From Longimicrobiales bacterium (GTDB lineage: Bacteria > Gemmatimonadota > Gemmatimonadetes > Longimicrobiales > Gaopeijiaceae), in assembly GCA_965249725.1 (NCBI GenBank), contig CBDFMQ010000002.1:2560001-2624000 (forward strand): a stretch of 64,000 nucleotides of DNA. Reading direction: 5' to 3'. Shown here piece by piece: positions 1 to 64,000 of this stretch (its first letter is position 1; the number at the start of each line of letters is the position of its first letter). The notes beneath the pieces are model-generated. The model was not told the origin of the DNA. It worked only from the letters and a program-made list of their open reading frames with translations, and made no database searches. The position numbers were made by a program, and so were the translations under genes.

Positions 1-518
1 GCCGTCGCATAGCGCAGGACCTCGTGGCCATCGAGCGATTCGAATCGGTAGAAGGGGTCTCCAGGGTCCTGATTCAGTGCCTCCCACGCCTCACGAGCGA
101 ACGAGTCCGCGAGCCCTCCCGTCTCCCCGCGCCAAGGGAACGGGTAGGGGCTATAGAGGCGGGTGCCACCGCCGGAGTCCAGGGCTCCAATACGGTTCCC
201 CAGAAGCATGCTCAGTGTCGCGGGGAGCGGCACCGCGCCCTCGCGAAGGAGGTAGTCGTGCGTGATCTCCACGCCACTGGGACGCAGGCGCTCGACGACC
301 TCCGAGGTGTAGACCGTGCGAAACTCGGCGATGACCCCGGAGAGCAATTCAGCGTTCTGCAGGGCCCCCGCTCGGACGAGTTCGTTCTGGAGCCCCCGGA
401 CGTGTGCCAAGATGATCGGCACGGCCGCAAGGAAGAGCACGCCGGTGATGAAGATCGGTCTCCGGTGCGGTGCCGGGCGTTCCGCGACCTCGGGAGGAGA
501 CGGTGCGGCATCACTCAT
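1..518 (-). CDS. Membrane sensor with DUF3365/Tll0287-like periplasmic domain (5' part only, runs off window)
   Basis: Manual translation from ATG 518: MSDAAPS...PIFITGVLFLAAVPIIL (TM)...EFRTVYTSEVV...VPLPATLSM...RLYSPYPFPWR...FYRFESLDGHEVLRYATA; motifs typical of DUF3365 sensors of cyclases/kinases. Confidence 0.7.
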   Translation of the reverse strand, partial: MSDAAPSPPEVAERPAPHRRPIFITGVLFLAAVPIILAHVRGLQNELVRAGALQNAELLSGVIAEFRTVYTSEVVERLRPSGVEITHDYLLREGAVPLPATLSMLLGNRIGALDSGGGTRLYSPYPFPWRGETGGLADSFAREAWEALNQDPGDPFYRFESLDGHEVLRYAT

Positions 519-667
519 GACGTATTCGATCCATGTGCAGCCTTTACACGCGACCCGAAACGGAGTTGCGGCGAGGGAGCCCGACGGGTAGTCACGTACG
601 GTGACAAAGCGGGCCCACCGCACTATCGTCTTCGGTCCAACTCGTTCCGTACGGCTCCAGCAAGAGC

Positions 668-1765
668 ATGCTCACGATCGTGTCCCCCTCGCACCCATCG
701 TCCGGCCTCTCCGGGAGAGCCGTGTTCTTGCTCGTCGGCCTGATGTCCTTCGGCGCGTCGGCCGACGCCCAGGACGTGTCCTGGCTCACCGACTTCGTCT
801 TCTACGGGGACAATACGGAGTTCTTCAATCCGTTCAGGACGGGCGAGACCCTGCTCGGCGGTCAGTTTCAGTCGGCCGTCGCCTTCGATGTCAGCCCTCG
901 TATCCAGGTGCTGGCCGGCGGTTCGCTGGACTATCGGAGCGGGGGCGAGAGACTCCGTGAGTTGGAGCCCGTACTGAGCTTTCGCTATCGGAATGACACG
1001 TCCACAGGCGTCGTCGGAACCTTGATCAGGAGTGACCGGCACGGGCTGATCGACCCGCTCGCCGTCAGCACGCTCGAGTTCAATCGTCCGACCGAGCAGG
1101 GACTACAGTGGATCGAGCGCCGCATCGGGCTCGACATGGAGATGTTCCTCAATTGGCAGGCGCTCAACACCACCAACAGCCGCGAGATCATCGACTACGG
1201 AATCACCATGGACGCGCGGCCGAGCGACCACTTCTCAGTCCTGTTCCAGCTTCACGGTGTCCACCACGGGGGTCAGCTCTATGACGCCGGGCAACCCGTC
1301 TCGAACAACGTCGCGCTGGGACCCGGCGTCCGTCTCGGAGCGGACTTGGGTGGGCTCGGAACGAGCAGCGTGACGCTCTTCTACTTGGTCAGCATGGGGG
1401 ACATTCCCACTCTGCCTTCTGCGGAAGTGGAACCGGGACACGGGGTCTTCCTGCGCGGGGCGGTGCATCCGCTCCCCTGGCTCGAATTGAGCACGGTGCA
1501 GTGGTGGGGCACCGACTTCATCGCGGTCGAGGGCGACACGAACTACGGATCCAAGACGATCGACCCGGAGGAATACCGGCCGGACCGCAAATACACGGAG
1601 GTCGGGTTCAAGGGCACCAAGGCGCTGGAAGAGGGCGTGTCGCTATCCGGCGAGTTCCGTCTTCACCACGTTGACGGCGCCAGGGGCAATGGCATTTCCA
1701 GTAGCACCTGGGAGTACTCCTACCGGATCACGGCCGACGTACCGCTGGATATTTCAATCCGGTAG
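668..1765 (+). CDS. Hypothetical exported protein, probable outer-membrane beta-barrel
   Basis: 365 aa ORF, signal peptide ending ADA-Q, alternating amphipathic beta-strand pattern. Confidence 0.6.
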   Translation: MLTIVSPSHPSSGLSGRAVFLLVGLMSFGASADAQDVSWLTDFVFYGDNTEFFNPFRTGETLLGGQFQSAVAFDVSPRIQVLAGGSLDYRSGGERLRELEPVLSFRYRNDTSTGVVGTLIRSDRHGLIDPLAVSTLEFNRPTEQGLQWIERRIGLDMEMFLNWQALNTTNSREIIDYGITMDARPSDHFSVLFQLHGVHHGGQLYDAGQPVSNNVALGPGVRLGADLGGLGTSSVTLFYLVSMGDIPTLPSAEVEPGHGVFLRGAVHPLPWLELSTVQWWGTDFIAVEGDTNYGSKTIDPEEYRPDRKYTEVGFKGTKALEEGVSLSGEFRLHHVDGARGNGISSSTWEYSYRITADVPLDISIR

Positions 1766-1821
1766 GAACCGCCGCGAGGCCGGGTAGGACACGCCACCAG
1801 ACTCGGTCTGAACCGCCTTCC

Positions 1822-3318
1822 CTACCGGCGACCGACGGCCCCCCGTACCGAGTCCAACAGCTTCTCGGGATCGTACCCAACGCCTTCCTTGAAGACGATC
1901 CTCACGTTCTGGATCACGACCGGATCGCTCGTCAGGTCTCCCTCGATGACGACGAGGTCGGCGAGCTTGCCCGAGGTCACCGTACCGAAGGAGTCCTGGG
2001 CGTCGAGCACACGGGCCCCGTTCGCCGACATGATCTGAACCACCTGCGACGGCGAGAACCCCGACGAGGAGAGCAGCTGGAAGTTCCGCTGATCACCGAA
2101 TCCCGGCAGCACCGGGCAGCACGGGTCCGTACCGGCGACCAGCACTCCACCCTGATCGACGAACGACCTCTCGAACGCCTGTGCATTCCAAAAGACCTGA
2201 GAGAAGGGCCATGGATCGTCCTCGCCGACGTTGGGACCGGCCCGGAACTCCCGCTCCCGTTCGATAAGTGTCTCATGCGCGAGGACATACCAGTCGCTGA
2301 GTTCCGGCGGCATCATCTCCAGCACGCGCTCTTCGATGGGCCGCCCACCCGGCACGAACAGGAACTCGTACGCGGACAGGGTCGAAGTGATGGGTGTGCC
2401 CGACCGGACCAGATCCTGGATCAGATCCTGAGCCTCCTGACCCTCGACGTCGACGTCCGCGAGTCGCAGAATGAAGCCCGGCGGGCAGACGTCCTGGGGC
2501 TTGTCGGCCTCGAAATCGCTGGCGGTGAGGAAGCCATGCTCGAGATTGTCGATCTCGAGCTCCATCGCCTCACCGAAGGTCACGGAGCACAGGTGGCCGG
2601 TGACCTTGGCACCCAAACGGTGAGCCTCGTCGATGATGGCCTTGAGGTTCTCGCCTTTGATGTTCGCGTAGGCCTTGAACCAGGTGACGCCCTCTTCGAC
2701 CCAATACCGGACCACACGCTTGGCGTCCTCGGGCGACGCCGGCTGGTAGCGCGAAACGGGTGCACCCTCACCGTCGAAGTAGGGTCCCGTCACGTACATC
2801 CGCGGGCCAGGAGCCTCCCCGGCATCGATCTGGTGCTTCACGTTCAGCTCGCTGTAGGGCGAGATGCTCCCCGTGGTGCGAATGGTCGTCACGCCGTTGG
2901 CCAGGTAGAGCCGTGGGGACGACACGTCGAGCTGCGCCGTCGTTTCGCCCGCCGTGCCACGGACCCCACGGTAGAACGTGTGGTTGTGCATTCCAACCAG
3001 GCCGGGGATCACCGTGTGGCCGGTCAGGTCGTGCACCTCGGCGCCGGCGGGGATGGCCAGATCGCCTGTGGCACCCACGGCCTTAACACGTCCACCCGCG
3101 ATGATGATGGTCTGGTCCTGAGTGGGCTCAGCCCCGGTCCCGTCGATCAGCTGGACGTGCGTAAGCGCAAGGAGAGGACCGCTCACGCTCACGAACTCCT
3201 GGACCGCCGGGCTCAGGGCATCGTGGGTCTGAGCCGCAGCCGGTCGAACGACCCCCGAGGTGGCTAAGTGGAGCGTACCGAGGGCGACCGTAACGAGAGC
3301 GACCGGGGTCTGTCTCAT
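1822..3318 (-). CDS. Secreted metal-dependent amidohydrolase family protein
   Basis: Signal peptide; TVIPGLVGMHNH (HxH), GVTTIR, VTGHL, LEHG, AGTD, GKLADLVV motifs. Confidence 0.85.
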   Translation of the reverse strand: MRQTPVALVTVALGTLHLATSGVVRPAAAQTHDALSPAVQEFVSVSGPLLALTHVQLIDGTGAEPTQDQTIIIAGGRVKAVGATGDLAIPAGAEVHDLTGHTVIPGLVGMHNHTFYRGVRGTAGETTAQLDVSSPRLYLANGVTTIRTTGSISPYSELNVKHQIDAGEAPGPRMYVTGPYFDGEGAPVSRYQPASPEDAKRVVRYWVEEGVTWFKAYANIKGENLKAIIDEAHRLGAKVTGHLCSVTFGEAMELEIDNLEHGFLTASDFEADKPQDVCPPGFILRLADVDVEGQEAQDLIQDLVRSGTPITSTLSAYEFLFVPGGRPIEERVLEMMPPELSDWYVLAHETLIEREREFRAGPNVGEDDPWPFSQVFWNAQAFERSFVDQGGVLVAGTDPCCPVLPGFGDQRNFQLLSSSGFSPSQVVQIMSANGARVLDAQDSFGTVTSGKLADLVVIEGDLTSDPVVIQNVRIVFKEGVGYDPEKLLDSVRGAVGRR

Positions 3319-3414
3319 GATGCATCTCCGGATGTGAACCGACTGGCGTATGCGCCCGGGTTCAGGCGCTTACAGCGTAGGTCCACACGCGGGTGCGGGC
3401 AAAGAGAAGGTCCG

Positions 3415-4800
<1,386 letters not shown>

Positions 4801-4938
4801 TCAGGATGAGTGCCCGCCGAAGGTCGGCCGGGCGTAGCAATCGGACGCTAACGGGAGGCCCCGTGGTCGTCCGTAGGGAATTCGATGACGGCGGTGTAGG
4901 AAAACTCGGAAGTCGGGAACCGGCTCCCAGGCTCACGT

Positions 4939-7911
4939 TCAGCCCTCGCTCGGCTTGAGGACGACTCCGCGACGCTCGTGGCCATTCATGATGGCGACGG
5001 CGGGTGCGGGAAACCGCACGTGCCTCACGGCCCCGCGGGACGACACCTCTGGCTGATCTCGAAGCCAATCCCAATCGACCGAGCCTTCCCCGATGTTCGC
5101 ATTCACCGTGAAGTACCCGACGTTGAAGGACGCCAGGTTCTGATAGAAGTGGGTCCCCTGCGAGGGGGTAACCCGTGCATCGCGAAATCCGGCCTCCACG
5201 ATCACGCGCGCGCCTGAGATGTCCTCCCACTTCACCGGAATGCCGAGCCAGGGGTGCGTCGAACCCCACCGCCCCACACCGATCAGCCCATAGGGGCGGG
5301 CGGCGGCGTTGAGCTCCTTGTTGAAGCTCGCCACGTGCTCGGCGCACTCCGCGCTCTGGGCTCTCTGAAAGTCACTCCGGTCCACCACGATCCAGTCGCA
5401 CAGGGTGTCGATCCGTCCGTTGCCGAGCACGGCCGGGCTCTCGCAGAAGACCTGCTCCGAGTCGATCCCTCCCAGCTCGACGTCCGCATCCTCGCGTGTA
5501 GCCGCCAAGGGACGGAGCTGTAGGAACCCGAACTTCGACCTCTTCCCGCGGCCGCTCCCGAGCGTCGCCGCGAACTCGATCTCGACGGGGAGTCGAGTAC
5601 CGGCCCGTCCGAGGGCAAGCAACTCGTCGAGGATCTCGGCCAAGGGAAACACCCCGTGCTTGAGGATCGGCGCGAAGCTCACTAGGCGAGCGCCCGGTCT
5701 TCCAAGCCCGTCATAGAGTGCGCGGTTCTCGTGGGAGTAGCTCGAGGCGACCGGACCGAGGGTGCCATCGCGTTCGGCGGTCTTGAGGTCGAACCGACCG
5801 AGCGGGCCTCCATCGGACCAGCCTCCATGCTTGAGGCTCCCGCGCAGGTTCAGAGCCCAGAACTCGCGCTGGGCGTTCGCCAGCATTCCTTCGAGGGTCG
5901 AGTGCTCCAGCATGTGCCCCGGGTGACGGGGCACGAATCGCAAGCACGGCTCCCCATCGGCGACGGTCCTTCCCAGACCCAGCGCGACCGCGGCAATGCC
6001 GTCTTCGGTGTCGGCCGGAGGGGACGGATAGTAGTTGTGCGACCGGGCCACGCCGGAGATGTGGGGATAGAAGCGATCACCATGGGGCGCGCCGACCACC
6101 CCTTGGATGATCACCGCCATCGCCTCCTCCTCCGTGCGATACGATGTCGCCTGAAGGAACGCCCCGGCCTTCCTCGAGAAGGTCGATGCGTAGACCCGTT
6201 TCACAGCGCCCACGAGGTGCCGAAGTCGCTTCTTGCGGCTCCTCGCGTCATTGGGGAGAAGCCAGGTCCCATAGACGCCGGCCAACGGCTGGCTCGGCGA
6301 ATCCTCAAGAAGGCTCGACGACCGGACGGTCAACGGATCGGTCATCACCTCGATGACCTGCTCGAGCGACGTCATCACCTCTTCGGGAAGGGGCGCCGCG
6401 AGTATTCGGGCCAGGGTCTCGTCCTCGTCCTCGCACTCGAGTGAGAACTTGCGAAGATCGTTGTCGTCCATGAACTGGTCGAATACGCTCGTGCCAAGCA
6501 CCACAGACGGCGGGACCAAGATCTCCACGTCGGGGAAACGCTCTCTCAACCGCACCTCGTCCAGGAGCCGACTGGCGAACGCCAGACCCCGGCCCTTTCC
6601 CCCGAGGGACCCGCCGCCGATCTGGACCATCCCCTCTTCGCCGTCGAAGACCTTGTCTCGGAACGGATTGACCGACCCGCGGCTCCTCTCGCGCCGGTAC
6701 AGATCGATGTCGTGGACCAAGGACTTCCGTAGCTCTTCGACGTTGGAGTAGTCCTCCAACAGCCGTGGGCGGAGCTCCGCAGCCAATCCGAACTCGGCGC
6801 GCGCGCGCACCCACCGCGAGAAGTCGTGCCGCTGAGCGTGGTACGCCAGACTCTCCCCGGGAATCGTACGGAGCTTCTCGACCAGAGTCTTGAGGTCGGA
6901 CGCCCGGTCGATTTCCTCGCCGGTATCCGACCGGAAGACGAAGTCGCCGAAGAAGAGATGTTCCGACAGGTACTTCCTCAGCTGACCGAGGAAGTCGGGG
7001 GAGCGCTTCAGAAGGAAGCCGACCCCCAACGCTTCAGCTACCTCTTGGTTGCTCTCGTACGAGGACTGGAGGGCGATGGGCACGTCGGGCGCGAGGTCTT
7101 GAATGGCCAGCGCGAGATCCCTGCCGGCCATCTGCGAGTGCTCTCCACCCTTCGGGAAGTTCATGTCGCTGAACACGCCCATGATCGACTCTTGGTACGT
7201 CTCGAAGTCCTCGAGAGCGCGCTCGAACGTCGTGGACAGCAGAATCTTGGGACGGGCACGCGCACGCATCATCCGCTGGAGTCGATTCCCCGATTCGGCC
7301 GCTACCGCTTGTGTGAGGTTCAACACCTCGTTGTAGATGACCGGAAGGAACGACGAGTAGAAGCGAACGCTGTCCTCTACGACCATGAAGACCGGCACGC
7401 CGATTTGAGTGTCCCACTCGACGTTGAGCCGATCCTCGATGGCGCGGACGATGGCGAGGAGAATCCGAGCGTCTCCCTGCCACAGGAAGAGCGCCTCGAT
7501 CCCGTCCAGGCTGTGCCGGTCCCGGAAGAACTCCAGTTCGCGGTGGTCATACCCCAACACGACGACCGGCACATCGAAGCCGCCGTCGCTGATCTCCTTC
7601 GCGAGCCGCGCGGCGTGCATGTCGCCGACGTGGGGGCTCGCGATCACGAGGTCCACCTTGGGCCGCTCACGCTTGAGAATGCGCAATGCCTGGCGTCCGG
7701 AAGAGACCCGGGTCAGGAAGGGAGGCTCACGCGGGCTGGCCTCCAGAAACTTGCCGAGCACACGCTCGTGCAAATGCCCATCCTCGGCGAGGATGAAGGA
7801 CTCGTAGAGGGATGCGACGAAGAGAACATGACGCACCTGCTCCCGCATGAGACTGCGGAAACCGGTCGCCCTCGCGCCGAAGCGTTCAGAGAAATCGATC
7901 GAACTCTTCAA
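4939..7911 (-). CDS. PEP/pyruvate-binding (PPDK_N ATP-grasp) domain protein with N-terminal receiver-like domains
   Basis: GGGSLGGKGRGLAF, VRSSSLLEDS, AGVYGT, MAVIIQ, ALGLG, EIEFA, LQLRP; VVEDS...SDMNFP receiver-like segment; no phospho-His swivel domain evident. Confidence 0.85.
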   Translation of the reverse strand: MKSSIDFSERFGARATGFRSLMREQVRHVLFVASLYESFILAEDGHLHERVLGKFLEASPREPPFLTRVSSGRQALRILKRERPKVDLVIASPHVGDMHAARLAKEISDGGFDVPVVVLGYDHRELEFFRDRHSLDGIEALFLWQGDARILLAIVRAIEDRLNVEWDTQIGVPVFMVVEDSVRFYSSFLPVIYNEVLNLTQAVAAESGNRLQRMMRARARPKILLSTTFERALEDFETYQESIMGVFSDMNFPKGGEHSQMAGRDLALAIQDLAPDVPIALQSSYESNQEVAEALGVGFLLKRSPDFLGQLRKYLSEHLFFGDFVFRSDTGEEIDRASDLKTLVEKLRTIPGESLAYHAQRHDFSRWVRARAEFGLAAELRPRLLEDYSNVEELRKSLVHDIDLYRRERSRGSVNPFRDKVFDGEEGMVQIGGGSLGGKGRGLAFASRLLDEVRLRERFPDVEILVPPSVVLGTSVFDQFMDDNDLRKFSLECEDEDETLARILAAPLPEEVMTSLEQVIEVMTDPLTVRSSSLLEDSPSQPLAGVYGTWLLPNDARSRKKRLRHLVGAVKRVYASTFSRKAGAFLQATSYRTEEEAMAVIIQGVVGAPHGDRFYPHISGVARSHNYYPSPPADTEDGIAAVALGLGRTVADGEPCLRFVPRHPGHMLEHSTLEGMLANAQREFWALNLRGSLKHGGWSDGGPLGRFDLKTAERDGTLGPVASSYSHENRALYDGLGRPGARLVSFAPILKHGVFPLAEILDELLALGRAGTRLPVEIEFAATLGSGRGKRSKFGFLQLRPLAATREDADVELGGIDSEQVFCESPAVLGNGRIDTLCDWIVVDRSDFQRAQSAECAEHVASFNKELNAAARPYGLIGVGRWGSTHPWLGIPVKWEDISGARVIVEAGFRDARVTPSQGTHFYQNLASFNVGYFTVNANIGEGSVDWDWLRDQPEVSSRGAVRHVRFPAPAVAIMNGHERRGVVLKPSEG

Positions 7912-7970
7912 GGACTATCCCGTCTTAGATGGAACGGCCACTGAAGAATAGCCGACGGAGGCGGGAGGGA

Positions 7971-9524
7971 CTACGGCTGGCCCACCACCCGGGCAGGAGC
8001 CCCCCGGTCCCCGGTGTTACCGGTGCCGATCTGCCCGAACTCGTTGGCGCCCCAGCAGAACGCGACGCCGTCCGTGTCGACTCCGCACGTGTGGAACCAA
8101 CTGGCGCTCACCGAAGCGAAGACATGCGGACCGAAGACCAGCGTGGGCAGGCTCACCTGGCCCGACGAGGTCCCCAACTGCTGGTCGGTGTTCTTGCCCC
8201 AGCAGTGGGCGTCCCCGTCCGTGTCGACGCCGCACGTGTAGAATGCTCCCCCGCTGATACTAGCGAAGACGATGCCTCCGATGACCGGAAGAGGCTCATC
8301 CTGTCCCCCCAAGGTGCCTCGACCGAGCTGGCCGTTGTTGTTCCCACCCCAGCAGTACGCCTCTCCACCGGCGGTGACGCCGCAACTATGATCACCGCCC
8401 ACGCCCAGAGAGACGAATTCCGGCACACCGGGCACGAGCCGAGGGTCGCGTGTCGTACTCCCCGATCCGAGCTGGCCCTGCGCGCCGCGGCCCCAACAGT
8501 AGGCCGTTCCCGCGCTAGTGAGCCCACAGGTGTGCTGGCCCGCCTCGGAGACCTCGACGGCCACGAACGTGAGCCCGCCGCCCACGGGGAGAGGGACGGC
8601 ACTGCAGGAAATCGAGATCCGGGGTGTGAAGAGGGTCTCACAAATATCGACGGTGGCAGCGGTACCGAGCGCCTCGTTCTCGTTGCTGCCCCAACAGTAG
8701 GCCGCCCCCGCCGTCGAGATTCCGCACGTGTGTTCACCGCCGGCATCCACCTGAGTGAAGGTCAGCCCTCCTGCAACGGCCATGGGAGTCACTACGGCTA
8801 GCGTATCCCCAGTGCCGAGCCGGCCATCGTGGTTCACCCCCCAACAGTACGCCTGTCCCCCGGCGTCCAGGCCGCAGGTGTGGGCGTTTCCGACGCTCAG
8901 GGAGGCAAACGTGATCCCTCCGAGCACGGCCGCCGGGGTAGTGCTACAGTCGACGTCGCCGTCGAAACAGTCGCCCGTGGTCGGCCCGACCCCGAGCAGG
9001 TCCTCCCCGTTGATGCCCCAACAGAAGGCCGTGCCATCGGCGGCCAGGCCACATGTCCGGAAGGTGCCGGGATCCACGAAAGCGAGGTCCAGAGCCTGGA
9101 CCGTAACCTCGGCCGAACCGCTCCTCTCTTCGAACGACGCGGTGATGGTGGCGGTCCCCGCCCCAACCCCGAGCACACCGACCGCACCCGGGTCCCCAGG
9201 CCCGACCGTGGCCACCAGGGGGTTCGACGACGTCCATACGAAGTCGGCCTCAGACAGCGCGTTTCCGTCCGAGTCCGCCCCACTCGCAGTCAAGGACACC
9301 GACTCCCCGAGCCATAGGGTCTCGCTGGCGGGCGTGACGCTGATGACGCCCGAAGCCGGACCGGTCGGGGAATCCGCTGTACCGCCACACGCCGAAGAGA
9401 CCAGAAGCCCCAGAGCGATGACGAGGTGGAACGTGCGACCGCCGGGACGCTCGCGCGCTGGGCTATATGACATGCAGGGCCTCATGTTGCTTGGACAACG
9501 GGCGAGTGTGGTGGACTGGACCAT
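7971..9524 (-). CDS. RCC1-repeat beta-propeller lipoprotein with Ig-like (Big_2) domain
   Basis: Seven HTCG...G.AYCWG.N..GQLG repeats; VWTSSNPLVATV...GTATITAS Ig motif; SSAC lipobox; true start probably 9473-9485. Confidence 0.9.
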   Translation of the reverse strand: MVQSTTLARCPSNMRPCMSYSPARERPGGRTFHLVIALGLLVSSACGGTADSPTGPASGVISVTPASETLWLGESVSLTASGADSDGNALSEADFVWTSSNPLVATVGPGDPGAVGVLGVGAGTATITASFEERSGSAEVTVQALDLAFVDPGTFRTCGLAADGTAFCWGINGEDLLGVGPTTGDCFDGDVDCSTTPAAVLGGITFASLSVGNAHTCGLDAGGQAYCWGVNHDGRLGTGDTLAVVTPMAVAGGLTFTQVDAGGEHTCGISTAGAAYCWGSNENEALGTAATVDICETLFTPRISISCSAVPLPVGGGLTFVAVEVSEAGQHTCGLTSAGTAYCWGRGAQGQLGSGSTTRDPRLVPGVPEFVSLGVGGDHSCGVTAGGEAYCWGGNNNGQLGRGTLGGQDEPLPVIGGIVFASISGGAFYTCGVDTDGDAHCWGKNTDQQLGTSSGQVSLPTLVFGPHVFASVSASWFHTCGVDTDGVAFCWGANEFGQIGTGNTGDRGAPARVVGQP

Positions 9525-9565
9525 TCTACGCGAGTTCTCCCGGGCGGGTTACCCCAGTCCGCCGC

Positions 9566-12256
9566 TCACTCCGGCACCAGCCGCTTCAGCTCCTCGAAGA
9601 AATTGTTCACGAGGATGACGCTGGGCGGCGCGGGACCACCGTCGTCCACCTCGCTTCGCACGAACTCTGCAATCAGGAAACGCTGGTCGTCGGGCGCCAC
9701 GTCGTAGAACACACCCTCGAGGTTGGTTTCTACCCACCGGTCACCTTCCTCGAACAGCCGTATCGGACCTCCGGCCCCGAAATCCGTACCTGCACTCACT
9801 TCCACGGCCATCATCTCCTCGTCGGGACTCAGGAAGAAGATCTCGCGGCCGCTGTGGGCCCACTTGGGACCGCGACCGCCGTCGATCGAGACCTGCCAAC
9901 GGCCCGCACCGACGTCGGGGAAGGGCCGGACGTAGACCTCGTATCGACCGGTCTCGTCGGACGCATAGACGATCCAGCGGCCGTCGGGCGACACCGATGG
10001 GCTGATCTCCCTGAACTCGCCCGCGAAGAGTCGAGACGGCACACTGTCCGTTCCGGGGCGGAGGGCAAAGACATCACGCTCGGAGAGCGTGCGGGTCCCG
10101 GTCGACGTGCGCAAGAACAGCCACTCTCCGTCCGGGCTCCAGTCGATCGTAGCTAGATCCTGCTCCATATCCACGAGGAGCTCCGCCTCGCGCGTGCCAT
10201 CCGCCGGCTTGGACCACACGTCGTGGTTCCCTGATCTGTTCGAGAGGAAGGTGACGTCTCGCCCACCAGGTGCCCACACCGGCATCTTCTCCTCGGCATC
10301 CCCAAAGGTGAGGCGCGAGCGAGGTCCATCCGGGAGCCGCTTCACCCACATGTCGTATCCGGCGTCCGTGTACTCGCGGAGCGCGACCATCGAGCCGTCC
10401 GGTGAGATGCGCCACCCGTGGTTAAGGTCAAATCCGCTCCCGAACGTCCAATCCGGGTCGACCGGTGTAGCCTCCCCCGTCCGGGTCACCCAAAGCAACT
10501 GGAGTGGAACATTGGTGCCGGTGCTACCCGAGGCGAAGCTGCGGAAGAACTTCCCCTCATCCGATAAGGACCAGGCACCCACGTCGTCGACCACCGCGAT
10601 GGGGGTGCCGAGGACCTCCAAGTCGTCGGGATCGAACCGAACGGCCATCACCGTCCCGTCGGGCAGACCATAGACGAGGTGTCCGGAGGGCAGATACCTC
10701 GACCGGCTGGCCCCGAATGCGCCGCCCACCCCCTCGATGAGGGGGGTCATCGCACCGCTCTCCAGATCCAGCCCCGACAGATCATCCGGTTGCTGGCCTT
10801 CAACTCGGACGTGTACGAGGGCGGCGCGCCCGCCCGGGAGAATGTCGACCACCCTATGGCCGTTCTCCCCCTCCCCGACACGGGACAGCTGCTCGACCGC
10901 CCCACCCGTCGAAGGGATGCGGAACGCTCCCGAGTCCGTAGCCACATAGATGAAGCCGTCCGGCCCCCACTCGGGGTGGTCGCCTGCTATGAGCGTGCGA
11001 ACCGGCCCTCCAGCGAACGCGAGCACGTTGATATCGTCCCCGTCCTCAAACGCCAGCTCCAGCGCGTCGGGCGAGACGGCAGGACTGGACGCGCCTTCGG
11101 TCTCCCGAACCGGGGTGGCGCTCAGCTCGTCCCAGCGGCGCACCATCAGGTTCTGCCCCGTCTCGGTGTTGTGCCGATAGACCAGCATTGTCCCGTCGGG
11201 CGACAATTCGAACCCCGCCGATCCCGCGTAACCCGGCTCCTGCCCCTCGAGGAAAGGAACCGCGAACCGCTCGACCGGATGCGTGTGCTCGGGCCGGTTT
11301 CGAGCCTGGAAGGCCAAGCCACCGAACAGCACCGCCAGGCCAGAGGCCACCAAGGCGGCCGTGCGCCAAGGGCCGGCGCTGGCTGCGCCCACCCCCGCGG
11401 CAGCGTCCTCCCCGTGGCGGAAGGCCGGATCCGCGAGCGCCCTCGCCAACTCCTGCGCGCTCTTGAACCGGTCCGCCGGGAGCTTCTCGAGCGACTTGCG
11501 GATGGCGGCGTCCACGTTGGCCGGGACGGACGGGCGGGTGTCCCTGGCCGAGACCGGCACACCCTGGATGATCTTGCCGAGCACCGCCTGGGCCGTGCTC
11601 CCCATATAGGGCGGATCGCCGATCAGCAACTCGTAGAGCACGGCGCCCAACGCGTAGATGTCGGTGGCCGCACCGACCAACTGGTCGCCCGTGGCCTGCT
11701 CGGGGCTCATATAGAAGGGCGTGCCGACACTCAGGCCTGTCTCAGTCAGTCGCGCGCCGCCGGCGGACCCCACCGCGAGCGCGATCCCGAAGTCCCCCAC
11801 AACCGGTTCGCCCGCCTGCAGCATGATATTGCCGGGCTTGATGTCGCGGTGCACCACACTGTGCTGATGCGCATAGTCGAGCGCATTGGCGATCGCCACC
11901 GTCACCCGTACCGCTTCCTCGACCGGGAGTTGTTTCTCGCGATCGATCCATCCCTGAAGCGTCTCCCCCTCTACGTACGGCATCACGTAGAACAGGAAAC
12001 TGTCCGCCTCGCCCGAATCGAAGAGGGGCAGGATGTGCGGATGCTGCAGGTTGGCCGTCGTCTTGATCTCGGCCAGGAAGCGCTCGGCGCCCACGACGGC
12101 GGCCAGCTCGGGCTTCAGGACCTTGAGCGCGACCTTACGCTCATGGCGCAGATCGTCGGCAAGATAGACGGTGGCCATACCGCCTTCGCCGACCTCGCGT
12201 TCGATGACGTATCGGCCTTCGAGGGCCGCGTTCAGGCGGGTGACGGGATCAGACAT
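9566..12256 (-). CDS. Ser/Thr protein kinase fused to TM helix and TolB-like PD40 propellers
   Basis: GEGGMATV, VALK, HRDIKPGN, DFG, GTPFYMSPE; C-terminal SPDG/WSPDG repeats. Confidence 0.93.
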   Translation of the reverse strand: MSDPVTRLNAALEGRYVIEREVGEGGMATVYLADDLRHERKVALKVLKPELAAVVGAERFLAEIKTTANLQHPHILPLFDSGEADSFLFYVMPYVEGETLQGWIDREKQLPVEEAVRVTVAIANALDYAHQHSVVHRDIKPGNIMLQAGEPVVGDFGIALAVGSAGGARLTETGLSVGTPFYMSPEQATGDQLVGAATDIYALGAVLYELLIGDPPYMGSTAQAVLGKIIQGVPVSARDTRPSVPANVDAAIRKSLEKLPADRFKSAQELARALADPAFRHGEDAAAGVGAASAGPWRTAALVASGLAVLFGGLAFQARNRPEHTHPVERFAVPFLEGQEPGYAGSAGFELSPDGTMLVYRHNTETGQNLMVRRWDELSATPVRETEGASSPAVSPDALELAFEDGDDINVLAFAGGPVRTLIAGDHPEWGPDGFIYVATDSGAFRIPSTGGAVEQLSRVGEGENGHRVVDILPGGRAALVHVRVEGQQPDDLSGLDLESGAMTPLIEGVGGAFGASRSRYLPSGHLVYGLPDGTVMAVRFDPDDLEVLGTPIAVVDDVGAWSLSDEGKFFRSFASGSTGTNVPLQLLWVTRTGEATPVDPDWTFGSGFDLNHGWRISPDGSMVALREYTDAGYDMWVKRLPDGPRSRLTFGDAEEKMPVWAPGGRDVTFLSNRSGNHDVWSKPADGTREAELLVDMEQDLATIDWSPDGEWLFLRTSTGTRTLSERDVFALRPGTDSVPSRLFAGEFREISPSVSPDGRWIVYASDETGRYEVYVRPFPDVGAGRWQVSIDGGRGPKWAHSGREIFFLSPDEEMMAVEVSAGTDFGAGGPIRLFEEGDRWVETNLEGVFYDVAPDDQRFLIAEFVRSEVDDGGPAPPSVILVNNFFEELKRLVPE

Positions 12257-12404
12257 GGGCGCAAGATGCGGTTAGGGTGTGTTGCACCACAAGCGGGAGA
12301 GGGGCCTCGCCCCGCGGGGAGTCACGAACGATCTGTCACCGCCGGGTCGCATGCGGCCTACCCGCGCGACGACCCTCGGGCTGACGGCGCATCGCACATT
12401 CGGC

Positions 12405-13427
12405 CTACCGGAGCACCGACTTGGCCAGCATCCCGTGAACACCCTTGGTCCCGTCCACGACCTGGGTGACGCGCAGGTCGAGCGCGACCGAGCACAGCAC
12501 GTAGGCGTCCTCCGCATCCATGCCGCGCTCCCGCACCAGAAAGTCGATCATCTCCTGGGTCGCGATCCGCGCGGCCTCATCGAGGTCGGGATCGAGCCCC
12601 ATCGACATGTAGTGCGTGGGGGTCTCCGCGCGGGGCCACTGAAGGCTCCGGTCCCGGTGCAGGATGACCTGGACCGTGCCGCCCAGCGAGGTCTCGATGG
12701 CCGTCCCAGTCACTTCTCCGTCGCCCTGAGCGGCATGGCCATCACCAATCGACAGCAGCGCACCCGCCGTGTGGACCGGCAGGAACAGCGTAGTGCCGGC
12801 GATCAGATCCTTGTTGTCCAGATTGCCGGCATGCTCGCCGGGGGCGGTGCTCGAGATACGGCCCTGCTCTGGCGGGGGCGCCACCCCGATCGAGCCGAAG
12901 AACGGCCGCAGCGGGATGGTGGCGATTCTCCCCATACGCGCCACGCCCAGCTCCTCGTCGAGCTCGAAGAGCCTCAGCCCCACCCCGGAGAAGGCATCCG
13001 GCAGGGCTCCCCCGCCCTCGCGGTACTGCGAGACGCCGGACGGCATCAGCAGCTCCATCTCGAGGATCCGGACCTCCAGCACGTCACCCGCTTGGGCCCC
13101 CTCCACGTATATCGGTCCCGTCATCGGATGGGCTCCGGGGCCCCGGTCCGTCACGGTGTTCTCGACCTCGAGCATCGCGGCGCTGAAGTCGCTCTCGGGG
13201 GCGCCGGCATCGCGCATTCGTCCTAGGCCCCGAGCGACCAAGGACTCCACCCGGACCAGATCTCCGGAACGGATGGTCAGCACGGGCGTCAGGCTCGCGT
13301 CATAGTGCCCCCAATGCACGTTGGCGGGCGTGAGGGGCAGATCGTGGAGGGTGCCCGTCTGGGCTTGGAGCGCCGTCGGAAGCAGCGCCAGGAGCACGAA
13401 GAGCCAATTCGATGAGCACTCCATCAA
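12405..13427 (-). CDS. Acetamidase/formamidase family protein, exported
   Basis: HPMTGPIYVEGA, PFFGSIGVAP, GNLDNK, GDGHAAQGDGEV, AIE; signal peptide. Confidence 0.9.
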   Translation of the reverse strand: MMECSSNWLFVLLALLPTALQAQTGTLHDLPLTPANVHWGHYDASLTPVLTIRSGDLVRVESLVARGLGRMRDAGAPESDFSAAMLEVENTVTDRGPGAHPMTGPIYVEGAQAGDVLEVRILEMELLMPSGVSQYREGGGALPDAFSGVGLRLFELDEELGVARMGRIATIPLRPFFGSIGVAPPPEQGRISSTAPGEHAGNLDNKDLIAGTTLFLPVHTAGALLSIGDGHAAQGDGEVTGTAIETSLGGTVQVILHRDRSLQWPRAETPTHYMSMGLDPDLDEAARIATQEMIDFLVRERGMDAEDAYVLCSVALDLRVTQVVDGTKGVHGMLAKSVLR

Positions 13428-14683
13428 TAGCCCCGATCGAGGTCGACTACGTTCAACATCCGTTCGCCAAGGACGTATCGGCGGAGATTCTCGCGATAGA
13501 GGAGGAACTGATTATCGCGATATCGGTTGGAGTAGTCCGAGACGTGTGGCGTCACGATCACGCGGGGCATATCCCACAGCTCGAAGTCGTTCTGAGGCAG
13601 ATCGTCCGTCCCGAAGCCCGCGATGCTCCCAGACCGGAGCGCATCTTTCAAGTCATCCCAGTTGATGACCGGAAGGCGTGCCAGGCTGACGAAGTACGCG
13701 GACTCCTTCATAGCGTCGAAGAACTCGGCGTCGAAGAACACCTGTGTGTCGGGCGTGTTGGGCACCGAGGCGAAGACCACGTCGGCCTCGGCAGCAAGGG
13801 TGTACATCTCATCCGAGAGGCCCACGTAGTCGACGAACGACGGACCCGACCGACTGGTGTTTCGAGTCGCGATCACGCGCATCCCCAGGGCGTGAGCGAG
13901 CCGACCCACCTCCGTACCGAGACTCCCGAGCCCCACCACCAGCAACGTCTGATCCTGGAACTCCCGATCGAGGTTCTTGTCCTTGACCACGTCCGTCTGG
14001 GTTCTCCCCCAGACATGATTCCCCTGTCTCTCGTCGTGGATGTCCATGCCGCCGATCAGGGATAGCATGAGCGTGAGAGAGTGCTGAGCTATCGCGCGTG
14101 CGGTCATGCCACGCAACGAGGTAGTCACGATCTCGCGTTCACGGAGAAGCCGGTTGGTCTCTCCGGGTGGCGTGCCCCCCAGGAAACACCCCTCGACTCC
14201 GACACTCCCCGACTGCACCCAGTGCACTTCCGGGCCGATCGCCGCGACCGTGCTCGCGCCACATCCGAGTCCAATGACCGCCTGCGCATCCTCCAACAAG
14301 CCTCGCTCAAGAGCGTCTCTTCGATGTCGGACCGGAATGAGTTCTACCCCCGGGGCGACCGGCTGTAGAAACGCGATCCGTTCCTCGTGCCGATCCCACT
14401 CCTCGGGGACCACGACCACGACCTTCTTCGGAGGAGTCCACCTCGGTAGGTCGCGCATGGCCACATCGCCTTCTCTGAGACTGAAGACCCGAACGAGCTC
14501 CTCCGGAGTGAAGTCCTCATAGGACCCTGTGGGGGGAGGAAACGGCTCGGGGAACGACGGCTCGGAAGCCGACTGTCCGGGAGACGACTCATCGCCTCCC
14601 GCACAAGCGAGTACCGGGGCGCAGACAACGACCATTAGGGGCCACGATGCGAGTCTCCTGACGGTCGAGAGCGTCGTCGACAT
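13424..14683 (-). CDS. D-2-hydroxyacid dehydrogenase family protein with lipoprotein signal
   Basis: VVGLGSLG Rossmann motif, SVGVE, VPNTPDT, SLAR, IVTPHVS; N-terminal RR and VLAC lipobox. Confidence 0.85.
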   Translation of the reverse strand: MSTTLSTVRRLASWPLMVVVCAPVLACAGGDESSPGQSASEPSFPEPFPPPTGSYEDFTPEELVRVFSLREGDVAMRDLPRWTPPKKVVVVVPEEWDRHEERIAFLQPVAPGVELIPVRHRRDALERGLLEDAQAVIGLGCGASTVAAIGPEVHWVQSGSVGVEGCFLGGTPPGETNRLLREREIVTTSLRGMTARAIAQHSLTLMLSLIGGMDIHDERQGNHVWGRTQTDVVKDKNLDREFQDQTLLVVGLGSLGTEVGRLAHALGMRVIATRNTSRSGPSFVDYVGLSDEMYTLAAEADVVFASVPNTPDTQVFFDAEFFDAMKESAYFVSLARLPVINWDDLKDALRSGSIAGFGTDDLPQNDFELWDMPRVIVTPHVSDYSNRYRDNQFLLYRENLRRYVLGERMLNVVDLDRGY

Positions 14684-14700
14684 GGGGTTCCGTGCCTTTC

Positions 14701-16365
14701 CTAGAGAATTGGAGGCGCCACCCGGCGCATCGTCGCCTGCTCGAAAGCGTACGCCAGCTCGAGCAGCCGAGGCTCACTGCATGCCATACCCGTGAAGCTC
14801 ACGCCGAACGGACGGGGCTTCGCGTCGAATCCCTCAGGCATCGGCGGACCGCCATTGGCGAGGAAGCCGAACGGCACGATCACCGTCGGATACCCCGGCT
14901 TCGCCGCTATGCCGGCTCCGCCCGACCCGGGAAAGAGCAGCGCGTCGAGCTCGAGGGCGTTCATCACCTCGTCGATGCCATGCTCGGCGTTCAGATAAAG
15001 GTCACGCACGCGATCGGCCTCGTACTCGGCGCGATCCTCATCGAGATCGATGGCGTCGGACCGGTCGAGATTGGCCTGAGCGTACTTCATCGAACCGGCC
15101 CGTTCATGGGCCAGATTCCACTCACGAAGCTCGGTCAGCGTCTTGACCGGCGCCGACTCGCCGAGCGAGGCGAGCCACGTGTTGAAGTCCCGCTTCATTC
15201 CGTAGTGGAGGACACTGCTGCTGCCTGCCGTGAGCAGGTTGTTCTCGGGGTCCGGATCGATCACGCTCGGGATCTCGGCCGGATCGACGATGGTCGCTCC
15301 CTGCGCAGTGAGGACCTCGATCGCTTCGGCCATCAGTGCCCCACCCTCCTCCGAGAGGCGATCCCGGAACTGGTCGGTTCCGGGGATCTGCACCGAGTCG
15401 TAGTACGAGGCACGGGGGATGCCGATCCGAGCCCCCTGCAGCCCGTCGGTCCGGAGAAACGCCGTGTAGTCGCCGTTCGGTGGAGGCTCACAGATCTGGG
15501 TCGCCGGGTCGTTCGGATCGGGCTCCGACCCCTCGAGCGCCCCGAAAAAGATCGCGGCGTCGGTCACAGTCCGCGCCATAGGGCCCGCGATATCCTGATC
15601 GGCCGTGATGGGGATCACCCCGTAACGGCTCACACGCCCCACGGTGGGCTTGATCCCGGTCAGCATGTTCGCGTTCGAGGGCGACAAGATCGAACCGGAG
15701 GTCTCGGTGCCGACGTTGGCGGCCCAGAAGCTCATGGCCGTGCCGATGCCCGAGCTCGAGCCACCGACTCCCATGACGGGTCGTCCGTCGTTCCGACCCT
15801 CGCGGGGGTCGCGGCGCGGGTCGTACGGATTCAGACCGTAGCCGCCGACGGCGCTGTAGTTACCCGGCATACCGGAGGCCATGAAGTTGGCGAGCTCGGT
15901 CATGACCGTCTTGGCCAGGATGATGGCCCCGGCTTCGCGGAGGTTCGTGACGAGCGGGGCCTCGTAAGGGGGAACGAACCCCTCGAACGCCAACGCCCCC
16001 CCGGAGGTCGATATGTGGGTGGTGAGGACGTTGTCCTTTAGGGCCACCGGGATCCCGTGGAGCGGACCACGCACGCGACCCTCGGCGCGCTCCCGGTCGA
16101 GCTGGTCCGCCTCGGCCAGCGCGTTGGCATTGATGGAGATGACCGCGTTTACGCGCGACTCGTAGAGCGCGATGCGTATAAGGTGGGCCTCGATCAACGC
16201 GCGAGAGGTGGTCCGCCCCTCCTCCATCGCCTGCTGCATCTGGGGAATCGTCGCCTCGACGACATCGAAAGGCTCTCCGGCGTCGGGCGCCGCGCAGGAC
16301 GAGAGCGAGGCGCCCAGCAGAGTGACGACAAGCAGGACACCGGGACGATTCTCGAACGTGGTCAT
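14701..16365 (-). CDS. Amidase signature family lipoprotein
   Basis: GIPVALKD, GGSSSG, GTETSGSILSP, GIKPTVG; LSSC lipobox. Confidence 0.93.
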   Translation of the reverse strand: MTTFENRPGVLLVVTLLGASLSSCAAPDAGEPFDVVEATIPQMQQAMEEGRTTSRALIEAHLIRIALYESRVNAVISINANALAEADQLDRERAEGRVRGPLHGIPVALKDNVLTTHISTSGGALAFEGFVPPYEAPLVTNLREAGAIILAKTVMTELANFMASGMPGNYSAVGGYGLNPYDPRRDPREGRNDGRPVMGVGGSSSGIGTAMSFWAANVGTETSGSILSPSNANMLTGIKPTVGRVSRYGVIPITADQDIAGPMARTVTDAAIFFGALEGSEPDPNDPATQICEPPPNGDYTAFLRTDGLQGARIGIPRASYYDSVQIPGTDQFRDRLSEEGGALMAEAIEVLTAQGATIVDPAEIPSVIDPDPENNLLTAGSSSVLHYGMKRDFNTWLASLGESAPVKTLTELREWNLAHERAGSMKYAQANLDRSDAIDLDEDRAEYEADRVRDLYLNAEHGIDEVMNALELDALLFPGSGGAGIAAKPGYPTVIVPFGFLANGGPPMPEGFDAKPRPFGVSFTGMACSEPRLLELAYAFEQATMRRVAPPIL

Positions 16366-16465
16366 GGGCCAACTCCCTCAGAACCGGACATCGACCGGCC
16401 TCTTCTGGGCGGCCGGGCGTGGTCGAGCAACATGAGAGCGGAAGAGACGGGCCGCTAGGCGTAAC

Positions 16466-16812
16466 CAGCGCTCCGCTCAGCCGTAGCATCGGATCTGCCG
16501 ATCGCCACCCCTGCCCCGGTGCTCATGGAGCTGCTCGCCGGCTGCGGAACCGAACGGGCGGCAACGGACATTCAACAACTGCTCGCCCGATTCGAGATCC
16601 TCGAGGTGGAAGGCCTCGCCGACTTCGAGGACGCCGCGCTCATCCAGCGCACCTGTCGCCGGAAGGGCGAGACCGTGCGGTCGATGATGGACTGCCTGAT
16701 CGCAGCGATCACTCTGAGAGAGCAACGGCCGCTCCTGGCGGTGGATCGGGACTTCGAGGTGATCTCCAGGCACGTCGGCCTGGATCTGGTGGACGCTGCG
16801 TGCGAGGAGTGA
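16466..16812 (+). pseudogene. 5'-truncated PIN-domain (VapC-like) toxin
   Basis: Frame reads ...LRSAVASDLPIATPAPVLMELLAG...RSMMDCLIAA...LLAVDRDF; in-frame TAA upstream where the N-terminal DTS motif should be; no antitoxin gene. Confidence 0.7.
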
Positions 16813-17343
16813 CTAGGGGCTAAGGCTCTCCGGCGGGGTCCCGTCCCCCTGGGGGCTCTCCAACAACCCGCGCTCCTCGTCGGAACGCCCCAACTGTCGC
16901 TCGGCCACGGCGAGCTCCAGCTCCGCCGCGAATTCAGATGCCGCCAACTGATCCGAGCGGCGAACGGCCAGCACCAACTGTGCGGGGTGCGCCAGCCGCA
17001 GGCCATCTTCACCCGCCACCGCCTCCAGGGCCTGGAGGTCCGAAGCCATCAACACGATTCGGGGGCCGCCCCAGAACTTCCACCACGGTCGCCGCACGAC
17101 CGCACCGGCCATTGCCGAGATCGGGATCGTCACCTCGCGCACCGCCTCGAACTCCTCGCTCGTGCTATGTGCCTCGCCTCCGAGGTCGAGCGTCTTGCGG
17201 GCCGTTCTCCATTGTACGGTCAGCTCGTCTTCTTCTAAACGCAGAAGACCGTGCACCGTCTCCTTGGTGGTCGTCATCGAGTCGGCTCCGTAGCTGTTCT
17301 TGGACCGACGGAGGATGAAGGGCACTGCGGCAAATCTAGACAT
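16813..17343 (-). CDS. Hypothetical protein (PH-like beta-rich domain possible)
   Basis: 176 aa ORF directly downstream of the S9 peptidase, plausible codon usage. Confidence 0.6.
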   Translation of the reverse strand: MSRFAAVPFILRRSKNSYGADSMTTTKETVHGLLRLEEDELTVQWRTARKTLDLGGEAHSTSEEFEAVREVTIPISAMAGAVVRRPWWKFWGGPRIVLMASDLQALEAVAGEDGLRLAHPAQLVLAVRRSDQLAASEFAAELELAVAERQLGRSDEERGLLESPQGDGTPPESLSP

Positions 17344-17366
17344 GTCTTCCGGCTCGAATATGCGAC

Positions 17367-19322
17367 CTAGTCAGCAACCAAACACTCACGCACGGTATGC
17401 TGCTGGGCAAGATCGGCATAGAACCGGTTCCATGGATGGCGGAACCCGTGTCCTTCGTTGGCCCCCTCCATGTAGGTGACGTCGAGGCCGTTACCCCGCA
17501 CCCGCTCGACGACCTGTCGTGACTCACCCACGGGAACGCGCGGATCGTTGGCTCCCTGCACGACCATGAGCGGAGACGTGATGCGCTCGGCGTTGTTGAG
17601 CGGTGAGATCGACTCGAGGAATTCCCTCATCTCGGGGATACGCTCATCGCCGTACTCCGCTCGCCTGAGGTCCCGGCGATAATCGGCGGTGTTCTCCAGG
17701 AAAGTCACGAAGTTGCTCACACCCACGATGTCGACTCCGCAACGGATCCGAGGGCTGAAATGCACGAGCGAGGCGAGCACCATGTAGCCTCCGTAGGAGC
17801 CGCCCATGACTGCGACCCGGTTCTCGTCGAGATCCGGCTGCTCCGCGATCCAGTCGAGGAGTGCCCCGATGTCCTTTACGGCGTCCTCCCTCAGGTACTG
17901 GTCATCGAGCGTCGTGTAGGTTCGGCCGTACCCGGTGGAGCCCCGCACGTTGGGGGCGATCGTCGTGATCCCGTACTTCTGCCAGGCTCCCTGGGCGGCC
18001 TTGAGTCGGGCTTGGCCCTCGGGTCCTCCATGGATCTCGATGAGGACCGGACGAGGGCCATCACCCACTCCGGGATACACGAAGGCAGGGATGAGCCGCG
18101 CCGCGCCGTCGACCGCATCGAAGGTCGGATAGCGGATGAGATATGCGTTCTGATCATCGACGTCGGGGGGCGCCGTGCCCGCCCATAGCGTAAGCTCCTC
18201 GGTTCGAAGGTCGTACGTGTAGCCCCGGCTCACCCCGAATCGGTCGGTGTGGTTCACGAGGAGAACCGGGTCGTCGTGGTGGAACCGGGTTGAGAACTGC
18301 CCCGACGAAAAGAGATCCAGCAACTGCATATCCGCACCCAGCGGATCCGTGGTGTAGTGCAGCGTCCTGCCATCCTCGTTGACTGTGATCAGCAGCAACT
18401 CCCCGTCACCCGACTGCTGAACCGACGACACGTCCCACGGAATCTCGTCGGAGAGTACGGCTTCCTTTCCGGTGCCGAGGTCGAGACGCCGAAGGTGCGA
18501 GAACTCAGTGTCTCGGTCGCTAGAGTAGTACAGCGCTGCTCCGTCTCGACTCCACAGGGGGGAGCCATGCTGCACCGCACCGTCCGAGTCTGATGTAATC
18601 CGTTCCATGGAGCCCGTGCCGATGTCGAGCACGTATAGCTCGTTCTCCACAGTGGACACGGCATGAAAGAGCAGCAATTCGTCGGCCATACGGGACCATC
18701 CAGCGACGCGCCACAACCCCTCCACCTCCAGGATCCTACGGGCCGACCCCGGATCAAGCGGGTCCATGACGTAAACGTCGAAGTCCCTACCGTTTCGTAG
18801 GGTGCTGACGTATGCGATCCTGGGGCCATCCGGTTCGAAGCCTCCGAACTGAGCCAGCTCCGACTCGGAGGTGAGGAGGACGGGATCGGCGTCCCCAAGA
18901 TCCCAGCGGTATAGCCGGGACTGCTCGTCTCCTCCGGTATCCCACGCGAGCACCATGTACCCGCGCCCGGGATCATCGTAGACGCCTGATACGTTGCGCG
19001 GAATCTGAGGGAGGAAGGCCGGCTCTTCACCGGCGCTCGCTTGAGTATGGAGCCGGGCATCGAGGATCATGCGACGACCCTGCACCAGCATGCCCGAGCC
19101 GTCCGGCATCCACGTGATGAGGCTCTTCGACTGCCGGGACCGCCAATGCTTGCCGGCATCGTCGAAGACCGGCTGCCACCCTACGCGTCCGACCCCCTCG
19201 GCCGAAATCGCAGGTGGTTTCGGCACACCGGTGAAGGCCAACACGACCACGACGTGAACGGGCAGCGTCATCACGAAGAGTGCGACCCACTTCAGGGGGC
19301 TCCACTTCAGAGTGCTACGCAT
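17367..19322 (-). CDS. S9 family (prolyl oligopeptidase-like) peptidase
   Basis: IHGGPE, PNVRGSTGYG, GGSYGG nucleophile, GANDPRV, NEGHG; N-terminal propeller. Confidence 0.93.
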   Translation of the reverse strand: MRSTLKWSPLKWVALFVMTLPVHVVVVLAFTGVPKPPAISAEGVGRVGWQPVFDDAGKHWRSRQSKSLITWMPDGSGMLVQGRRMILDARLHTQASAGEEPAFLPQIPRNVSGVYDDPGRGYMVLAWDTGGDEQSRLYRWDLGDADPVLLTSESELAQFGGFEPDGPRIAYVSTLRNGRDFDVYVMDPLDPGSARRILEVEGLWRVAGWSRMADELLLFHAVSTVENELYVLDIGTGSMERITSDSDGAVQHGSPLWSRDGAALYYSSDRDTEFSHLRRLDLGTGKEAVLSDEIPWDVSSVQQSGDGELLLITVNEDGRTLHYTTDPLGADMQLLDLFSSGQFSTRFHHDDPVLLVNHTDRFGVSRGYTYDLRTEELTLWAGTAPPDVDDQNAYLIRYPTFDAVDGAARLIPAFVYPGVGDGPRPVLIEIHGGPEGQARLKAAQGAWQKYGITTIAPNVRGSTGYGRTYTTLDDQYLREDAVKDIGALLDWIAEQPDLDENRVAVMGGSYGGYMVLASLVHFSPRIRCGVDIVGVSNFVTFLENTADYRRDLRRAEYGDERIPEMREFLESISPLNNAERITSPLMVVQGANDPRVPVGESRQVVERVRGNGLDVTYMEGANEGHGFRHPWNRFYADLAQQHTVRECLVAD

Positions 19323-19427
19323 CGATCCGCCTATCCGTCCAAGTCGACCCCTGGCCTCTCACCAGTCCCTGCGAGCCCTACGGGATCACATCCCGATCGT
19401 TTCAGAGATCCAGGCGGGGATTCACGC

Positions 19428-20906
19428 TCAGTACGGCAGGAAGTAGAGCACGAGTGCCAGGAACGGCGTCAGCAGGATCATCATGGTGATCCCGTAGCCG
19501 AACATGTCTCGAGCCCGGAGACCGGTGATCGCCAGCAGGGGGATCGCCCAGAACGGGTTGAACAGGTTCGTGTGCGCATCCCCGACGGCGTAGGCCGCGA
19601 TGGTCTGCCCATGCGGGATTCCCAGCTCCGCGCCCGCTACCATCATCGGACCACCGATGATCGCCCACTCACCGCCCGCCGACGGTACGAAGACGTTGAG
19701 GACGCCTCCCGTGATCCACGCGGTCACGGCGAAGGTGTCCGTCGTGGCGATCGAGAGCAGCGACTCGGTCATCGTGTCGACCAGTCCGGTCCCGGTCATG
19801 ATGCCGATGATTCCCGCATAGAAGGGGAACAGCAACACCACCCCGGCGCTCCCCTGCACCGAGTCGTAGAACTCACGCAGATACTTGGTCGGGCTGACAT
19901 AAAGCAGCATCCCGATCATCAGGAACCCGAAGTTGAAATTGTTCAGGTCCAGGGCGCCAAGACCGCGGGTGAAGAACGCCCTCAAGAAGAGCACGACGCC
20001 GGTCAACGCGAGTACGCCCCCGAGGATTCGGCTGTTGTCGATCCGGTCGGCCAGAGCCGGCTTGACGCTAGCAGGCCTCTCGTCGCTCCGGACGGGCAGC
20101 GTCTCCAGCTGTGCGCCACCGTCCACGTTCAGGTCGGTGTCGGCTTCTCGCGACCCCGCGATCTCGACGTGCAGATCCTCGTCGTCTGCGAGGTCCACGT
20201 AGGCGCCGATCGGTCTGCAGTTCTCCGCGGGCGGGCTGAGCAGATACAGCATGATCGAACCGTAGACGATGGACAGGCCCGTCAGGATCAGCGGGTAGGG
20301 ATGGAAGACCCACTCCGTCGAAGGGATCACCCGGTCGACGAAGCCCATCATCATCAGCGCGTTGCCTTCCGTGGCCTGTAGAAGACCGGCAGAACTCGAC
20401 AGCCCCCAGCCCCACGTGAGGCTCATTCCCATGTAGCCGGCCACGGCCAAGAGCGGATAGTGCGTGGCCATCCCTTGCTTCGCTGCGTACTTGCCCATCT
20501 CTCGGGCCAGGATCGCCCCGAAGATGAGGCCGAGACCCCAGGAGATCCATCCGGTCAGCATCGATCCGACGCCCACCAAGACAACGGCCTGTCGGCCGTT
20601 CTTGGGGAGGCGGACGAGCGCGAGGATCATGCCCCGCACCTTGGGGTGGTAGGCCACGACGTTGGCGGTCACCAGGATGATCACCATCTGCATCGCGAAC
20701 TGCAGAAGTGCCCAGAAGCCTCCGTACCACGAGAGGGCGATCTCGGTGACGGCGGAGCCCTCAGAGATGAACGCGGCACCCGCAGCGACGTACGTCAGCA
20801 GGATCGCGAACAGGAACGGGCTCGGCATCCAACGCTCGACCCGATCGGCGATCGCCTCTCCGAATTTTTGGACGGGCGTCAGATTTGGCTCTGCGCCCAT
20901 CTCCAC
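19428..20906 (-). CDS. atoE: Short-chain fatty acid transporter (AtoE family)
   Basis: ERWMPSPFLFA, FAMQM, WGLSSSA, FPFYAGI, FVPSAGGEW, TNLFNPFWAIP; multiple TM segments. Confidence 0.85.
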   Translation of the reverse strand: MEMGAEPNLTPVQKFGEAIADRVERWMPSPFLFAILLTYVAAGAAFISEGSAVTEIALSWYGGFWALLQFAMQMVIILVTANVVAYHPKVRGMILALVRLPKNGRQAVVLVGVGSMLTGWISWGLGLIFGAILAREMGKYAAKQGMATHYPLLAVAGYMGMSLTWGWGLSSSAGLLQATEGNALMMMGFVDRVIPSTEWVFHPYPLILTGLSIVYGSIMLYLLSPPAENCRPIGAYVDLADDEDLHVEIAGSREADTDLNVDGGAQLETLPVRSDERPASVKPALADRIDNSRILGGVLALTGVVLFLRAFFTRGLGALDLNNFNFGFLMIGMLLYVSPTKYLREFYDSVQGSAGVVLLFPFYAGIIGIMTGTGLVDTMTESLLSIATTDTFAVTAWITGGVLNVFVPSAGGEWAIIGGPMMVAGAELGIPHGQTIAAYAVGDAHTNLFNPFWAIPLLAITGLRARDMFGYGITMMILLTPFLALVLYFLPY

Positions 20907-20911
20907 CGGGC

Positions 20912-22828
20912 TCAGCGTCCCGCCCTTGGAATGCCCGGCCGATGCCCGTCTGCCGCAGGCATCCAGGGGTCTTCCACACCGGCCCCCTCACAGACGTCGC
21001 CGGTATCGAGGAAGTGCGTGTGCAGGCACTCCAGCGTCGACCCCAGCCCCTGCAGCAGCTCCACGGTCTCCGGATAGGCCACCCTGGTGAAGAAGCCAGC
21101 GCGTCCGCCGCGGGCCATGTCGGCCGTGGATTGGCCGAGGCGAGTGATCGCCATGACGTCCGCACCCTGGGACATCAGATACTCGATCATCTCGTTATCG
21201 CCGCGCGAAGCCGCGTAGTGGAGAGGAGTATAGAGCCAGGAATCGAGCAGGTTCACGTCGGCGCCATGCTCTTCGAGCAGGTAGCGGACGGCGGGCAGGA
21301 ACTGCTTCGGCTTGTTGCGTACGCTGAAGGCCCCGAGCCCCAGATATCCCCCACCCGCGGCGGCATGGATCGGATAGGCGTTCTCCACTCCCTCGGGGAT
21401 CCACGGCAGCCCCGAGTCCTCCTGCTGCCGTCCGTCCTGTTGCCGGCGTTCCCGCATCCCCACAGCCGGCCAACGTGTCGGGATATTGGGATCGGCGCCG
21501 TAGGAAGCGAGCAGCCGCAGGGCATCGAGGTCCTGGGCGAAGGCGGCCCGCCAAAACGGCGTCGCACCGGTAAGGTCGATCCCCATCTTGGTGAGGCCGA
21601 ACTCCCAGTACCACAGATGCGTGTTGAGACGCCTGTCGGGGTCGGCCCCCGCCTCCAGCAGCGCCTCCATCACCTCGAGGTACTCGGCCTCCTGATCGTC
21701 GTGCGCGCGGGGCTGCGGATAGTTGGACTTGGGAGCCCACTGGGTCTGCAGCGCAGCGAACAGGGGCGCAGCCCCGTCGGTATCAGCCGCCAGGTTCGGA
21801 TCCGCACCGCGCTCCACCAGGAGCATCGCCAGGTCGAACTGGCCGTTCAGGGCGGCCATCAGAAGCGGGCTGGTGTTGTCGGCACTGACCTGATCGATGT
21901 CGGCGCCTGCGTCGAGGAGGGCGAGAGCGGACTCTACGTGGCCCTCCCGCGCGGCGTGAAGGAGGGCGGACATCCCACCCGTCTTCCCGACCAGCACCTC
22001 ACGGTACGGAGGACGCGTCACCGGAGGTCCCCCGGGATAGTCGGGCCTCACGTTCGACAGCGACTCGCCGTCGACCCCACCCGGATCGTAGCCCGACAGC
22101 AGAAACTCACGCTGAGCCATGATGGCGGCCTGAGCCTGAGCCGGCGTGGGCTCCCAGTCCTGTCCCTCTGCTTCGGCTGCACCCAGTTCCTCGATCGCCT
22201 CACCCAAGCGACGACGGGCCTCACGATCGGCCGCGATACTACGGAGCACGTCGACGCTCTCGGTCTGCGCCCCGTGGTCGGCGCCGTGTTCGAGCAAGGC
22301 CACCACGGCCTCCGTCCGGTTGTAGGCGACGGCGAACATCAGCGGGGTCTGCCCCGAAGACGCCTCCCGGGCGTTAACCACAGCGCCTGATTCCAACAGT
22401 GCCGTGACGACCTCGGCACCATCGACGGCCGCGGCCGCGAGGTGGAGAGGGGTGACGCCGGTGTTCGTCGTGACCGCTTGAGGATCCGCACCCGCGTCGA
22501 GGAGCGCGCGGGCGACCGGTCCGTGACCGCCGCGACCGGCCAGATGAAGCGGCGTGTAGGCACCGATCCGGGTCTTGGCCTCGACCTCCGCACCCGCCGA
22601 CAGGAGCACCTCTGCGACCGCGGCGTGACCGAGCTCCGCGGCCCAGTGCAGCGCGGTCATCCCGTCACCCGGCCTCGTATTCGCGTCGGCGCCCGATGCC
22701 AACAGGGACCGGACCGCCTCTACGTCACCCTGCCTCGCAGCGTCGATGAGCGGCTCGCCCGTCCGAAGCGTGGCGGCGCACAGCACCGCCGCCAAGCTCA
22801 GGGCGACCATCGACCCCACTCGGGTCAT
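20912..22828 (-). CDS. Exported ankyrin-repeat protein
   Basis: Many TALHWAA/TPLHLA/TPLMFA repeats; signal peptide; overlaps DUF1552 stop codon. Confidence 0.92.
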   Translation of the reverse strand: MTRVGSMVALSLAAVLCAATLRTGEPLIDAARQGDVEAVRSLLASGADANTRPGDGMTALHWAAELGHAAVAEVLLSAGAEVEAKTRIGAYTPLHLAGRGGHGPVARALLDAGADPQAVTTNTGVTPLHLAAAAVDGAEVVTALLESGAVVNAREASSGQTPLMFAVAYNRTEAVVALLEHGADHGAQTESVDVLRSIAADREARRRLGEAIEELGAAEAEGQDWEPTPAQAQAAIMAQREFLLSGYDPGGVDGESLSNVRPDYPGGPPVTRPPYREVLVGKTGGMSALLHAAREGHVESALALLDAGADIDQVSADNTSPLLMAALNGQFDLAMLLVERGADPNLAADTDGAAPLFAALQTQWAPKSNYPQPRAHDDQEAEYLEVMEALLEAGADPDRRLNTHLWYWEFGLTKMGIDLTGATPFWRAAFAQDLDALRLLASYGADPNIPTRWPAVGMRERRQQDGRQQEDSGLPWIPEGVENAYPIHAAAGGGYLGLGAFSVRNKPKQFLPAVRYLLEEHGADVNLLDSWLYTPLHYAASRGDNEMIEYLMSQGADVMAITRLGQSTADMARGGRAGFFTRVAYPETVELLQGLGSTLECLHTHFLDTGDVCEGAGVEDPWMPAADGHRPGIPRAGR

Positions 22829-24252
22829 GCGCCGTTACCTCTACCGGACGACGCGCCCTGAGGATGGCTCAGGCTGAACGTGTCCGTGCTGTCTCCGAAG
22901 CTCTCCATCTCGTCGTGCCCGATGCGGTGCATCAGATCCAGGAAGGCGTTCGCCATGGGCGTGCCGCGGGGGGTCCTCAGGTGGAGGCCACCCTCCAGGT
23001 TCCCGTTCGCCTTGCCCAGCACCAGGAGGGGGCAGCGCCGGTGGTTGTGGAGGTTCGGATCGGCCATGGGGGAGCCCCAGACGATCGCCGACTTGTCGAG
23101 CAGCGAAGCGTCCCCGTCCATGGTGTCGCGCATCTTGGCGAGGAAGTATCCGAGCTGGCTCGTACGGAACGCGTTGATCTTGTTGAAGTCGAGGATGTCC
23201 GCGGGAACGTTGCCGTGATGCGAGGCGCCATGAACGCCCTTCGTCGTGCCGCTTCCCGGATGGGTCCGGTTCGACTGATCGAAGCCCGTCTTGAACGTGA
23301 TCACACGGGTCAGATCGGACTGCAACGCGAGCACCTGAAGTTCGAACATCAGCTGCATGTGCTCTTCCCACGAGTCGGGAACGCCGGACGGCGCCTCGGG
23401 CATCTCCCGCTCTTCACCACTCGCATTGCGTGCTTCGACCAATTCGATCCGACGCTCGATCTCGCGGATGTGCGTGACGTACTCGTCCAACGCCAACCGA
23501 TCCACGGCCCCCAACTCGCGCCGCAAGCGAACCACCTCTGAAGCGATCCAGTCGATCATGCTGCGGTCGGTCCGGCGCCGGGCCGCACGGTCCTCCGGTG
23601 AATCCCCCGACCCGAAGAGCCGCTCGAAGACGACCCTCGGCTCCCGGATAGCGGGGAGCGGCTGGTTGGGCGAAGCCCAGGACAGCGAGGTCGTATAGGC
23701 ACAGTGGTAGTTGTAGGCGCAGCCGCCCCCACGATCGATGCCCTCGACGCAGAGCTCGAGCGACGGCAACGCCGTATCCCGGCCGAAGCGGCGGGCGTGC
23801 ATCTGGTCGAGCGAGGTCCCCAGGAAGAAGTCCGACCCCTGTGTCTGCTTCGGATGGGACTGGGTCAGGAAGACGCCGGTCGACCGGTCGTGGTCGCCAC
23901 CGATCTCTTCGGCGCTATACGCCTCGGCGCCCCGACAGTCCGTGTCGCTGACGATGGTCATGTAGTCACGGAATTCCTGCAGCGGGGCCAACTGGCTGTT
24001 CGCCGCGAACTCGAAGTCCCGACCGACCGTGGCGGGCGAGAACAGGTGCTGCGTGTCTCCCCACTCGTTCGAACCGGCGGAGCCCATGGACTCCTCGATG
24101 CAGATCAGGCGCGTGGCACCCGGAGCCCTGGTCCGGTCCAGCCATGGTCTCCCGGCAGGAACCATGGCGTCCAGGAACGGCAAGGCGATGGCCGCGCCCG
24201 AGGCCCGGAGGAACGTCCGGCGAGGAAGGTGCTTCCCTGTGATGAATTCCAT
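22825..24252 (-). CDS. DUF1552 family protein, Tat-exported
   Basis: LPRRTFLR Tat motif, LPFLDAM, TSLDQ, LPSLEL, PRVVFERLFG, HGASHH. Confidence 0.9.
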   Translation of the reverse strand: MEFITGKHLPRRTFLRASGAAIALPFLDAMVPAGRPWLDRTRAPGATRLICIEESMGSAGSNEWGDTQHLFSPATVGRDFEFAANSQLAPLQEFRDYMTIVSDTDCRGAEAYSAEEIGGDHDRSTGVFLTQSHPKQTQGSDFFLGTSLDQMHARRFGRDTALPSLELCVEGIDRGGGCAYNYHCAYTTSLSWASPNQPLPAIREPRVVFERLFGSGDSPEDRAARRRTDRSMIDWIASEVVRLRRELGAVDRLALDEYVTHIREIERRIELVEARNASGEEREMPEAPSGVPDSWEEHMQLMFELQVLALQSDLTRVITFKTGFDQSNRTHPGSGTTKGVHGASHHGNVPADILDFNKINAFRTSQLGYFLAKMRDTMDGDASLLDKSAIVWGSPMADPNLHNHRRCPLLVLGKANGNLEGGLHLRTPRGTPMANAFLDLMHRIGHDEMESFGDSTDTFSLSHPQGASSGRGNGA

Positions 24253-24256
24253 GGTC

Positions 24257-26743
24257 CTAGTTCCCTTGCTGGGGTTCGGCGTCTTCCACCGCCTGAGCTC
24301 TCGTCATCTGGAACTGATCGCTCCGCACGACCCCCATGATGAACGAGGACATCCTATAGTCGTTCGCTTCGGCCTCCCGCTCGATCGCCCGGACCGTCGG
24401 TTGGTCGTAGTACTCGAAACGTCTGCCCATCGCGTAGGAGAGCAGATTCGAAGTGAAGTTTCTCACCAAGGGGATCGGCCGCTTCATGAGTACCTCGGTG
24501 AGTTCACTCGGAGTGCTCACGTCGGTCCCGTCGTAGAAGGTGCCGCGCGTGTCGAGCGGCATGCCGTTCTCGCGGAACCGGTACCGGCCCGTCACGTCGT
24601 AGCTGTCGAGGGCCAATCCGATGGGGTCCATGAACCGATGACACGAGTTGCACGTGGGATTGGCGCGGTGCTTCTCCATCCGCTGGCGTGTCGTCAGAGG
24701 CTTGCCGTCCACCGCACCTTCGGTTTCCTCGAACGCCGGCACATTCGGCGGCGGCGGCGGTGGCGGAGTGCCCATGAGCACCTCCATCACCCACTTGCCA
24801 CGCAGCACCACCGAGGTCCGCGCCGACATGGAGGTCAGTAGCAGGACGCTTCCGTGACTCAGCACGCCGCTCCGGGTGTTCGGCGGATATTCGACGCGCC
24901 GGAACTCGTTGCCCGCCACTCCGGGGATGTCGTAGTGACGCGCCAACCGTTCGTTGATGAACGTGTAGTCGGCCGTGAAGAGTTCGAGCAGGCCCTGGTC
25001 CTCTCGCACGAGATGATCGAAGAACAACTGCGTCTCCCGCACCATGTCCGCGCCGAGCTGACCCGTGAAGTCGGGATAGAGGAACGGCTCGGGCCGGTTC
25101 TTCTCGGCATCCTGCAGCCGCAGCCACTGCGACGCGAAGCGCGTGGCCAACGCGAAGGAGCGCTCGTCCTCGAGCATGCGGGTGACCTGCTGCTCGAGCA
25201 CATCAGGCTCCGACAGGCGGCCCTCGGTTGCGACCTCGAGCAGCTCATCGTCCGGGCCCGTGGCCCACAGGAAGAACGACAGGCGCGACGCGAGCTCGAC
25301 CTCGCCCAACCGGTAGCTCTCGCCGGGTCGAACCCCGGCAGGCTCGCGCTCGAGCCGGAAGATGAACGACGGGCTGGCGAGAACGGCCTGAACGCCGGTC
25401 CGTACGCCGACCTCGAAGCCCTGCTCCGCCGCGGCGGACTCGTAGAAAGCCATGATGCCCGCGAGATCCTCTTCCGAAACCGGCCGCCTGTAAGCGTCCT
25501 CGGCGAGTCGCGAGAGGATCGACTCTGCGCAGGCACGGTCCTCTCCCGCGTCCGCGGAATCCGGGTAGCAGCTGAAGATCTTGCTGCGACTCGCCGTCTC
25601 GGAGACGCCGACGGCCACGGCTGGACCGGTGATCATCAACTCACTCAGGTGCGGCAGCGCGGTGATCCCGTAGTTGGCCCACGCCTGGGAGTCCTCTCCA
25701 CCGACGAAGGACCAGGCGAAGGGGCTGAGCCGATCCTCATAGGGACCGTCGATCTTCCGGACGAAGGCGACCGCGATCTGATGCTGCCCGGCCCGGACGA
25801 AGACGGGGTCGGTCCGGATGGGCAGTCTGGAGCCACCGCTATGCTCCAAGGCCAGAAGCGCCACGCCCTCCCCGTCCACGGAGAAATCCAGGTCCTCGAA
25901 CCCCCTGGCCTGGCCGAAGAGAGTCTCCACCTCGAAGACGTACTCGCCATCCGATGGGAAGTCGTGCGTCACGACCATGCCGCCACGGGTCCCGAACGGG
26001 GTGCCCTCGATGTGATCCCATGCGTGCTGCGAGACCTCGATCGGGTTCGTGTACTTGCTCGAGGCGGACGGCGCGGAGGGATTACCCATGGCGATCCGAC
26101 TGATCTCGGTGGCGGCCCTCAGGTAGGCCTCCATCAGCGTGACGGAGAGCCCCTGAGCGTCGGACATGTTGTCGAAGTTGCCTAGGTACGTGTCGGCGGG
26201 GAGCCAACGACCCGGGTCCACATGGAGGGCGAGCAGGTCGGCGACCTCCCTGGCGTACTCGGCCCGATTGAGCCGCTGGAATCTGCGAGCGCCGGGATTC
26301 GGAGCGGCTGCGGCAGCTTCGTCGATCAACGTCTCCAGGGTCTCGACCAACGCTGTGAGCGTGTCGCCACCCGGTCGGGGGGCTCCGGGAGCCGGCATCA
26401 TCCCTGCGCGGAGCTTGACGATCATCTTCTCCGCCGTCTCGGCACGCTCGGCCGCGCGCTCCACCTCGAAGTCCGACAGAGACAGGTTGCCCGTCAGCAC
26501 CACGTCGTTGTGACACACCACGCAGTACTGACGCACCACACCGGTCAGGTCGTCCGCAGGGATGCCGGCGATCCTCGGAGCCGTACCCGGCATCGACACT
26601 TCCGGACCGGAGAAGCCGGACAAATAGGTGTCGACGGCGCTGTCCAAGGTCATCGCCTGCTGGCTTTGGGTAGAGCCGAGCGCGGCGTCGGGGCCTAAAA
26701 GGGCGAGCACGGCGAAGACCAAGGTGGCACTGAGCCTCTTCAT
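24257..26743 (-). CDS. DUF1592/DUF1588/DUF1585-domain c-type cytochrome (Planctomycete-type)
   Basis: CVVCH and CNSCH heme motifs, RLNRAEY, LASRLSFFLW, LRGKWV, PPPPPP; start placed at MKRLSA. Confidence 0.9.
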   Translation of the reverse strand: MKRLSATLVFAVLALLGPDAALGSTQSQQAMTLDSAVDTYLSGFSGPEVSMPGTAPRIAGIPADDLTGVVRQYCVVCHNDVVLTGNLSLSDFEVERAAERAETAEKMIVKLRAGMMPAPGAPRPGGDTLTALVETLETLIDEAAAAAPNPGARRFQRLNRAEYAREVADLLALHVDPGRWLPADTYLGNFDNMSDAQGLSVTLMEAYLRAATEISRIAMGNPSAPSASSKYTNPIEVSQHAWDHIEGTPFGTRGGMVVTHDFPSDGEYVFEVETLFGQARGFEDLDFSVDGEGVALLALEHSGGSRLPIRTDPVFVRAGQHQIAVAFVRKIDGPYEDRLSPFAWSFVGGEDSQAWANYGITALPHLSELMITGPAVAVGVSETASRSKIFSCYPDSADAGEDRACAESILSRLAEDAYRRPVSEEDLAGIMAFYESAAAEQGFEVGVRTGVQAVLASPSFIFRLEREPAGVRPGESYRLGEVELASRLSFFLWATGPDDELLEVATEGRLSEPDVLEQQVTRMLEDERSFALATRFASQWLRLQDAEKNRPEPFLYPDFTGQLGADMVRETQLFFDHLVREDQGLLELFTADYTFINERLARHYDIPGVAGNEFRRVEYPPNTRSGVLSHGSVLLLTSMSARTSVVLRGKWVMEVLMGTPPPPPPPNVPAFEETEGAVDGKPLTTRQRMEKHRANPTCNSCHRFMDPIGLALDSYDVTGRYRFRENGMPLDTRGTFYDGTDVSTPSELTEVLMKRPIPLVRNFTSNLLSYAMGRRFEYYDQPTVRAIEREAEANDYRMSSFIMGVVRSDQFQMTRAQAVEDAEPQQGN

Positions 26744-26956
26744 AACCGTATGGCCCTCCGGCCACCTGCGTGTTCTAAGAAACAACTAAGGCCTCCCCGC
26801 CCAAGCCTAACGTGAGGGGCGGACCCAGACGGGTCAAGCAGAATCGTCCAGCACCCGATGATAAGCTGTCGGTTTCGCCTGAACGCCCGTTATACTCACC
26901 CCGAGTGCCTTTGGACCCTTCCAACCGGCTTCTTCGGGAGCGACTCAGGGGATGAC

Positions 26957-28099
26957 ATGGTGAGACTGAACCGCATGGGCGTAGGCCTGATCCTCGCCAC
27001 CGCGTCCGTGGTACTCCTCTCGTGCGACGGAGAGAACCAAGCGGCTTCCCGGTCGGGCTCCCAGGGCGCGGTCGTGAAGGGTGGGGACGACCGGTCCGGA
27101 GAATACGAGGCCGTCGAGGGCTGGTGGAAGCCGGCGCCGGACCACACGGAGCCATGGAGGTGGGGCCAGGTGTCAGGGGTAGCGGTGGACAATCCCGACC
27201 GGGTACTCGTGGGCATCTGGGGGGATCGTGATGCGCAGGGCCGGGAGAGGGAGGGCAGCACCAACTACGTCGTGGCCGTCGATCGGGACGGGAATATCAC
27301 GGAGAACTGGTCACAGTGGGACTCGATCTTCAACAAGCCGCACCAGCTCTACATCAGTCCTTACGATCCGGAGCGCCACGTTTGGATCGTGGAGCGCGGC
27401 GGTGGCAAGGGGGTCAACATGCAGATCCTCAAGTTCACCAACGACGGCAGCGAGCTGGTGATGCGCCTCGTCGATCCTGACCACCCGACGACCCGGGCCG
27501 AGGCACGGGCGAACCCAAACCCCGGGCCCTACACATACGGCGATCCGGCGGTGCTCGCCTTCTTCCCCAACGGCGACTTCCTGCTCGGCGACGGCTACTG
27601 GCACTCGCGCATCGTCAAGTACAACGCGGCTGGTGAATACCTAATGGAGTGGGGAGAGCTCGGGAGTGGCCCGGGGCAGTTCGACCTGGTCCACGGCGTC
27701 GCGATCGATCGCGATCACCGCGTCTACGTCGGAGACCGCACCAACAATCGCATCCAGGTCTTTGCGGAGGAGGGGGACTTCATCGAGGAGTGGCCCGGCA
27801 TCTCCGATCCCGTCGGTGTGTTCATCGACGAGAACGAAGCGGTCTGGGTGATCTCCGCGAAGCTGAACCGGCTGCTCAAGTACAACCGGGACGGCGAGCT
27901 CCAGTACTACTGGGGGGCATTCGGTGGCACGAGGGGCGGCTTCGTGGGTGGCCTGTCCCGCCCACACCAGTTGGACGTGGATCAGGACGGGAACGTCTAC
28001 GTAGCCAGCTGGGACGGCGGATGGATGGACAAGTTCGTACCGAGGCCAGGGGCCGATCCGAGCAAGCTGATCGGAAGGCCCCTCGTTCTCGAGCGTTAG
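26957..28099 (+). CDS. NHL-repeat beta-propeller lipoprotein (peptidylglycine alpha-amidating lyase-like)
   Basis: GSGPGQFDLVHGVAID, DRTNNRIQVF, DGYWHSRIVKY; LLSC lipobox. Confidence 0.85.
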   Translation: MVRLNRMGVGLILATASVVLLSCDGENQAASRSGSQGAVVKGGDDRSGEYEAVEGWWKPAPDHTEPWRWGQVSGVAVDNPDRVLVGIWGDRDAQGREREGSTNYVVAVDRDGNITENWSQWDSIFNKPHQLYISPYDPERHVWIVERGGGKGVNMQILKFTNDGSELVMRLVDPDHPTTRAEARANPNPGPYTYGDPAVLAFFPNGDFLLGDGYWHSRIVKYNAAGEYLMEWGELGSGPGQFDLVHGVAIDRDHRVYVGDRTNNRIQVFAEEGDFIEEWPGISDPVGVFIDENEAVWVISAKLNRLLKYNRDGELQYYWGAFGGTRGGFVGGLSRPHQLDVDQDGNVYVASWDGGWMDKFVPRPGADPSKLIGRPLVLER

Positions 28100-28102
28100 C
28101 CC

Positions 28103-30037
28103 CTAAATCAGCCAGTTCGCAATGAGGGCCCCGACGTAGGCCAGGGACAGCATGTAGGAGAACTGTAGGGCCGGCCACTTCCAGCCGGCCGTCTCCCTCC
28201 TCATCACAGCGACGGTCGAGGTACACTGCAGCGCGAACACGAAGAAGATGAGCAGGCCGACCGCGCTACCCAGATCGAGGTCCTGACGGAGGGCGTCTTG
28301 CAGCTCGATCTCCGTCTCGTCGACGTTCTCGATGGCGTAGATGGTTCCCAGGGTCCCGATGATCACCTCCCTCGCGGCCAAGGAGGAGATCAGGCCGACC
28401 CCGATCTTCCAGTCGAACCCGAGCGGCTCGATCGCTGGCTCGATGAACTGGCCCATGGTGCCGAGCACGCTCTGCTCGATCGGGGGTGGTCCTTCCGCGG
28501 TGGGCGGGAGCTGAGCGAAGACCCAGAGCAACACGGTCACGGCGAGGATGATACGGCCGGCGCGACGCAGGAATATCCGGCTCCGGTCGATAAGCCGCAT
28601 GCCCAACGATCGCAGAGTCGGAACCCGATAGGACGGCAGCTCCATCATGAACGACGCGCGCTCACCGCGAAGTAGCGTCCGCCGCAAGATCAACGTCGTC
28701 ATGATCGCAGCCAGAGCCCCTAGCGCGTACAGACCGAGTAGTACGGCGGCCCTCGTGCCGACAATTGGGCCCAAGAGTGGGCGATCAGGGATGAACGCAG
28801 CGATCAGAAGAGCGTAGACCGGAAGCCGCGCCGAGCACGTCATGAACGGGGCCACGAAGATGGTGGCGAGCCGATCACGTTCGTCTTCGACCGTTCGCGC
28901 CGACAGGATGGCGGGGACCGCGCAGGCATAGGCCGACAGGAGCGGCAGGAAGGCGCGTCCCTGAAGACCCACCCGATACATCATCCGGTCCGCGATGACG
29001 GCGGCCCGAGCCATATAGCCCGAATCCTCGAGTACACCCAGGAACAGGAAGAGGATGAGGATCTGGGGCAGGAAGACCAGGACCGATCCGACCCCTGCCC
29101 AGACGCCGTCGATCAAGAGTGAACGGAACCACGACTCCGGAAGAAACGCCGCAATCCACTCACCGGACGTCGCGATCAGATACTCCACGCCGTCCATGGC
29201 CGGCACCGCCCAGGTGAAGATCGCCTGAAAGACCAGGACGATCACGGCCAAGAAGACCAGAGGACCCCCGACACGGTGCAGGAACAACTCGTCCAGTCGA
29301 TAGTCGATCTTCGACCGGTGAGGCATCCGGTAGCCGGCCTTGTCCACGACGCCCCGAAGCCTGCGCCGCCGTGCCTCGAACACATCGATCATCGGGAGCT
29401 CGTTGCCGGCGGGGAGGTTGGCAATCGCGTTGGGGGCCTTATCTGCGGGCGCTCCCTCTGCTAGCACCTCCTCGAGAAACTCTCGAGCCTGCGCCACCCC
29501 CTCGCCACTCCTGGCGTTGGCCTTGATGACCGAGACGCCCAACTCTTCGGCCACGACCGCCTCATCGATCGCTCCCCCCCGGCTATCGAGCTCGTCCGTC
29601 ATGTTGAGAACGAGCAGGGTCGGGAGTCCCATCGACAGCACGGGCTCAACCATCATCAGTTGAGACTCCAGCCGGGTGGAGTCGACGACGAGAATGAGAG
29701 CCACCGGCTCGCGAAGTCCCTCGAGCCGTCCCTCTAATGCGTCACGGGTAATCCTCTCGTCGGCGCTGCGAGCCGAGAAGCCGCTGACACCGGGGAGGTC
29801 GAGAAGGTCGACCGTCCGGTCGTCGCCGAGTCGTACTTCGCCCAGGTGCTTCTCCACCGTGACACCCGGGTAGTTCGCGACCTTTTGACGGAGACCGGTG
29901 AGCTGGTTGAAGAGCGTGGATTTGCCCGAGTTGGGCGGACCCACCATTGCTACGAGAGGTGCGTCGACGTGGTCGGGCGGAGGGAGTACCGCATGACCCG
30001 AGTGGGCCTCGGCGGTATTGGAGCTACGGGGAGACAC
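28103..30037 (-). CDS. feoB: Ferrous iron transporter B
   Basis: GPPNSGKS, NYPGVT, DLPG, NMTD GTPase motifs; LEDSGYMAR, MTCSARLP, AAREV gate motifs. Confidence 0.96.
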   Translation of the reverse strand: MSPRSSNTAEAHSGHAVLPPPDHVDAPLVAMVGPPNSGKSTLFNQLTGLRQKVANYPGVTVEKHLGEVRLGDDRTVDLLDLPGVSGFSARSADERITRDALEGRLEGLREPVALILVVDSTRLESQLMMVEPVLSMGLPTLLVLNMTDELDSRGGAIDEAVVAEELGVSVIKANARSGEGVAQAREFLEEVLAEGAPADKAPNAIANLPAGNELPMIDVFEARRRRLRGVVDKAGYRMPHRSKIDYRLDELFLHRVGGPLVFLAVIVLVFQAIFTWAVPAMDGVEYLIATSGEWIAAFLPESWFRSLLIDGVWAGVGSVLVFLPQILILFLFLGVLEDSGYMARAAVIADRMMYRVGLQGRAFLPLLSAYACAVPAILSARTVEDERDRLATIFVAPFMTCSARLPVYALLIAAFIPDRPLLGPIVGTRAAVLLGLYALGALAAIMTTLILRRTLLRGERASFMMELPSYRVPTLRSLGMRLIDRSRIFLRRAGRIILAVTVLLWVFAQLPPTAEGPPPIEQSVLGTMGQFIEPAIEPLGFDWKIGVGLISSLAAREVIIGTLGTIYAIENVDETEIELQDALRQDLDLGSAVGLLIFFVFALQCTSTVAVMRRETAGWKWPALQFSYMLSLAYVGALIANWLI

Positions 30038-30096
30038 GGAAGCGTACTACGGCGTGTTCGGCTTCGATCCCTGACACTGAATGGGAGCCACGGCGG

Positions 30097-30369
30097 TTAG
30101 CCGTCCTGCTCGCAAAGCTGCACGCAGAGACGGGCGGCAATCTCCTGCCTCACCGCGAGCACGGAACCCTCGATCTCGATGATCGGATCGCCCGACGGGC
30201 TGCGACGAATCGGACAGAGATCGCAGCCGGGAAGAATGCCCCTCTCGAGGAGAGGTTCGAGCTTCGCTTGAGGCATGTCGAACCGGACCAGCGAAACGCG
30301 CTCGCCCAACGCCACGTCGGCGAGGCGCAGGTCGGGTCCGTCCAGTCGGGGTTCGGGCATATTCTGCAT
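30097..30369 (-). CDS. feoA: Ferrous iron transport protein A
   Basis: LLERGILPG...RRSPSGDPI...LAVR motif upstream of feoB; start at 30369 or 30360. Confidence 0.88.
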   Translation of the reverse strand: MQNMPEPRLDGPDLRLADVALGERVSLVRFDMPQAKLEPLLERGILPGCDLCPIRRSPSGDPIIEIEGSVLAVRQEIAARLCVQLCEQDG

Positions 30370-30375
30370 GTTGTT

Positions 30376-30394
30376 GAGACTGATTCTCATTCTC
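30376..30394 (-). promoter_or_regulatory. Fur-box-like operator of feoAB
   Basis: GAGAATGAGAATCAGTCTC matches the 19-bp Fur consensus GATAATGATAATCATTATC at 15/19 positions, just upstream of feoA. Confidence 0.75.
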
Positions 30395-30457
30395 TGAATA
30401 CTACCAAAGTTAGGCCCTATCGGCCTGATGTCAACATCAAAGCTGGGGATCAAACGG

Positions 30458-31879
30458 CTAGGACAACTCGGCGACGGAGTCACGAATGTCAGCGAGGCAC
30501 TGCTCCATCCGATCCCGGTGGGTGCGGAACGAGAGCACGCAGATACGAAGCGCAAAGCGGCCGTGCAGCACCGTGCCGGTGAGGTAGACGTTCTGTCGGG
30601 CATTGACCCGGTCGAGCAGCTCACGGTTCAGGGCGTTTAGGTCGTCGTCCGAACGGCCCTCCGGAGCCAGCCGGAACGCGGTAAGCGAGAGCCGCGGCTC
30701 CGCGAGGATCTCCATGTCGGGGATCTCCCGGAGTCGATCGGCCGCCCAGCGGGCGAGGTCGAGTTTCTCGTCCAGATTGACACGAAAAGCGTCGATCCCG
30801 AAGAGCTTGATGGGGAGCCATGCGCGCAGCCCTCTGAAGTCCCGGGTCAACTCCGGAGACACGTCGCAGTAGTCAACGAAGTCGGCGTCGTGCTGCATGT
30901 CCGGCATGTAGTCGGCGAAGGTCGTGTGCGCCCGCCTCAACGACTCGCCATCGCGCACTAGCAGCGACCCGGTGCCATAAGGAAGGAAGAGCCCCTTGTG
31001 CGGGTCGAGCGCGATGGAGTCCGCACGATCGAGGCCACGCAGCGCCTCGCGTCCGCGCGCCGTGAGCATGAAGAAGCCGCCGTACGCGGCATCGACGTGC
31101 AGCCAAAGCCCCTCTGCCTGCGCCAGGTCGGCCAAGCCCTCGAGATCGTCCACGGCGCCCGTATTGGTGGTCCCTCCGCTCGCCACTACCAGGAACGGCT
31201 CCAAGCCGTCGGCGCGGTCCTCGGCGATCCGTTCCCGCAGGGCGTCGAGCGGCAACTCACAGTCCTCGTGGGTCGGAATCTCACGAACGCTCCTCTCCGG
31301 GAAGCCCGCGAGGAGCGCCGCTTTGCGCACAGAGTGGTGCGTTTGATCCGAGGTATAGATCGATCCTGCCTGAAAGTCCTCCGGGAGTCGCTCCCTCCGC
31401 GCGGCCACCGCGGCCGTGAAGTTCGCCATCGAACCACCGCTCGTGAGGATGCCTCCCGAGCCCGAGGGATAGTCAACGATGTCACAGAACCACCGGACCA
31501 CGTTGGTTTCGAGCTGCACCAAGGCCGGCGCCGCGACCCACACGCCCACGTATCGGTTCACGACGTTCGCGATGAGGTCGGCGATTGCGGATGGAAACAC
31601 GCCGCCACCCGGGATGTACGCCAGATACCCGGGCCCCGCGGTGTTGAACGAGGCCGGCACCGCCTCTTCGAACACGAGGTCGAGCAAGGTCTCGAGCGAT
31701 GCGCCCTTTGCGGGGAGCGGCTCGGCCAGTGCGCTCGCCACGGTCCGGCCATCGTGGGTATACGAAGCCGGCTGGTCAGGCAGCGACGCGATGTGTTCGA
31801 TCACGCGCTCGGCGGCCTGATCGATCATCACCCGCATTTCTTCGGCCGACGGCTCGAGGGGGTACGGCTCGGTCCCCAT
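30458..31879 (-). CDS. Group II PLP-dependent decarboxylase (aromatic L-amino acid decarboxylase-like)
   Basis: TSGGSMAN, HHSVRKA, GTTNTGAVD, HVDAAYGG, DPHK PLP lysine. Confidence 0.92.
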   Translation of the reverse strand: MGTEPYPLEPSAEEMRVMIDQAAERVIEHIASLPDQPASYTHDGRTVASALAEPLPAKGASLETLLDLVFEEAVPASFNTAGPGYLAYIPGGGVFPSAIADLIANVVNRYVGVWVAAPALVQLETNVVRWFCDIVDYPSGSGGILTSGGSMANFTAAVAARRERLPEDFQAGSIYTSDQTHHSVRKAALLAGFPERSVREIPTHEDCELPLDALRERIAEDRADGLEPFLVVASGGTTNTGAVDDLEGLADLAQAEGLWLHVDAAYGGFFMLTARGREALRGLDRADSIALDPHKGLFLPYGTGSLLVRDGESLRRAHTTFADYMPDMQHDADFVDYCDVSPELTRDFRGLRAWLPIKLFGIDAFRVNLDEKLDLARWAADRLREIPDMEILAEPRLSLTAFRLAPEGRSDDDLNALNRELLDRVNARQNVYLTGTVLHGRFALRICVLSFRTHRDRMEQCLADIRDSVAELS

Positions 31880-32116
31880 TCACACTCTCCCTTGGGATCT
31901 CTGGATGACGCGTGTGTTTGAGATAGCATCGGAGCGCGGCTCCCGCATCAGGCGGCCGCGACGGCCCGCTCGGTCACCCATCATGGCGTTGGCCGGTCGC
32001 AAGGGCGTTCAGGACCCTCGCAGCCCGATCCCGGTAGAAGCTCGATGCCTGATCGGGCATGTGGGTCCCTCGCTGGCCCAGATCCCGTTGGTCGTCCTGA
32101 GCCCGTGAGGTGTCGA

Positions 32117-33292
32117 ATGAGATTTCACTCCCCCCGACTGATCTCTCTGGTACTCCTCCTCTCGTCGATCCCCTTCCCCGGCGAGAGCCAGTCCCAGGGC
32201 CCGCTCTTCAGCGAGGACTTCGAGGACGGCCTAGGTGCGTGGTTCTTCCCGAACGGTTCCGGTGAGCAGTTGATCGACTCCGGTGACCCCGGTCACGGCA
32301 CAGTACTCAGCCTGAAGACCCGGGATCGAGTTGCGCTCGCCCTCATTCGCGGAAGTGACCGTTGGGAGTCGGTTCGACTGGAGGGCGAGGTCTTCTTCCC
32401 TGAGGACGTACACAACTACCTGGGCTTCGTCTACCGCTACAGCGAGATGAACGGACGGAAGGACTTCGGCAGCCTCTACATCAAGGGCAACGGCAGCTAC
32501 ATCAGGGTGAACCCCCACCAGGATCTCAACGTCGGACGGACGTTGTTTGAGGAGTTCCGAACGCCACTGACCGGAGAGGCGGCCATCGAGATCGGGGGCT
32601 GGCAGCGATTCGCGCTCGAAGTGGTGGGTGGCGAGGCACAACTTTACGTCGGGGACATGCGAACGCCTCAGATCACGTTCCCCTACTGGGAGACGGATCG
32701 AGGAGCGTTCGGCTTCAAACCGCGCAATCCGGGAGGCGCGGTCTGGGTAGATGCGTTGCGAGTGAACGCGATCGACGGGTTCACTTATCAAGGACCACCG
32801 ATACCCGATCACGACTACGACACCTCGGGCCTCGTAGTCCGCTGGGACGTGCTCGGTCCGCTGACCAAGTTCCACCCAGAAGTGGAGATGCTGCGCTTCG
32901 ATGCCGGTCTCACCCTCCAAGACGGAGATCGCACGGTCCGCTGGCGCCCCTTCGAGACCGATCCGCGGGGCGCCGTGTTGACCGGCACGATCACGGATCA
33001 CGAAGGACCGCGGCGGGTGGCCTACTTCCACGCAGTCGTGACGTCGGACCGTGAGCGGGACGTGCCGCTAGGCCTGAGCAACGTGGACGACCTGACGATG
33101 TGGCTCAACAACCAGACCCTGGGTTTCGTAGCTCGCCAACGGATGGCGTGGTGGGACTTTCGGACCAACGAGGACCATCGGATCGGCTCGGAGACCGTCC
33201 ACTTGGTAGAGGGGGAGAACCACGTGTTGATCCGCGTCGTCGGGGGCACCTACGCGACCGGGGGGTTCTTCCTGAGTCTCGCAGGGAATTGA
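32117..33292 (+). CDS. Exported protein with DUF1080-like beta-sandwich domain
   Basis: Signal peptide, LFSEDFEDG, WQRFALEVVG, C-terminal PA14/galactose-binding-like segment. Confidence 0.55.
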   Translation: MRFHSPRLISLVLLLSSIPFPGESQSQGPLFSEDFEDGLGAWFFPNGSGEQLIDSGDPGHGTVLSLKTRDRVALALIRGSDRWESVRLEGEVFFPEDVHNYLGFVYRYSEMNGRKDFGSLYIKGNGSYIRVNPHQDLNVGRTLFEEFRTPLTGEAAIEIGGWQRFALEVVGGEAQLYVGDMRTPQITFPYWETDRGAFGFKPRNPGGAVWVDALRVNAIDGFTYQGPPIPDHDYDTSGLVVRWDVLGPLTKFHPEVEMLRFDAGLTLQDGDRTVRWRPFETDPRGAVLTGTITDHEGPRRVAYFHAVVTSDRERDVPLGLSNVDDLTMWLNNQTLGFVARQRMAWWDFRTNEDHRIGSETVHLVEGENHVLIRVVGGTYATGGFFLSLAGN

Positions 33293-33375
33293 GGGATCGG
33301 GTCGTTCTGACGGCCGGTCTGGGCACAGCCCGGGCCACGCTCTTTCGTTCACAGCCGTCGGGCGTCCGACTGCTT

Positions 33376-34518
33376 CTACCGGCCCAGCCAGACACCGGTG
33401 GACGGGACGAACGTGGCCCACGCGTACCAGAACGCCACGTACGAGTTGGCGACCTGGACGAGTTGCTGCCCCTCCAGCCCACCCGAGGTCGCACGTCCGT
33501 CGAGCGTCCACTCGCTTCCGGTCTGAACGTCGACGTACCGTCCTTCTGAGAGCTCGAAGTCGAGAGCCTGGCCTGCGAGCGCGGATTCGAAGGCCACCGC
33601 GGCTTTTGAGTCGCGGTCCCAGAAGACGACGATCTCCCGACCTTCAGCCCGGGAGTGGACCACGTCCCGGTTCCCCTCCGAGTCGAGTGCGTTGAAGGGG
33701 AACGCCACGCCGCCGCCATCCGCAAATGGTATCCCCAGGACTCGCTCCTTGGGCGGGCGTCGGCCATCGAGATCGCCCTGCGGGAACAGCGTCTCGGCGT
33801 TGGTCAGGCTCTCGTAGTCCCCATACGGATATTCCTGGTAGTTGCGGTTGAGGCCGCTGTCGATCGCGATGACCTTCGTATCCGGATGGAGCGACAGCCA
33901 GGCGTCCCATCGCATCTCGACGGCTGGCACCATGTCCAGCATCTGCCCGTCGCGAGGCCCACACCGCGCGCCGCGCATCATCTGAGGCCAGAGCGACCGC
34001 TCCGCATCAGGCTCGTAGGGGTTGCCGTCGGGGTCCGACCTTTCCGTGCGGTCGTACAGGATCAGATTGTTCTGGAGAAGCAGCCCCGACACCCCGAACT
34101 CGGCTCCGTCCGCTGCGGTACGGTCGAAGACCATGCTCGATCCCGTGAGGGGGCAGTAGGTCACCGCGATCGGAATCGAGAAATCACTGAAGTTCACGAT
34201 TTCGTGCCACCACAAGATGTTGTGGGGAATCGCGAGGTAGATTCCGTCGATCGCGATGCCGATTACCCGATCCCACGTACGGACGTAGGTCGCTGCGGGG
34301 TGATCGCCGCTCACCAGATCGGGGTCGGACAAGGCCGCAATCCCGTCGATGGGGACGCCGCCCGACACAATCTGGCCTTCCGGGATGCTACACGTGCCGT
34401 CTTCTTCGCGCTCGAGCTTCGGGAAGGCCTCGGCCACGGGGGACTCGCCACACGCCAGCGTCATCACTACCACGGCGAGGACTTCGGCTCCCAACGTGGT
34501 CCTCAGGCGTTGTCGCAT
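33376..34518 (-). CDS. DUF3179 family lipoprotein
   Basis: DGIAALSDP, WHEIVN, TYCPLTGS, FGVSGLL, NLILYDR, FWYAW; TLAC lipobox. Confidence 0.9.
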   Translation of the reverse strand: MRQRLRTTLGAEVLAVVVMTLACGESPVAEAFPKLEREEDGTCSIPEGQIVSGGVPIDGIAALSDPDLVSGDHPAATYVRTWDRVIGIAIDGIYLAIPHNILWWHEIVNFSDFSIPIAVTYCPLTGSSMVFDRTAADGAEFGVSGLLLQNNLILYDRTERSDPDGNPYEPDAERSLWPQMMRGARCGPRDGQMLDMVPAVEMRWDAWLSLHPDTKVIAIDSGLNRNYQEYPYGDYESLTNAETLFPQGDLDGRRPPKERVLGIPFADGGGVAFPFNALDSEGNRDVVHSRAEGREIVVFWDRDSKAAVAFESALAGQALDFELSEGRYVDVQTGSEWTLDGRATSGGLEGQQLVQVANSYVAFWYAWATFVPSTGVWLGR

Positions 34519-34595
34519 TCCCCACCGTCCCGTCGTGCTCGGTCCTTCCGTTGGCCATCACGCTGAGCAACTCGTCGGGGGGGTGTGAGAGTTCC

Positions 34596-34715
34596 CGCAT
34601 CGCTCACAAACTCAACGACAGACCTCGTAAACGACTCGGCTTCTTCACCCCTAAGGAGTGTTATGAAGAAAAACTATGAGCCCCTTGCATGTTGCACTTC
34701 AAAGTTGAACTCAAG
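34596..34715 (+). mobile_element. IS30-family right-end remnant
   Basis: Encodes IAHKLNDRPRKRLGFFTPKECYEEKL* followed by terminal TGTTGCACTTCAAAGTTGAACTCAAG; closely similar to 41166-41285. Confidence 0.85.
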
Positions 34716-34738
34716 AAGCCCAGAAGCACCTGTCTGGC

Positions 34739-35254
34739 CTAGGGTGAGGTCGCACCCTTCCATTTCTTGGCGAGTCGCACCCAGCGGACAGCCATCGACC
34801 GTGAGTAGGTCATCTGTTCCCCAGGATAGATTTCAGCTAACTCCGCGGACTCGTGCTCGGAGGCCCACGCAGTCAGCGGTATCATCGCCTCCGACAACGA
34901 GACCTTGCCCCACGTCACCTCGTGGAGCTGGCGGGATATGAGGCCGGTGGGGGACAAAGTGAAGACCGAGCGGAATGCGAGGCGCCCAACTCCGACTAGG
35001 TCGAGGAAGTCGTTACCCTCCGAGCCCTGAATCGTGACCGTACGGAGCGATTCCTCGACAAGTTGCCACTCCAATCGGCCGTTCGCGCCCACATCCCACT
35101 CTAGCGCGGTCGCCGCCTGACCCTTCGCCAAAGTGAATCCGGCTCCGGCGAACTCCAGTTCGAACTCCGGCGCGAGGCACGCCAAGGCCTCTTGAAGGGA
35201 GTGATCGCCTAGGTGCCCGAGGTATGCGCCAACGATCTCCGCCCCGTCACCCAT
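34739..35254 (-). CDS. Cassette gene: SnoaL/NTF2-like hypothetical protein
   Basis: ATG follows GTTAGAA core site and GGAGG RBS; YLGHL...ALACLAPEF pattern. Confidence 0.65.
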   Translation of the reverse strand: MGDGAEIVGAYLGHLGDHSLQEALACLAPEFELEFAGAGFTLAKGQAATALEWDVGANGRLEWQLVEESLRTVTIQGSEGNDFLDLVGVGRLAFRSVFTLSPTGLISRQLHEVTWGKVSLSEAMIPLTAWASEHESAELAEIYPGEQMTYSRSMAVRWVRLAKKWKGATSP

Positions 35255-35279
35255 CCTCTTCCTCCCCGTCTGCTGGGCT

Positions 35280-35448
35280 TTCTAACGGATTGCGATTCAC
35301 CTCACTGCGTTCGGTGGTCTCGGCGTAGAGCAAACCGATCTTCGAAATCAGTACGGCGCCTCGGCTCTGCTACGCAGCTAAGATGGTGACCGCAAGCGAA
35401 GCGCGCGAGCGGGATGCCTACCGCGACAGTAGCAATCGCTTGTTAGAT
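35280..35448 (-). repeat. attC-like recombination site 1 (complete, 169 bp)
   Basis: Minus strand ATCTAAC-AAGCG-ATTGCTAC ... GGTGAAT-CGCAATCC-GTTAGAA; imperfect long palindrome. Confidence 0.85.
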
Positions 35449-35737
35449 GTTGCTGCCGAATAGGTGGGGAGATTCGGCTTCCGGTAGCTGGCTGAAGCGA
35501 GGACCCAATGTGCCGCCGCTGAACGCCGCGCCGAAGCCGCCTAGGCCCATCAAAGATCGCCAGGAGACTCAGGCTCCACAATGCGACCCGGGCCAACGCC
35601 TGATCGGGAGCCCGAGTCGGGCCGCCCCCTTGCGGGTCGGCGTGCCCACATGCTCACTTGAGTGTTGGCGGGCACAGCTTCTCAAGGAGTGAGGCTGGGG
35701 TCGCAGTGCTGCCGCCCCTTTCCAGGAGGCCGAAGAC

Positions 35738-36463
35738 ATGCGCTTCATGAGAGTCGTATCCGCCGGTGCCTTTGCCTTGGTGCTCGGCTGTTCCGGGACC
35801 GATACACCGATCGAATACCTGGACGCCGTGACTGCCGATCCGAACCACTACTCGGTCGAGTTCGAGAACGACGCCGCGCGCCTCATCCGCATCACCTACG
35901 GGCCAGGCGAGTCTTCGGTCATGCATCGGCACCCGCCGAACTGCGCGATCTTCCTTCACGATCAGCCGGCGACGATGGAGTCCCCGGACGGCGAGGTGAC
36001 GGAGGCGCAGGCGACCGACGCGGGGACGGTGAATTGCACCGAAGGCGAGGTCCACCTGCCGACCAACGCCGGTGATGGTGAGCTTGAACTCATTCTCGTC
36101 GAATTCGAAGACGCTGGGATGGCCGCTTCCGACGAGATGCCGGATGCGCCCCACGCGGTCACGGCCGACCCCGATCACTATTCGGTCGAGTTCGAGAACG
36201 AAGCAGTGCGGGTCGTCCGGGTCCGCTACGGCGCTGGCGAAACGTCGATCATGCACCACCATCCCGCGTATTGCGCGGTCATCATCCAAGAACAGCCGGT
36301 CACGTTCGAGCTTCCCGACGGCTCCGTGGAGGATGCGCCGGAAGGCGAGCTCGGAACGTTGAACTGCGTCGACGCCGGAATGCACTCGCCGACGAACAAT
36401 GGCCAGGGCGAGCTCGATGCCATTCTCATCGAATTCAAGGGGCGCGCCACGCGGGCTGGCTGA
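35738..36463 (+). CDS. Cassette gene: tandem two-domain cupin lipoprotein
   Basis: LVLGC lipobox; duplicated AVTADP.HYSVEFEN...YG.GE.S.MH.HP...H.PTN. Confidence 0.85.
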   Translation: MRFMRVVSAGAFALVLGCSGTDTPIEYLDAVTADPNHYSVEFENDAARLIRITYGPGESSVMHRHPPNCAIFLHDQPATMESPDGEVTEAQATDAGTVNCTEGEVHLPTNAGDGELELILVEFEDAGMAASDEMPDAPHAVTADPDHYSVEFENEAVRVVRVRYGAGETSIMHHHPAYCAVIIQEQPVTFELPDGSVEDAPEGELGTLNCVDAGMHSPTNNGQGELDAILIEFKGRATRAG

Positions 36464-36566
36464 GAGTTCGCCGAGCGATCCGCGGACGGGACGCGACGCC
36501 TCGGTGGACCGCGCTCGGTGCGAGAGTGTCTCGTGCTCGACAGCGCCCACCGGACGCGCTGGCGAC

Positions 36567-36654
36567 ATCTAACGGATTGCGATTCACCTCACTGCGTTCG
36601 GTGGTCTCGGCGTAGAGCAAACCGATCTTCGAAATCAGTACGGCGCCTCGGCTC
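36567..36654 (-). repeat. attC-like site 2, conserved half (split by IS3)
   Basis: 36569-36654 is identical to 35282-35367. Confidence 0.85.
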
Positions 36655-36693
36655 GGAGCCTGTCAACGCCAGTGAGACACTCTTGGGAATTAA

Positions 36694-37701
36694 TTAGAGA
36701 GCAATCTCCTGTGTCGTGAGGGAGGGGGTTGGAGGATTGATCCAGACGGCCTCCGGGAGCGGTTTGGGCTTCGGCTCACCGGAGACGAAGCGGTCGGGAT
36801 GAGCGGCCCAGGCCTCGCGTAGCACGGCCTGCCTGCCGGCGATGACCTGATCTGCATTCCCGAAGTGGACCTGTTCGGGGGTCAGCATCGAGATACCACC
36901 ATGGCGGTGCTCGGCGTTGTACCAGCGGAAGAACGAGCGACAGAAGGTTTTGGCCTGGCCCTGATCCTCGAACCGTCCAGGAAACGAGGGATGGTACTTC
37001 AAGGTCTTGAACTGGGCTTCGGAGAACGGATTGTCATCCGACACCTGAGGTCGGCTCAGCGAGCGGGTCACCCCGAGATCGGCGAGGAGCTGAGCCGTGC
37101 ATTGGCTCGTCATCGGAGCTCCTCGATCCGAGTGCAAGGTCAGGACCTGGGGCTGGACGCCATGCTTCAGGCAACTCTGCTGGATCAGGCGCCCGGCCAA
37201 GGCCGAGCTCTCCCGATCCGCCACCATCCATCCCACGATGTAGCGGCTGAAGATGTCCATGATAACGTAGAGGTAGAAGTAGCTCCACTTCCTCGGCCCC
37301 AGCAGCCGTGTGATATCCCAGGACCAGACCTGGCCCGGGCCCGTCGCCATCAACTCGGGTTTCTGGTATTCGGGATGACTCCGCTGCGCTCGGCGCTCTC
37401 GAACTGGCACTTGGGAGGCCAGAACGCGATACATCGTACGTTCGCTGCACAGGTAGACGTCTTCGTCGAGCAGGGTCGCCACAACCTCGGCCGGGGACCG
37501 GTCCACGAATCGCTCCGAACACAGCGTGTCGAAGACCTTGTCTCGTTCCTTCTCGCTCAAGGCACGGGCTGGGGTCGGGCGGGGCTGCTGATGCCCGGTC
37601 GATGGCCTCCGACGACGATAGAACGTGGCTCGGGCGACCCTGAGCGCATCGCACGCGGGCTTTACCCCTACGTACGTGGCCAGCGCCTCGGCCGCCTTCA
37701 C
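36694..37701 (-). CDS. IS3 transposase OrfB (DDE/rve)
   Basis: WSWDIT, LHSDRG, DDNPFSEAQFKTLKY, YNAEHRH; GTG start overlaps orfA TGA. Confidence 0.92.
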   Translation of the reverse strand: MKAAEALATYVGVKPACDALRVARATFYRRRRPSTGHQQPRPTPARALSEKERDKVFDTLCSERFVDRSPAEVVATLLDEDVYLCSERTMYRVLASQVPVRERRAQRSHPEYQKPELMATGPGQVWSWDITRLLGPRKWSYFYLYVIMDIFSRYIVGWMVADRESSALAGRLIQQSCLKHGVQPQVLTLHSDRGAPMTSQCTAQLLADLGVTRSLSRPQVSDDNPFSEAQFKTLKYHPSFPGRFEDQGQAKTFCRSFFRWYNAEHRHGGISMLTPEQVHFGNADQVIAGRQAVLREAWAAHPDRFVSGEPKPKPLPEAVWINPPTPSLTTQEIAL

Positions 37702-38150
37702 GAGTTCGTCCCGTCCTTGAGGCTCAATCCCAGCAGCCCTGCAACTTTTCCCTGGACGTCGAGGATCAGGCGCGCCTTCTCGAGTTCCTTCTCCAGGCGA
37801 GTGTTCTCGCGCTCCAGCTTGCGCACTTTCCCCTCCAGCGGATTCCGTTCGCTCGGCTTTCGACCTCGTCTCTTCGACAGCGCTCTCAGCGACCCACTCC
37901 GCACCGCCTTGCGCCATGTCGTCAGGTGCGACGAGTACAAGCCCTCCCGTCGCAGGAGTCGCCCTACCTCTCCCGGCTCCGTGCACCGGTCCGCTTCTTC
38001 GACGACCCGCAGCTTGTACGACGGACTAAACCGTCGGCGCGTCGGCTTATCTACCACCTCCGCGTCCGGAGCAGCTGCCGCGCTTCGCTTACCCTCCCAG
38101 GTTAGTGGGGCGATTCCATTCTCTTCCATTCTCTCTCGGTGTCTCAGCAT
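37698..38150 (-). CDS. IS3 transposase OrfA (HTH + leucine zipper)
   Basis: RRRFSPSYKLRVV...LRREGLYSSHLTTWR...LERENTRLEKEL. Confidence 0.9.
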   Translation of the reverse strand: MLRHRERMEENGIAPLTWEGKRSAAAAPDAEVVDKPTRRRFSPSYKLRVVEEADRCTEPGEVGRLLRREGLYSSHLTTWRKAVRSGSLRALSKRRGRKPSERNPLEGKVRKLERENTRLEKELEKARLILDVQGKVAGLLGLSLKDGTNS

Positions 38151-38222
38151 CCTCGGTTTCTCTGCCTTCGCCCTACTCTAATTCTTTACTCGTTCCGTGT
38201 CTCACCTAAGTTGGCAGAGAGG

Positions 38223-38308
38223 GGCTCTGCTGCGCGACCAAGATGCCGACCGCAAGCGAAGCGGGCGAGCCAGATGCTCGTCGCGACTGCAGCAATCGCT
38301 TGTTAGAC
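38223..38308 (-). repeat. attC-like site 2, variable half
   Basis: Aligns with 35363-35448 (GACCGCAAGCGAAGCG...AGCAATCGCTTGTTAG). Confidence 0.85.
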
Positions 38309-38425
38309 CGAAACGATGCCACCATCTGAATGACCTGCAGAGTCGACGCCCCTGCGTCCGCCTACTAACAGCATATGCGGTTGTGTTCGAATCAGTGCTG
38401 AGGCGAAAGCGTGGATCCCTCCGAG

Positions 38426-40735
38426 CTAACCCCCGGGCCGCCCCTGGTAACGGTCGAGCCAGCCCAGGGTCTCGCGGATCAGCACGTCGCGCGGGACGAA
38501 GTGACTCCCGAGCGTGACCACCCAATTCTTGTCCTGCTCTGGGGTGCCGACGAGCTCGAAATACCGTCGCGACCGTTTCGATAGGGCGTCGAACTCGCCG
38601 GTCAGCAATAGGAGCGGTACCTCGACCCTGGGAAGCGCGTTGATCGGATCGATCTCGGGTGTCGTGCCCAGGTCTATGAGGGGGCCCACGGAGATGATCG
38701 CGGAACGGAGGCGGGGCTCCTGCGCCAGGGCCGTGGGGCCATTCAAGCCTCCCCAGCTGTAGCCGTGGTACGCGACGGATCGGTTATCGATGTCGCGACG
38801 CGTCTCGAGGTAGTCCAGCGTGCGGCGTAGATCCTTGACGCCCGCGATCGTGTTGTCCCGGTACGCCGTCGTGTTGAGGTCGGGCATTCCCGTGCCGTCG
38901 CCCCGCTCGAAGCTCCCGAGATAGACGGGAAAGGCAACGGCCCGTCCGCTCTTGAGGAGGAAGTCGGCCTTCTTTGCGAAGTATTCGTCCACGGATTCGA
39001 GAACGAACGTGTCCCAGCCCGGCCAATACACGACTGTTCGGAACGGAGGCGACCCGATCGTAGGCAGATACAGGTAGAGCACCATTGGCTCGCCGTCGTA
39101 GCCGGGATCGAAGGTGACCCGCTCCCGGGTCCAACTCCGCGAGTGCACCGGCTCGTCCGAGACGACGTTGAGCGGCCCCCGGTCGTAGTCGAAATGCCCT
39201 CCCCACGCGGCGTATACCTGGTCCGACACCGGCTCTCGCATGATCGCCGGGGACGCGTCTTGGGCCTCGCTGACAGGAGCGCGTACGCGCGACGCCACCT
39301 CTGACTCCTCGTCGGTCATGGCGAGCCGGAAGCCGTTTCCCGGGGCCCGGTCCAGCGGAGGGGCCGCGGGGCTAACCTCTCCGACGATGTAGTACGGATC
39401 GTTCCAGCTGCCGCCGAGGACGACATACTGATCGCCGAGCTGTGTGGCCGTCCATTCCCGCACGTTACCGGCCATGTCGAAGGCGCCCGTGTAGCTCATG
39501 GCGCGGCTATCCAGGACGGACCGGGCCCCGGCACCGTCGAAATTGCTGGCGGGCAGGAGCCACGGGAGCGTCGCTATGGCGAGGCCGCGCCGCCAATGAT
39601 GCGCGGTCGGGAGCTCCTCGCCGACGAATCGGGCGTATGCGGCCGCCTCGTACCAGCTGACGCCGGAGACGGGGAAGTCGTCCTCGCCCACCGCATAGTC
39701 CCCGGCCTCCCACGTGCTGGGGCCAGGCTGAAGGGTGCGATCCGTGAACAGAGTTCGCTCCTCGTCCCACGGAACGGTGTCCCCATCGACGACGACCGGA
39801 TCCCACAGGGACGACCGCTGATAGCCGCCCGCATCGACGAATTCCTTGAACTTCGCGTTCGTGACCTCGTACCGGTCGAGAAAGTAGTCCCGAAGAAGGA
39901 GGGACTCGCCCTCGAGGTTCAGGCGCCAGCCGGCGACGCGGACCTTCCCATCGGACAGCGTCTCCTCCGTATCGAGCGCGAACGTCTCCGGACCCACCAG
40001 CAGCCCGAGTCCACGGTTCGCTGATTGCGTCGCCAGCGTCCCCCAGTTGACGTGCCCGCCCCCGACGGTGCGGTTCAACGGACGGTAGCCGTCGAGTTCG
40101 AGACGGAGGCGGGATAGGCCGTAGGGGAAGTGGATGTCCTCGAGCGGTGTCCTACCCAGGACCACCCACTCGTCTTCCGGACGATCGAAGGGTTGGTATG
40201 AGACGATCGCTCCAGCCGGATCGGATCCGATCGTCGTTCGCCACGCCAGACGAGGCCATAGCTCCCCGAGCTCGGGCGCTTCCGGAAGCCGAGCCTCCGC
40301 CTCCCTTGTGAGCGCGTACGCTCCGTGCCAATCCGCCACCGCCAGACGCGCATCGATGTCCGGCAGCGCGACGCGCTCCAGCCACTCTCGATCCGGGTCC
40401 CGCACGAGGAACGAATAGGAGGCCGCGCCGAGCAGCGCGGCCACGAGGGCGGTCGCCGCGTAGCTCACGAATCGAGGTGCGGCGGGCGCGGGCCCCTCCG
40501 AGACCGTGGGCCGTTCGCGCGCGATCCCCTCCGGGGTGAGCTCGTAGGCCCAGGCGAGGAAGACGGCCAAAAAGAACCCGAGCCCGAGCAGCACGATGAC
40601 CAGGCTGTCCGTCCACGCCGGGAGGTTGAGCGGCTCCTCGACCGTCGTGATGACCTCTAGCAGCCCCCAGGCGACGACCGCATACGCGACCGCGACCCGG
40701 ACGACCTTCCGCCGCCTCAATTCGCGCCAAATCAA
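38426..40735 (-). CDS. Membrane-anchored FGE-sulfatase (SUMF1) domain + alpha/beta-hydrolase fusion; probable cassette gene
   Basis: TTG start before ELRRRKVVRVAVAY TM motif; YEVTN, PVSGVSWYEAAAY, DMAGNVREW, GFR; GYSWGG/GEFD/GSH triad; followed by attC 2. Confidence 0.85.
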   Translation of the reverse strand: MIWRELRRRKVVRVAVAYAVVAWGLLEVITTVEEPLNLPAWTDSLVIVLLGLGFFLAVFLAWAYELTPEGIARERPTVSEGPAPAAPRFVSYAATALVAALLGAASYSFLVRDPDREWLERVALPDIDARLAVADWHGAYALTREAEARLPEAPELGELWPRLAWRTTIGSDPAGAIVSYQPFDRPEDEWVVLGRTPLEDIHFPYGLSRLRLELDGYRPLNRTVGGGHVNWGTLATQSANRGLGLLVGPETFALDTEETLSDGKVRVAGWRLNLEGESLLLRDYFLDRYEVTNAKFKEFVDAGGYQRSSLWDPVVVDGDTVPWDEERTLFTDRTLQPGPSTWEAGDYAVGEDDFPVSGVSWYEAAAYARFVGEELPTAHHWRRGLAIATLPWLLPASNFDGAGARSVLDSRAMSYTGAFDMAGNVREWTATQLGDQYVVLGGSWNDPYYIVGEVSPAAPPLDRAPGNGFRLAMTDEESEVASRVRAPVSEAQDASPAIMREPVSDQVYAAWGGHFDYDRGPLNVVSDEPVHSRSWTRERVTFDPGYDGEPMVLYLYLPTIGSPPFRTVVYWPGWDTFVLESVDEYFAKKADFLLKSGRAVAFPVYLGSFERGDGTGMPDLNTTAYRDNTIAGVKDLRRTLDYLETRRDIDNRSVAYHGYSWGGLNGPTALAQEPRLRSAIISVGPLIDLGTTPEIDPINALPRVEVPLLLLTGEFDALSKRSRRYFELVGTPEQDKNWVVTLGSHFVPRDVLIRETLGWLDRYQGRPGG

Positions 40736-40934
40736 GGTTCCAGTCTCCCAGCGTGAGAAACGCCATCCGTTCCCGGAACCGAACCTAGGCAAGATAGGCG
40801 GTCCAAGGACCGCCACAAGCGGCGCGCGTGGACAGGGAAGATGGTCGGGCCGCGTCCACCGGAATAGCCTCGGTCTTCGCCCAGCACGGTGCCCGCCCTC
40901 GAACTCTCCTGCCCGACGTGCGTTGTCTCCCTGA

Positions 40935-41285
40935 TCCGTCGCTCTCATCAAGAACGCTCACCGCACTGTCCGTACCATCACGGTCGACAACGGTACCGAG
41001 TTCCACGGCTACAAAACCATCGAGGCCGCCACCGTCTTTCGCTTCTACTTCGCTACGCCCTATCACTCCTGGGAACGCGGAACCAGCGAGAACACCAACG
41101 GGCTCATCCGTCAGTATCTACCGAAGCGCCAGAGCATGGCTCACCTCACTCAGCGCCACTGCAATCGCATCGCTCGCAAACTCAACTCCCGACCCCGCAA
41201 ACGACTCGGGTTCCTCACCCCAAAGGAGTGTTATGAAACAAAACTATGAGCCCCTTGCGTGTTGCACTTCAAACTTGATCTCAGG
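40935..41285 (+). mobile_element. IS30-family 3' remnant
   Basis: RTITVDNGTEF...YFATPYHSWERGTSENTNGLIRQYLPK...LNSRPRKRLGFLTP* followed by TGTTGCACTTCAAACTTGATCTCAGG. Confidence 0.92.
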
Positions 41286-41348
41286 CGGCTCGCGTGAGTT
41301 CGCGTCTCGGCTAGTTTAGGTTTCTGGCTCCTCTCGGGAGATAGTGCC

Positions 41349-41798
41349 ATGGCAGAAAGTCGATATCCAGTGCCCGATACTGGAATCCTCGTCACACATC
41401 TTGTCGTTGCCGAGGACGTCGCAACCACGAGCGGCTTCTATTCTCAGGTACTCGGCGGTGAGATCGTCCATGAGGGCCGAGGCTCCCCCACCTTCGTGCG
41501 GCTCGCCAACACCTGGATCATCGTGACCGAGGGGGGTTCCGGAACTCCCGACAAGCCGGATGTCGTCCTCGCCGTACCTAGCGACTTGAGTCGATTCGAC
41601 GCGTTCCTCAACATCCGCGTTGCGGACATTGAGGAAACGTATCGGGAGTGGACTGCGAGGGGCGCCGAGTTCATCACTCCACCCCTCGACAATCACGGCT
41701 ACGAGAAGCGGTGCTACGTTCGCGACCCGGACGGACGGATCATCGAGGTAGGGCAGCACACCGGAATGTTGGCAGTCTTCGGGATCGAAAGCGACTGA
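41349..41798 (+). CDS. Cassette gene: VOC/glyoxalase family protein
   Basis: HLVVAEDV...FYSQVLG, LNIRVADI, RCYVRDPDGRIIEVGQ. Confidence 0.9.
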   Translation: MAESRYPVPDTGILVTHLVVAEDVATTSGFYSQVLGGEIVHEGRGSPTFVRLANTWIIVTEGGSGTPDKPDVVLAVPSDLSRFDAFLNIRVADIEETYREWTARGAEFITPPLDNHGYEKRCYVRDPDGRIIEVGQHTGMLAVFGIESD

Positions 41799-41815
41799 GC
41801 AGATCTGGTAGAGCC

Positions 41816-41933
41816 GCCTAACGGATTGCGATTCACCTCACTGCGTTCGGTGGTCTCGGCGTAGAGCAAACCGATCTTCGAAATCAGTACGGCGCCTCGG
41901 CTCTACTGATGCACGGCTAAGATGCGTGATCGC
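41816..41933 (-). repeat. attC-like site 3 (conserved half intact, other half truncated or diverged)
   Basis: 41818-41903 is identical to the other two copies; similarity fades after CTAAGATG...GATCGC. Confidence 0.8.
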
Positions 41934-41976
41934 GGTTGACCCATTGCTTCCTGTACTCACGCAATACTGGCATGTA

Positions 41977-42474
41977 CTAGTTGCGCTCGTCGAGATCCGG
42001 CGCCACCCAGTCGACCGGTGGAGGATTTCTCTTGCAGCGGTTTATATTCACTTTAAAACCTGCGTCGCAGCCATTCATTACCATACGCCGCTCAGCAATA
42101 CGCCAATTCGAATCGACGCGCACTAATCTGTCCTGATACTGGCCAAGGATCGTTGCAGTCGATCCATCAGAACGTTCGTGCCAGGCATGAACATAGCTAT
42201 TTGCCAGGGCACCGTCATTGTCGAATTTGATTTGAACGTTGGAAAGATGGTGTGAAGTTCTCGACCATCGCCACATCCGTTCAAGGGACTTTTCGAGCGC
42301 CGCAGCGCTGTTACTCTGAAGTCGTTCGTCCGGGCCGTAGTCGACTGTACAATCACTTGTGAAAAGCGCCGACAGCAACGGCAGATCCATTCGGTCAAGC
42401 GCATAGCAATATTGGATGAGCACATCGGTTATTTCTTGCCGGGCGATTAGAGATTCAGTTGATTGGGAACTTAT
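41977..42474 (-). CDS. SnoaL-like/NTF2 family protein (SnoaL_4 type)
   Basis: ARQEITDVLIQYCYALD, TSHHLSNVQI, GQYQDRL..WRIAER; the RBS-positioned codon is ATA. Confidence 0.8.
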   Translation of the reverse strand: MSSQSTESLIARQEITDVLIQYCYALDRMDLPLLSALFTSDCTVDYGPDERLQSNSAAALEKSLERMWRWSRTSHHLSNVQIKFDNDGALANSYVHAWHERSDGSTATILGQYQDRLVRVDSNWRIAERRMVMNGCDAGFKVNINRCKRNPPPVDWVAPDLDERN

Positions 42475-42486
42475 GATCGGCCTCCT

Positions 42487-43263
42487 CTAGCGGACATAGG
42501 TCGCGCCGTTTACATCCAACGTGGCCCCGGATAAATGGCGGACGGTACCGGTGGCAAGAAATGCAATCAGATCGGCGATTTCTTCGGGCGGCACCCACTC
42601 ACCCATTGCCAAAGTACTGGTCACAATATCTTCGCCGCCCTGCAGCTCCGCGAAGTCCAGCGACATCTTGGTCCGTACGATTCCGGGTGCAATGATGTAC
42701 GTATAAATATTGTCTTTCGAGTAACCACGTGCGATTGACTGGGCTACTGCTTTAATCGCTCCTTTTGAAGCTGCATACGCGATCATGTCCGAGTTCGTAA
42801 CGCCACGTTGCGCAACCCAGCTCGACATCAGGATGATGACGCCACCGCCACGTTCTCGAAAATGTCGAACTGCCGCTCGCATCAGGCGTGCCTGCGCCTG
42901 AACATTTACCTGGAGATGGCTGGCCCACGCAGCATTCCAGTTTTCCTCGGTGTCGTCGATTCCGCCGGATGGATCGATCATCGCAGCATTGAGCACGAGC
43001 ACATCAACTCGACCGCGCCAACCGACCGCCTCCTCCCAAATACGCTCGACGGCCGCGTTGTCGTCAAAGTCTCCGCCAACGAAAAACTTGTGTTCAGTGG
43101 AAATTTTCGCGAGCGCAGCTTGCGCGCCTTCCAAATCGCCGTCCTTCCCCCGGTGATGTGCGATCAGCTCAGCACCGGAACTTCCGATGCGCTTCGCGGT
43201 TGCGGCACCAATCCCCTGCGATGCGCCGGTCAATAGAACAACTTTATCTTTCAGACTCTGCAT
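42487..43263 (-). CDS. SDR family oxidoreductase
   Basis: TGASQGIG, LNAA, YAASKG, IAPG, LDVNGA; start at MQSLKDK. Confidence 0.9.
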   Translation of the reverse strand: MQSLKDKVVLLTGASQGIGAATAKRIGSSGAELIAHHRGKDGDLEGAQAALAKISTEHKFFVGGDFDDNAAVERIWEEAVGWRGRVDVLVLNAAMIDPSGGIDDTEENWNAAWASHLQVNVQAQARLMRAAVRHFRERGGGVIILMSSWVAQRGVTNSDMIAYAASKGAIKAVAQSIARGYSKDNIYTYIIAPGIVRTKMSLDFAELQGGEDIVTSTLAMGEWVPPEEIADLIAFLATGTVRHLSGATLDVNGATYVR

Positions 43264-43284
43264 GCTTTTGACTCGGGTTGGGTG

Positions 43285-43476
43285 TAAGAGCAAATACAAA
43301 AATCGCGTTGATACCGCGTGTCGGTTGAATCTCCGGGTGAATGGAAAGCACGCGTCGCTCCGGCTCAGCGGTCGCGCCACCAACAGGCACTGCAATGTAC
43401 TGGCGGCCGTCCATTGCGTAACTTACCGGGTGAGCAGACACCGGTGCACTAACAATCGTCTCCCACAAAACTTCAC
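43285..43476 (-). pseudogene. C-terminal fragment of a PQQ-dependent dehydrogenase
   Basis: GEVLWET...PVSYAMDGRQYIAVPVGG...IFVFAL, the typical last propeller blade. Confidence 0.75.
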
Positions 43477-43518
43477 CTTGCGCGCCTTCCAAATCGCCGT
43501 CCTTCCCCCGGTGATGTG
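43477..43518. repeat. Exact 42-bp direct copy of 43119-43160 (inside the SDR gene)
   Basis: CTTGCGCGCCTTCCAAATCGCCGTCCTTCCCCCGGTGATGTG present at both positions. Confidence 0.95.
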
Positions 43519-43531
43519 ATCCGCCCCCACC

Positions 43532-43659
43532 CGCGGGTAGCTTCTCCAGTGCCTTCCGGAGCGCCGCGTCGATGTTGGCTGGAATCGCCGGACGTTGCTC
43601 TGTAGCTGACACAGGCTTACCCGCAATGATTTTGCCGAGTACCGCCTGCGCCGTGGTGC
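43532..43659 (-). pseudogene. Internal fragment of a Ser/Thr kinase paralogous to 9566-12256
   Basis: TAQAVLGKIIAGKPVSATEQRPAIPANIDAALRKALEKLPA versus TAQAVLGKIIQGVPVSARDTRPSVPANVDAAIRKSLEKLPA. Confidence 0.85.
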
Positions 43660-43956
43660 CCGGGCGGGGCTCGTTCTTCTATTGTGTACCTCCACGCGGC
43701 GTGGTCAACACCCGACTCGCCAGGCGCATCAAGACACGACGGTCAGCCTGGAGGGACACCATCCTGCCGGTGCATACGCCCGCACATCCTCCGGTGCGAT
43801 CCGCGCAACCTACCGATTCGAGTATCGAGTACAGAGGTCGATTTCGTCGGGCAGCGGATCGGAGTATTGCGACGGAGGGCGGCGTTCTTTGAAGGCTCCG
43901 GCGATCCACAGGACTCATCCATGGAGCGGTGTCTCGCTGGACCCTATGTGGACCCC

Positions 43957-43994
43957 AAAACGAAAAACGGCCAGCCCCTTAAGGGCCAGCCGTT
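43957..43994 (-). terminator. Probable intrinsic terminator downstream of tRNA-Lys
   Basis: AACGGCTGGCCC...GGGCTGGCCGTT stem followed by TTTCGTTTT. Confidence 0.6.
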
Positions 43995-44020
43995 CCCGTA
44001 ACTCCTTGTCCTGCAACTAG

Positions 44021-44093
44021 TGCCCCGCCAGGGACTCGAACCCCGAACCTACTGATTAAGAGTCAGTTGCTCTACCAGTTGAGCTAGCGGGGC
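44021..44093 (-). tRNA. tRNA-Lys(CTT)
   Basis: GCCCCGCTAGCTCAACTGGTAGAGCAACTGACTCTTAATCAGTAGGTTCGGGGTTCGAGTCCCTGGCGGGGCA; cloverleaf fold; followed by CTA rather than CCA. Confidence 0.97.
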
Positions 44094-44122
44094 GGGCCTC
44101 CTCCGCTACGGAGGAGCATAGA

Positions 44123-44150
44123 AAGCTATTTTTCTGCACCGAGTGGTCAA
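44123..44150 (-). promoter_or_regulatory. Sigma70-type promoter of tRNA-Lys
   Basis: TTGACC-16 bp-TAGCTT about 30 nt upstream of the tRNA. Confidence 0.6.
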
Positions 44151-44190
44151 GGTGCGGGAACGACCCTAGTGCCTTCCTTCCGGACCGGTC

Positions 44191-44580
44191 CTAGCTCCCG
44201 TCGTCCTCCACCACCTCGGGCCTCTGCAGGTCGAGTGAGTCGGAGTCCAAATGGGTCAGATGCCCGGCGGAGTTGCGGATCGACTCCCACGTCTCGGGAT
44301 CGCCCTCGATGTGGCATTCGGCACAACGCTCGTTCGGCACGTCTGCATGGACCTCGATCTCGATGGGCCGATCCACCACCTGGCTGAGGCCCATGGCACT
44401 CCGCTCCACGATGGTGGGCTGATGGCAGGCCTTGCAGCCGAGACCACGATGGGCGCTGCGTGCGAACTCCTCGAACGGCACCTCCATGAGGTGACAAGAG
44501 ACGCAGAAGTCGTTGTCGTGCTGGACGTAATCGTAGGTGCGATACGCGTAGAGGCCGGCCACGCCACCGGTGGCCACCAT
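44191..44580 (-). CDS. NapC/NirT-type multiheme cytochrome c N-terminal region, probably truncated
   Basis: TM end + HDNDFCVSCH, CKACH, CAECH; ends shortly after GHLTH. Confidence 0.65.
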   Translation of the reverse strand: MVATGGVAGLYAYRTYDYVQHDNDFCVSCHLMEVPFEEFARSAHRGLGCKACHQPTIVERSAMGLSQVVDRPIEIEVHADVPNERCAECHIEGDPETWESIRNSAGHLTHLDSDSLDLQRPEVVEDDGS

Positions 44581-44677
44581 GCAAACACCCCTGCGTCCGT
44601 GGCCTGGGCTGCGGGCGTGGAGTGGGGCATTCCCTTACGTGTGGTTTATGGTCAGGAAAACGCCGGCACGTAGAGGC

Positions 44678-45862
44678 CTAGAACGCGGAGAGGCCGGTCA
44701 CCGCCTGCCCCAGGATCAGGCCGTGAATGTCGTGGGTGCCCTCGTAGGTGTAGACCGACTCCAGATTGGCCATGTGCCGCATGGAGTGGTACTCCACCAA
44801 GATCCCGTTCGCCCCGAGTAGCCGGCGGGCCTCGCGAGCGATGTCGCAGGCCATGTCACAGTTGGCCCGTTTCGCCAGCGACACCTGCTGCGGCGTCACC
44901 GTTCCGGCATCCTTCAGCCGCCCGAGCTGAAGGCACAGGAGCTGTCCCTGTGTGATCTTGGTCAGCATGTCGGCGAGCCGAACCTGTTGAATCTGCTTGG
45001 CCCCGATCGGCTCCCCGAACATCACCCGCTCCTTGGCGTAGCTCCGAGCCTCGTCGAAGCAGGCCATGGCGGCACCCACGGCCCCGAAGGCGATGCCGAA
45101 GCGTGCTTGCGTCAGACACTTGAGAGGACTCTTGAGTCCCCCGCTCTCGGGCATAAGCGCACGGTCGGGGACGTGAACGTCCTCCAGGTGCAGCTCGCTG
45201 GTGTCCGACGCCAGCAACGAGAGCTTGCCCTTCTGGTCTCGCGCCGAGAACCCGGGGGTATCGGTGGGCACGACGAACCCACGGATCCCCTTGGTGTCGC
45301 CGATCTCACCGGTCTGAGCCCAGACGATGGCCACATCGGCCATGGAGCCACTCGTGATCCACATCTTCGTGCCGTTCAGGAGCCACCCATCGTCGGTCTT
45401 CTTGGCCGTGGTGATCATGCCGCCGGGGTTCGACCCGTAGTCGGGCTCGGTCAGGCCGAAGCACCCGATCTTCTCCGCCGAAGCCAGCTTGGGGAGCCAC
45501 TCCTGCTTCTGCTCCTCACTCCCGAACGCGTAGATCGGGTACATGACCAACGCACCCTGCACCGACGCGAAGGAGCGGATGCCCGAGTCGCCCCGTTCGA
45601 GTTCCTGATTGATGAGACCGTAGGCCACGTTGTTGAGTCCGGCACAGCCGTACTCTTCCGGAAGGTTCGCGCCGAGCATGCCCATCTCGCCGAGCTCCGG
45701 AATGATCTCTTTGGGAAACGTGCGCTCGATGTACGCCTTGCCGATCAGCGGCATGACGCGGTCTTCCACCCACTCCCGGACGGTGTCCCGGATCATGCGC
45801 TCTTCTTCGCCGAGAAGACCGTCGACGTCGTAGAAGTCTATCCCCTGGTATTTGCCCGCCAT
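44678..45862 (-). CDS. gcdH: Acyl-CoA dehydrogenase, glutaryl-CoA dehydrogenase-like
   Basis: ELERGDSGIRSFASVQ, GCFGLTEPDYGS, NGTKMWIT, LESVYTYEGTHDIH. Confidence 0.85.
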   Translation of the reverse strand: MAGKYQGIDFYDVDGLLGEEERMIRDTVREWVEDRVMPLIGKAYIERTFPKEIIPELGEMGMLGANLPEEYGCAGLNNVAYGLINQELERGDSGIRSFASVQGALVMYPIYAFGSEEQKQEWLPKLASAEKIGCFGLTEPDYGSNPGGMITTAKKTDDGWLLNGTKMWITSGSMADVAIVWAQTGEIGDTKGIRGFVVPTDTPGFSARDQKGKLSLLASDTSELHLEDVHVPDRALMPESGGLKSPLKCLTQARFGIAFGAVGAAMACFDEARSYAKERVMFGEPIGAKQIQQVRLADMLTKITQGQLLCLQLGRLKDAGTVTPQQVSLAKRANCDMACDIAREARRLLGANGILVEYHSMRHMANLESVYTYEGTHDIHGLILGQAVTGLSAF

Positions 45863-45908
45863 GGGTATGCCTCGATTGCATATGGTCGGTACGAACCGCA
45901 GGCTCAAA

Positions 45909-46259
45909 CTAGTGAGGATCTTCCTCGGGTGAAACGGCTTCGGAGGGACTCCCGTCGCTGGCCCGCGCGACGGTGTAGAAAACCTCGCGCGCCACTCGCG
46001 CACTGACATAGAACGCCGCCAGGACCGTCCCGATCCAGCCGCCGATCACAAGGTTGGAGGGCTGGACGTAGAACCAGATCCAAAGGGTGAGAACGACGGA
46101 GACGACGAGTCCCACGTACCAGCTCCGAGAGGTAGCCCGGCGGTGAGCGGCCTCACGGCATCCTTCGCACCAGAGCAGTCGATCGAGGTCGGGCCGGGGC
46201 TTCATGTCGCCGCACCGCAGACAGGCAATCTGCTCGCCGTGGCTGTCCCTCCAGCTCAC
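45909..46259 (-). CDS. Small membrane protein with zinc-ribbon (CxxC...CxxC)
   Basis: CLRC, CEGC followed by two TM helices; overlaps upstream stop codon. Confidence 0.7.
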   Translation of the reverse strand: MSWRDSHGEQIACLRCGDMKPRPDLDRLLWCEGCREAAHRRATSRSWYVGLVVSVVLTLWIWFYVQPSNLVIGGWIGTVLAAFYVSARVAREVFYTVARASDGSPSEAVSPEEDPH

Positions 46260-47269
46260 GACAACGACCGCACCAGGGCCTCGGTGAAGTCCGCCGTAGA
46301 AGCCTCCCCACCCATGTCCCGCGTGCGGGCCTCACCGGAGCGCACCACGCGGTCCAATGAGGTCCTGATACGGTCGGCGACTTCGGCCTGCTCGACGTGA
46401 TCGAGAAGCAGACACGCCGACAGGAGGAGTCCCGTCGGATTGGCGACACCCTGTCCGACGATATCCGGTGCGGATCCGTGCACCGCCTCGAACATCGCGG
46501 CGTCTTCGCCGATGTTGCCGGCCGGAGCGAATCCGAGCCCACCCACGAGCCCCGCCATCAGGTCGCTCAGGATATCGCCGAACATGTTCTCCATGACCAA
46601 CACGTCGAACTGGTACGGATCCAACACCAACGCCATGGCCGTAGCGTCGATAATCCGGTCCTCCCACTCGATCTCGGGATACGCGGCGGCCACCTCGCGC
46701 CCGACATCCAGGAACAGTCCCTGTGTGTACTTCAGGATGTTGGCCTTGTGGGCGAGCGTCACCTTCTTGCGACCGTGCCGCTGTGCGTAGTCGAAGGCAT
46801 ACCGGACGATGCGCTCGATGCCGAACCGGGTGACGATCATGACCGACTCGGCCGCAGCCTTCGGATCACCCTCCATACCGATGTAGTGCTCGACGCCGAC
46901 GTATAGCCCCTCCGTGTTTTCACGGATGAGGACGAGATCGATGTCCTCATACCGCCCCCCCGGTACGATGGTCAGGGCGGGTCGCACGTTGGCATAGAGA
47001 TCGAACTCTTTACGGAGCGCCACATTGATCGAGCGAAACCCGGAGCCGGACGGGGTTGTGAGCGGCCCCTTGAGCGACAAGCCACTGCTCCGGATCGAGT
47101 CGAGCGTCGCGTCGGGAAGCGGGGTGTGCACCGCGTCCAGAGCGGCGATACCGGCCAACTGCATGTCGTATTCGAGGTCTGCGCCGGCCGCCCGCAGAAT
47201 CTCGAGCGTGGCGTCGGTTACCTCGGGTCCGATCCCATCTCCGGGAATGACAGTGACGGTCTGGGTCAT
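46256..47269 (-). CDS. Isocitrate/isopropylmalate dehydrogenase family protein (NAD-IDH-like)
   Basis: IPGDGIGPEV, RENTEG, HKANI, NMFGDILSD, FEAVHGSAPDI. Confidence 0.92.
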   Translation of the reverse strand: MTQTVTVIPGDGIGPEVTDATLEILRAAGADLEYDMQLAGIAALDAVHTPLPDATLDSIRSSGLSLKGPLTTPSGSGFRSINVALRKEFDLYANVRPALTIVPGGRYEDIDLVLIRENTEGLYVGVEHYIGMEGDPKAAAESVMIVTRFGIERIVRYAFDYAQRHGRKKVTLAHKANILKYTQGLFLDVGREVAAAYPEIEWEDRIIDATAMALVLDPYQFDVLVMENMFGDILSDLMAGLVGGLGFAPAGNIGEDAAMFEAVHGSAPDIVGQGVANPTGLLLSACLLLDHVEQAEVADRIRTSLDRVVRSGEARTRDMGGEASTADFTEALVRSLS

Positions 47270-47293
47270 GCGATGGTGCGTCCTTCGGAAGGA

Positions 47294-47836
47294 TCAGCGC
47301 TTCACGAACTCACTGCTGTAGGCGAACTCCGTGCGGTCTTCTCCCCACTCGACCAGATCCTCGAGGTACGAGGGCCGCTCCGTGCCTTCGAGTCGCGCCT
47401 TGCCCGCGACGTTCTTGGCGCGCTTCCAGGTCAGCTCATTAAGTCGATCCCTAGACAGGAACGCCCGAGCGACCTCAGTGTCGCGCCGACTCGTGCGCGT
47501 GATGACACGCACCCCGGCAAGACCGGGATACGCGTTGAGCACAGACTCGGTCTCTGCGGTGAACAGATAGATGTAGGGCCCCACCTTGGCCCACAGAGTA
47601 CCTCCACGGCGAACCTGCTGGAGCGGTTGGTTGACCAGAATCTCGAGTACGTTCCCGTTCACACGGACGCTGATGTCCGAAGCGGCGCTATAGTAGCCTC
47701 GCGCCTCGGCCTCGGACGGCAGTGTGAGGTCGGGTGCCTCGCAAGATGCAGCGCCCAAGAGCCCGATGGAGGCCAAGGCGAGCCCGACTCTGGAAATCCT
47801 GATCGCAAGCATGTTCTTCATTCGTCTATCGCACAT
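47294..47836 (-). CDS. Hypothetical lipoprotein
   Basis: Hydrophobic signal ending AASC; operon context. Confidence 0.7.
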   Translation of the reverse strand: MCDRRMKNMLAIRISRVGLALASIGLLGAASCEAPDLTLPSEAEARGYYSAASDISVRVNGNVLEILVNQPLQQVRRGGTLWAKVGPYIYLFTAETESVLNAYPGLAGVRVITRTSRRDTEVARAFLSRDRLNELTWKRAKNVAGKARLEGTERPSYLEDLVEWGEDRTEFAYSSEFVKR

Positions 47837-48467
47837 ACCATAACAACGTTTCCGCCAGCCTCTCTACAGCCGACGCCACCGACCCGAAGTCCGATACCGG
47901 ACCCGGTCGACCCGCCACGACTCCAGTCCACATGACCCGGCCCGTCCGCACGTCCAGGACCGCCGAGACGATCTCTACGACCGAAACTCCCGCGGCCCCC
48001 TCGGCACCCGACCGAATGGCCACCGGAATGATGGCGATGTCGGACCGAACCAACTCGGCCAATCGGCGAATCTGTCCGTAGAGCGGGTCGCCGACCCGAT
48101 CGACCTCCGCCCCCAGAAACACGCCTACCGGCAAGCCGTCCACCGTGCTCTCGATGATGGGGGCACGGTCGAGCGTGGCCCGGAGTTCCTCGGGGAAGAC
48201 CCAGTCGATCTCACTGCCCCTCCCCCGGAAGGCGAAGGCGATCTCCGGGTCGACCTCTCCCGGCACTCCCTGCCTTAGTTGCACCGGGTAGACCATGACC
48301 CGTCTGCCCCGCAGATCAGGTACGAAGCCCCGCATGCCCCCGGCTTCGGGACCCGGGGCCGAACCACCCCCGCAGCCCTGCATGGTCAGAAATGCAAGCA
48401 CCATGCCTAAACAGCGGACAAACGCCGGATAGCACGCCGTACGGTCGAACAACTTCCGTGATTCCAT
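47826..48467 (-). CDS. Hypothetical lipoprotein
   Basis: LTMQGC lipobox; LDVRTGRVMWTG motif of CsgG/LpoB-like folds; start uncertain. Confidence 0.65.
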   Translation of the reverse strand: MESRKLFDRTACYPAFVRCLGMVLAFLTMQGCGGGSAPGPEAGGMRGFVPDLRGRRVMVYPVQLRQGVPGEVDPEIAFAFRGRGSEIDWVFPEELRATLDRAPIIESTVDGLPVGVFLGAEVDRVGDPLYGQIRRLAELVRSDIAIIPVAIRSGAEGAAGVSVVEIVSAVLDVRTGRVMWTGVVAGRPGPVSDFGSVASAVERLAETLLWYVR

Positions 48468-48565
48468 CGGTCTCCCATGTGCGACCGCGAGGTACGCAGG
48501 CACCCGGCGGATGAGCCAGAAGCTGAGCCGGTGAAACCTATTCAAAGCGCTGAATAGGGTACACC

Positions 48566-49063
48566 CTACTCGCCGGTGTCGGGCGCCTCGTCGGGCGCCT
48601 CGTCGGGCTCCTCGTCGGGCTCCTCGTCGGGCTCCTCGTCGGGCTCCTCGTCGGGCTCCTCGTCGGGCGCCTCCGACTCCAGGGTCAGCGCGGCGGAGTT
48701 GATGCAGTAGCGGAGGCCCGTGGGCTGGGGGCCGTCGGGGAAGATGTGTCCGAGATGTCCGTCACACGCCGCGCACAACACCTCGGTGCGCCGCATGCCC
48801 AAGGTGTTGTCCTCCTCGGTGCGGACGTTGTCCGAGTCCGCCGCCTCGTAGAAGCTGGGCCAACCGCACCCCGCGTCGAACTTGGTCTCGGAGTCGAACA
48901 AGCGCGTGCCGCAGCCGGCGCACACATAAGTCCCCGGGGCGGTGGTGTCCCAGTGCTCTCCCGTAAAGGCCCGCTCGGTCCCCTTCCTCCTGAGGACCTC
49001 GTACTGCTCGGGAGTCAGAGACTCACGCCATTCGGCATCGGTCTTGTTCGGCTTGTCGGACAC
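48566..49063 (-). CDS. msrB: Peptide-methionine (R)-S-oxide reductase
   Basis: [41 protein letters not shown]. Confidence 0.96.
48578..48673. repeat. 12-bp tandem repeat x8 encoding the (E[E/A]PD)8 tail of MsrB
   Basis: GTCGGGC(G/T)CCTC repeated 8 times. Confidence 0.95.
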
Positions 49064-49143
49064 ACATCACTCCTGGACGGCGGGGGTTCGACTAACCCGA
49101 AAATCTAGTGAGGCTGGCAAGCGCCTGGCGGGCAAATGCCCTC

Positions 49144-50307
49144 CTAGCTGCCCCGCCAGACACCCGTGTCGGGCCTGAACACGCCCCATGCGAACCAGAA
49201 GTGGTTGCCGTGGACGACCTCTGTGAGCTGCCGTCCGGCCAACTCACCTGATACGGCCCGGCCCGAGAGATTCCACTGAGTGCCGGTCTCCCGATCGCGA
49301 AAGCGGCCGTCCCCTGCCGACTCGAAAGTGAGTGTCCGACCGCCCACATCAGGGGAGAACGCCGTAGACGACCCCACGTCCCGGCCTTTCGAGATCGCCG
49401 CATCGTCGACGGCGCTGGCCGTACCGGAGGCCCAGAAGACCACGACGTCCAAAGCGCCGACCCTGACCCGGGCCACTCGTTCCTCTGCCAACACCGAGAA
49501 GGGCACGGCCAGGTACTCCCCGTCACTCTCGAGGGCCACGACACGCTCCATGGGCGGGAGCCGGTCGTCTTTGCGCCCGTATCGGAAGAAGCGGTCCCAG
49601 GGTCCGTTCCCCCGATCGTACCCCTGATACGGGTTGTTCCCGTACCGCTCTCGAAAGTCGGCCGGGAAGCCGGTGTCTCGTGACAGGACCAGGGCTTCTC
49701 CCAACTGTTCCTTCACATCCCGCCAACTCATGACCGTGGCCGGCACTAAGGTCAGCCGCTCTCCAGCGTACTCACCCACCAGCCCCTCGCCCGTGGCTTG
49801 CTGCCACCATGTCTCGGACTGCCGGTCGTACATCACCAGGTCCGAGTGTCTCAATCGTCCCGTGGTACCGAACTCGAGAACGCGGCCGTCGAAGTTGCGG
49901 TCGACGGCGATGGTCGTGTTGCAGAGCGGACAGTAGGTGACGGTCACCGGGTCACCGCCAATCTCGTCGTTCACGATTTCGTGCCAAATGAGGATGGACA
50001 GCGGATAGGCCTTGGTAACGCCGTTTCGCTTGACCACGGCCACCGGCTCACGGTCGCCCAACCAATCGTCCGCCTCGTCGATGGTCACGAAATCGGGTCG
50101 ATCGATGGAGCGGATGCCATCCTTCGGTGGTCCCCCCGAAGTGATCTCCTCCAGCGGCACGATGGCCTTGCTGAAATCGGTCGACCACTCGTCCTGACCG
50201 GCTACCGCGGGACGCTGCTGACCCGACACCTCAGGGGGTGGTGACGAGCATGCCACGAACAGACCCAGGACGAGGATGTAGACCGGGTAGGTGCGAGTTG
50301 TGTTCAT
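49144..50307 (-). CDS. DUF3179 family lipoprotein
   Basis: GGPPKDGI, WHEIVND, TYCPLCNT, FGTTGRL, MYDRQSETWWQQ, FWFAW. Confidence 0.92.
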   Translation of the reverse strand: MNTTRTYPVYILVLGLFVACSSPPPEVSGQQRPAVAGQDEWSTDFSKAIVPLEEITSGGPPKDGIRSIDRPDFVTIDEADDWLGDREPVAVVKRNGVTKAYPLSILIWHEIVNDEIGGDPVTVTYCPLCNTTIAVDRNFDGRVLEFGTTGRLRHSDLVMYDRQSETWWQQATGEGLVGEYAGERLTLVPATVMSWRDVKEQLGEALVLSRDTGFPADFRERYGNNPYQGYDRGNGPWDRFFRYGRKDDRLPPMERVVALESDGEYLAVPFSVLAEERVARVRVGALDVVVFWASGTASAVDDAAISKGRDVGSSTAFSPDVGGRTLTFESAGDGRFRDRETGTQWNLSGRAVSGELAGRQLTEVVHGNHFWFAWGVFRPDTGVWRGS

Positions 50308-50464
50308 GGGTCGTCCTTGCTTCCAGGAATGCTCTCACCCTACTCAACCCACCGCGCCGACGGGCCGTTCCAGCATCCCTGCGGCGCATCTTGCTCGCCC
50401 GCCATCCACGTGGTCTCTTGCAGCGTCAAACAGTCACACCACACCTCTGATCGAGCCTAGACCG

Positions 50465-50836
50465 ATGAGCGATGCCTCCGTTCGACATATCCCCTGGGAC
50501 AGCATTCCCAAGGAGGAGCTGAATCCCCTCCTACAGCGACAGCTGATCACGGGAGAAAAGGGCATGTTGGCCCACGTCCACCTTGCGAAAGGGGCCGTCG
50601 TCCCACAGCACTCCCACCACAACGAACAGTTCACGTACATCGTGTCGGGGACGTTGCGTTTCTGGATCGGCGAGGACCAGTCGGAGGTGATCGACGTGCG
50701 CGCCGGAGAGGTACTTCACATTCCGCCCCACGTACCGCACAAGGCGGAGGCGCTCGAGGACACCCTGGACCTGGACATCTTCGTTCCGCCGCGTGAGGAC
50801 TGGCTCACGGGGACCGACGACTACCTGCGGAGGTAG
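50465..50836 (+). CDS. Cupin domain protein
   Basis: PQHSHHNEQ...IPPHVPH motifs. Confidence 0.9.
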   Translation: MSDASVRHIPWDSIPKEELNPLLQRQLITGEKGMLAHVHLAKGAVVPQHSHHNEQFTYIVSGTLRFWIGEDQSEVIDVRAGEVLHIPPHVPHKAEALEDTLDLDIFVPPREDWLTGTDDYLRR

Positions 50837-50841
50837 CTGGG

Positions 50842-51633
50842 ATGGATCTGGGACTGAAGGGGAAGACCGCCCTCGTTGCCGCATCGAGTAAGGGCCTCGG
50901 CCGCGCCGTGGCCAACGAACTCGCAAGGGAAGGCGCCAAGCTCGTGATTTGCGCGCGCAAGGTCCGGCCTCTGGAGAGGGCTCGGTTGGCAATCTTCAAC
51001 GAGACGGGCGCGGAGGTCGTGGCGGTTCCCGCGGACCTGAGTGAGCCGGCGGACGTCGACCGTGTCGTGGCGGCCGCCAAGGCCGAGTTCGGCCGCATCG
51101 ACATCCTGGTGACCAACACGGGTGGGCCCCCTCCCGGCCCCTTCGAGAGCCACTCTCGAGACACGTGGAGCGAGGCGATACGCCAGAACCTCTACAGCGT
51201 GCTGAACCTCACTCGAGAGGTTCTTCCCGGCATGCGCGATGCGGGTTGGGGGCGGATCATCAACATCACGTCGGTGGCCGTGAAGCAGCCGGTCGACGGA
51301 CTCATCCTGTCGAACGCGGTCCGCGCTGCCGTCACCGGCTTCGCCAAAACCCTCGCCAACGAAGAGGCCCACTTCGGCATCACGGTGAACAACGTCATGC
51401 CGGGGTATACGAAGACCGAACGATTGGAGCAGCTTGCGGCCGATGCCGCCGACCGTTCGGGACTCATGCTCGAAGAGGCTTACGCGCTTTGGGAAAACCA
51501 GATTCCCATGGGGCGGATCGGGACGCCGGCCGAATTCGCGGCGTTGGTGACGTTCCTCGCGTCGGAGCGAGCCAGCTACATCACGGGAACCTCGATTCCA
51601 GTCGACGGAGGAGCCATCAAGTCGCTCCTCTAG
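50842..51633 (+). CDS. SDR family oxidoreductase
   Basis: AASSKGLG, NTGGP, SNAVR, VDGG. Confidence 0.92.
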   Translation: MDLGLKGKTALVAASSKGLGRAVANELAREGAKLVICARKVRPLERARLAIFNETGAEVVAVPADLSEPADVDRVVAAAKAEFGRIDILVTNTGGPPPGPFESHSRDTWSEAIRQNLYSVLNLTREVLPGMRDAGWGRIINITSVAVKQPVDGLILSNAVRAAVTGFAKTLANEEAHFGITVNNVMPGYTKTERLEQLAADAADRSGLMLEEAYALWENQIPMGRIGTPAEFAALVTFLASERASYITGTSIPVDGGAIKSLL

Positions 51634-51703
51634 CGACCGAGGGCACAACGCGAGTCGGGGGTGGTATCAGCGGCGCAATCATCTGTATCAACCGGAGACA
51701 ATC

Positions 51704-52642
51704 ATGTCGGGGACGTTCGTGGAAGCTGAATACATATGGCGGGACGGTGAGGTCATACGATGGGAAGATGCGACGGTCCATCTCCTGAGCACGGCGGTCC
51801 AGTTCGGGACCTCCATGTTCGAGGGCATTCGCTGCTACGACACCCCCAACGGACCGTGTGTCTTCCGGCTGGGTGCGCACATCGAGAGACTCTTCCACTC
51901 CTGCAAGATCTACAGGATGGAGCCAGCGTATTCGCGGCAAGAGATCATCGATGCCTGTCTGACCACGATCGAGCGTAACGGCCTGAAGGACTGCTACATC
52001 CGCCCGATGGTGCTGCGCGGATACGGCTCTACCGGACTGAACCCCTCGGACAGCCCGATCGAGACCTACATCGCCACGTGGCCCTGGGGGGCCTACTTGG
52101 GGGAAGACGCGCTAGAGAAGGGCGTCGACGTCTGCGTGTCGTCGTGGAACCGGCCGGCGCCGAACACATTCCCGGTTCAAGCGAAGGCGGCCGGGCACTA
52201 CAACAACGCCCAGTTGATCAAGATGGAGGCCGTGGCAAACGGATACGCCGAGGGGCTCGTGTTGTCGACCGAGGGTCGTTTGAGCGAGGGTGGCGGGCAG
52301 AACGTATTCCTCGTGAGGGGCGGAACCTTGGTGACGCCCGAACTCGATGGCTCTCTGCTGCGTGGAGTGACGCGCGACGCCGTCATCACCATGGCCGGAG
52401 ACCTGGGCTTCGAGGTGCAGGAACGCCCCGTGCCCCGTGAAGACCTCTACACGGCGGACGAGGTGTTCTTCACGGGCACGGCGACCGAGGTGACTCCCAT
52501 TCGTAGCGTGGACCGCATCGACGTGGGCGAAGGGAAAGCCGGTCCTGTCACGAAGGCCGTCCAGAACCGCTTCCTGGCAGTCGCCAAAGGCGAAGAGGAA
52601 GACCGGCACGGGTGGCTCACACCCGTGTGCAAGGGCAGCTAG
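51704..52642 (+). CDS. ilvE: Branched-chain amino acid aminotransferase
   Basis: FEGIRCY, YIRP, AKAAGHY, GVTR, EVFFTGTATEVTPI. Confidence 0.93.
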   Translation: MSGTFVEAEYIWRDGEVIRWEDATVHLLSTAVQFGTSMFEGIRCYDTPNGPCVFRLGAHIERLFHSCKIYRMEPAYSRQEIIDACLTTIERNGLKDCYIRPMVLRGYGSTGLNPSDSPIETYIATWPWGAYLGEDALEKGVDVCVSSWNRPAPNTFPVQAKAAGHYNNAQLIKMEAVANGYAEGLVLSTEGRLSEGGGQNVFLVRGGTLVTPELDGSLLRGVTRDAVITMAGDLGFEVQERPVPREDLYTADEVFFTGTATEVTPIRSVDRIDVGEGKAGPVTKAVQNRFLAVAKGEEEDRHGWLTPVCKGS

Positions 52643-54384
52643 TTCCCCACCGCCACCGCGTCGACGTTCCTCGGGTCGGCGGCGCCCAGACGGTCACCGT
52701 TCTCCGGATCGATCATGATCGAGTGGGCCAGCCCCTGCCCTCCCCTGAGGGACACCGTGTAGCCGCGCCGTTCCAGATCTGCCAACGTCTCCGCGGAGAC
52801 TCCATCTTGCTCGATCCGGACGTTGTCGGGAAGCCACTGGTGGTGCAGGCGTTTGGCGTTGACCGCCTCCTGGATGTTCATGTCGAACTCCACGACGTTC
52901 AAGATCACCTGCATAACCGTATTGATGATCGTCCGACCACCGGGGCTCCCAACCACGGCGACCAGCTCTCCCGATTTGGCCAGGATGCTGGGAGTCATGC
53001 TCGACAGCATGCGCTGTTCGGGGCGAGCCAAGTTCGGCTCGGTACCGATCAACCCACTGTCGTTGGTGAGCCCCGGTCCGGCGTTGAAGTCACCCATCTC
53101 GTTGTTGAGAAGGAAGCCACCGCCCGGAACGGTGATGGCTGAGCCGTAGCCCGACTCGAGGGTGTAGGTGACGGAAACCGCCATGCCGTCACTGTCTACG
53201 ACGGAGTAGTGCGTCGTCTCCGGACTCTCGTACGGCTCGGTGGCATCGGTCGGCACGGAAACACCCGCTCTGACCGGATCGATATCGGATCGTTGCCGCG
53301 CGGCGTAGTCCTTGTCCGTCAGCCGATGAAGGGGCACGTCGACGAAGTCGACATCGGCCACGAACCGGGCACGGTCACGGTAGGCCCTCCGCATGGCCTC
53401 AACCACGTAGTGGATGTAGTCGGCCGAATTGTGGCCCATGGAGGCGAGGTCGTAGCCCTCGAGGATGTTCAGCATCTCCACCATCGCGATCCCGCCGCTG
53501 GAGGGCGGAGGCATGGAGATGACGTCGTAGCCCCGATACGTGCCTTTGATGGGCGTGCGCTCCTTGGCCTGGTACCGCGAGAGATCTTCCAGCGTGATGA
53601 TCCCCCCGCCTCTCTCCATCTCCGCCACGAGCAGGCGGGCCGTCTCACCCTTGTAGAAGCCGTCGCGGCCGTCGGCGGCGATGCGGTCCATGGTCCGGGC
53701 CAGGTCCGTCTGCACGAGCCGATAGCCGGCATCCAGCGGACGACCGTCCATCGAGAACGAGGCGACGGTGCCCTCGTACGCAGCGCCCCGCCCCTCGACG
53801 AGGCGCTGAAGGCCTCGCGCGAGTCGGTCCGTGATTTCGAAGCCGTCCCGAGCCAGAGCAGTCGCCGGGTTCACCAGACGACGCCACTCCTCGCTTCCGT
53901 AGAGGCGATGCGCCTTCCAGAACCCGGCCACGGTTCCCGGCACCCCTACGGCCATGTGGCCGTTGTGGTGCTTCGTGCGTGAGTACTCCCCTGATTGGTC
54001 GAGCCACATGTCGGGGTGTGCAGCCAGCGGAGCCTTCTCACGGAAGTCGATCGCCGTCGCGCCCCCGTCGGGAAAACGAATGACCATGAAGCCGCCACCG
54101 CCGATGTTGCCGGCGGACGGATGGGTCACCGCCAACGCGAAGCCCGTAGCGATGGCCGCGTCCACGGCGTTCCCGCCCGCGGCCAGGACATCGGCACCCG
54201 CCTTGCTGGCATGCACGCTCCCGGAGACCACCAAGCCATGGGGCGCACGAACCGGCCGTATCGTGTCGGTCTGTAGCGCTGCAGGTGCCGATGTGGAGAG
54301 CGGCTGAACGGCGACGAGTCCGGTCGTGCCCAACCACAAGACCGTCAGCGTGGCGAAGGCGAAGAAGCGACGACGGTCGATCAT
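52639..54384 (-). CDS. ggt: Gamma-glutamyltransferase
   Basis: GGNAVDAA, DFRE, ETTHYS autocleavage site, NNEMGDF, SSMTP, GSPGG; DRRRFF Tat-like signal. Confidence 0.95.
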   Translation of the reverse strand: MIDRRRFFAFATLTVLWLGTTGLVAVQPLSTSAPAALQTDTIRPVRAPHGLVVSGSVHASKAGADVLAAGGNAVDAAIATGFALAVTHPSAGNIGGGGFMVIRFPDGGATAIDFREKAPLAAHPDMWLDQSGEYSRTKHHNGHMAVGVPGTVAGFWKAHRLYGSEEWRRLVNPATALARDGFEITDRLARGLQRLVEGRGAAYEGTVASFSMDGRPLDAGYRLVQTDLARTMDRIAADGRDGFYKGETARLLVAEMERGGGIITLEDLSRYQAKERTPIKGTYRGYDVISMPPPSSGGIAMVEMLNILEGYDLASMGHNSADYIHYVVEAMRRAYRDRARFVADVDFVDVPLHRLTDKDYAARQRSDIDPVRAGVSVPTDATEPYESPETTHYSVVDSDGMAVSVTYTLESGYGSAITVPGGGFLLNNEMGDFNAGPGLTNDSGLIGTEPNLARPEQRMLSSMTPSILAKSGELVAVVGSPGGRTIINTVMQVILNVVEFDMNIQEAVNAKRLHHQWLPDNVRIEQDGVSAETLADLERRGYTVSLRGGQGLAHSIMIDPENGDRLGAADPRNVDAVAVGN

Positions 54385-54431
54385 GCGGCTCTCCCTACTC
54401 TTGATTCAGATTTCGGATGCGTGATGGTAAC

Positions 54432-54866
54432 TCAAGCCTCTGAGTTTCGGTCGTAGTCGACGATGTTCTCCCACTCGCTGGCGTCCGAGCGTGCCACAAC
54501 GGCCACGACCGGCTCCGTATCGCTCATGTTGAACACCTCGTGTGGAACGTCGGGCTCGATGAAGATGAAGTCGCCCGCCTTGTTCTCCAACACGTGCTTC
54601 AGGCCCGGCCCGTACTCGTGGCGCACGTTCCCCTCGAGGATGTACAGCATGAGCTCGAAGCCGACATGGATGTGAGCATACGCGACTCCGCCCGGCGGAA
54701 TCGTCGCCACGTTCATGGAGAGCTTGCTGGACCCCACGTTCTTGGCGGAGAGGCCCGCCTTGTATCGGATGTTGTTCCAGCCACGGAAGGTACCGCTGCC
54801 ACGGATGGTGGAGATGCCCTCACCTCCTTCGACCATCGCGGCGAGATCTTGGGTGTCTTCAGACAT
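54432..54866 (-). CDS. Cupin domain protein (RmlC-like)
   Basis: AHIHVGFE...IEPDVPH. Confidence 0.88.
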   Translation of the reverse strand: MSEDTQDLAAMVEGGEGISTIRGSGTFRGWNNIRYKAGLSAKNVGSSKLSMNVATIPPGGVAYAHIHVGFELMLYILEGNVRHEYGPGLKHVLENKAGDFIFIEPDVPHEVFNMSDTEPVVAVVARSDASEWENIVDYDRNSEA

Positions 54867-54883
54867 TCGGTTTACGCCCCTGA

Positions 54884-55585
54884 TTACAGTTCCTTTTTGA
54901 ACAGATCGGCCAGGGCGGGTCCCACACCTTCATCCTCGTGCTTAAAGAACACGAAGGCATCGTCCCAGCCCTGGTCCTTGAAGACTTCGGCCCAGCGCGT
55001 CAACTCACCCGGCTCGTACGCCTCTTTGCGAAGTCGAGCATATCCGTACGAGGCGGTTGCGACCACCGGCGGGTCGTTTTCGCCACCGGTGTCGGCCGCT
55101 ACCAGAGCAGCGTTCACCCCCCGCAGCACCTCGTAGACCTCTTCGTCGAACCAGGTCGGGTTCCGGAACTCGAACGCCGCACGAAACCCCTCCGGAAAGA
55201 GCGACACGAACCCTCGTAGGCGCTCCACGTCGACTTTCAGATTGGGGGGGAGTTGGAAGAGGATCGGCCCTCGTCGACCCCCGAGCTCATCCGAGACGTC
55301 GAGGAGGTAGGCGAGTTCGTCCGCGGCCTCGGGTTTGAGCCTCTTGAAGTGAGTGATCTTGCGGGAAGCCTTGAGTACGAACGCGAAATCGTCGGGCACC
55401 TTTCCACACCAGTCGGTGAGCACCTTTGGGGAGGGCATGCGATAAAACGTGTTGTTGTTCTCCACGGCGTTGAGTCGTTCGCCGTAGTACGAGAGCATCT
55501 GGTCGTTCTTCAGATCCTCCGGGTAGAAGCTCCCCTTCCACTCCTTGTAGGAGAAGCCGCTGGTGCCCACCCAAAACCGAGGCAC
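54884..55585 (-). CDS. DUF72 family protein
   Basis: VGTSGFSY, NNTFY, KASRKITH, LFQLPP, EFR, FFKHE; GTG start overlaps upstream TAG. Confidence 0.92.
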   Translation of the reverse strand: MPRFWVGTSGFSYKEWKGSFYPEDLKNDQMLSYYGERLNAVENNNTFYRMPSPKVLTDWCGKVPDDFAFVLKASRKITHFKRLKPEAADELAYLLDVSDELGGRRGPILFQLPPNLKVDVERLRGFVSLFPEGFRAAFEFRNPTWFDEEVYEVLRGVNAALVAADTGGENDPPVVATASYGYARLRKEAYEPGELTRWAEVFKDQGWDDAFVFFKHEDEGVGPALADLFKKEL

Positions 55586-56505
55586 TAGAGCAGATACCCG
55601 CCGTCTATGGGGATCACGGCCCCCGTGATGTGTCTGGCGGCTTCTGAACACAGGAAGAGAACCACGCTTGATACGTCCTGGGGATCGCCCAGCCTGCCCA
55701 GCACGCTCCGCTCTCGTGCCCGATCGAGGATCTCGGCGGGCACACCGGCCGTGAGTCGGGTCGTGCGGATATATCCCGGAGCGACCGCGTTCACGTTGAT
55801 GTTCTTCGGACCGAGCTCGACGGCCGCGCTTCGGGTGAAGCCCATGATGCCGGCCTTGGACGCCGCGTAGTTGGCGATCCCGAATTCACTCTGAAGCCCA
55901 TGCACCGAAGTGATGTTGACGATCTTGCCCCACTCCTGAGCCCGCAGATAGGGCGCCACCGCCCGGGTCATTTGGAAGACCCCGGTGAGGTTGGTGTCCA
56001 GGACGGTGGACCACTCGTCGTCGTCCATGCGCCAGAGGGCCCGGTCACGGCCGACTCCCGCGTTGTTCACCAGGACGTGGACCCCGCCGAGATGCTCGAC
56101 GGACGTCGCCACGAAGTCGCTGACTTGGTCCGGATCTCTTACATCGGCCGACTGACAGTGGACCCGCACCCCAATCTCCTGCAGAGCGGTTGTGGTCTCC
56201 CGGGCCTCGTCCCTGGACTCCTCGCCTGTGTCCAGAAAGCAGAACGCCACATGGGTGCCGGCCCGGGCCAAATCCATGACGATGGCCCGACCGATTCCGG
56301 CCGACCCTCCGCTGACCAGTGCCACCTTGCCCCTGAGACCCTCGAGGTTGAGCAGTGGCAGAGGTTGGGTTCGGATGCCCACCTCGTCCAGCAACTGCTC
56401 CACGACGTCCTCCAACGCCGGCGGCTCCGCCGTGCCGATCTGTTCCTGCTCAGACGGGTCGCCGCCCAGCGCCGAAGCGGTCCTGTCGGGTTCTTGGTCA
56501 GACAT
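55585..56505 (-). CDS. FabG-like SDR (3-oxoacyl-ACP/acetoacetyl-CoA reductase family)
   Basis: SGGSAGIG, NNAG, NYAASKAG, NAVAPG. Confidence 0.9.
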   Translation of the reverse strand: MSDQEPDRTASALGGDPSEQEQIGTAEPPALEDVVEQLLDEVGIRTQPLPLLNLEGLRGKVALVSGGSAGIGRAIVMDLARAGTHVAFCFLDTGEESRDEARETTTALQEIGVRVHCQSADVRDPDQVSDFVATSVEHLGGVHVLVNNAGVGRDRALWRMDDDEWSTVLDTNLTGVFQMTRAVAPYLRAQEWGKIVNITSVHGLQSEFGIANYAASKAGIMGFTRSAAVELGPKNINVNAVAPGYIRTTRLTAGVPAEILDRARERSVLGRLGDPQDVSSVVLFLCSEAARHITGAVIPIDGGYLL

Positions 56506-56582
56506 GGGGATCGGATGTTAGGGCAATAACATATGTTATTGTCGATGTTAGGGATCGGACCCCGCCTTCCGCAACGGATGGG

Positions 56583-58322
56583 TCAGCGGGCGGACGGCAG
56601 CCTGATTCTGACGGTGGTTCCCGAGCCGAGTTCGCTCTCGGCCTCAACGGTACCGTCCATCGCGGAGACGAGGTGCCTCACGATGGCGAGTCCAAGACCC
56701 GTGCCGCCTTCGGCGCGGGATCGGGCCGCATCGACCCTATAGAAGCGCTCGAAGATCCGGGGAAGATCGGCGGCGGGAATACCGGCCCCATCGTCCGCGA
56801 CCTCCACTGCCACGGTCTCCCCGTCGGGGACGATGCGTACCCAGACGGTCCCACCCTGATCGACGTACCTGAGGGCATTGTGGAAGAGGTTCGTGAGAAT
56901 CTGAGTGAGACCCGAAGGGTCGGCCCGAACGGAGCCGTGGCCCTCCACCATATACCGAACGTCTTTCTCCCGCGCCTTGTGATCGAGGGTCGCCCACACC
57001 GAATCGGCCACCGAGCCCACGTCGATCTCCTCGAGGTGCGCCTGCCAAGCCCCCGAGTCCAGTCGCGATAGATCCAACAGGTCATCCACGACGCGCTGAA
57101 GCCGGAGCGAGCTCGAGTGAATCATGCGAAGAAAGTCCTGTCGGAGAGGCTCCGGAGGATCGTCTTCGATGAGCGTCTCGGCGAAGCCCCGCATGGTGGT
57201 CAGCGGTGTCTTGAGTTCGTGCGAGGCGTTCGCCACGAAGTCCTGCCGAATCGTCTCTAGCTTCCGACTCTCCGTGACGTCCAGGAAGGTGACCACGGAT
57301 CCACCTTGATCGAGCGGCCGGGTCGAGACCATCAGGGTCCGATCGCGCAGGGGTACTTCCTTGGCCTTAAACCCCTCAGCGACAGAACTCTCGAAGATTT
57401 CGAGGAGCGGCGGGTGGCTGATCAGAGTGCCAATGGGGGCGAGAGGCGGAGGCCCGGCAATCCGCAGCAACGCCCGGGCGGCCCGGTTGATCCAGATCAC
57501 GCGCGCGTCCTCGGTCAACGCCACGACCCCTTCGGCCATGCAGTCGATGAGCGCCTCCATTTCGTCGCGCTCGTGGCCCAACTCCGAGAGTCGGCTCTGG
57601 AGTTCGTCGGACAGCCGGTTGAACGCGGCGTACAGCTCACGGAGCTCGGCCACGGGGGCGTCCACCGGTGCGCGCTGTTCGAAGTCCCCCGCGGCCAACG
57701 CACCGGCTCGTTCGGCCAACACCACCAAGGGGCGGGCCAGCATCCGACTAACGAGGTAGGCCACCACTAACGTCAGCAGCATTCCGAAGATCCCTGCGAC
57801 CGCTACCGTGCGCTGGCCCCGCCGTACGGCCTGATCGATGTCGTCCAATGGAGCGGCGATCCGGAGAACGACGTCCCGGTCCCCGAGAACAGCGGTCTGC
57901 GCACCGTAGAGAAAACGCCGCCCAACGGTGGCGCTCCGGCGCTCGGCGAAGCCCGTGACGCCCGACAGGGCGTCCAGCACTTCGGGTCGGTCGGCGTGGG
58001 TCTCGACGCCAGCCAGGTCTTGCTCCAGGACCTCCGAATCCCCCAGTACCTCACCGGCAAGGGCGATCAGCGTCACCCGATACTGAATGAGCTCGGCGAT
58101 GCGGCCGGCAAGGGCGTCCGGGGAGTCCCCGACGTCATCCGCGAGAATCGACGCGGCGAGATTCAGCTCGCGAGCTAGGGCCGCCTCATACTGGGAATTC
58201 AGCTCGCTACGCAGGCCCCTGGCCAACAACACGACCGCGAGCGCGACGACGAGGACGACGACTGCGAGGAAGCCGAAGAAGATCGGCTGGTGGGTCTTGA
58301 ACCGGGCTCCCTTCGCGCTCAC
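56583..58322 (-). CDS. phoR: PhoR-like sensor histidine kinase (HAMP-PAS-HisKA-HATPase)
   Basis: DFVANASHELKTPLT, RIFERFYRVD..RSR..GGTGLGL; two TM helices. Confidence 0.8.
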   Translation of the reverse strand: MSAKGARFKTHQPIFFGFLAVVVLVVALAVVLLARGLRSELNSQYEAALARELNLAASILADDVGDSPDALAGRIAELIQYRVTLIALAGEVLGDSEVLEQDLAGVETHADRPEVLDALSGVTGFAERRSATVGRRFLYGAQTAVLGDRDVVLRIAAPLDDIDQAVRRGQRTVAVAGIFGMLLTLVVAYLVSRMLARPLVVLAERAGALAAGDFEQRAPVDAPVAELRELYAAFNRLSDELQSRLSELGHERDEMEALIDCMAEGVVALTEDARVIWINRAARALLRIAGPPPLAPIGTLISHPPLLEIFESSVAEGFKAKEVPLRDRTLMVSTRPLDQGGSVVTFLDVTESRKLETIRQDFVANASHELKTPLTTMRGFAETLIEDDPPEPLRQDFLRMIHSSSLRLQRVVDDLLDLSRLDSGAWQAHLEEIDVGSVADSVWATLDHKAREKDVRYMVEGHGSVRADPSGLTQILTNLFHNALRYVDQGGTVWVRIVPDGETVAVEVADDGAGIPAADLPRIFERFYRVDAARSRAEGGTGLGLAIVRHLVSAMDGTVEAESELGSGTTVRIRLPSAR

Positions 58323-59041
58323 TCGTCAACCTCGGGGGGCCGCAAGCGATACCCGAAGCCCCGCGCCGTCTCGATCCAGTCGCCCATAGTCCCCAGCTTC
58401 CCTCTCAGACGTTTGACGTACATGTCCACGGTACGCGTTTGAAGCCGCTCCGAGACGGACGACTCCACGTCCCACGCCCGCTCGAGGAGCTGCTGCCGGC
58501 TCTGTGTCTGGCCAGGGCGATCCACCAGGGCCTGCAGGAGTCGGAATTCCGTGCGGGTGAGGGTGAGTTCCTCACCCTCCAGGGTGACCGTGTGGGCCGT
58601 CAGGTCGATGATCAGAGGACCGGCGGAGATGGTTCGCCGTCCCTCCACGGTGCCAGCCGATCGACGGAGGATCGCCTGAACCCTCAGGACCAACTCTCTC
58701 GGGCTGAACGGCTTGGTGAGGTAGTCGTCGGCTCCGAGCTCGAGCCCGGCGATGCGGTCCTCTTCCTCGCGGCGGGCCGTGAGCAGAAGCACGGGAACCG
58801 ACCGCGTGGCCTTGTTGCTTCGAAGCTGACTCAAGACTTCATCTCCCGAGATTCCCGGGAGCATCCGGTCCAAAACGACGAGGTCGGGGACTTCCTTCTC
58901 GACCGCCCGAAGCGCCGCGGAGCCCTCAAGGGTCGTCTCGACATGGTATCCGGCCCGGGTGAGCTGGTACGCCACGAGCGCCGCGATGTCCGGCTCGTCC
59001 TCGACCACCAGAATCCGCTGGGACTGTGCCACGTCGGACAA
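58319..59041 (-). CDS. phoB: PhoB-like OmpR-family response regulator
   Basis: VVEDE, LDRMLP, KPFSPREL, RTVD...RLR.KL, ETARGFGY. Confidence 0.8.
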   Translation of the reverse strand: MSDVAQSQRILVVEDEPDIAALVAYQLTRAGYHVETTLEGSAALRAVEKEVPDLVVLDRMLPGISGDEVLSQLRSNKATRSVPVLLLTARREEEDRIAGLELGADDYLTKPFSPRELVLRVQAILRRSAGTVEGRRTISAGPLIIDLTAHTVTLEGEELTLTRTEFRLLQALVDRPGQTQSRQQLLERAWDVESSVSERLQTRTVDMYVKRLRGKLGTMGDWIETARGFGYRLRPPEVDE

Positions 59042-59051
59042 GGATTGCCTC

Positions 59052-60287
59052 TCAGCTTCCCTTCAGAAGCGCCAGGACCTCGCCTTCGCTCAGTGTATGG
59101 TCCGTGGCCTTCGCGGCCTCGAACAACGTGCGGCACGCGCCCTCGTCGTCCTGGTCATACCCGTGGGCGGCCAACCAGGCCTTCACATTCGAGAGCCCTG
59201 ACATGGGGCCGATCTCGATCTCCTGAGCCCTACCCACCATCGAAGCCGGCACGCCCGAGTAGATGCGGTCGGCGAGCCACGCGTCCCCTTTGGCTGCAGC
59301 CTTCACGATAGCGGCTGCGTGTACTCCAGTACCTGTGCGGAACGCATCGCGGCCTACGACCGGATAGCTGCTCGTAAGGGGCACCTGGCAGGCATCCGCG
59401 GCGGTGCTGCAGTATTCGGGCAAGCGTGTGAGATCGGCGTCGTGAAGGCCGAGCAGCTTCAGGTTCACCAGCAGTAGGTCCATCTCCACGTTGCCGACAC
59501 GCTCTCCGATTCCGAGGGCGGTACCGTGAATCCGGGTGGCGCCGGCCTCGATCGCGGCGAGGGCATTCGCCAGGCCCAATCCGCGGTCACGGTGTCCATG
59601 CCAATCCACCCCGACATCCTCACCGGACGGGTCGACGATCTCTTCGATCACGAAGCGAACCAGGGCCCGCACGCCTGTAGGGGTCGCGTGCCCAACCGTG
59701 TCCGCCAGGCAGATTCGGCGGGCGCCCCACTCGATCGCGTGGGAATAGAGCGCCCTGAGCGTGTCGGGCCTCGCCCGCACGGTGTCCTCTGTCACGAACA
59801 TCACCGGCAGGCCCTCCGAAACGGCGAACGTCACCGCCTCCTCGGAAACGCTGAGCATCTTCTCGAGGGTCCAGTCCTCGGCGTACTGTCTTATCGGTGA
59901 ACTCCCGATGAAGGTGCAGACCTCGATCGAGAGGCCGCAGGCTTGAGAGATCTCGGCGATGGGTCGTATGTCGGCCACGACGGTTCTCGCCGCGCAATTG
60001 GCCTCGATCGACAGGCCCGCCTCTACGATCTCCGCGGCGAGGGCTTGGACGGCCTCGACGGCTCGCGGCCCGGCGCCAGGAAGGCCGATATCCGCCGTGT
60101 GGATCCCCAGCTCGTCCATCAGGTGGAGGAGCCGGATCTTGGCTTCGATGGGTGGATCTACGACGGAGGGATTCTGGAGACCGTCCCGCAGGGTCTCGTC
60201 ATCCAGTTCGATGTGGGACACGGAACTCCAGTCGAACGCATCGGGGTCGGCCGAGTTCCAGTCGTGAATGAGGTCCTGCTCGTCCAT
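59052..60287 (-). CDS. LeuA/homocitrate synthase family DRE-TIM metallolyase without regulatory domain
   Basis: DETLRDGLQ, LADTVG, WHGHRDRG, GIGERVGN, TGVHA. Confidence 0.88.
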   Translation of the reverse strand: MDEQDLIHDWNSADPDAFDWSSVSHIELDDETLRDGLQNPSVVDPPIEAKIRLLHLMDELGIHTADIGLPGAGPRAVEAVQALAAEIVEAGLSIEANCAARTVVADIRPIAEISQACGLSIEVCTFIGSSPIRQYAEDWTLEKMLSVSEEAVTFAVSEGLPVMFVTEDTVRARPDTLRALYSHAIEWGARRICLADTVGHATPTGVRALVRFVIEEIVDPSGEDVGVDWHGHRDRGLGLANALAAIEAGATRIHGTALGIGERVGNVEMDLLLVNLKLLGLHDADLTRLPEYCSTAADACQVPLTSSYPVVGRDAFRTGTGVHAAAIVKAAAKGDAWLADRIYSGVPASMVGRAQEIEIGPMSGLSNVKAWLAAHGYDQDDEGACRTLFEAAKATDHTLSEGEVLALLKGS

Positions 60288-60457
60288 GGCCACGTTGGTT
60301 GAATTGCCCGTCCTGACCCCCCCGGGGCGAATCAGGGGCATCCACCCAAGATAGCCGGCGGCGTAGGAATCCTACAGGTAGCCCACGGCCTTCGGAGCCC
60401 GGTGCGAGCGGGCCGTCACCGTTTGACGCGCTCCCGACCGCCGCAGAGCTTGGCATC

Positions 60458-61669
60458 ATGTCCCACTCCACCCAGCCCGATGTGATCGTGCTTCAAGACG
60501 ATCCGGGTATTCGAGCCGCCCGCGATCACATCCTGGCGACGGACGACCGTACGCTCCGAGACCAGGCGGCACTCACGGAGATCCCATCCCCCACGTTCGG
60601 AGAGGAGGCACGCGGGCTGCGCATGGCGGAGCTCCTCGAAGAGGCAGGGCTGCCGACCGTCAGCGTGGACCAGGTCGGCAACGTGATTGGGGTTCGGCCG
60701 GGACTGGAGACTGGGAATCCGGTCGTGCTGGCGGCCCACCTGGACACCGTGTTTCCGGCGGGAACCGATCTCACGGTGCGTGAGGAGGACGGTGTACTCC
60801 GCGCTCCGGGCATCTCCGACGACGGGCGGGGCCTGGCGGCCCTCCTCGCCGTGGCGAGGGCCCTCTGCCAGACCGAAATCTCGACTCGTCGGCCCCTACT
60901 CTTCGTGGGAACGGTGGGCGAGGAGGGGAACGGCGACCTGAGGGGTGTGCGGCACATCTTCCGCGAGGGGGGGCCGGCCCACGACGCCAGCGCCTTCATC
61001 TCGCTCGATGGAGCGGGTACCCGGACCATCGTACACCGGGGACTCGGGGCTCGGCGCTTCCGCATCGCGCTTCGAGGCCGAGGCGGGCACTCCTGGACCG
61101 ACTGGGGCACCCCGAACCCGATTCACGCCCTTGGACGGGCCATCGGAGCTCTAGCGGCCTGGCCGCCACCGACCCAGCCCACCCTGAGCCTCACCGTCTC
61201 GCGATTCGGCGGCGGGACCAGCGTGAATACGATCCCCGTCGAGGCGTGGGCGGAGCTGGACGTGCGCAGTGAGTCGGACCAGCACCTCGAGGTGGCCGAG
61301 GAGAGAATTCGAGCAGCCGTGGACCGATCCGTGGGCGAGGAGAACGCGGGATCCACAGACGATTCACACCACCTCGACGTGCAGATCACCATGATCGGCC
61401 TTCGACCTGCCGGCGCGACGGCCACGGAGTCTCCCCTCGTGGAGGCGGCGATCGCGGCGACGCGGGCCCTCGACGTGGAGCCGAAGCTGATGGCCTCGTC
61501 GACGGACGCCAACCTGCCGATGTCTCTCGGGATTCCCGCCATCACCTTGGGCGGAGGCGGACGCTCCGGCGGAGCCCACACGCTCGAGGAGTGGTACGAG
61601 AATACCGGAGGGCCCCAGGGCGTGTGCCGAGCGCTCTATACGGCGCTCCTCGTGTCGGGGGTCGGCTGA
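60458..61669 (+). CDS. M20/M25/M40 family metallopeptidase
   Basis: AHLDTV, PGISDD, GEEG, GGHSW, STDAN, AHTLEE. Confidence 0.9.
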   Translation: MSHSTQPDVIVLQDDPGIRAARDHILATDDRTLRDQAALTEIPSPTFGEEARGLRMAELLEEAGLPTVSVDQVGNVIGVRPGLETGNPVVLAAHLDTVFPAGTDLTVREEDGVLRAPGISDDGRGLAALLAVARALCQTEISTRRPLLFVGTVGEEGNGDLRGVRHIFREGGPAHDASAFISLDGAGTRTIVHRGLGARRFRIALRGRGGHSWTDWGTPNPIHALGRAIGALAAWPPPTQPTLSLTVSRFGGGTSVNTIPVEAWAELDVRSESDQHLEVAEERIRAAVDRSVGEENAGSTDDSHHLDVQITMIGLRPAGATATESPLVEAAIAATRALDVEPKLMASSTDANLPMSLGIPAITLGGGGRSGGAHTLEEWYENTGGPQGVCRALYTALLVSGVG

Positions 61670-61672
61670 CCG

Positions 61673-62674
61673 CTACTGTCCGCCGACGATCTCCGAGTGG
61701 TCGACCACACTGAGTTGTCCCCGAAACGCACGGACCTGAGAGTGGGCTCCGACGAGCGAACCCCTGAGGTCGGACCACTCGACGGAAGATTCCCTTCCGA
61801 CCATGGTGTCGGCCAAGGTCGATCCTTCGACACGGGCGCCGGACTCGAGGGTGACGTTGGGGCCGATGGTACTGCCCATGACCAGTGCACCGGCCTCTAC
61901 ACGCACCGGCTCGATGATCGTACTGCCTTCGACGGTCGCGGAGTCGTCGACACCCGCCCTGCCGCCCTCCAGGAGATAGCGATTGGTGTCGAGCAGCGTG
62001 TCAGGCTTGCCGCAGTCGTACCAACCCTCTACGGGCGCCACCTGAATCTTGGCTCCGTGGTCGACCATGAACTGGAAGGCGTCGGTGAGATAGTACTCGC
62101 CGGACGGTCCCGGCCCGGCAGACAACGTGTGGGCGACCCCCTCGAACAGGAGCTGCCAGTCCCTCATGTAATAGAGTCCGATGTTCGCGAGCTTCGAGAT
62201 GGGCTCGGAGGGCTTCTCGACGATTCGCACCATGTGGTCGTCCTCGTCGGTCAGGATGACCCCATAGCGCTGGTAGTCCTCGACCTCTTTCGCCCAGATG
62301 ATGCCCGCCGCCGCCTCATCGACGCGGTGCACGAGGGTGAGGTCGGAGTCGGAGAGCGTGTCGACGAACAGGATGAGCACCTCGTCGTCCACGAAGGGTT
62401 CGGCAAGTGCCACCGCTCCCGCCGTTCCGTCCTGAATCTCCTGGACGACATAGTGGGCGGTGATGTTCGGATAAGCCTCAGCGACGTAGGACTCGATGAC
62501 CCCGCGCAGATATCCGACGATGAAGACGATCTCGTCCACACCGAGCTCTGCCAGATCGTCCAGGATGTAGCTCATCACCGGCCGACCGGCCACGTGAACC
62601 ATCGGCTTGGGGGTCAGGTGGGTGTGGGGACGGAGGCGCGTACCCTTTCCCGCCAGCGGAATGATAGCTTTCAT
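61673..62674 (-). CDS. Sugar-phosphate nucleotidyltransferase with C-terminal left-handed beta-helix
   Basis: MKAIIPLAGKGTRLRP, VEKP, EYYLTDA, WYDCG. Confidence 0.92.
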   Translation of the reverse strand: MKAIIPLAGKGTRLRPHTHLTPKPMVHVAGRPVMSYILDDLAELGVDEIVFIVGYLRGVIESYVAEAYPNITAHYVVQEIQDGTAGAVALAEPFVDDEVLILFVDTLSDSDLTLVHRVDEAAAGIIWAKEVEDYQRYGVILTDEDDHMVRIVEKPSEPISKLANIGLYYMRDWQLLFEGVAHTLSAGPGPSGEYYLTDAFQFMVDHGAKIQVAPVEGWYDCGKPDTLLDTNRYLLEGGRAGVDDSATVEGSTIIEPVRVEAGALVMGSTIGPNVTLESGARVEGSTLADTMVGRESSVEWSDLRGSLVGAHSQVRAFRGQLSVVDHSEIVGGQ

Positions 62675-62802
62675 GTGGGCGGACATTACAGGGCCGGGTT
62701 GTCCGGTGCAATCGACGAAAGGGGAACTCTCGTGGGGAGTCCGGGTCAAGACATCCGCTGTCGAACGACTCCTTCTTCGATATCGGCCCGGAGGCTAACC
62801 GG

Positions 62803-63240
62803 TTGCTGAGAGAACGCCTCGAGCGAGCCCTCACCACCAATCGGGCAGAGACCGACCCCCGGTCTCGTGATTCCCGGCTTCAGGGACGCACCTACGCCAT
62901 CCCCTTCGACCAGGTCTGGACCGCGTGCCTGTCTCTCGTACAGGGGCGGCGACGCTGGGCCCTTCTCCAGGCCAACGATCTAGACGGCGTCATCCGAATA
63001 AGGTGCGAGACGTTGGTGTTCAAGTTCATCGACGACCTGGAGATTCGGATCAGCCTGGATGAGAACGCGATGACGCGAGTCGACGCCAGGTCCAAGTCCC
63101 GCAAGGGACGAGCGGACATGGGGACTAATGCCCGCCGGATCGGACGCCTACTCAGACGGCTCGACGCGAAGCTGAACGCGGGACACGGAGCGATCCTCGA
63201 CCCGACGGTCCTGGAAGCGTGGCCTGTGGAAGCTGGATGA
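62803..63240 (+). CDS. DUF1499 family protein
   Basis: FKFIDDLEI...RVDARSKSRKGRADMGTNARRI. Confidence 0.8.
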   Translation: MLRERLERALTTNRAETDPRSRDSRLQGRTYAIPFDQVWTACLSLVQGRRRWALLQANDLDGVIRIRCETLVFKFIDDLEIRISLDENAMTRVDARSKSRKGRADMGTNARRIGRLLRRLDAKLNAGHGAILDPTVLEAWPVEAG

Positions 63241-64000
63241 CGGACGGAAGCTCCGTTCGACGTCGGGTCCTCCTAGCCGTGTTCTTGATCCTGGTCGGCT
63301 GCGGGCAAGACGCTCCCCAGCCTCCGACGTCCACACGGGGCCCCGCACCGGCGGCCGGCCCCGATCGCAACCTGGACGACCGCGTTTACGAACGGAACGT
63401 CGTGTTCATGACGGTGGGCGCAGACAGCGCAATCATCGTCCCATGGCTGTTCCGGTCCTCCGCCTCGGAGTTGGGCGTCGACCGGAGCGCTGAGGCCTGG
63501 CTCGCTCGAGCCGGCCTGTGGGAGCCGTTCTTCTCCGACCGATGGGAGTCGCCCTCGACCCGATCTCCGTTCCGTATCCACCCACACGGTCCGATGGACC
63601 TTGTGGTCGGTCCCGATGGTGTCCTGGACGAGATCCTCTACGAGGAGGGACCCAGGCAGTTGGAGGTGATCATCGACGAAGGAGTGTCGGACTGGAGCGG
63701 TAGTAGGGGAGAGACCTTCCGCATTCACCAGGGGGCCGCCCATTTCGGCAATCTGAGGATCGAAGGCATGATTCTCGACATGAGCCGGGCCTGGCTGCGA
63801 GAAGGACCGTTTCCCGGTGAGTGGATGTTTCTGACGGGACCGGGGCGGTTGGCGCTCATGATCGAAGAAACGAGCGGGTCTCCGAGCTACACGGCTTGGG
63901 GCAGACGTGGCGAAGAAGAGTATCGATGGCCTGAGGTGGAGGGCGTGTGGAGTTCCGTGCGGTCTTTCGAGGAAGCGCGCCGCGACGTGCCCGTCGCCTG
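63237..64000 (+). CDS. Hypothetical lipoprotein (partial, runs off window)
   Basis: ATG overlaps previous TGA; MTDGSSVRRRVLLAVFLILVGC lipobox; frame appears open to the window end. Confidence 0.7.
   Translation, partial: MTDGSSVRRRVLLAVFLILVGCGQDAPQPPTSTRGPAPAAGPDRNLDDRVYERNVVFMTVGADSAIIVPWLFRSSASELGVDRSAEAWLARAGLWEPFFSDRWESPSTRSPFRIHPHGPMDLVVGPDGVLDEILYEEGPRQLEVIIDEGVSDWSGSRGETFRIHQGAAHFGNLRIEGMILDMSRAWLREGPFPGEWMFLTGPGRLALMIEETSGSPSYTAWGRRGEEEYRWPEVEGVWSSVRSFEEARRDVPVA

Follow-up and report, generated by a model that had tools for sequence, protein, structure and literature searches.

Fixed-nucleotide junctions in IS30-family relics and their full-length relatives point to an integron-homing class of transposon

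The window, a stretch of 64,000 nucleotides from a Longimicrobiales bacterium, contains two right ends of IS30-family insertion sequences, each joined directly to an integron cassette, and this raises the question of whether such elements select the cassette recombination site, attC, as their target. We conclude that this decayed array very probably once received two attC-homing IS30-family copies, of which only the right ends survive, and that intact relatives of these copies target the 3' border of attC. The parts of the array are listed here in window coordinates (a slash within a motif marks a junction):

34596..34715, plus strand: IS30-family relic 1, comprising the final ~120 bp of the IS, with its terminus set by comparison with full-length relatives
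34691-34715: right terminal repeat of relic 1, 25 nt
34716..35442, plus strand: cassette 1, starting with AAGCCCAG, which is position 7 of the predicted GTTAGA/AAGCCCAG
34739-35254, minus strand: open reading frame of cassette 1, 171 aa, without a Pfam match
35280..35448, plus strand: attC 1, with R'' TTCTAAC at 35280-35286 and R' GTTAGAT at 35442-35448
35443..38302, plus strand: cassette 2, whose attC (36567-38308) is interrupted by an IS3-family element
35738-36463: open reading frame of cassette 2, 241 aa, with a weak cupin match
36655..38223, minus strand: IS3-family insertion sequence, 1569 bp, with orfA at 37698-38150 and orfB at 36694-37986
38303..40935, minus strand: block after attC 2, joining relic 2 directly
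38426-40951, minus strand: FGE-sulfatase / peptidase S9-like gene in this block, 841 aa
about 40936..41285, plus strand: IS30-family relic 2, IS positions ~753 to end
41261-41285: right terminal repeat of relic 2
41286..41822, plus strand: cassette 4, starting with CGGCTC, which is position 7 of the predicted GTTAGG/CGGCTC, and ending in R'' GCCTAAC at 41816-41822
41349-41798: open reading frame of cassette 4, glyoxalase/VOC-family, 149 aa
41816..41930, plus strand: attC 3, left half kept, including a 69-nt insert at 41834-41902

The window is a decayed integron cassette array that lacks an integrase. The repeats at 35280, 36567 and 41816 have the R'' (RYYYAAC) and R' (GTTRRRY) boxes of integron attC sites arranged as an imperfect inverted repeat, and their bottom strand folds with the R and L boxes paired. 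The genome as a whole has 42 attC matches, which are clustered, and an integron integrase (IntI model TIGR02249, 335 bits, cut-off 265; contig 3, 1.03 Mb). The additional 69-nt insert, at 35298-35366 in attC 1, is absent from most attC sites of the genome; an Rfam scan of 34000-43000 gave no match for it, the sole match there being a sub-threshold sRNA in the IS3 element, and ARAGORN found no tRNA in the same region. The block at 38303..40935 has no attC of its own, and no R'' fitting its start was found in the window. The right half of attC 3 is gone after about 41930, where the array ends. The IS3-family element, which bears a GCTC duplication on both flanks, served as our control for target register.

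In such an array the start of a cassette can be predicted from the flank of its own R'', and the uninterrupted cassette 2 provides an internal positive control: it starts G/TTAGATGT and ends ACATCTAAC, with nine matching bases, so the rule is valid for this array. At the first junction, the end of relic 1 (...GTTGCACTTCAAAGTTGAACTCAAG, last base 34715) directly precedes AAGCCCAG; cassette 1 ends in CTGGGCTT plus TCTAAC (35273-35286), the reverse complement of which is GTTAGA plus AAGCCCAG, and thus eight bases immediately 3' of the IS end match the predicted cassette start, with TTAGA missing. At the second, CGGCTC comes straight after the end of relic 2 (...GTTGCACTTCAAACTTGATCTCAGG, last base 41285), while cassette 4 ends in GAGCCG plus CCTAAC (41811-41822), with reverse complement GTTAGG plus CGGCTC. 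Here six bases match, or nine with the IS-terminal AGG included, and because AGG can be counted in this way the second junction taken by itself is ambiguous by 3 nt. In both cassettes exactly the six bases GTTRRR are absent relative to the prediction. The last base of each relic is the true IS terminus, since the right repeat of relatives likewise stops 25 nt after GTTGCACTT; this calibration uses relatives with verified 3-bp duplications, such as L053, in which the right end ...CTTGAACTCAAG is followed by TAT and the left flank GTTAGATAT directly abuts the element. Both relics lie on the plus strand, oriented as the attC top strand. The original prediction, that two IS30 ends sit in an identical register six nucleotides into the core box and in the same orientation, is thereby borne out by the sequence. 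The relics are 88% identical over 118 nt, and this 12% divergence, together with their different flanks (AAG and CGG), fits the earlier suggestion that they derive from independent insertions. Both are truncated at the 5' side, with the left junctions and the attC expected there outside what the window shows, and because neither has a left end the register of the window copies is read from the right junction.

The window relics and their relatives belong to the IS30 family. Full-length relatives measure about 1.04-1.12 kb (1037-1116 bp), with 25-nt terminal repeats and a single transposase gene, in which an HTH_38 domain precedes a DDE domain whose second D and E are separated by 33 residues. 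Two of them score 278.8 and 285 bits against NF033563 (cut-off 80), with HTH_38 at E = 2e-17 and 2e-15 and an rve domain also present, and D176, D233 and E267 are invariant in an alignment of nine transposases. Relic 2, which encodes the last 103 transposase codons, still scores 115.7 bits over profile positions 186-267 only, and retains DNGTEF...SENTNG, which spans the second D and the E of the triad at the 33-residue spacing; the first D is lost. Relic 1 keeps about 120 bp, encoding the transposase C-terminus ...IAHKLNDRPRKRLGFFTPKECYEEKL*, and is below scorable length, its family placement being made through its 88% DNA identity to relic 2. The HTH_38 region is deleted in both. In relatives, the alignment of the left with the right terminal repeat begins at the base immediately following a GTTRRRNNN flank.

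We examined the target register in three sets of copies: an exploratory set from family genomes and genome contigs (74 distinct full-length copies, of which 70 had a left flank of 40 nt or more), a replication set of 52 copies from metagenome contigs, and 19 ISVvu6/ISVa6-like copies in two Vibrio records. These counts exclude loci where the end motifs gave no pair; the copies are not independent, as several share a genome or an array and a segmental duplication is present in one Vibrio record; and hosts of relatives are assigned by the titles of binned metagenome genomes. GTT occupies positions -9 to -7 of the left flank in 56/70 genome copies (GTTRRR in 42/70), in 43/52 metagenome copies (GTTRRR in 33/52) and in 15/19 Vibrio copies, giving 114/141 overall in a fixed orientation, against a background per position at the same loci of 1.26% for GTT and 0.15% for GTTRRR. 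No inverse motif is found in the right flank of relatives. In the IS3-family control the GTT register occurs in 0/10 copies, and one of the ten lies inside an attC. The register GTTRRR/NNN with a 3-bp duplication is thus what the flanks of full-length relatives, to which the original prediction had looked for corroboration, proved to hold. Intact copies in non-attC DNA, which it had regarded as contrary evidence, do occur as a minority (27/141 without GTT in register); those with clean duplications adjoin hexamers that resemble the motif to varying degrees (GATAAG, ATTAAG, GTTTGG, ATTGGG).

Further upstream, the left flank extends into a complete attC hairpin that includes an R'' of its own, and these repeats are host-specific, being of Vibrio type beside Vibrio copies and of Gemmatimonadota type beside others. 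Pairing of the terminal arms exceeds the 5% control quantile in 43/68 copies, comprising 42/56 with GTT and 1/12 without, and in 16/31 metagenome copies. This arm-duplex test was used in place of an exact-R'' test (27/68 copies versus 3/918 random positions) and a whole-site minimum free energy test of left flanks (34/68 copies), both of which we judged too strict. On the other side of the element, when the first 6 nt of the right flank are reverse-complemented and YYYAAC is appended, the resulting string is found downstream in 13/59 copies, versus 18/3414 when the flank of another copy is substituted. The right junction of relatives is therefore a cassette start, and in these 13/59 copies the empty site is predicted from the cassette's own R''. 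One search of a plasmid collection for an empty version of one Vibrio junction found none.

An exact 3-bp duplication flanks 21/65 genome, 10/52 metagenome and 5/19 Vibrio copies (in total 36/136 copies, most of the loci being rich in arrays), with diverse triplets (CAA, CGG, CCG, TGT, CAC, CCT, TAT, GCG, AAG, TTT). All three distinct single-copy plasmid sites have one (3/3), and it is perfect at four insertions outside arrays (L041, L042, L073, L114). In seven copies examined, the right flank is the native start of the copy's own cassette despite non-matching triplets, and we propose that the duplications missing from the remaining copies may have been lost through recombination among copies. 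We also considered whether attC might mimic the element's own right end, in the manner of IS30 end-targeting: the predicted offset was the best among 25, but identity there was 0.314 versus about 0.24 elsewhere, and we rejected this idea as too weak.

The shared left junction could in principle have arisen without any aiming at attC, had one insertion at a cassette head been followed by integrase-mediated spread of the IS-bearing cassette. With the IS just 3' of G/TT, units of the form TTRRRNNN-IS-cassette would be movable, and 100/136 copies have no matching duplication. We nevertheless consider this history very unlikely, as bases -3 to -1 and the downstream cassettes vary between copies, the exact duplications comprise many different triplets, insertions outside arrays also have perfect 3-bp duplications, and the two window junctions differ in both triplet and cassette. 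Less probable still is that insertion is random or weakly biased and that survival in neutral inter-cassette DNA imitates a link to attC. Cassette arrays do tolerate insertions, and the IS3-family element likewise lies in an attC, at 36655-38223 in the window and in 1/10 copies elsewhere, but neutral survival cannot yield a single-nucleotide register with one orientation in 114/141 copies against a 1.26% background, the IS3-family control has no such register (0/10), and even off-target sites with clean duplications bear related hexamers.

The least credible alternative is that the ends are set wrongly, so that GTTRRRYNN would be part of the element's left end and be carried along with it, with no attC targeted at all. 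The motif does directly abut the left end in most copies. Against this, the sequence upstream of it is a full attC hairpin with its own R'' that differs by host, the three IS-adjacent bases reappear on the right as the duplication, the motif is absent from 27/141 copies, and alignment of the two terminal repeats starts immediately 3' of it.

Homing on attC, our preferred reading, would proceed as follows. The transposase would select the 3' border of the cassette recombination site and make a staggered 3-nt cut across positions 7-9, the G of the R' core GTTRRRY being position 1. The left end would then abut GTTRRRNNN, and the right end would adjoin the duplicated NNN, with the remaining downstream cassette beyond it; orientation would be fixed, with the transposase gene running in the direction of the attC top strand. 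IS30-family elements transpose by copy-out/paste-in via an intermediate with abutted ends, either a circle or a dimer, and we presume the same for the intact element. The integron crossover position is G/TT. Such a cut would spare both the crossover, which lies 5' of it, and the 7-bp core, and the upstream attC should therefore keep its function. The original prediction held that these elements home site-specifically into attC and immobilise the cassettes; insertion at the attC 3' edge in one orientation is upheld, whereas immobilisation is not supported, GTTRRRY and two further bases being intact in the left-flank logo. Since the IS lies 3' of G/TT and leaves GTTRRRY whole, the upstream attC would remain usable and the IS would become part of the downstream cassette. 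It is therefore more likely to be the front part of that cassette, which the integrase could move, than an immobiliser. Several copies in one array could then recombine, leaving scrambled duplications, hybrids and stumps, and deletions would have taken the left about 750 bp of relic 2 and about 980 bp of relic 1, along with the upstream attC.

This IS30 lineage is extinct in the genome, and the window copies are relics: the genome has no intact IS30 transposase gene, relic 2 being the one sequence in it that passes the IS30 model. Contig 3 carries a third lone right end (about 2310208-2310232, minus strand), with no detectable attC nearby. The left break of relic 1 has no G/TT-type joint, and on this ground we dismissed the idea that the integrase had shortened the relics by acting at secondary sites. 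Searching two same-genus genomes with the whole 9.2-kb region returned more than 40 IS3-family copies in each; synteny in these genomes gave no information on the loss of the relics' left parts.

How does this behaviour compare with known systems? Escherichia coli IS30 and its family share with the present clade NF033563, the HTH_38 and DDE domains with 33-residue D-E spacing, a size of about 1.1 kb with a single open reading frame, ~25-nt terminal repeats and a short duplication. The preferred targets of IS30 are a palindromic hot spot of 24 bp and the ends of the element itself, and its duplication is 2 bp, whereas the present clade uses the attC R' border with a 3-bp duplication. IS1111-attC elements of the IS110 family are likewise insertion sequences that home on attC in one orientation; they have a DEDD transposase, no terminal inverted repeats and no duplication. 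They insert inside attC, whereas the present clade lands at its outer 3' edge, and their transposase is unrelated to the DDE, IS30-type enzyme found here with repeats and duplications; no IS110 model was among the NCBIfam and Pfam matches of the transposases, which places the present clade outside IS1111-attC. Group IIC-attC introns, as described in PMC8876359, recognise attC and insert at a fixed place, and can separate cassettes from their sites and provide outward promoters. These are retroelements with a ribozyme and reverse transcriptase, in contrast to the DDE transposase encoded here, and a scan of 34000-43000 with group II intron models gave no match, with E allowed up to 1.

Among named elements, ISVa6 and ISVvu6 are the closest relatives, both of them Vibrio IS30-family elements (RefSeq product names) with 50-52% amino acid identity to a Gemmatimonadota copy. 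Their ends have the shared layout CTTGGATTCA...AAGTGCGAC / GTCGCACTTCAAACTTGATACTAAG, they measure 1090-1091 bp, their duplication is likewise 3 bp, and the 15/19 Vibrio copies in register lie at GTT+9 of Vibrio-type attC repeats. They differ in host phylum and attC type, and the window contains fragments of a diverged cousin. The portion of PMC4572688 that mentions ISVa6 names it as new; in the literature searched we found no report on the target choice of either element and no description of attC targeting by IS30-type elements. We place equal weight for and against a broader proposal, namely that an undescribed, phylum-spanning 'IS30-attC' clade including ISVa6 and ISVvu6 homes on the outer 3' edge of attC, precise to the nucleotide and in a fixed orientation, spares the crossover, and thereby leads the next cassette and can be shuffled and exported by the integrase.

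To our knowledge, attC is the recorded target of only two kinds of mobile element, namely IS1111-attC elements and group IIC-attC introns. An attC homer of the DDE type from the IS30 family would be a third, acting at a different position and, by record titles, in many soil and marine phyla. It would bear on how cassette arrays are rearranged, shortened and silenced, as recombining copies would leave stumps like those in the window, and on annotation, where lone 25-nt right ends beside cassette starts may be mistaken for part of an attC. It would also offer a natural, sharply defined target for the study of IS30-type transposases. If the IS rides in cassettes, two mobility systems would be linked, and a DDE transposon would be using integrons as both safe harbour and vehicle.

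Between 34.6 and 42 kb the window contains a small, integrase-free cassette array, in which the following features can be placed:

34596-34715, plus strand: relic 1, the right end of a left-truncated IS30-family element, abutting a cassette start
cassette 1: 171-aa ORF without a Pfam match
35282: CTAAC start of the first conserved repeat (attC 1), with a 69-nt insert at 35298-35366 and a right half terminating in GCAATCGCTTGTTAGA at 35447
cassette 2: weak cupin match (Pfam)
36569: CTAAC start of the second repeat (attC 2), with the insert at 36585-36653 and a right half terminating in GCAATCGCTTGTTAGA at 38307
36655-38223: IS3-family element of 1569 bp with duplication GCTC, splitting attC 2 one base past the 69-nt insert
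block 3: 841-aa FGE-sulfatase/peptidase-like gene (Pfam)
~40936-41285, plus strand: relic 2, a second left-truncated IS30-family right end, abutting a cassette start
cassette 4: glyoxalase-family ORF (Pfam)
41818: CTAAC start of the third repeat (attC 3), with the insert at 41834-41902

The three repeats are attC sites. Their family occurs 42 times, in clusters, across the genome that holds the window, the R and L boxes pair in the fold of the repeat's bottom strand, and an integron integrase (TIGR02249, 335 bits against a cut-off of 265) is encoded on the same contig, distant from the window. This integrase gene, the only one of its kind in the genome (contig 3, 1028977-1029906, minus strand), follows downstream of attC sites that occupy the plus strand at 1022-1027 kb of contig 3; it converges on the array from the distal end, unlike the textbook divergent layout. 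The right half of attC 3 is missing from ~41930, and the interval past it (41930-43400) carries minus-strand genes of SnoaL-like and short-chain dehydrogenase type at a G+C content of 52-56%, compared with 60-69% in the surroundings. Elsewhere in the window, a run of about ten tandem 12-nt units (GTCGGGCKCCTC) at 48566-48685 and a diverged ~68-nt unit present in five copies at 8323-9059, with spacings of 144-198 nt, are probably repeats within coding sequences.

Both IS30 fragments that the original prediction placed against cassette starts are real. The coding sequence left in relic 2 covers the 103 C-terminal residues of an IS30-family transposase, including the motifs DNGTEF and SENTNG at a spacing of 33 residues, and the fragment scores 115.7 bits against NF033563 (cut-off 80); over 118 nt, relic 1 shares 88% identity with the end of relic 2. 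The sequence directly after relic 1 reads AAGCCCAG, and its cassette terminates in CTGGGCTT-TCTAAC; after relic 2 the sequence reads CGGCTC, and the corresponding cassette terminates in GAGCCG-CCTAAC. Cassette 2, which is undisturbed, has the same self-complementarity between its start (G-TTAGATGT) and its end (ACATCTAAC), so the rule by which the start of a cassette is predicted from its own R'' flank is valid in this array. Considered by itself, junction 2 allows a 3-nt shift, since the last bases of the IS happen to be AGG; both relics finish at the same terminal base as full-length relatives.

Within the same genome, a DNA search recovered no IS30 copy besides the two relics, and a search with the IS30 protein model gave nothing above the cut-off except relic 2. 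A pattern search added one lone 25-nt right terminal repeat on contig 3 (~2310208-2310232, minus strand), with no detectable attC adjoining it; it lies upstream of a BlaI/MecI-like repressor gene. Right-end stumps of 27-41 nt are also present in genomes of the same genus and family.

The proposed homing into attC core boxes was examined in the flanks of full-length relatives. Of 301 genomes belonging to the same family and searched at the DNA level, 34 gave matches, the window's own genome included; an alignment of nine transposases (A1) was then used to gather relatives. Full-length copies measure ~1.1 kb, with a left end CTTGG/CGCGGATTCATA...AAGTGCAAC and a right end GTTGCACTTCAAA(G/C)TTGA plus 7 nt, and 3-bp duplications, where found, bracket precisely these ends. 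The exploratory set, drawn from the family genomes and 78 genome_contigs loci, comprised 74 distinct full-length copies, 70 of them with at least 40 nt of left flank (4 dropped); the replication set, drawn from 79 metagenome loci under the same criterion, comprised 54, of which 52 had the flank. Loci where the end motifs gave no pair, most of them cut by contig ends, were left out of the counts.

Left-flank register and target duplication in full-length IS30 relatives
Exploratory set: GTT at -9 to -7, 56/70; GTTRRR, 42/70; exact 3-bp duplication, 21/65
Replication set: GTT at -9 to -7, 43/52; GTTRRR, 33/52; exact 3-bp duplication, 10/52

Against a per-position background in the same loci of 1.26% for GTT and 0.15% for GTTRRR, attC homing was supported in both sets. 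Positions of attC L' type are visible in the left-flank logo; in the right flank, conservation is limited to C at +1, G at +3 and C at +4, with no inverse motif, so orientation is fixed. By record titles, in which binning errors are possible, attC-flanked copies come from Gemmatimonadota, Verrucomicrobiota, Acidobacteriota, Pseudomonadota and Ca. Eisenbacteria.

The left flanks fold in the usual pattern of R box, spacer and L box. Candidate sites were set to end 2 nt ahead of the IS, and the pairing between their terminal 30 nt was better than the 5% quantile of random positions in 43/68 copies (42/56 with GTT, 1/12 without) and in 16/31 of the metagenome set. Stricter attC tests gave 27/68 against 3/918 (R'') and 34/68 against 13/277 (whole-site MFE). 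On the right, following the logic of the original prediction, we searched downstream of the IS for YYYAAC immediately preceded by the reverse complement of the nucleotides that open the right flank; flanks swapped in from other copies served as control. With 6 nt this was found in 13/59 copies against 18/3414 swapped-flank cases, with 7 exact nt in 5/59 against 4/3420, and with 7 nt and at most one mismatch in 15/59 against 86/3420. In seven of these copies (L086, L087, L093, L103, L121, L124 and L132) the triplets differ across the IS and the right flank is still its cassette's native start; both junctions are therefore canonical, from different insertions.

Exact duplications are exemplified by L053 (GTTAGATAT-IS-TATCACG), L042 (CGG) and L047 (GCG). 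Among loci L041-L270, they occur in 36/136 array-rich copies, compared with 3/3 single plasmid insertions, the latter at three distinct sites on array-free plasmids with perfect duplications of AGA, AGG and GCT. The hexamers at these plasmid sites (GATAAG, ATTAAG, ATTTTT) vary in their likeness to GTTRRR, and further off-target copies with clean duplications lie at ATTGGG, GTTTGG and AGGAGG. Given these clean duplications at plasmid and other off-target sites, a 3-bp duplication is the rule, and exchange between copies is the best explanation for why arrays have so often lost it. Even copies that are 99-100% identical in one Vibrio record carry mismatched triplets. Taken with the low count in arrays, this suggests that copies often exchange sequence or undergo dimer-mediated rearrangement.

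The nearest named relatives, found by protein search of a plasmid collection, are ISVvu6 and ISVa6 of Vibrio (50-52% identity). Two records, one of V. vulnificus and one of V. campbellii (2 Mb), together contain 19 distinct copies at 21 places, segmental duplication being evident from copy spacing in the smaller record; GTT is in register in 15 of the 19, behind Vibrio-type attC repeats, and exact duplications are present in 5. The IS3-family element served as a control. It has more than 40 copies, at unrelated sites, in each of two genomes of the same genus, and among 10 copies examined none had GTT in register, one lay in an attC, and all but a few carried their own 3-4-bp duplications at unrelated sites.

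The extra 69 nt (CACCTCACTGCG...CCTCGGCT) follow CTAACGGATTGCGATT in all three window attC sites and are absent from the usual ~100-nt attC of this genome. Further copies lie on contig 3 near 970.5, 757.9 and 2275.2 kb, so that six attC sites carry the insert at an identical spot, between the L'' side and the loop, and it is missing from the majority of the genome's attC sites. Across 121 family genomes, this one included, there are six copies here, one or two per same-genus genome and only weak matches elsewhere. The insert matched neither an Rfam family nor a tRNA, and is 75-78% like sequence adjoining two tRNA-Pro genes (1903.5 kb). The insert could represent either an attC subtype or a second small element directed at attC.

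A full-text search, with subscription papers and ISfinder notes outside its scope, found no paper linking the IS30 family to attC targeting. The portions of PMC3971601 and PMC8876359 covered here list no attC-directed elements beyond IS1111-type elements and group IIC introns, and those of PMC7923331 describe group IIB introns within cassette arrays together with an IS200/605 element next to a CALIN; IS30 is not mentioned in the portions covered of these three sources, PMC8527097 or PMC4572688.

The element thus belongs to the IS30 family, with termini as defined here, a 3-bp duplication, and register and orientation fixed at the attC R' border. IS30 transposes by copy-out/paste-in. The present element would presumably do likewise, recognising a GTTAGG-like hexamer with more of the attC perhaps helping, and hybrids and stumps would arise from recombination among copies. 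Immobilisation of cassettes, the other half of the original prediction, is not supported and is not implied by the anatomy of an intact insertion. Cassettes 1 and 4 of the window have lost their upstream partner site because of later deletions, which also removed the left part of each IS. The window retains two dead relics from a clade of attC-homing IS30 elements, whose intact insertions would spare the integrase crossover and so make the IS the head of the downstream cassette.

Follow-up and report, generated by a model that had tools for sequence, protein, structure and literature searches.

Three copies of an apparent imperfect palindrome lie among unrelated genes in a 64,000-nucleotide stretch of a Longimicrobiales genome (G000; the whole stretch is referred to below as the window), which raises the question of whether these repeats are integron attC sites and, if so, why they are so long. 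The initial annotation had proposed an integrase-less cassette array with unusually long attC sites. The repeat copies and their coordinates, including the interruption of the second and the truncation of the third, were borne out:

35280-35448, minus strand: attC site 1, 169 bp core to core (R' 35280-35286, R'' 35442-35448), made of a 100-bp family site plus a 69-bp insert
36567-38308, minus strand: attC site 2 (R' 36567-36573, R'' 38302-38308), filled by the insert and split by an IS3-family element
41816-41930, minus strand: attC site 3, R' side plus insert, with the R'' half gone near 41930

The first 86 bp are identical in all three copies, far above chance. On the minus strand the R''-L'' spacer is 5 nt and the L'-R' spacer 8 nt, which agrees with the orientation originally assigned to the array. 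The same box spacers occur in 26/26 complete sites of the family (L'-R' 8 nt in 20, 9 nt in 6), these sites having been chosen by a pattern that itself required the boxes. Complementarity between the two ends of the cupin unit, previously taken as the mark of a cassette, was again 11/12 when recomputed, and it reaches 10–12/12 in 12 of 13 other cassettes tested. No tyrosine recombinase was found across the window, consistent with the reported absence of IntI there; however, "integrase-less" does not extend to the genome, for which the suggested search for intI returned a gene 1.57 Mb from the window on the same contig. Its product scores 335 bits against TIGR02249 (cut-off 265), displays intact-looking RKHRHY motifs and the IntI insertion, and has VchIntI4 as its nearest solved relative (E 7e-59). 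An array of the window's attC family is located 3' of this gene, and the parallel search for further repeat copies detected about 20 intact sites of the same family in the genome.

Empty sites of this family are 96–118 bp long (median 100), within the attC range of 57–141 bp given in PMC5371416, and combine R'' RYYYAAC and R' GTTRRRY cores, paired R and L boxes, an unpaired spacer, and an extrahelical base in L''. An Rfam search matched no family at the attC sites. In 26/26 family sites, the bottom strand has C as its first extrahelical base, where G is usual (PMC2727003), and the R' spacer is 8–9 nt. This departure from the textbook pattern would suit REP/MITE-type intergenic repeats rather than attC, but such an interpretation is very improbable given that a bona fide IntI adjoins an array of the family, that cassette ends are complementary in nearly all intervals, that genes begin directly past R', that the bottom strand lies on the leading-strand template in most arrays, and that IS1111-type elements sit inside attC sites of the genome. 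The evidence instead supports the earlier reading of the window array as a CALIN (Cury et al. 2016, PMC4889954), real but decaying. With three sites in 6.7 kb and no intI nearby, variable genes, and cassette-type complementary ends, it shares with CALINs and sedentary chromosomal integrons the clustering of at least two attC away from an IntI encoded elsewhere on the replicon (PMC4889954), the variable single-gene cassettes and IS damage, and the placement of the bottom strand on the leading-strand template (PMC5371416). As a CALIN it is ordinary. It differs in its 8–9 nt L'-R' spacer and extrahelical C, in a cognate intI that is co-oriented with and upstream of its own array, and in that all three surviving sites are filled by a 69-bp insert.

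The proposal that the repeats separate single genes required partial revision, as it failed for the SUMF1 and VOC genes, both of which lie between sites 2 and 3. There, an IS30 remnant takes the place of a lost attC:

34739-35254, minus strand: gene of cassette 1 for a 171-aa protein, tentatively SnoaL/NTF2-like, starting about 30 nt past R' of site 1
35738-36463, plus strand: gene of cassette 2 for a 241-aa protein with a tandem cupin-like make-up, inverted in its cassette
38426-40732, minus strand: gene for a SUMF1 (FGE-sulfatase) plus S9 peptidase protein
41349-41798, plus strand: gene of cassette 4 for a 149-aa protein of the VOC/glyoxalase family, inverted
34596-34715, plus strand: IS30-family right-end remnant at the R'' flank of cassette 1 (attC core lost), matching the complete IS30 of L210 at 82%
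40906-41285, plus strand: remnant of an IS30-family element (transposase C-terminus plus right end) at the R'' flank of cassette 4 (attC core lost)
36655-38223, minus strand: IS3-family element, 1569 bp, splitting site 2, with a 4-bp duplication (GCTC)

Among the proposed gene labels, SUMF1 (with S9 peptidase) and VOC passed Pfam cut-offs, with every Fos-family match to the latter far under cut-off, while the cupin label fell below (E 6e-4). The Pfam search returned no match for the SnoaL-like gene, for which an ESM Atlas lead (score 0.95) carries SnoaL_2 on 20–22% of members. The cupin gene was not found in the two congeners and is patchy in the family (6/200), and no relatives were found in viral contigs. 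Judging from its position, the SUMF1/S9 gene is probably cassette 3, belonging to site 2, with an upstream end that is unrecognisable. IS30-family ends at the R'' flank account for the loss of two further attC sites, and the bases next to the remnant at 34596, AAGCCCAG, complement the other end of cassette 1. Both remnants match L210 DNA; the one at 40906 scores 115.7 bits against NF033563 (cut-off 80), a cut-off also exceeded by the full IS30 relative in L210. Full relatives display a 3-bp duplication, exact in L199 and with one mismatch in L210 and L253; the window copies are right-end remnants. The IS3-family element has five other full-length copies in the genome, 99.9–100% identical and at unrelated sites.

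The claim of unusually long attC sites was not supported, nor was that of a single 169-bp palindrome. Sites of the family measure 100 bp; the additional 69 bp come from a separate family of tRNA-T-loop elements and break the L' box. The 169-bp unit is therefore composite, and its whole-site fold has a z of 0.07–0.09 against shuffles. The inserts are:

35297-35365, minus strand: insert 1, 69 bp, splitting the L' box (top strand GCAGA^AT), without target duplication
36584-36652, minus strand: insert 2, 69 bp, identical to insert 1
41833-41901, minus strand: insert 3, 69 bp, identical to inserts 1 and 2

Site 1 is the sole uninterrupted filled site in the genome. In three runs of one sample, contigs reach 13–15 nt into the insert at all three window sites, a length insufficient to bridge it. 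One run from another study has contigs over cassette 1 and over 38313-41845, but none that joins these two parts and none over the cupin unit.

Because the insert splits the L' box, which in an intact site can pair with L'', the L stem is predicted to be lost. The probability of the distal L stem drops from a median of 0.65 in 19 empty sites to 0.00 when the insert is added in silico, and is 0.83 for site 1 without its insert versus 0.00003 when filled; in site 2, with the IS3 element removed in silico, it is 0.08. A shuffled insert abolishes the predicted stem equally. In these folding models, the insert would lock cassettes in place and stop IntI recombination. Alternatively, the 169-bp sites could represent a functional long attC variant, one that IntI can still recombine because the added 69 bp form a side branch: R box pairing is kept in filled sites (0.92–0.93), the proximal L stem is partly possible in site 2 (0.52), the cupin ends are complementary, and filled sites are present in at least five genomes. 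We regard this as improbable, since natural length variation resides in the terminal structure (PMC5371416), whereas here the extra DNA splits L', and the distal L stem is near zero. Moreover, R'' is lost or damaged in 5/6 filled sites of G000, as well as in filled sites seen in G001, G002, G011, and L139. Within the genome, 1/6 filled sites are intact versus 20 of about 31 unfilled ones (p 0.066).

The insert family consists of 69–94-bp sequences in Gemmatimonadota with two hairpins and no genes, which occupy a single position in the T-loop of spare tRNA/tmRNA 3' ends. A tRNA-linked repeat type was reportedly described by Williams in 2003. G000 carries 16 copies, of which 10 have T-loop-type flanks and 6 lie in attC. 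Of 80 GTDB loci, 46 are flanked by T-loop and 3 by attC sequence, and 47 of these 49 are titled Gemmatimonadota. A covariance model built from 28 tRNA-linked copies alone recovered all three inserts of the window and placed their ends exactly (42.6 bits, E 2e-8; the next match scored 15 bits). In L301 and L302, tRNA-linked copies have the same short hairpin B as the window inserts. Hairpin B covaries, with double changes at 5 pairs, its three outer pairs having served as a selection criterion, and its loop reads C-GNA-G on the sense strand in 55/69 copies. These mini-hairpins lie on the lagging-strand template strand here, a bias confounded with gene orientation. The invariance of the GAT and TC flanks carries no weight because both were built into the search patterns. 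Since the first base of the insert varies (T in 37/69, G in 32/69), there is no target duplication; the insert also lacks terminal inverted repeats, which sets it apart from MITEs, and its 69 bp contain no ORF and have no coding capacity. Rfam has no family at the element in 15 loci, and no copy was found in viral contigs. A loose phylum-wide pattern yielded mostly chance matches outside the family, and a metagenome scan for filled attC gave two matches, the one examined being due to chance.

How, then, did identical inserts come to occupy several attC sites? The window inserts differ at 0/69 positions, while the R'' halves of sites 1 and 2 differ at 15/80, and the closest empty sites of site 1, site 2, and C3:757k are three different attC subtypes. 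In G011 and L139, a second insert subtype occupies the same base of attC; in the tree it falls with tRNA-linked rows (91/88). Head-to-tail doubles of two subtypes, joined precisely at CGGC|TGAG, occur in L307 and L027. Identical inserts in three attC subtypes together with these doubles favour precise hopping without target duplication. A different scenario posits one or two accidental entries into attC, followed by homologous recombination or gene conversion and by IntI moving whole filled cassettes, with no attC targeting as such. It would be compatible with a window subtype confined to attC in G000, G001, and G002, with the 15 bp left of the insert being identical in all three window sites, with one filled attC copy that appears inherited between G000 and G002, with a monophyly of all attC inserts that is not rejected (p-AU 0.138), and with a search that returned no mover. 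Nevertheless, we consider it rather unlikely: the first difference appears 4–11 nt past the junction with no co-converted tract, homology ends 3–6 nt past the insert in every window site pair with R'' halves of different subtypes, the C3:970k copy is 68/69 identical yet has different flanks on both sides, and the exact tandem doubles indicate a unit that inserts by itself. Neither a filled/empty pair of one and the same site nor an empty orthologous locus in relatives was found, the flanks lying on different contigs or in different places. Overall, we favour, with a probability of roughly 0.6, a decaying CALIN of the genome's own integron in which 100-bp attC sites each took up a 69-bp gene-less element in L', likely through precise insertion by a trans-acting single-strand DNA enzyme, with IntI recombination predicted to have stopped.

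Under this insertion model, the element would land just 3' of GA on the hairpin sense strand (TTCGA^ in T-loops, CAGA^ in L'), leave no target duplication, and persist only where its target is dispensable, i.e., in spare tRNA ends and attC. Its mini-hairpins on the lagging-strand template may reflect a folded single-stranded DNA substrate of the HUH-like or REP-like kind. Filled sites would then decay, and IS30, IS3, and IS1111 elements may finish the array.

Candidate movers were sought in carrier genomes. No Y1/RAYT gene was detected in G000 or five other carriers (PF01797 in 0/6 carriers versus 6/14 controls; genomes 90–96% complete), and in G000 no small GIY-YIG gene was found, GIY-YIG occurring only in 628- and 470-aa frames, and Y2 only as a short fragment. 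The genome's one reverse transcriptase gene (C3:198610) lies away from any attC found, half-element models recovered no longer version of the element in G000, and the non-coding region of the genome's IS1111-type element contains no words of the T-loop or of the 69-bp element. IS200/IS605 guide pairing did not fit in a by-eye check. IntI was likewise rejected, as the insertion point mismatches its cleavage position (by eye) and 4/5 T-loop carriers tested, 3 of them fragmented, have no IntI over cut-off.

Other elements are known at attC or as small hairpin repeats. Group IIC-attC introns home to attC hairpins, and are kilobase ribozymes with reverse transcriptase that insert at the R'' end, whereas the insert is 69 bp, non-coding, and in L', and thus differs in both size and position. 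The IS1111-attC group (ISKpn4, ISPst6) was reportedly described by Tetu and Holmes in 2008 and Post and Hall in 2009. Similar to the insert, these elements use a fixed attC base in one orientation without target duplication (PMC11187229). In contrast, the insert has no DEDD transposase, sub-terminal inverted repeats, or guide RNA region, its motif being direct and not inverted; it is unlike the ends of the genome's IS1111-type element, lies about 10 nt from the site of the latter, and also occupies tRNA T-loops. REP/BIME units (moved by TnpA-REP) and IS200/IS605 ends are likewise small gene-less, strand-specific hairpin units, lack target duplication, form tandem and mosaic clusters, and insert into other palindromes (PMC8266576, PMC3733652). 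Unlike these, the insert family is devoid of GTAG (many copies have a CGTC that overlaps the foot of the hairpin, but the window subtype does not), has a low copy number and no Y1/RAYT gene in the six carriers, and targets T-loops and attC. Finally, repeats associated with Ssn (GIY-YIG) nucleases, e.g., NTS, share hairpins, a conserved unpaired flank, and action on single-stranded DNA (PMC11893778), but differ in sequence and in their nuclease, which has no small counterpart in G000.

Searches of the openly accessible literature brought up neither a T-loop element inserted in attC nor a case of IS30 targeting attC. We give an even chance to the broader proposal that this Gemmatimonadota family of 69–94-bp gene-less elements is mobile, entering folded single-stranded DNA precisely, with no target duplicated, at two hairpins that are unrelated to each other (tRNA/tmRNA T-loops and attC L') through a mover outside known HUH, IS110, and intron types, and that it freezes cassettes; it would then be the first gene-less class targeting attC, the attC-targeting elements found in print (IS1111-attC and group IIC-attC introns) being autonomous. 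Over-long attC calls can be composites, and should be treated with caution. If true, the proposal would offer a handle on T-loop mini-elements. T-loops and attC are two aligned targets with little in common beyond a GA within a hairpin arm, so that the target rule becomes narrower. The three identical neighbouring copies point to a lineage with recent mover activity, in which the mover can be sought. If the filled sites are dead, the insert would represent one more route to cassette fixation and CALIN decay.

The three repeats that the initial annotation had placed in the window were borne out by a sequence check, as was the complementarity between the two ends (R' and R'') of the cupin unit (cassette 2), which match at 11/12 positions. 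Their description as unusually long attC sites did not hold: each is a 100-bp family site with 69 extra bases at a single point inside its L' box; the whole-site fold of site 1, previously read as a single imperfect palindrome of ~170 bp, was not more stable than those of shuffled sequences on either strand. The features concerned, in an array oriented on the minus strand, are:

34596–34715, IS30-family remnant, its right end (34715) at the expected start of the attC core of cassette 1 (SnoaL-like)
35280–35448, site 1, 169 bp core to core
36567–38308, site 2, split by an IS3-family element
36655–38223, IS3-family element, 1569 bp, with a 4-bp duplication
40906–41285, IS30-family remnant, its right end (41285) at the expected start of the attC core of cassette 4 (VOC)
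41816–~41930, site 3, without its R'' half

The initial 86 bp of sites 1–3 are identical. Across the genome, a repeat profile matched about 40 copies, some whole and some partial, spread over a dozen clusters; by a reading of the profile match table, 20 were counted as complete. Family attC sites measure 100 bp, with L boxes ATTGCTGC and GCAGAAT and spacers of 5 nt and 8–9 nt; the extrahelical base on the bottom strand was C in 26/26 sites, chosen by a pattern that already required the boxes. Relative to this family, the extra 69 bases of every window site lie at GCAGA^AT (top strand), inside L', and six attC sites of the genome are filled there by this insert. The long window sites are composites and do not represent a long attC type. 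Two more CTAAC motifs, where the SUMF1 gene ends (38355–38430), are not attC sites of the 100-bp family, and no copy of them was found elsewhere in the genome. The conserved ends of the IS3-family element reach 6–7 bp past its TG...CA motif in all copies, and dozens of relatives occur in two congeners (G001, G002) and in another genome (G005).

No tyrosine recombinase is encoded in the window (C3:2560001–2624000), all 14 genome matches falling outside it. An IntI gene lies elsewhere on the same contig (C3:1028977–1029906), scoring above the TIGR02249 cut-off and containing the IntI-specific segment, with an array of the window's repeat family directly 3' and co-oriented. Both observations support the earlier proposal of a CALIN, an attC cluster with no intI nearby: the window array is a CALIN belonging to the integron of the host itself, of a kind known from PMC4889954. 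Integrons are likewise on record in Gemmatimonadota (PMC8618304). The complete integron (C3:1027236–1030607; L004, L015), with intI upstream of the array in the same orientation and an attI-like GTTAG near C3:1028770, lies directly behind a tRNA-Pro(TGG) and one T-loop copy of the element described below. The proposed minus-strand orientation is confirmed, since genes in several arrays of this genome start 20–50 nt past R', on the strand corresponding to the window's minus strand. Cassette ends were complementary at 10–12/12 positions in 12 of 13 other intervals. GC skew places the attC bottom strands of most arrays, the window's among them, on the leading-strand template, as reported for sedentary integrons in PMC5371416. 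A cluster of partial attC sites at C3:2265000–2318000 is oriented opposite to replication, and a second recombinase is encoded nearby (C3:2292816).

Outside attC, ten more copies of related sequence occur in this genome in T-loop-type flanks (GGTTCGA^ATCC), hosted either by tRNA genes duplicated in full or by 3' ends of spare tRNA copies; an intact tRNA copy was present nearby wherever the tRNA was assignable, and taking the insert out restores two duplicate tRNA-Pro genes. The 80 loci among the matches listed in a GTDB-wide pattern scan comprised 46 T-loop flanks, 3 attC flanks and 31 others, which we read as chance, except L127; among these listed matches, 47 of the 49 T-loop- or attC-flanked loci were titled Gemmatimonadota, and titled records with a related element were mostly Longimicrobiales. 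Trained solely on 28 tRNA-linked copies, a covariance model recovered all three inserts of the window, each at 42.6 bits and with its ends exact, whereas the next-best match scored 15; it also detected copies, tmRNA ends included, in 11/141 genomes of the order. Rfam had no match for the element. Each unit (69–94 bp) begins with a head that is constant, followed by an arm of variable sequence that four G-C pairs close, a head repeat and a hairpin that covaries; on the sense strand, the hairpin loop reads C-GNA-G in 55/69 copies. Such triloops are very stable in DNA, which points to a role involving single-stranded DNA. Tandem tRNA duplicates, whole or partial, each with an element in the T-loop, were seen at C3:1903345–1904200 and at L102/L167, L118 and L171, with a period of 164–186 bp in several genomes. 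Half copies, head end only, abut foreign DNA at C3:943737, 974151 and 1220798 and at L227 and L244.

We consider it probable (roughly 60%) that the insert moves by precise hopping. The three window inserts are identical, yet sites 1 and 2 have R'' halves that diverge at 15/80 bases and resemble different empty subtypes, and homology between window sites stops 3–6 nt beyond the insert junction, as it does between unrelated empty sites. Another copy (C3:970k) is 68/69 identical and differs in its flanks on both sides, and head-to-tail doubles of different subtypes are joined exactly at two loci, which defines where the unit ends and shows that no duplication is made. These patterns speak against spread of the insert by recombination as the origin of the filled attC sites, which we regard as less likely (roughly a quarter), even though a single clade for all attC inserts was not rejected (p-AU 0.138), the window subtype was found in attC alone within the genus, one filled site is apparently common to this genome and G002, and searches for a filled/empty pair of one site and for a mover gene returned none. 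Also in favour of precise hopping, a second subtype occupies the same attC base in another genome (G011) and at L139 and groups with tRNA-linked copies, and there are tRNA-linked copies that have the window-type hairpin. A lone 413-aa reverse transcriptase (L312:1279–2520; C3:198388–199629) carries a YRRVGDD motif where YADD is usual.

Other elements also meet attC sites. The window's IS30 ends are placed at lost attC cores because the bases after each complement that cassette's other end. Among 30 right ends in relatives, counted together with the window's two and with copies related to one another, 12 are followed by a 6–8/8 complement of the next attC flank, versus 12/864 cross pairs; 3/11 further ends reach 7–8/8, and 6/9 left ends lie directly after a GTTA box. 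Throughout the family, insertions of this group (window pair; L199, L210, L212, L253) lie immediately external to the R'' box and share a single orientation. IS1111-type elements, a class known in attC from PMC11187229, split other sites of the genome ~10 nt from the insert's position (C3:754450–755915, 2273764–2275225, 5642, 752852); they encode a 345-aa transposase with a non-coding region downstream, and one occupies an attC that also holds the 69-bp insert.

Beyond the array, a low-GC stretch (41934–44093; 0.54) carries genes for SnoaL and SDR proteins as well as a 45-bp duplication (43116/43474), beside a tRNA-Lys(CTT) (44021–44093), which is itself flanked by a truncated NapC/NirT-like multiheme cytochrome c gene (44191–44580); attC remnants likewise lie within 13 kb of tRNA-Lys(CTT) in two other genomes (G648, G011). 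A 12-bp tandem repeat (48566–48685) encodes an acidic EEPD tail on a protein that we take to be MsrB-like.

The insert fell outside the IS1111-attC elements by the tests of that class, and outside MITEs, REPs that have a cognate enzyme, and introns of group IIC-attC by their membership tests; in manner of working, the nearest system is a REP-type non-autonomous hairpin element. A tRNA-linked repeat type reportedly described by Williams (2003) may bear on the tRNA-linked family. A literature search, with subscription papers and supplements outside its reach, found no description of a T-loop element in attC, and a gene-less element bridging tRNA T-loops and attC sites is apparently undescribed.

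According to PMC5371416 and PMC2727003, IntI requires that the R and L boxes be paired, whereas attC length, which naturally ranges over 57–141 bp, varies in the terminal structure. Adding the insert in silico lowered the median probability of the distal L stem from 0.65 to 0.00 (19 sites); for site 1, the values are 0.83 without and 0.00003 with the insert. A shuffled insert had an equal effect, so the loss of the stem follows from position. In this genome, 1/6 filled sites versus 20/~31 unfilled sites that have an R' end are intact (p 0.066), and R'' ends are damaged in filled sites of four other genomes. Insertion is thus predicted, on this folding model, to inactivate the attC sites that it fills.
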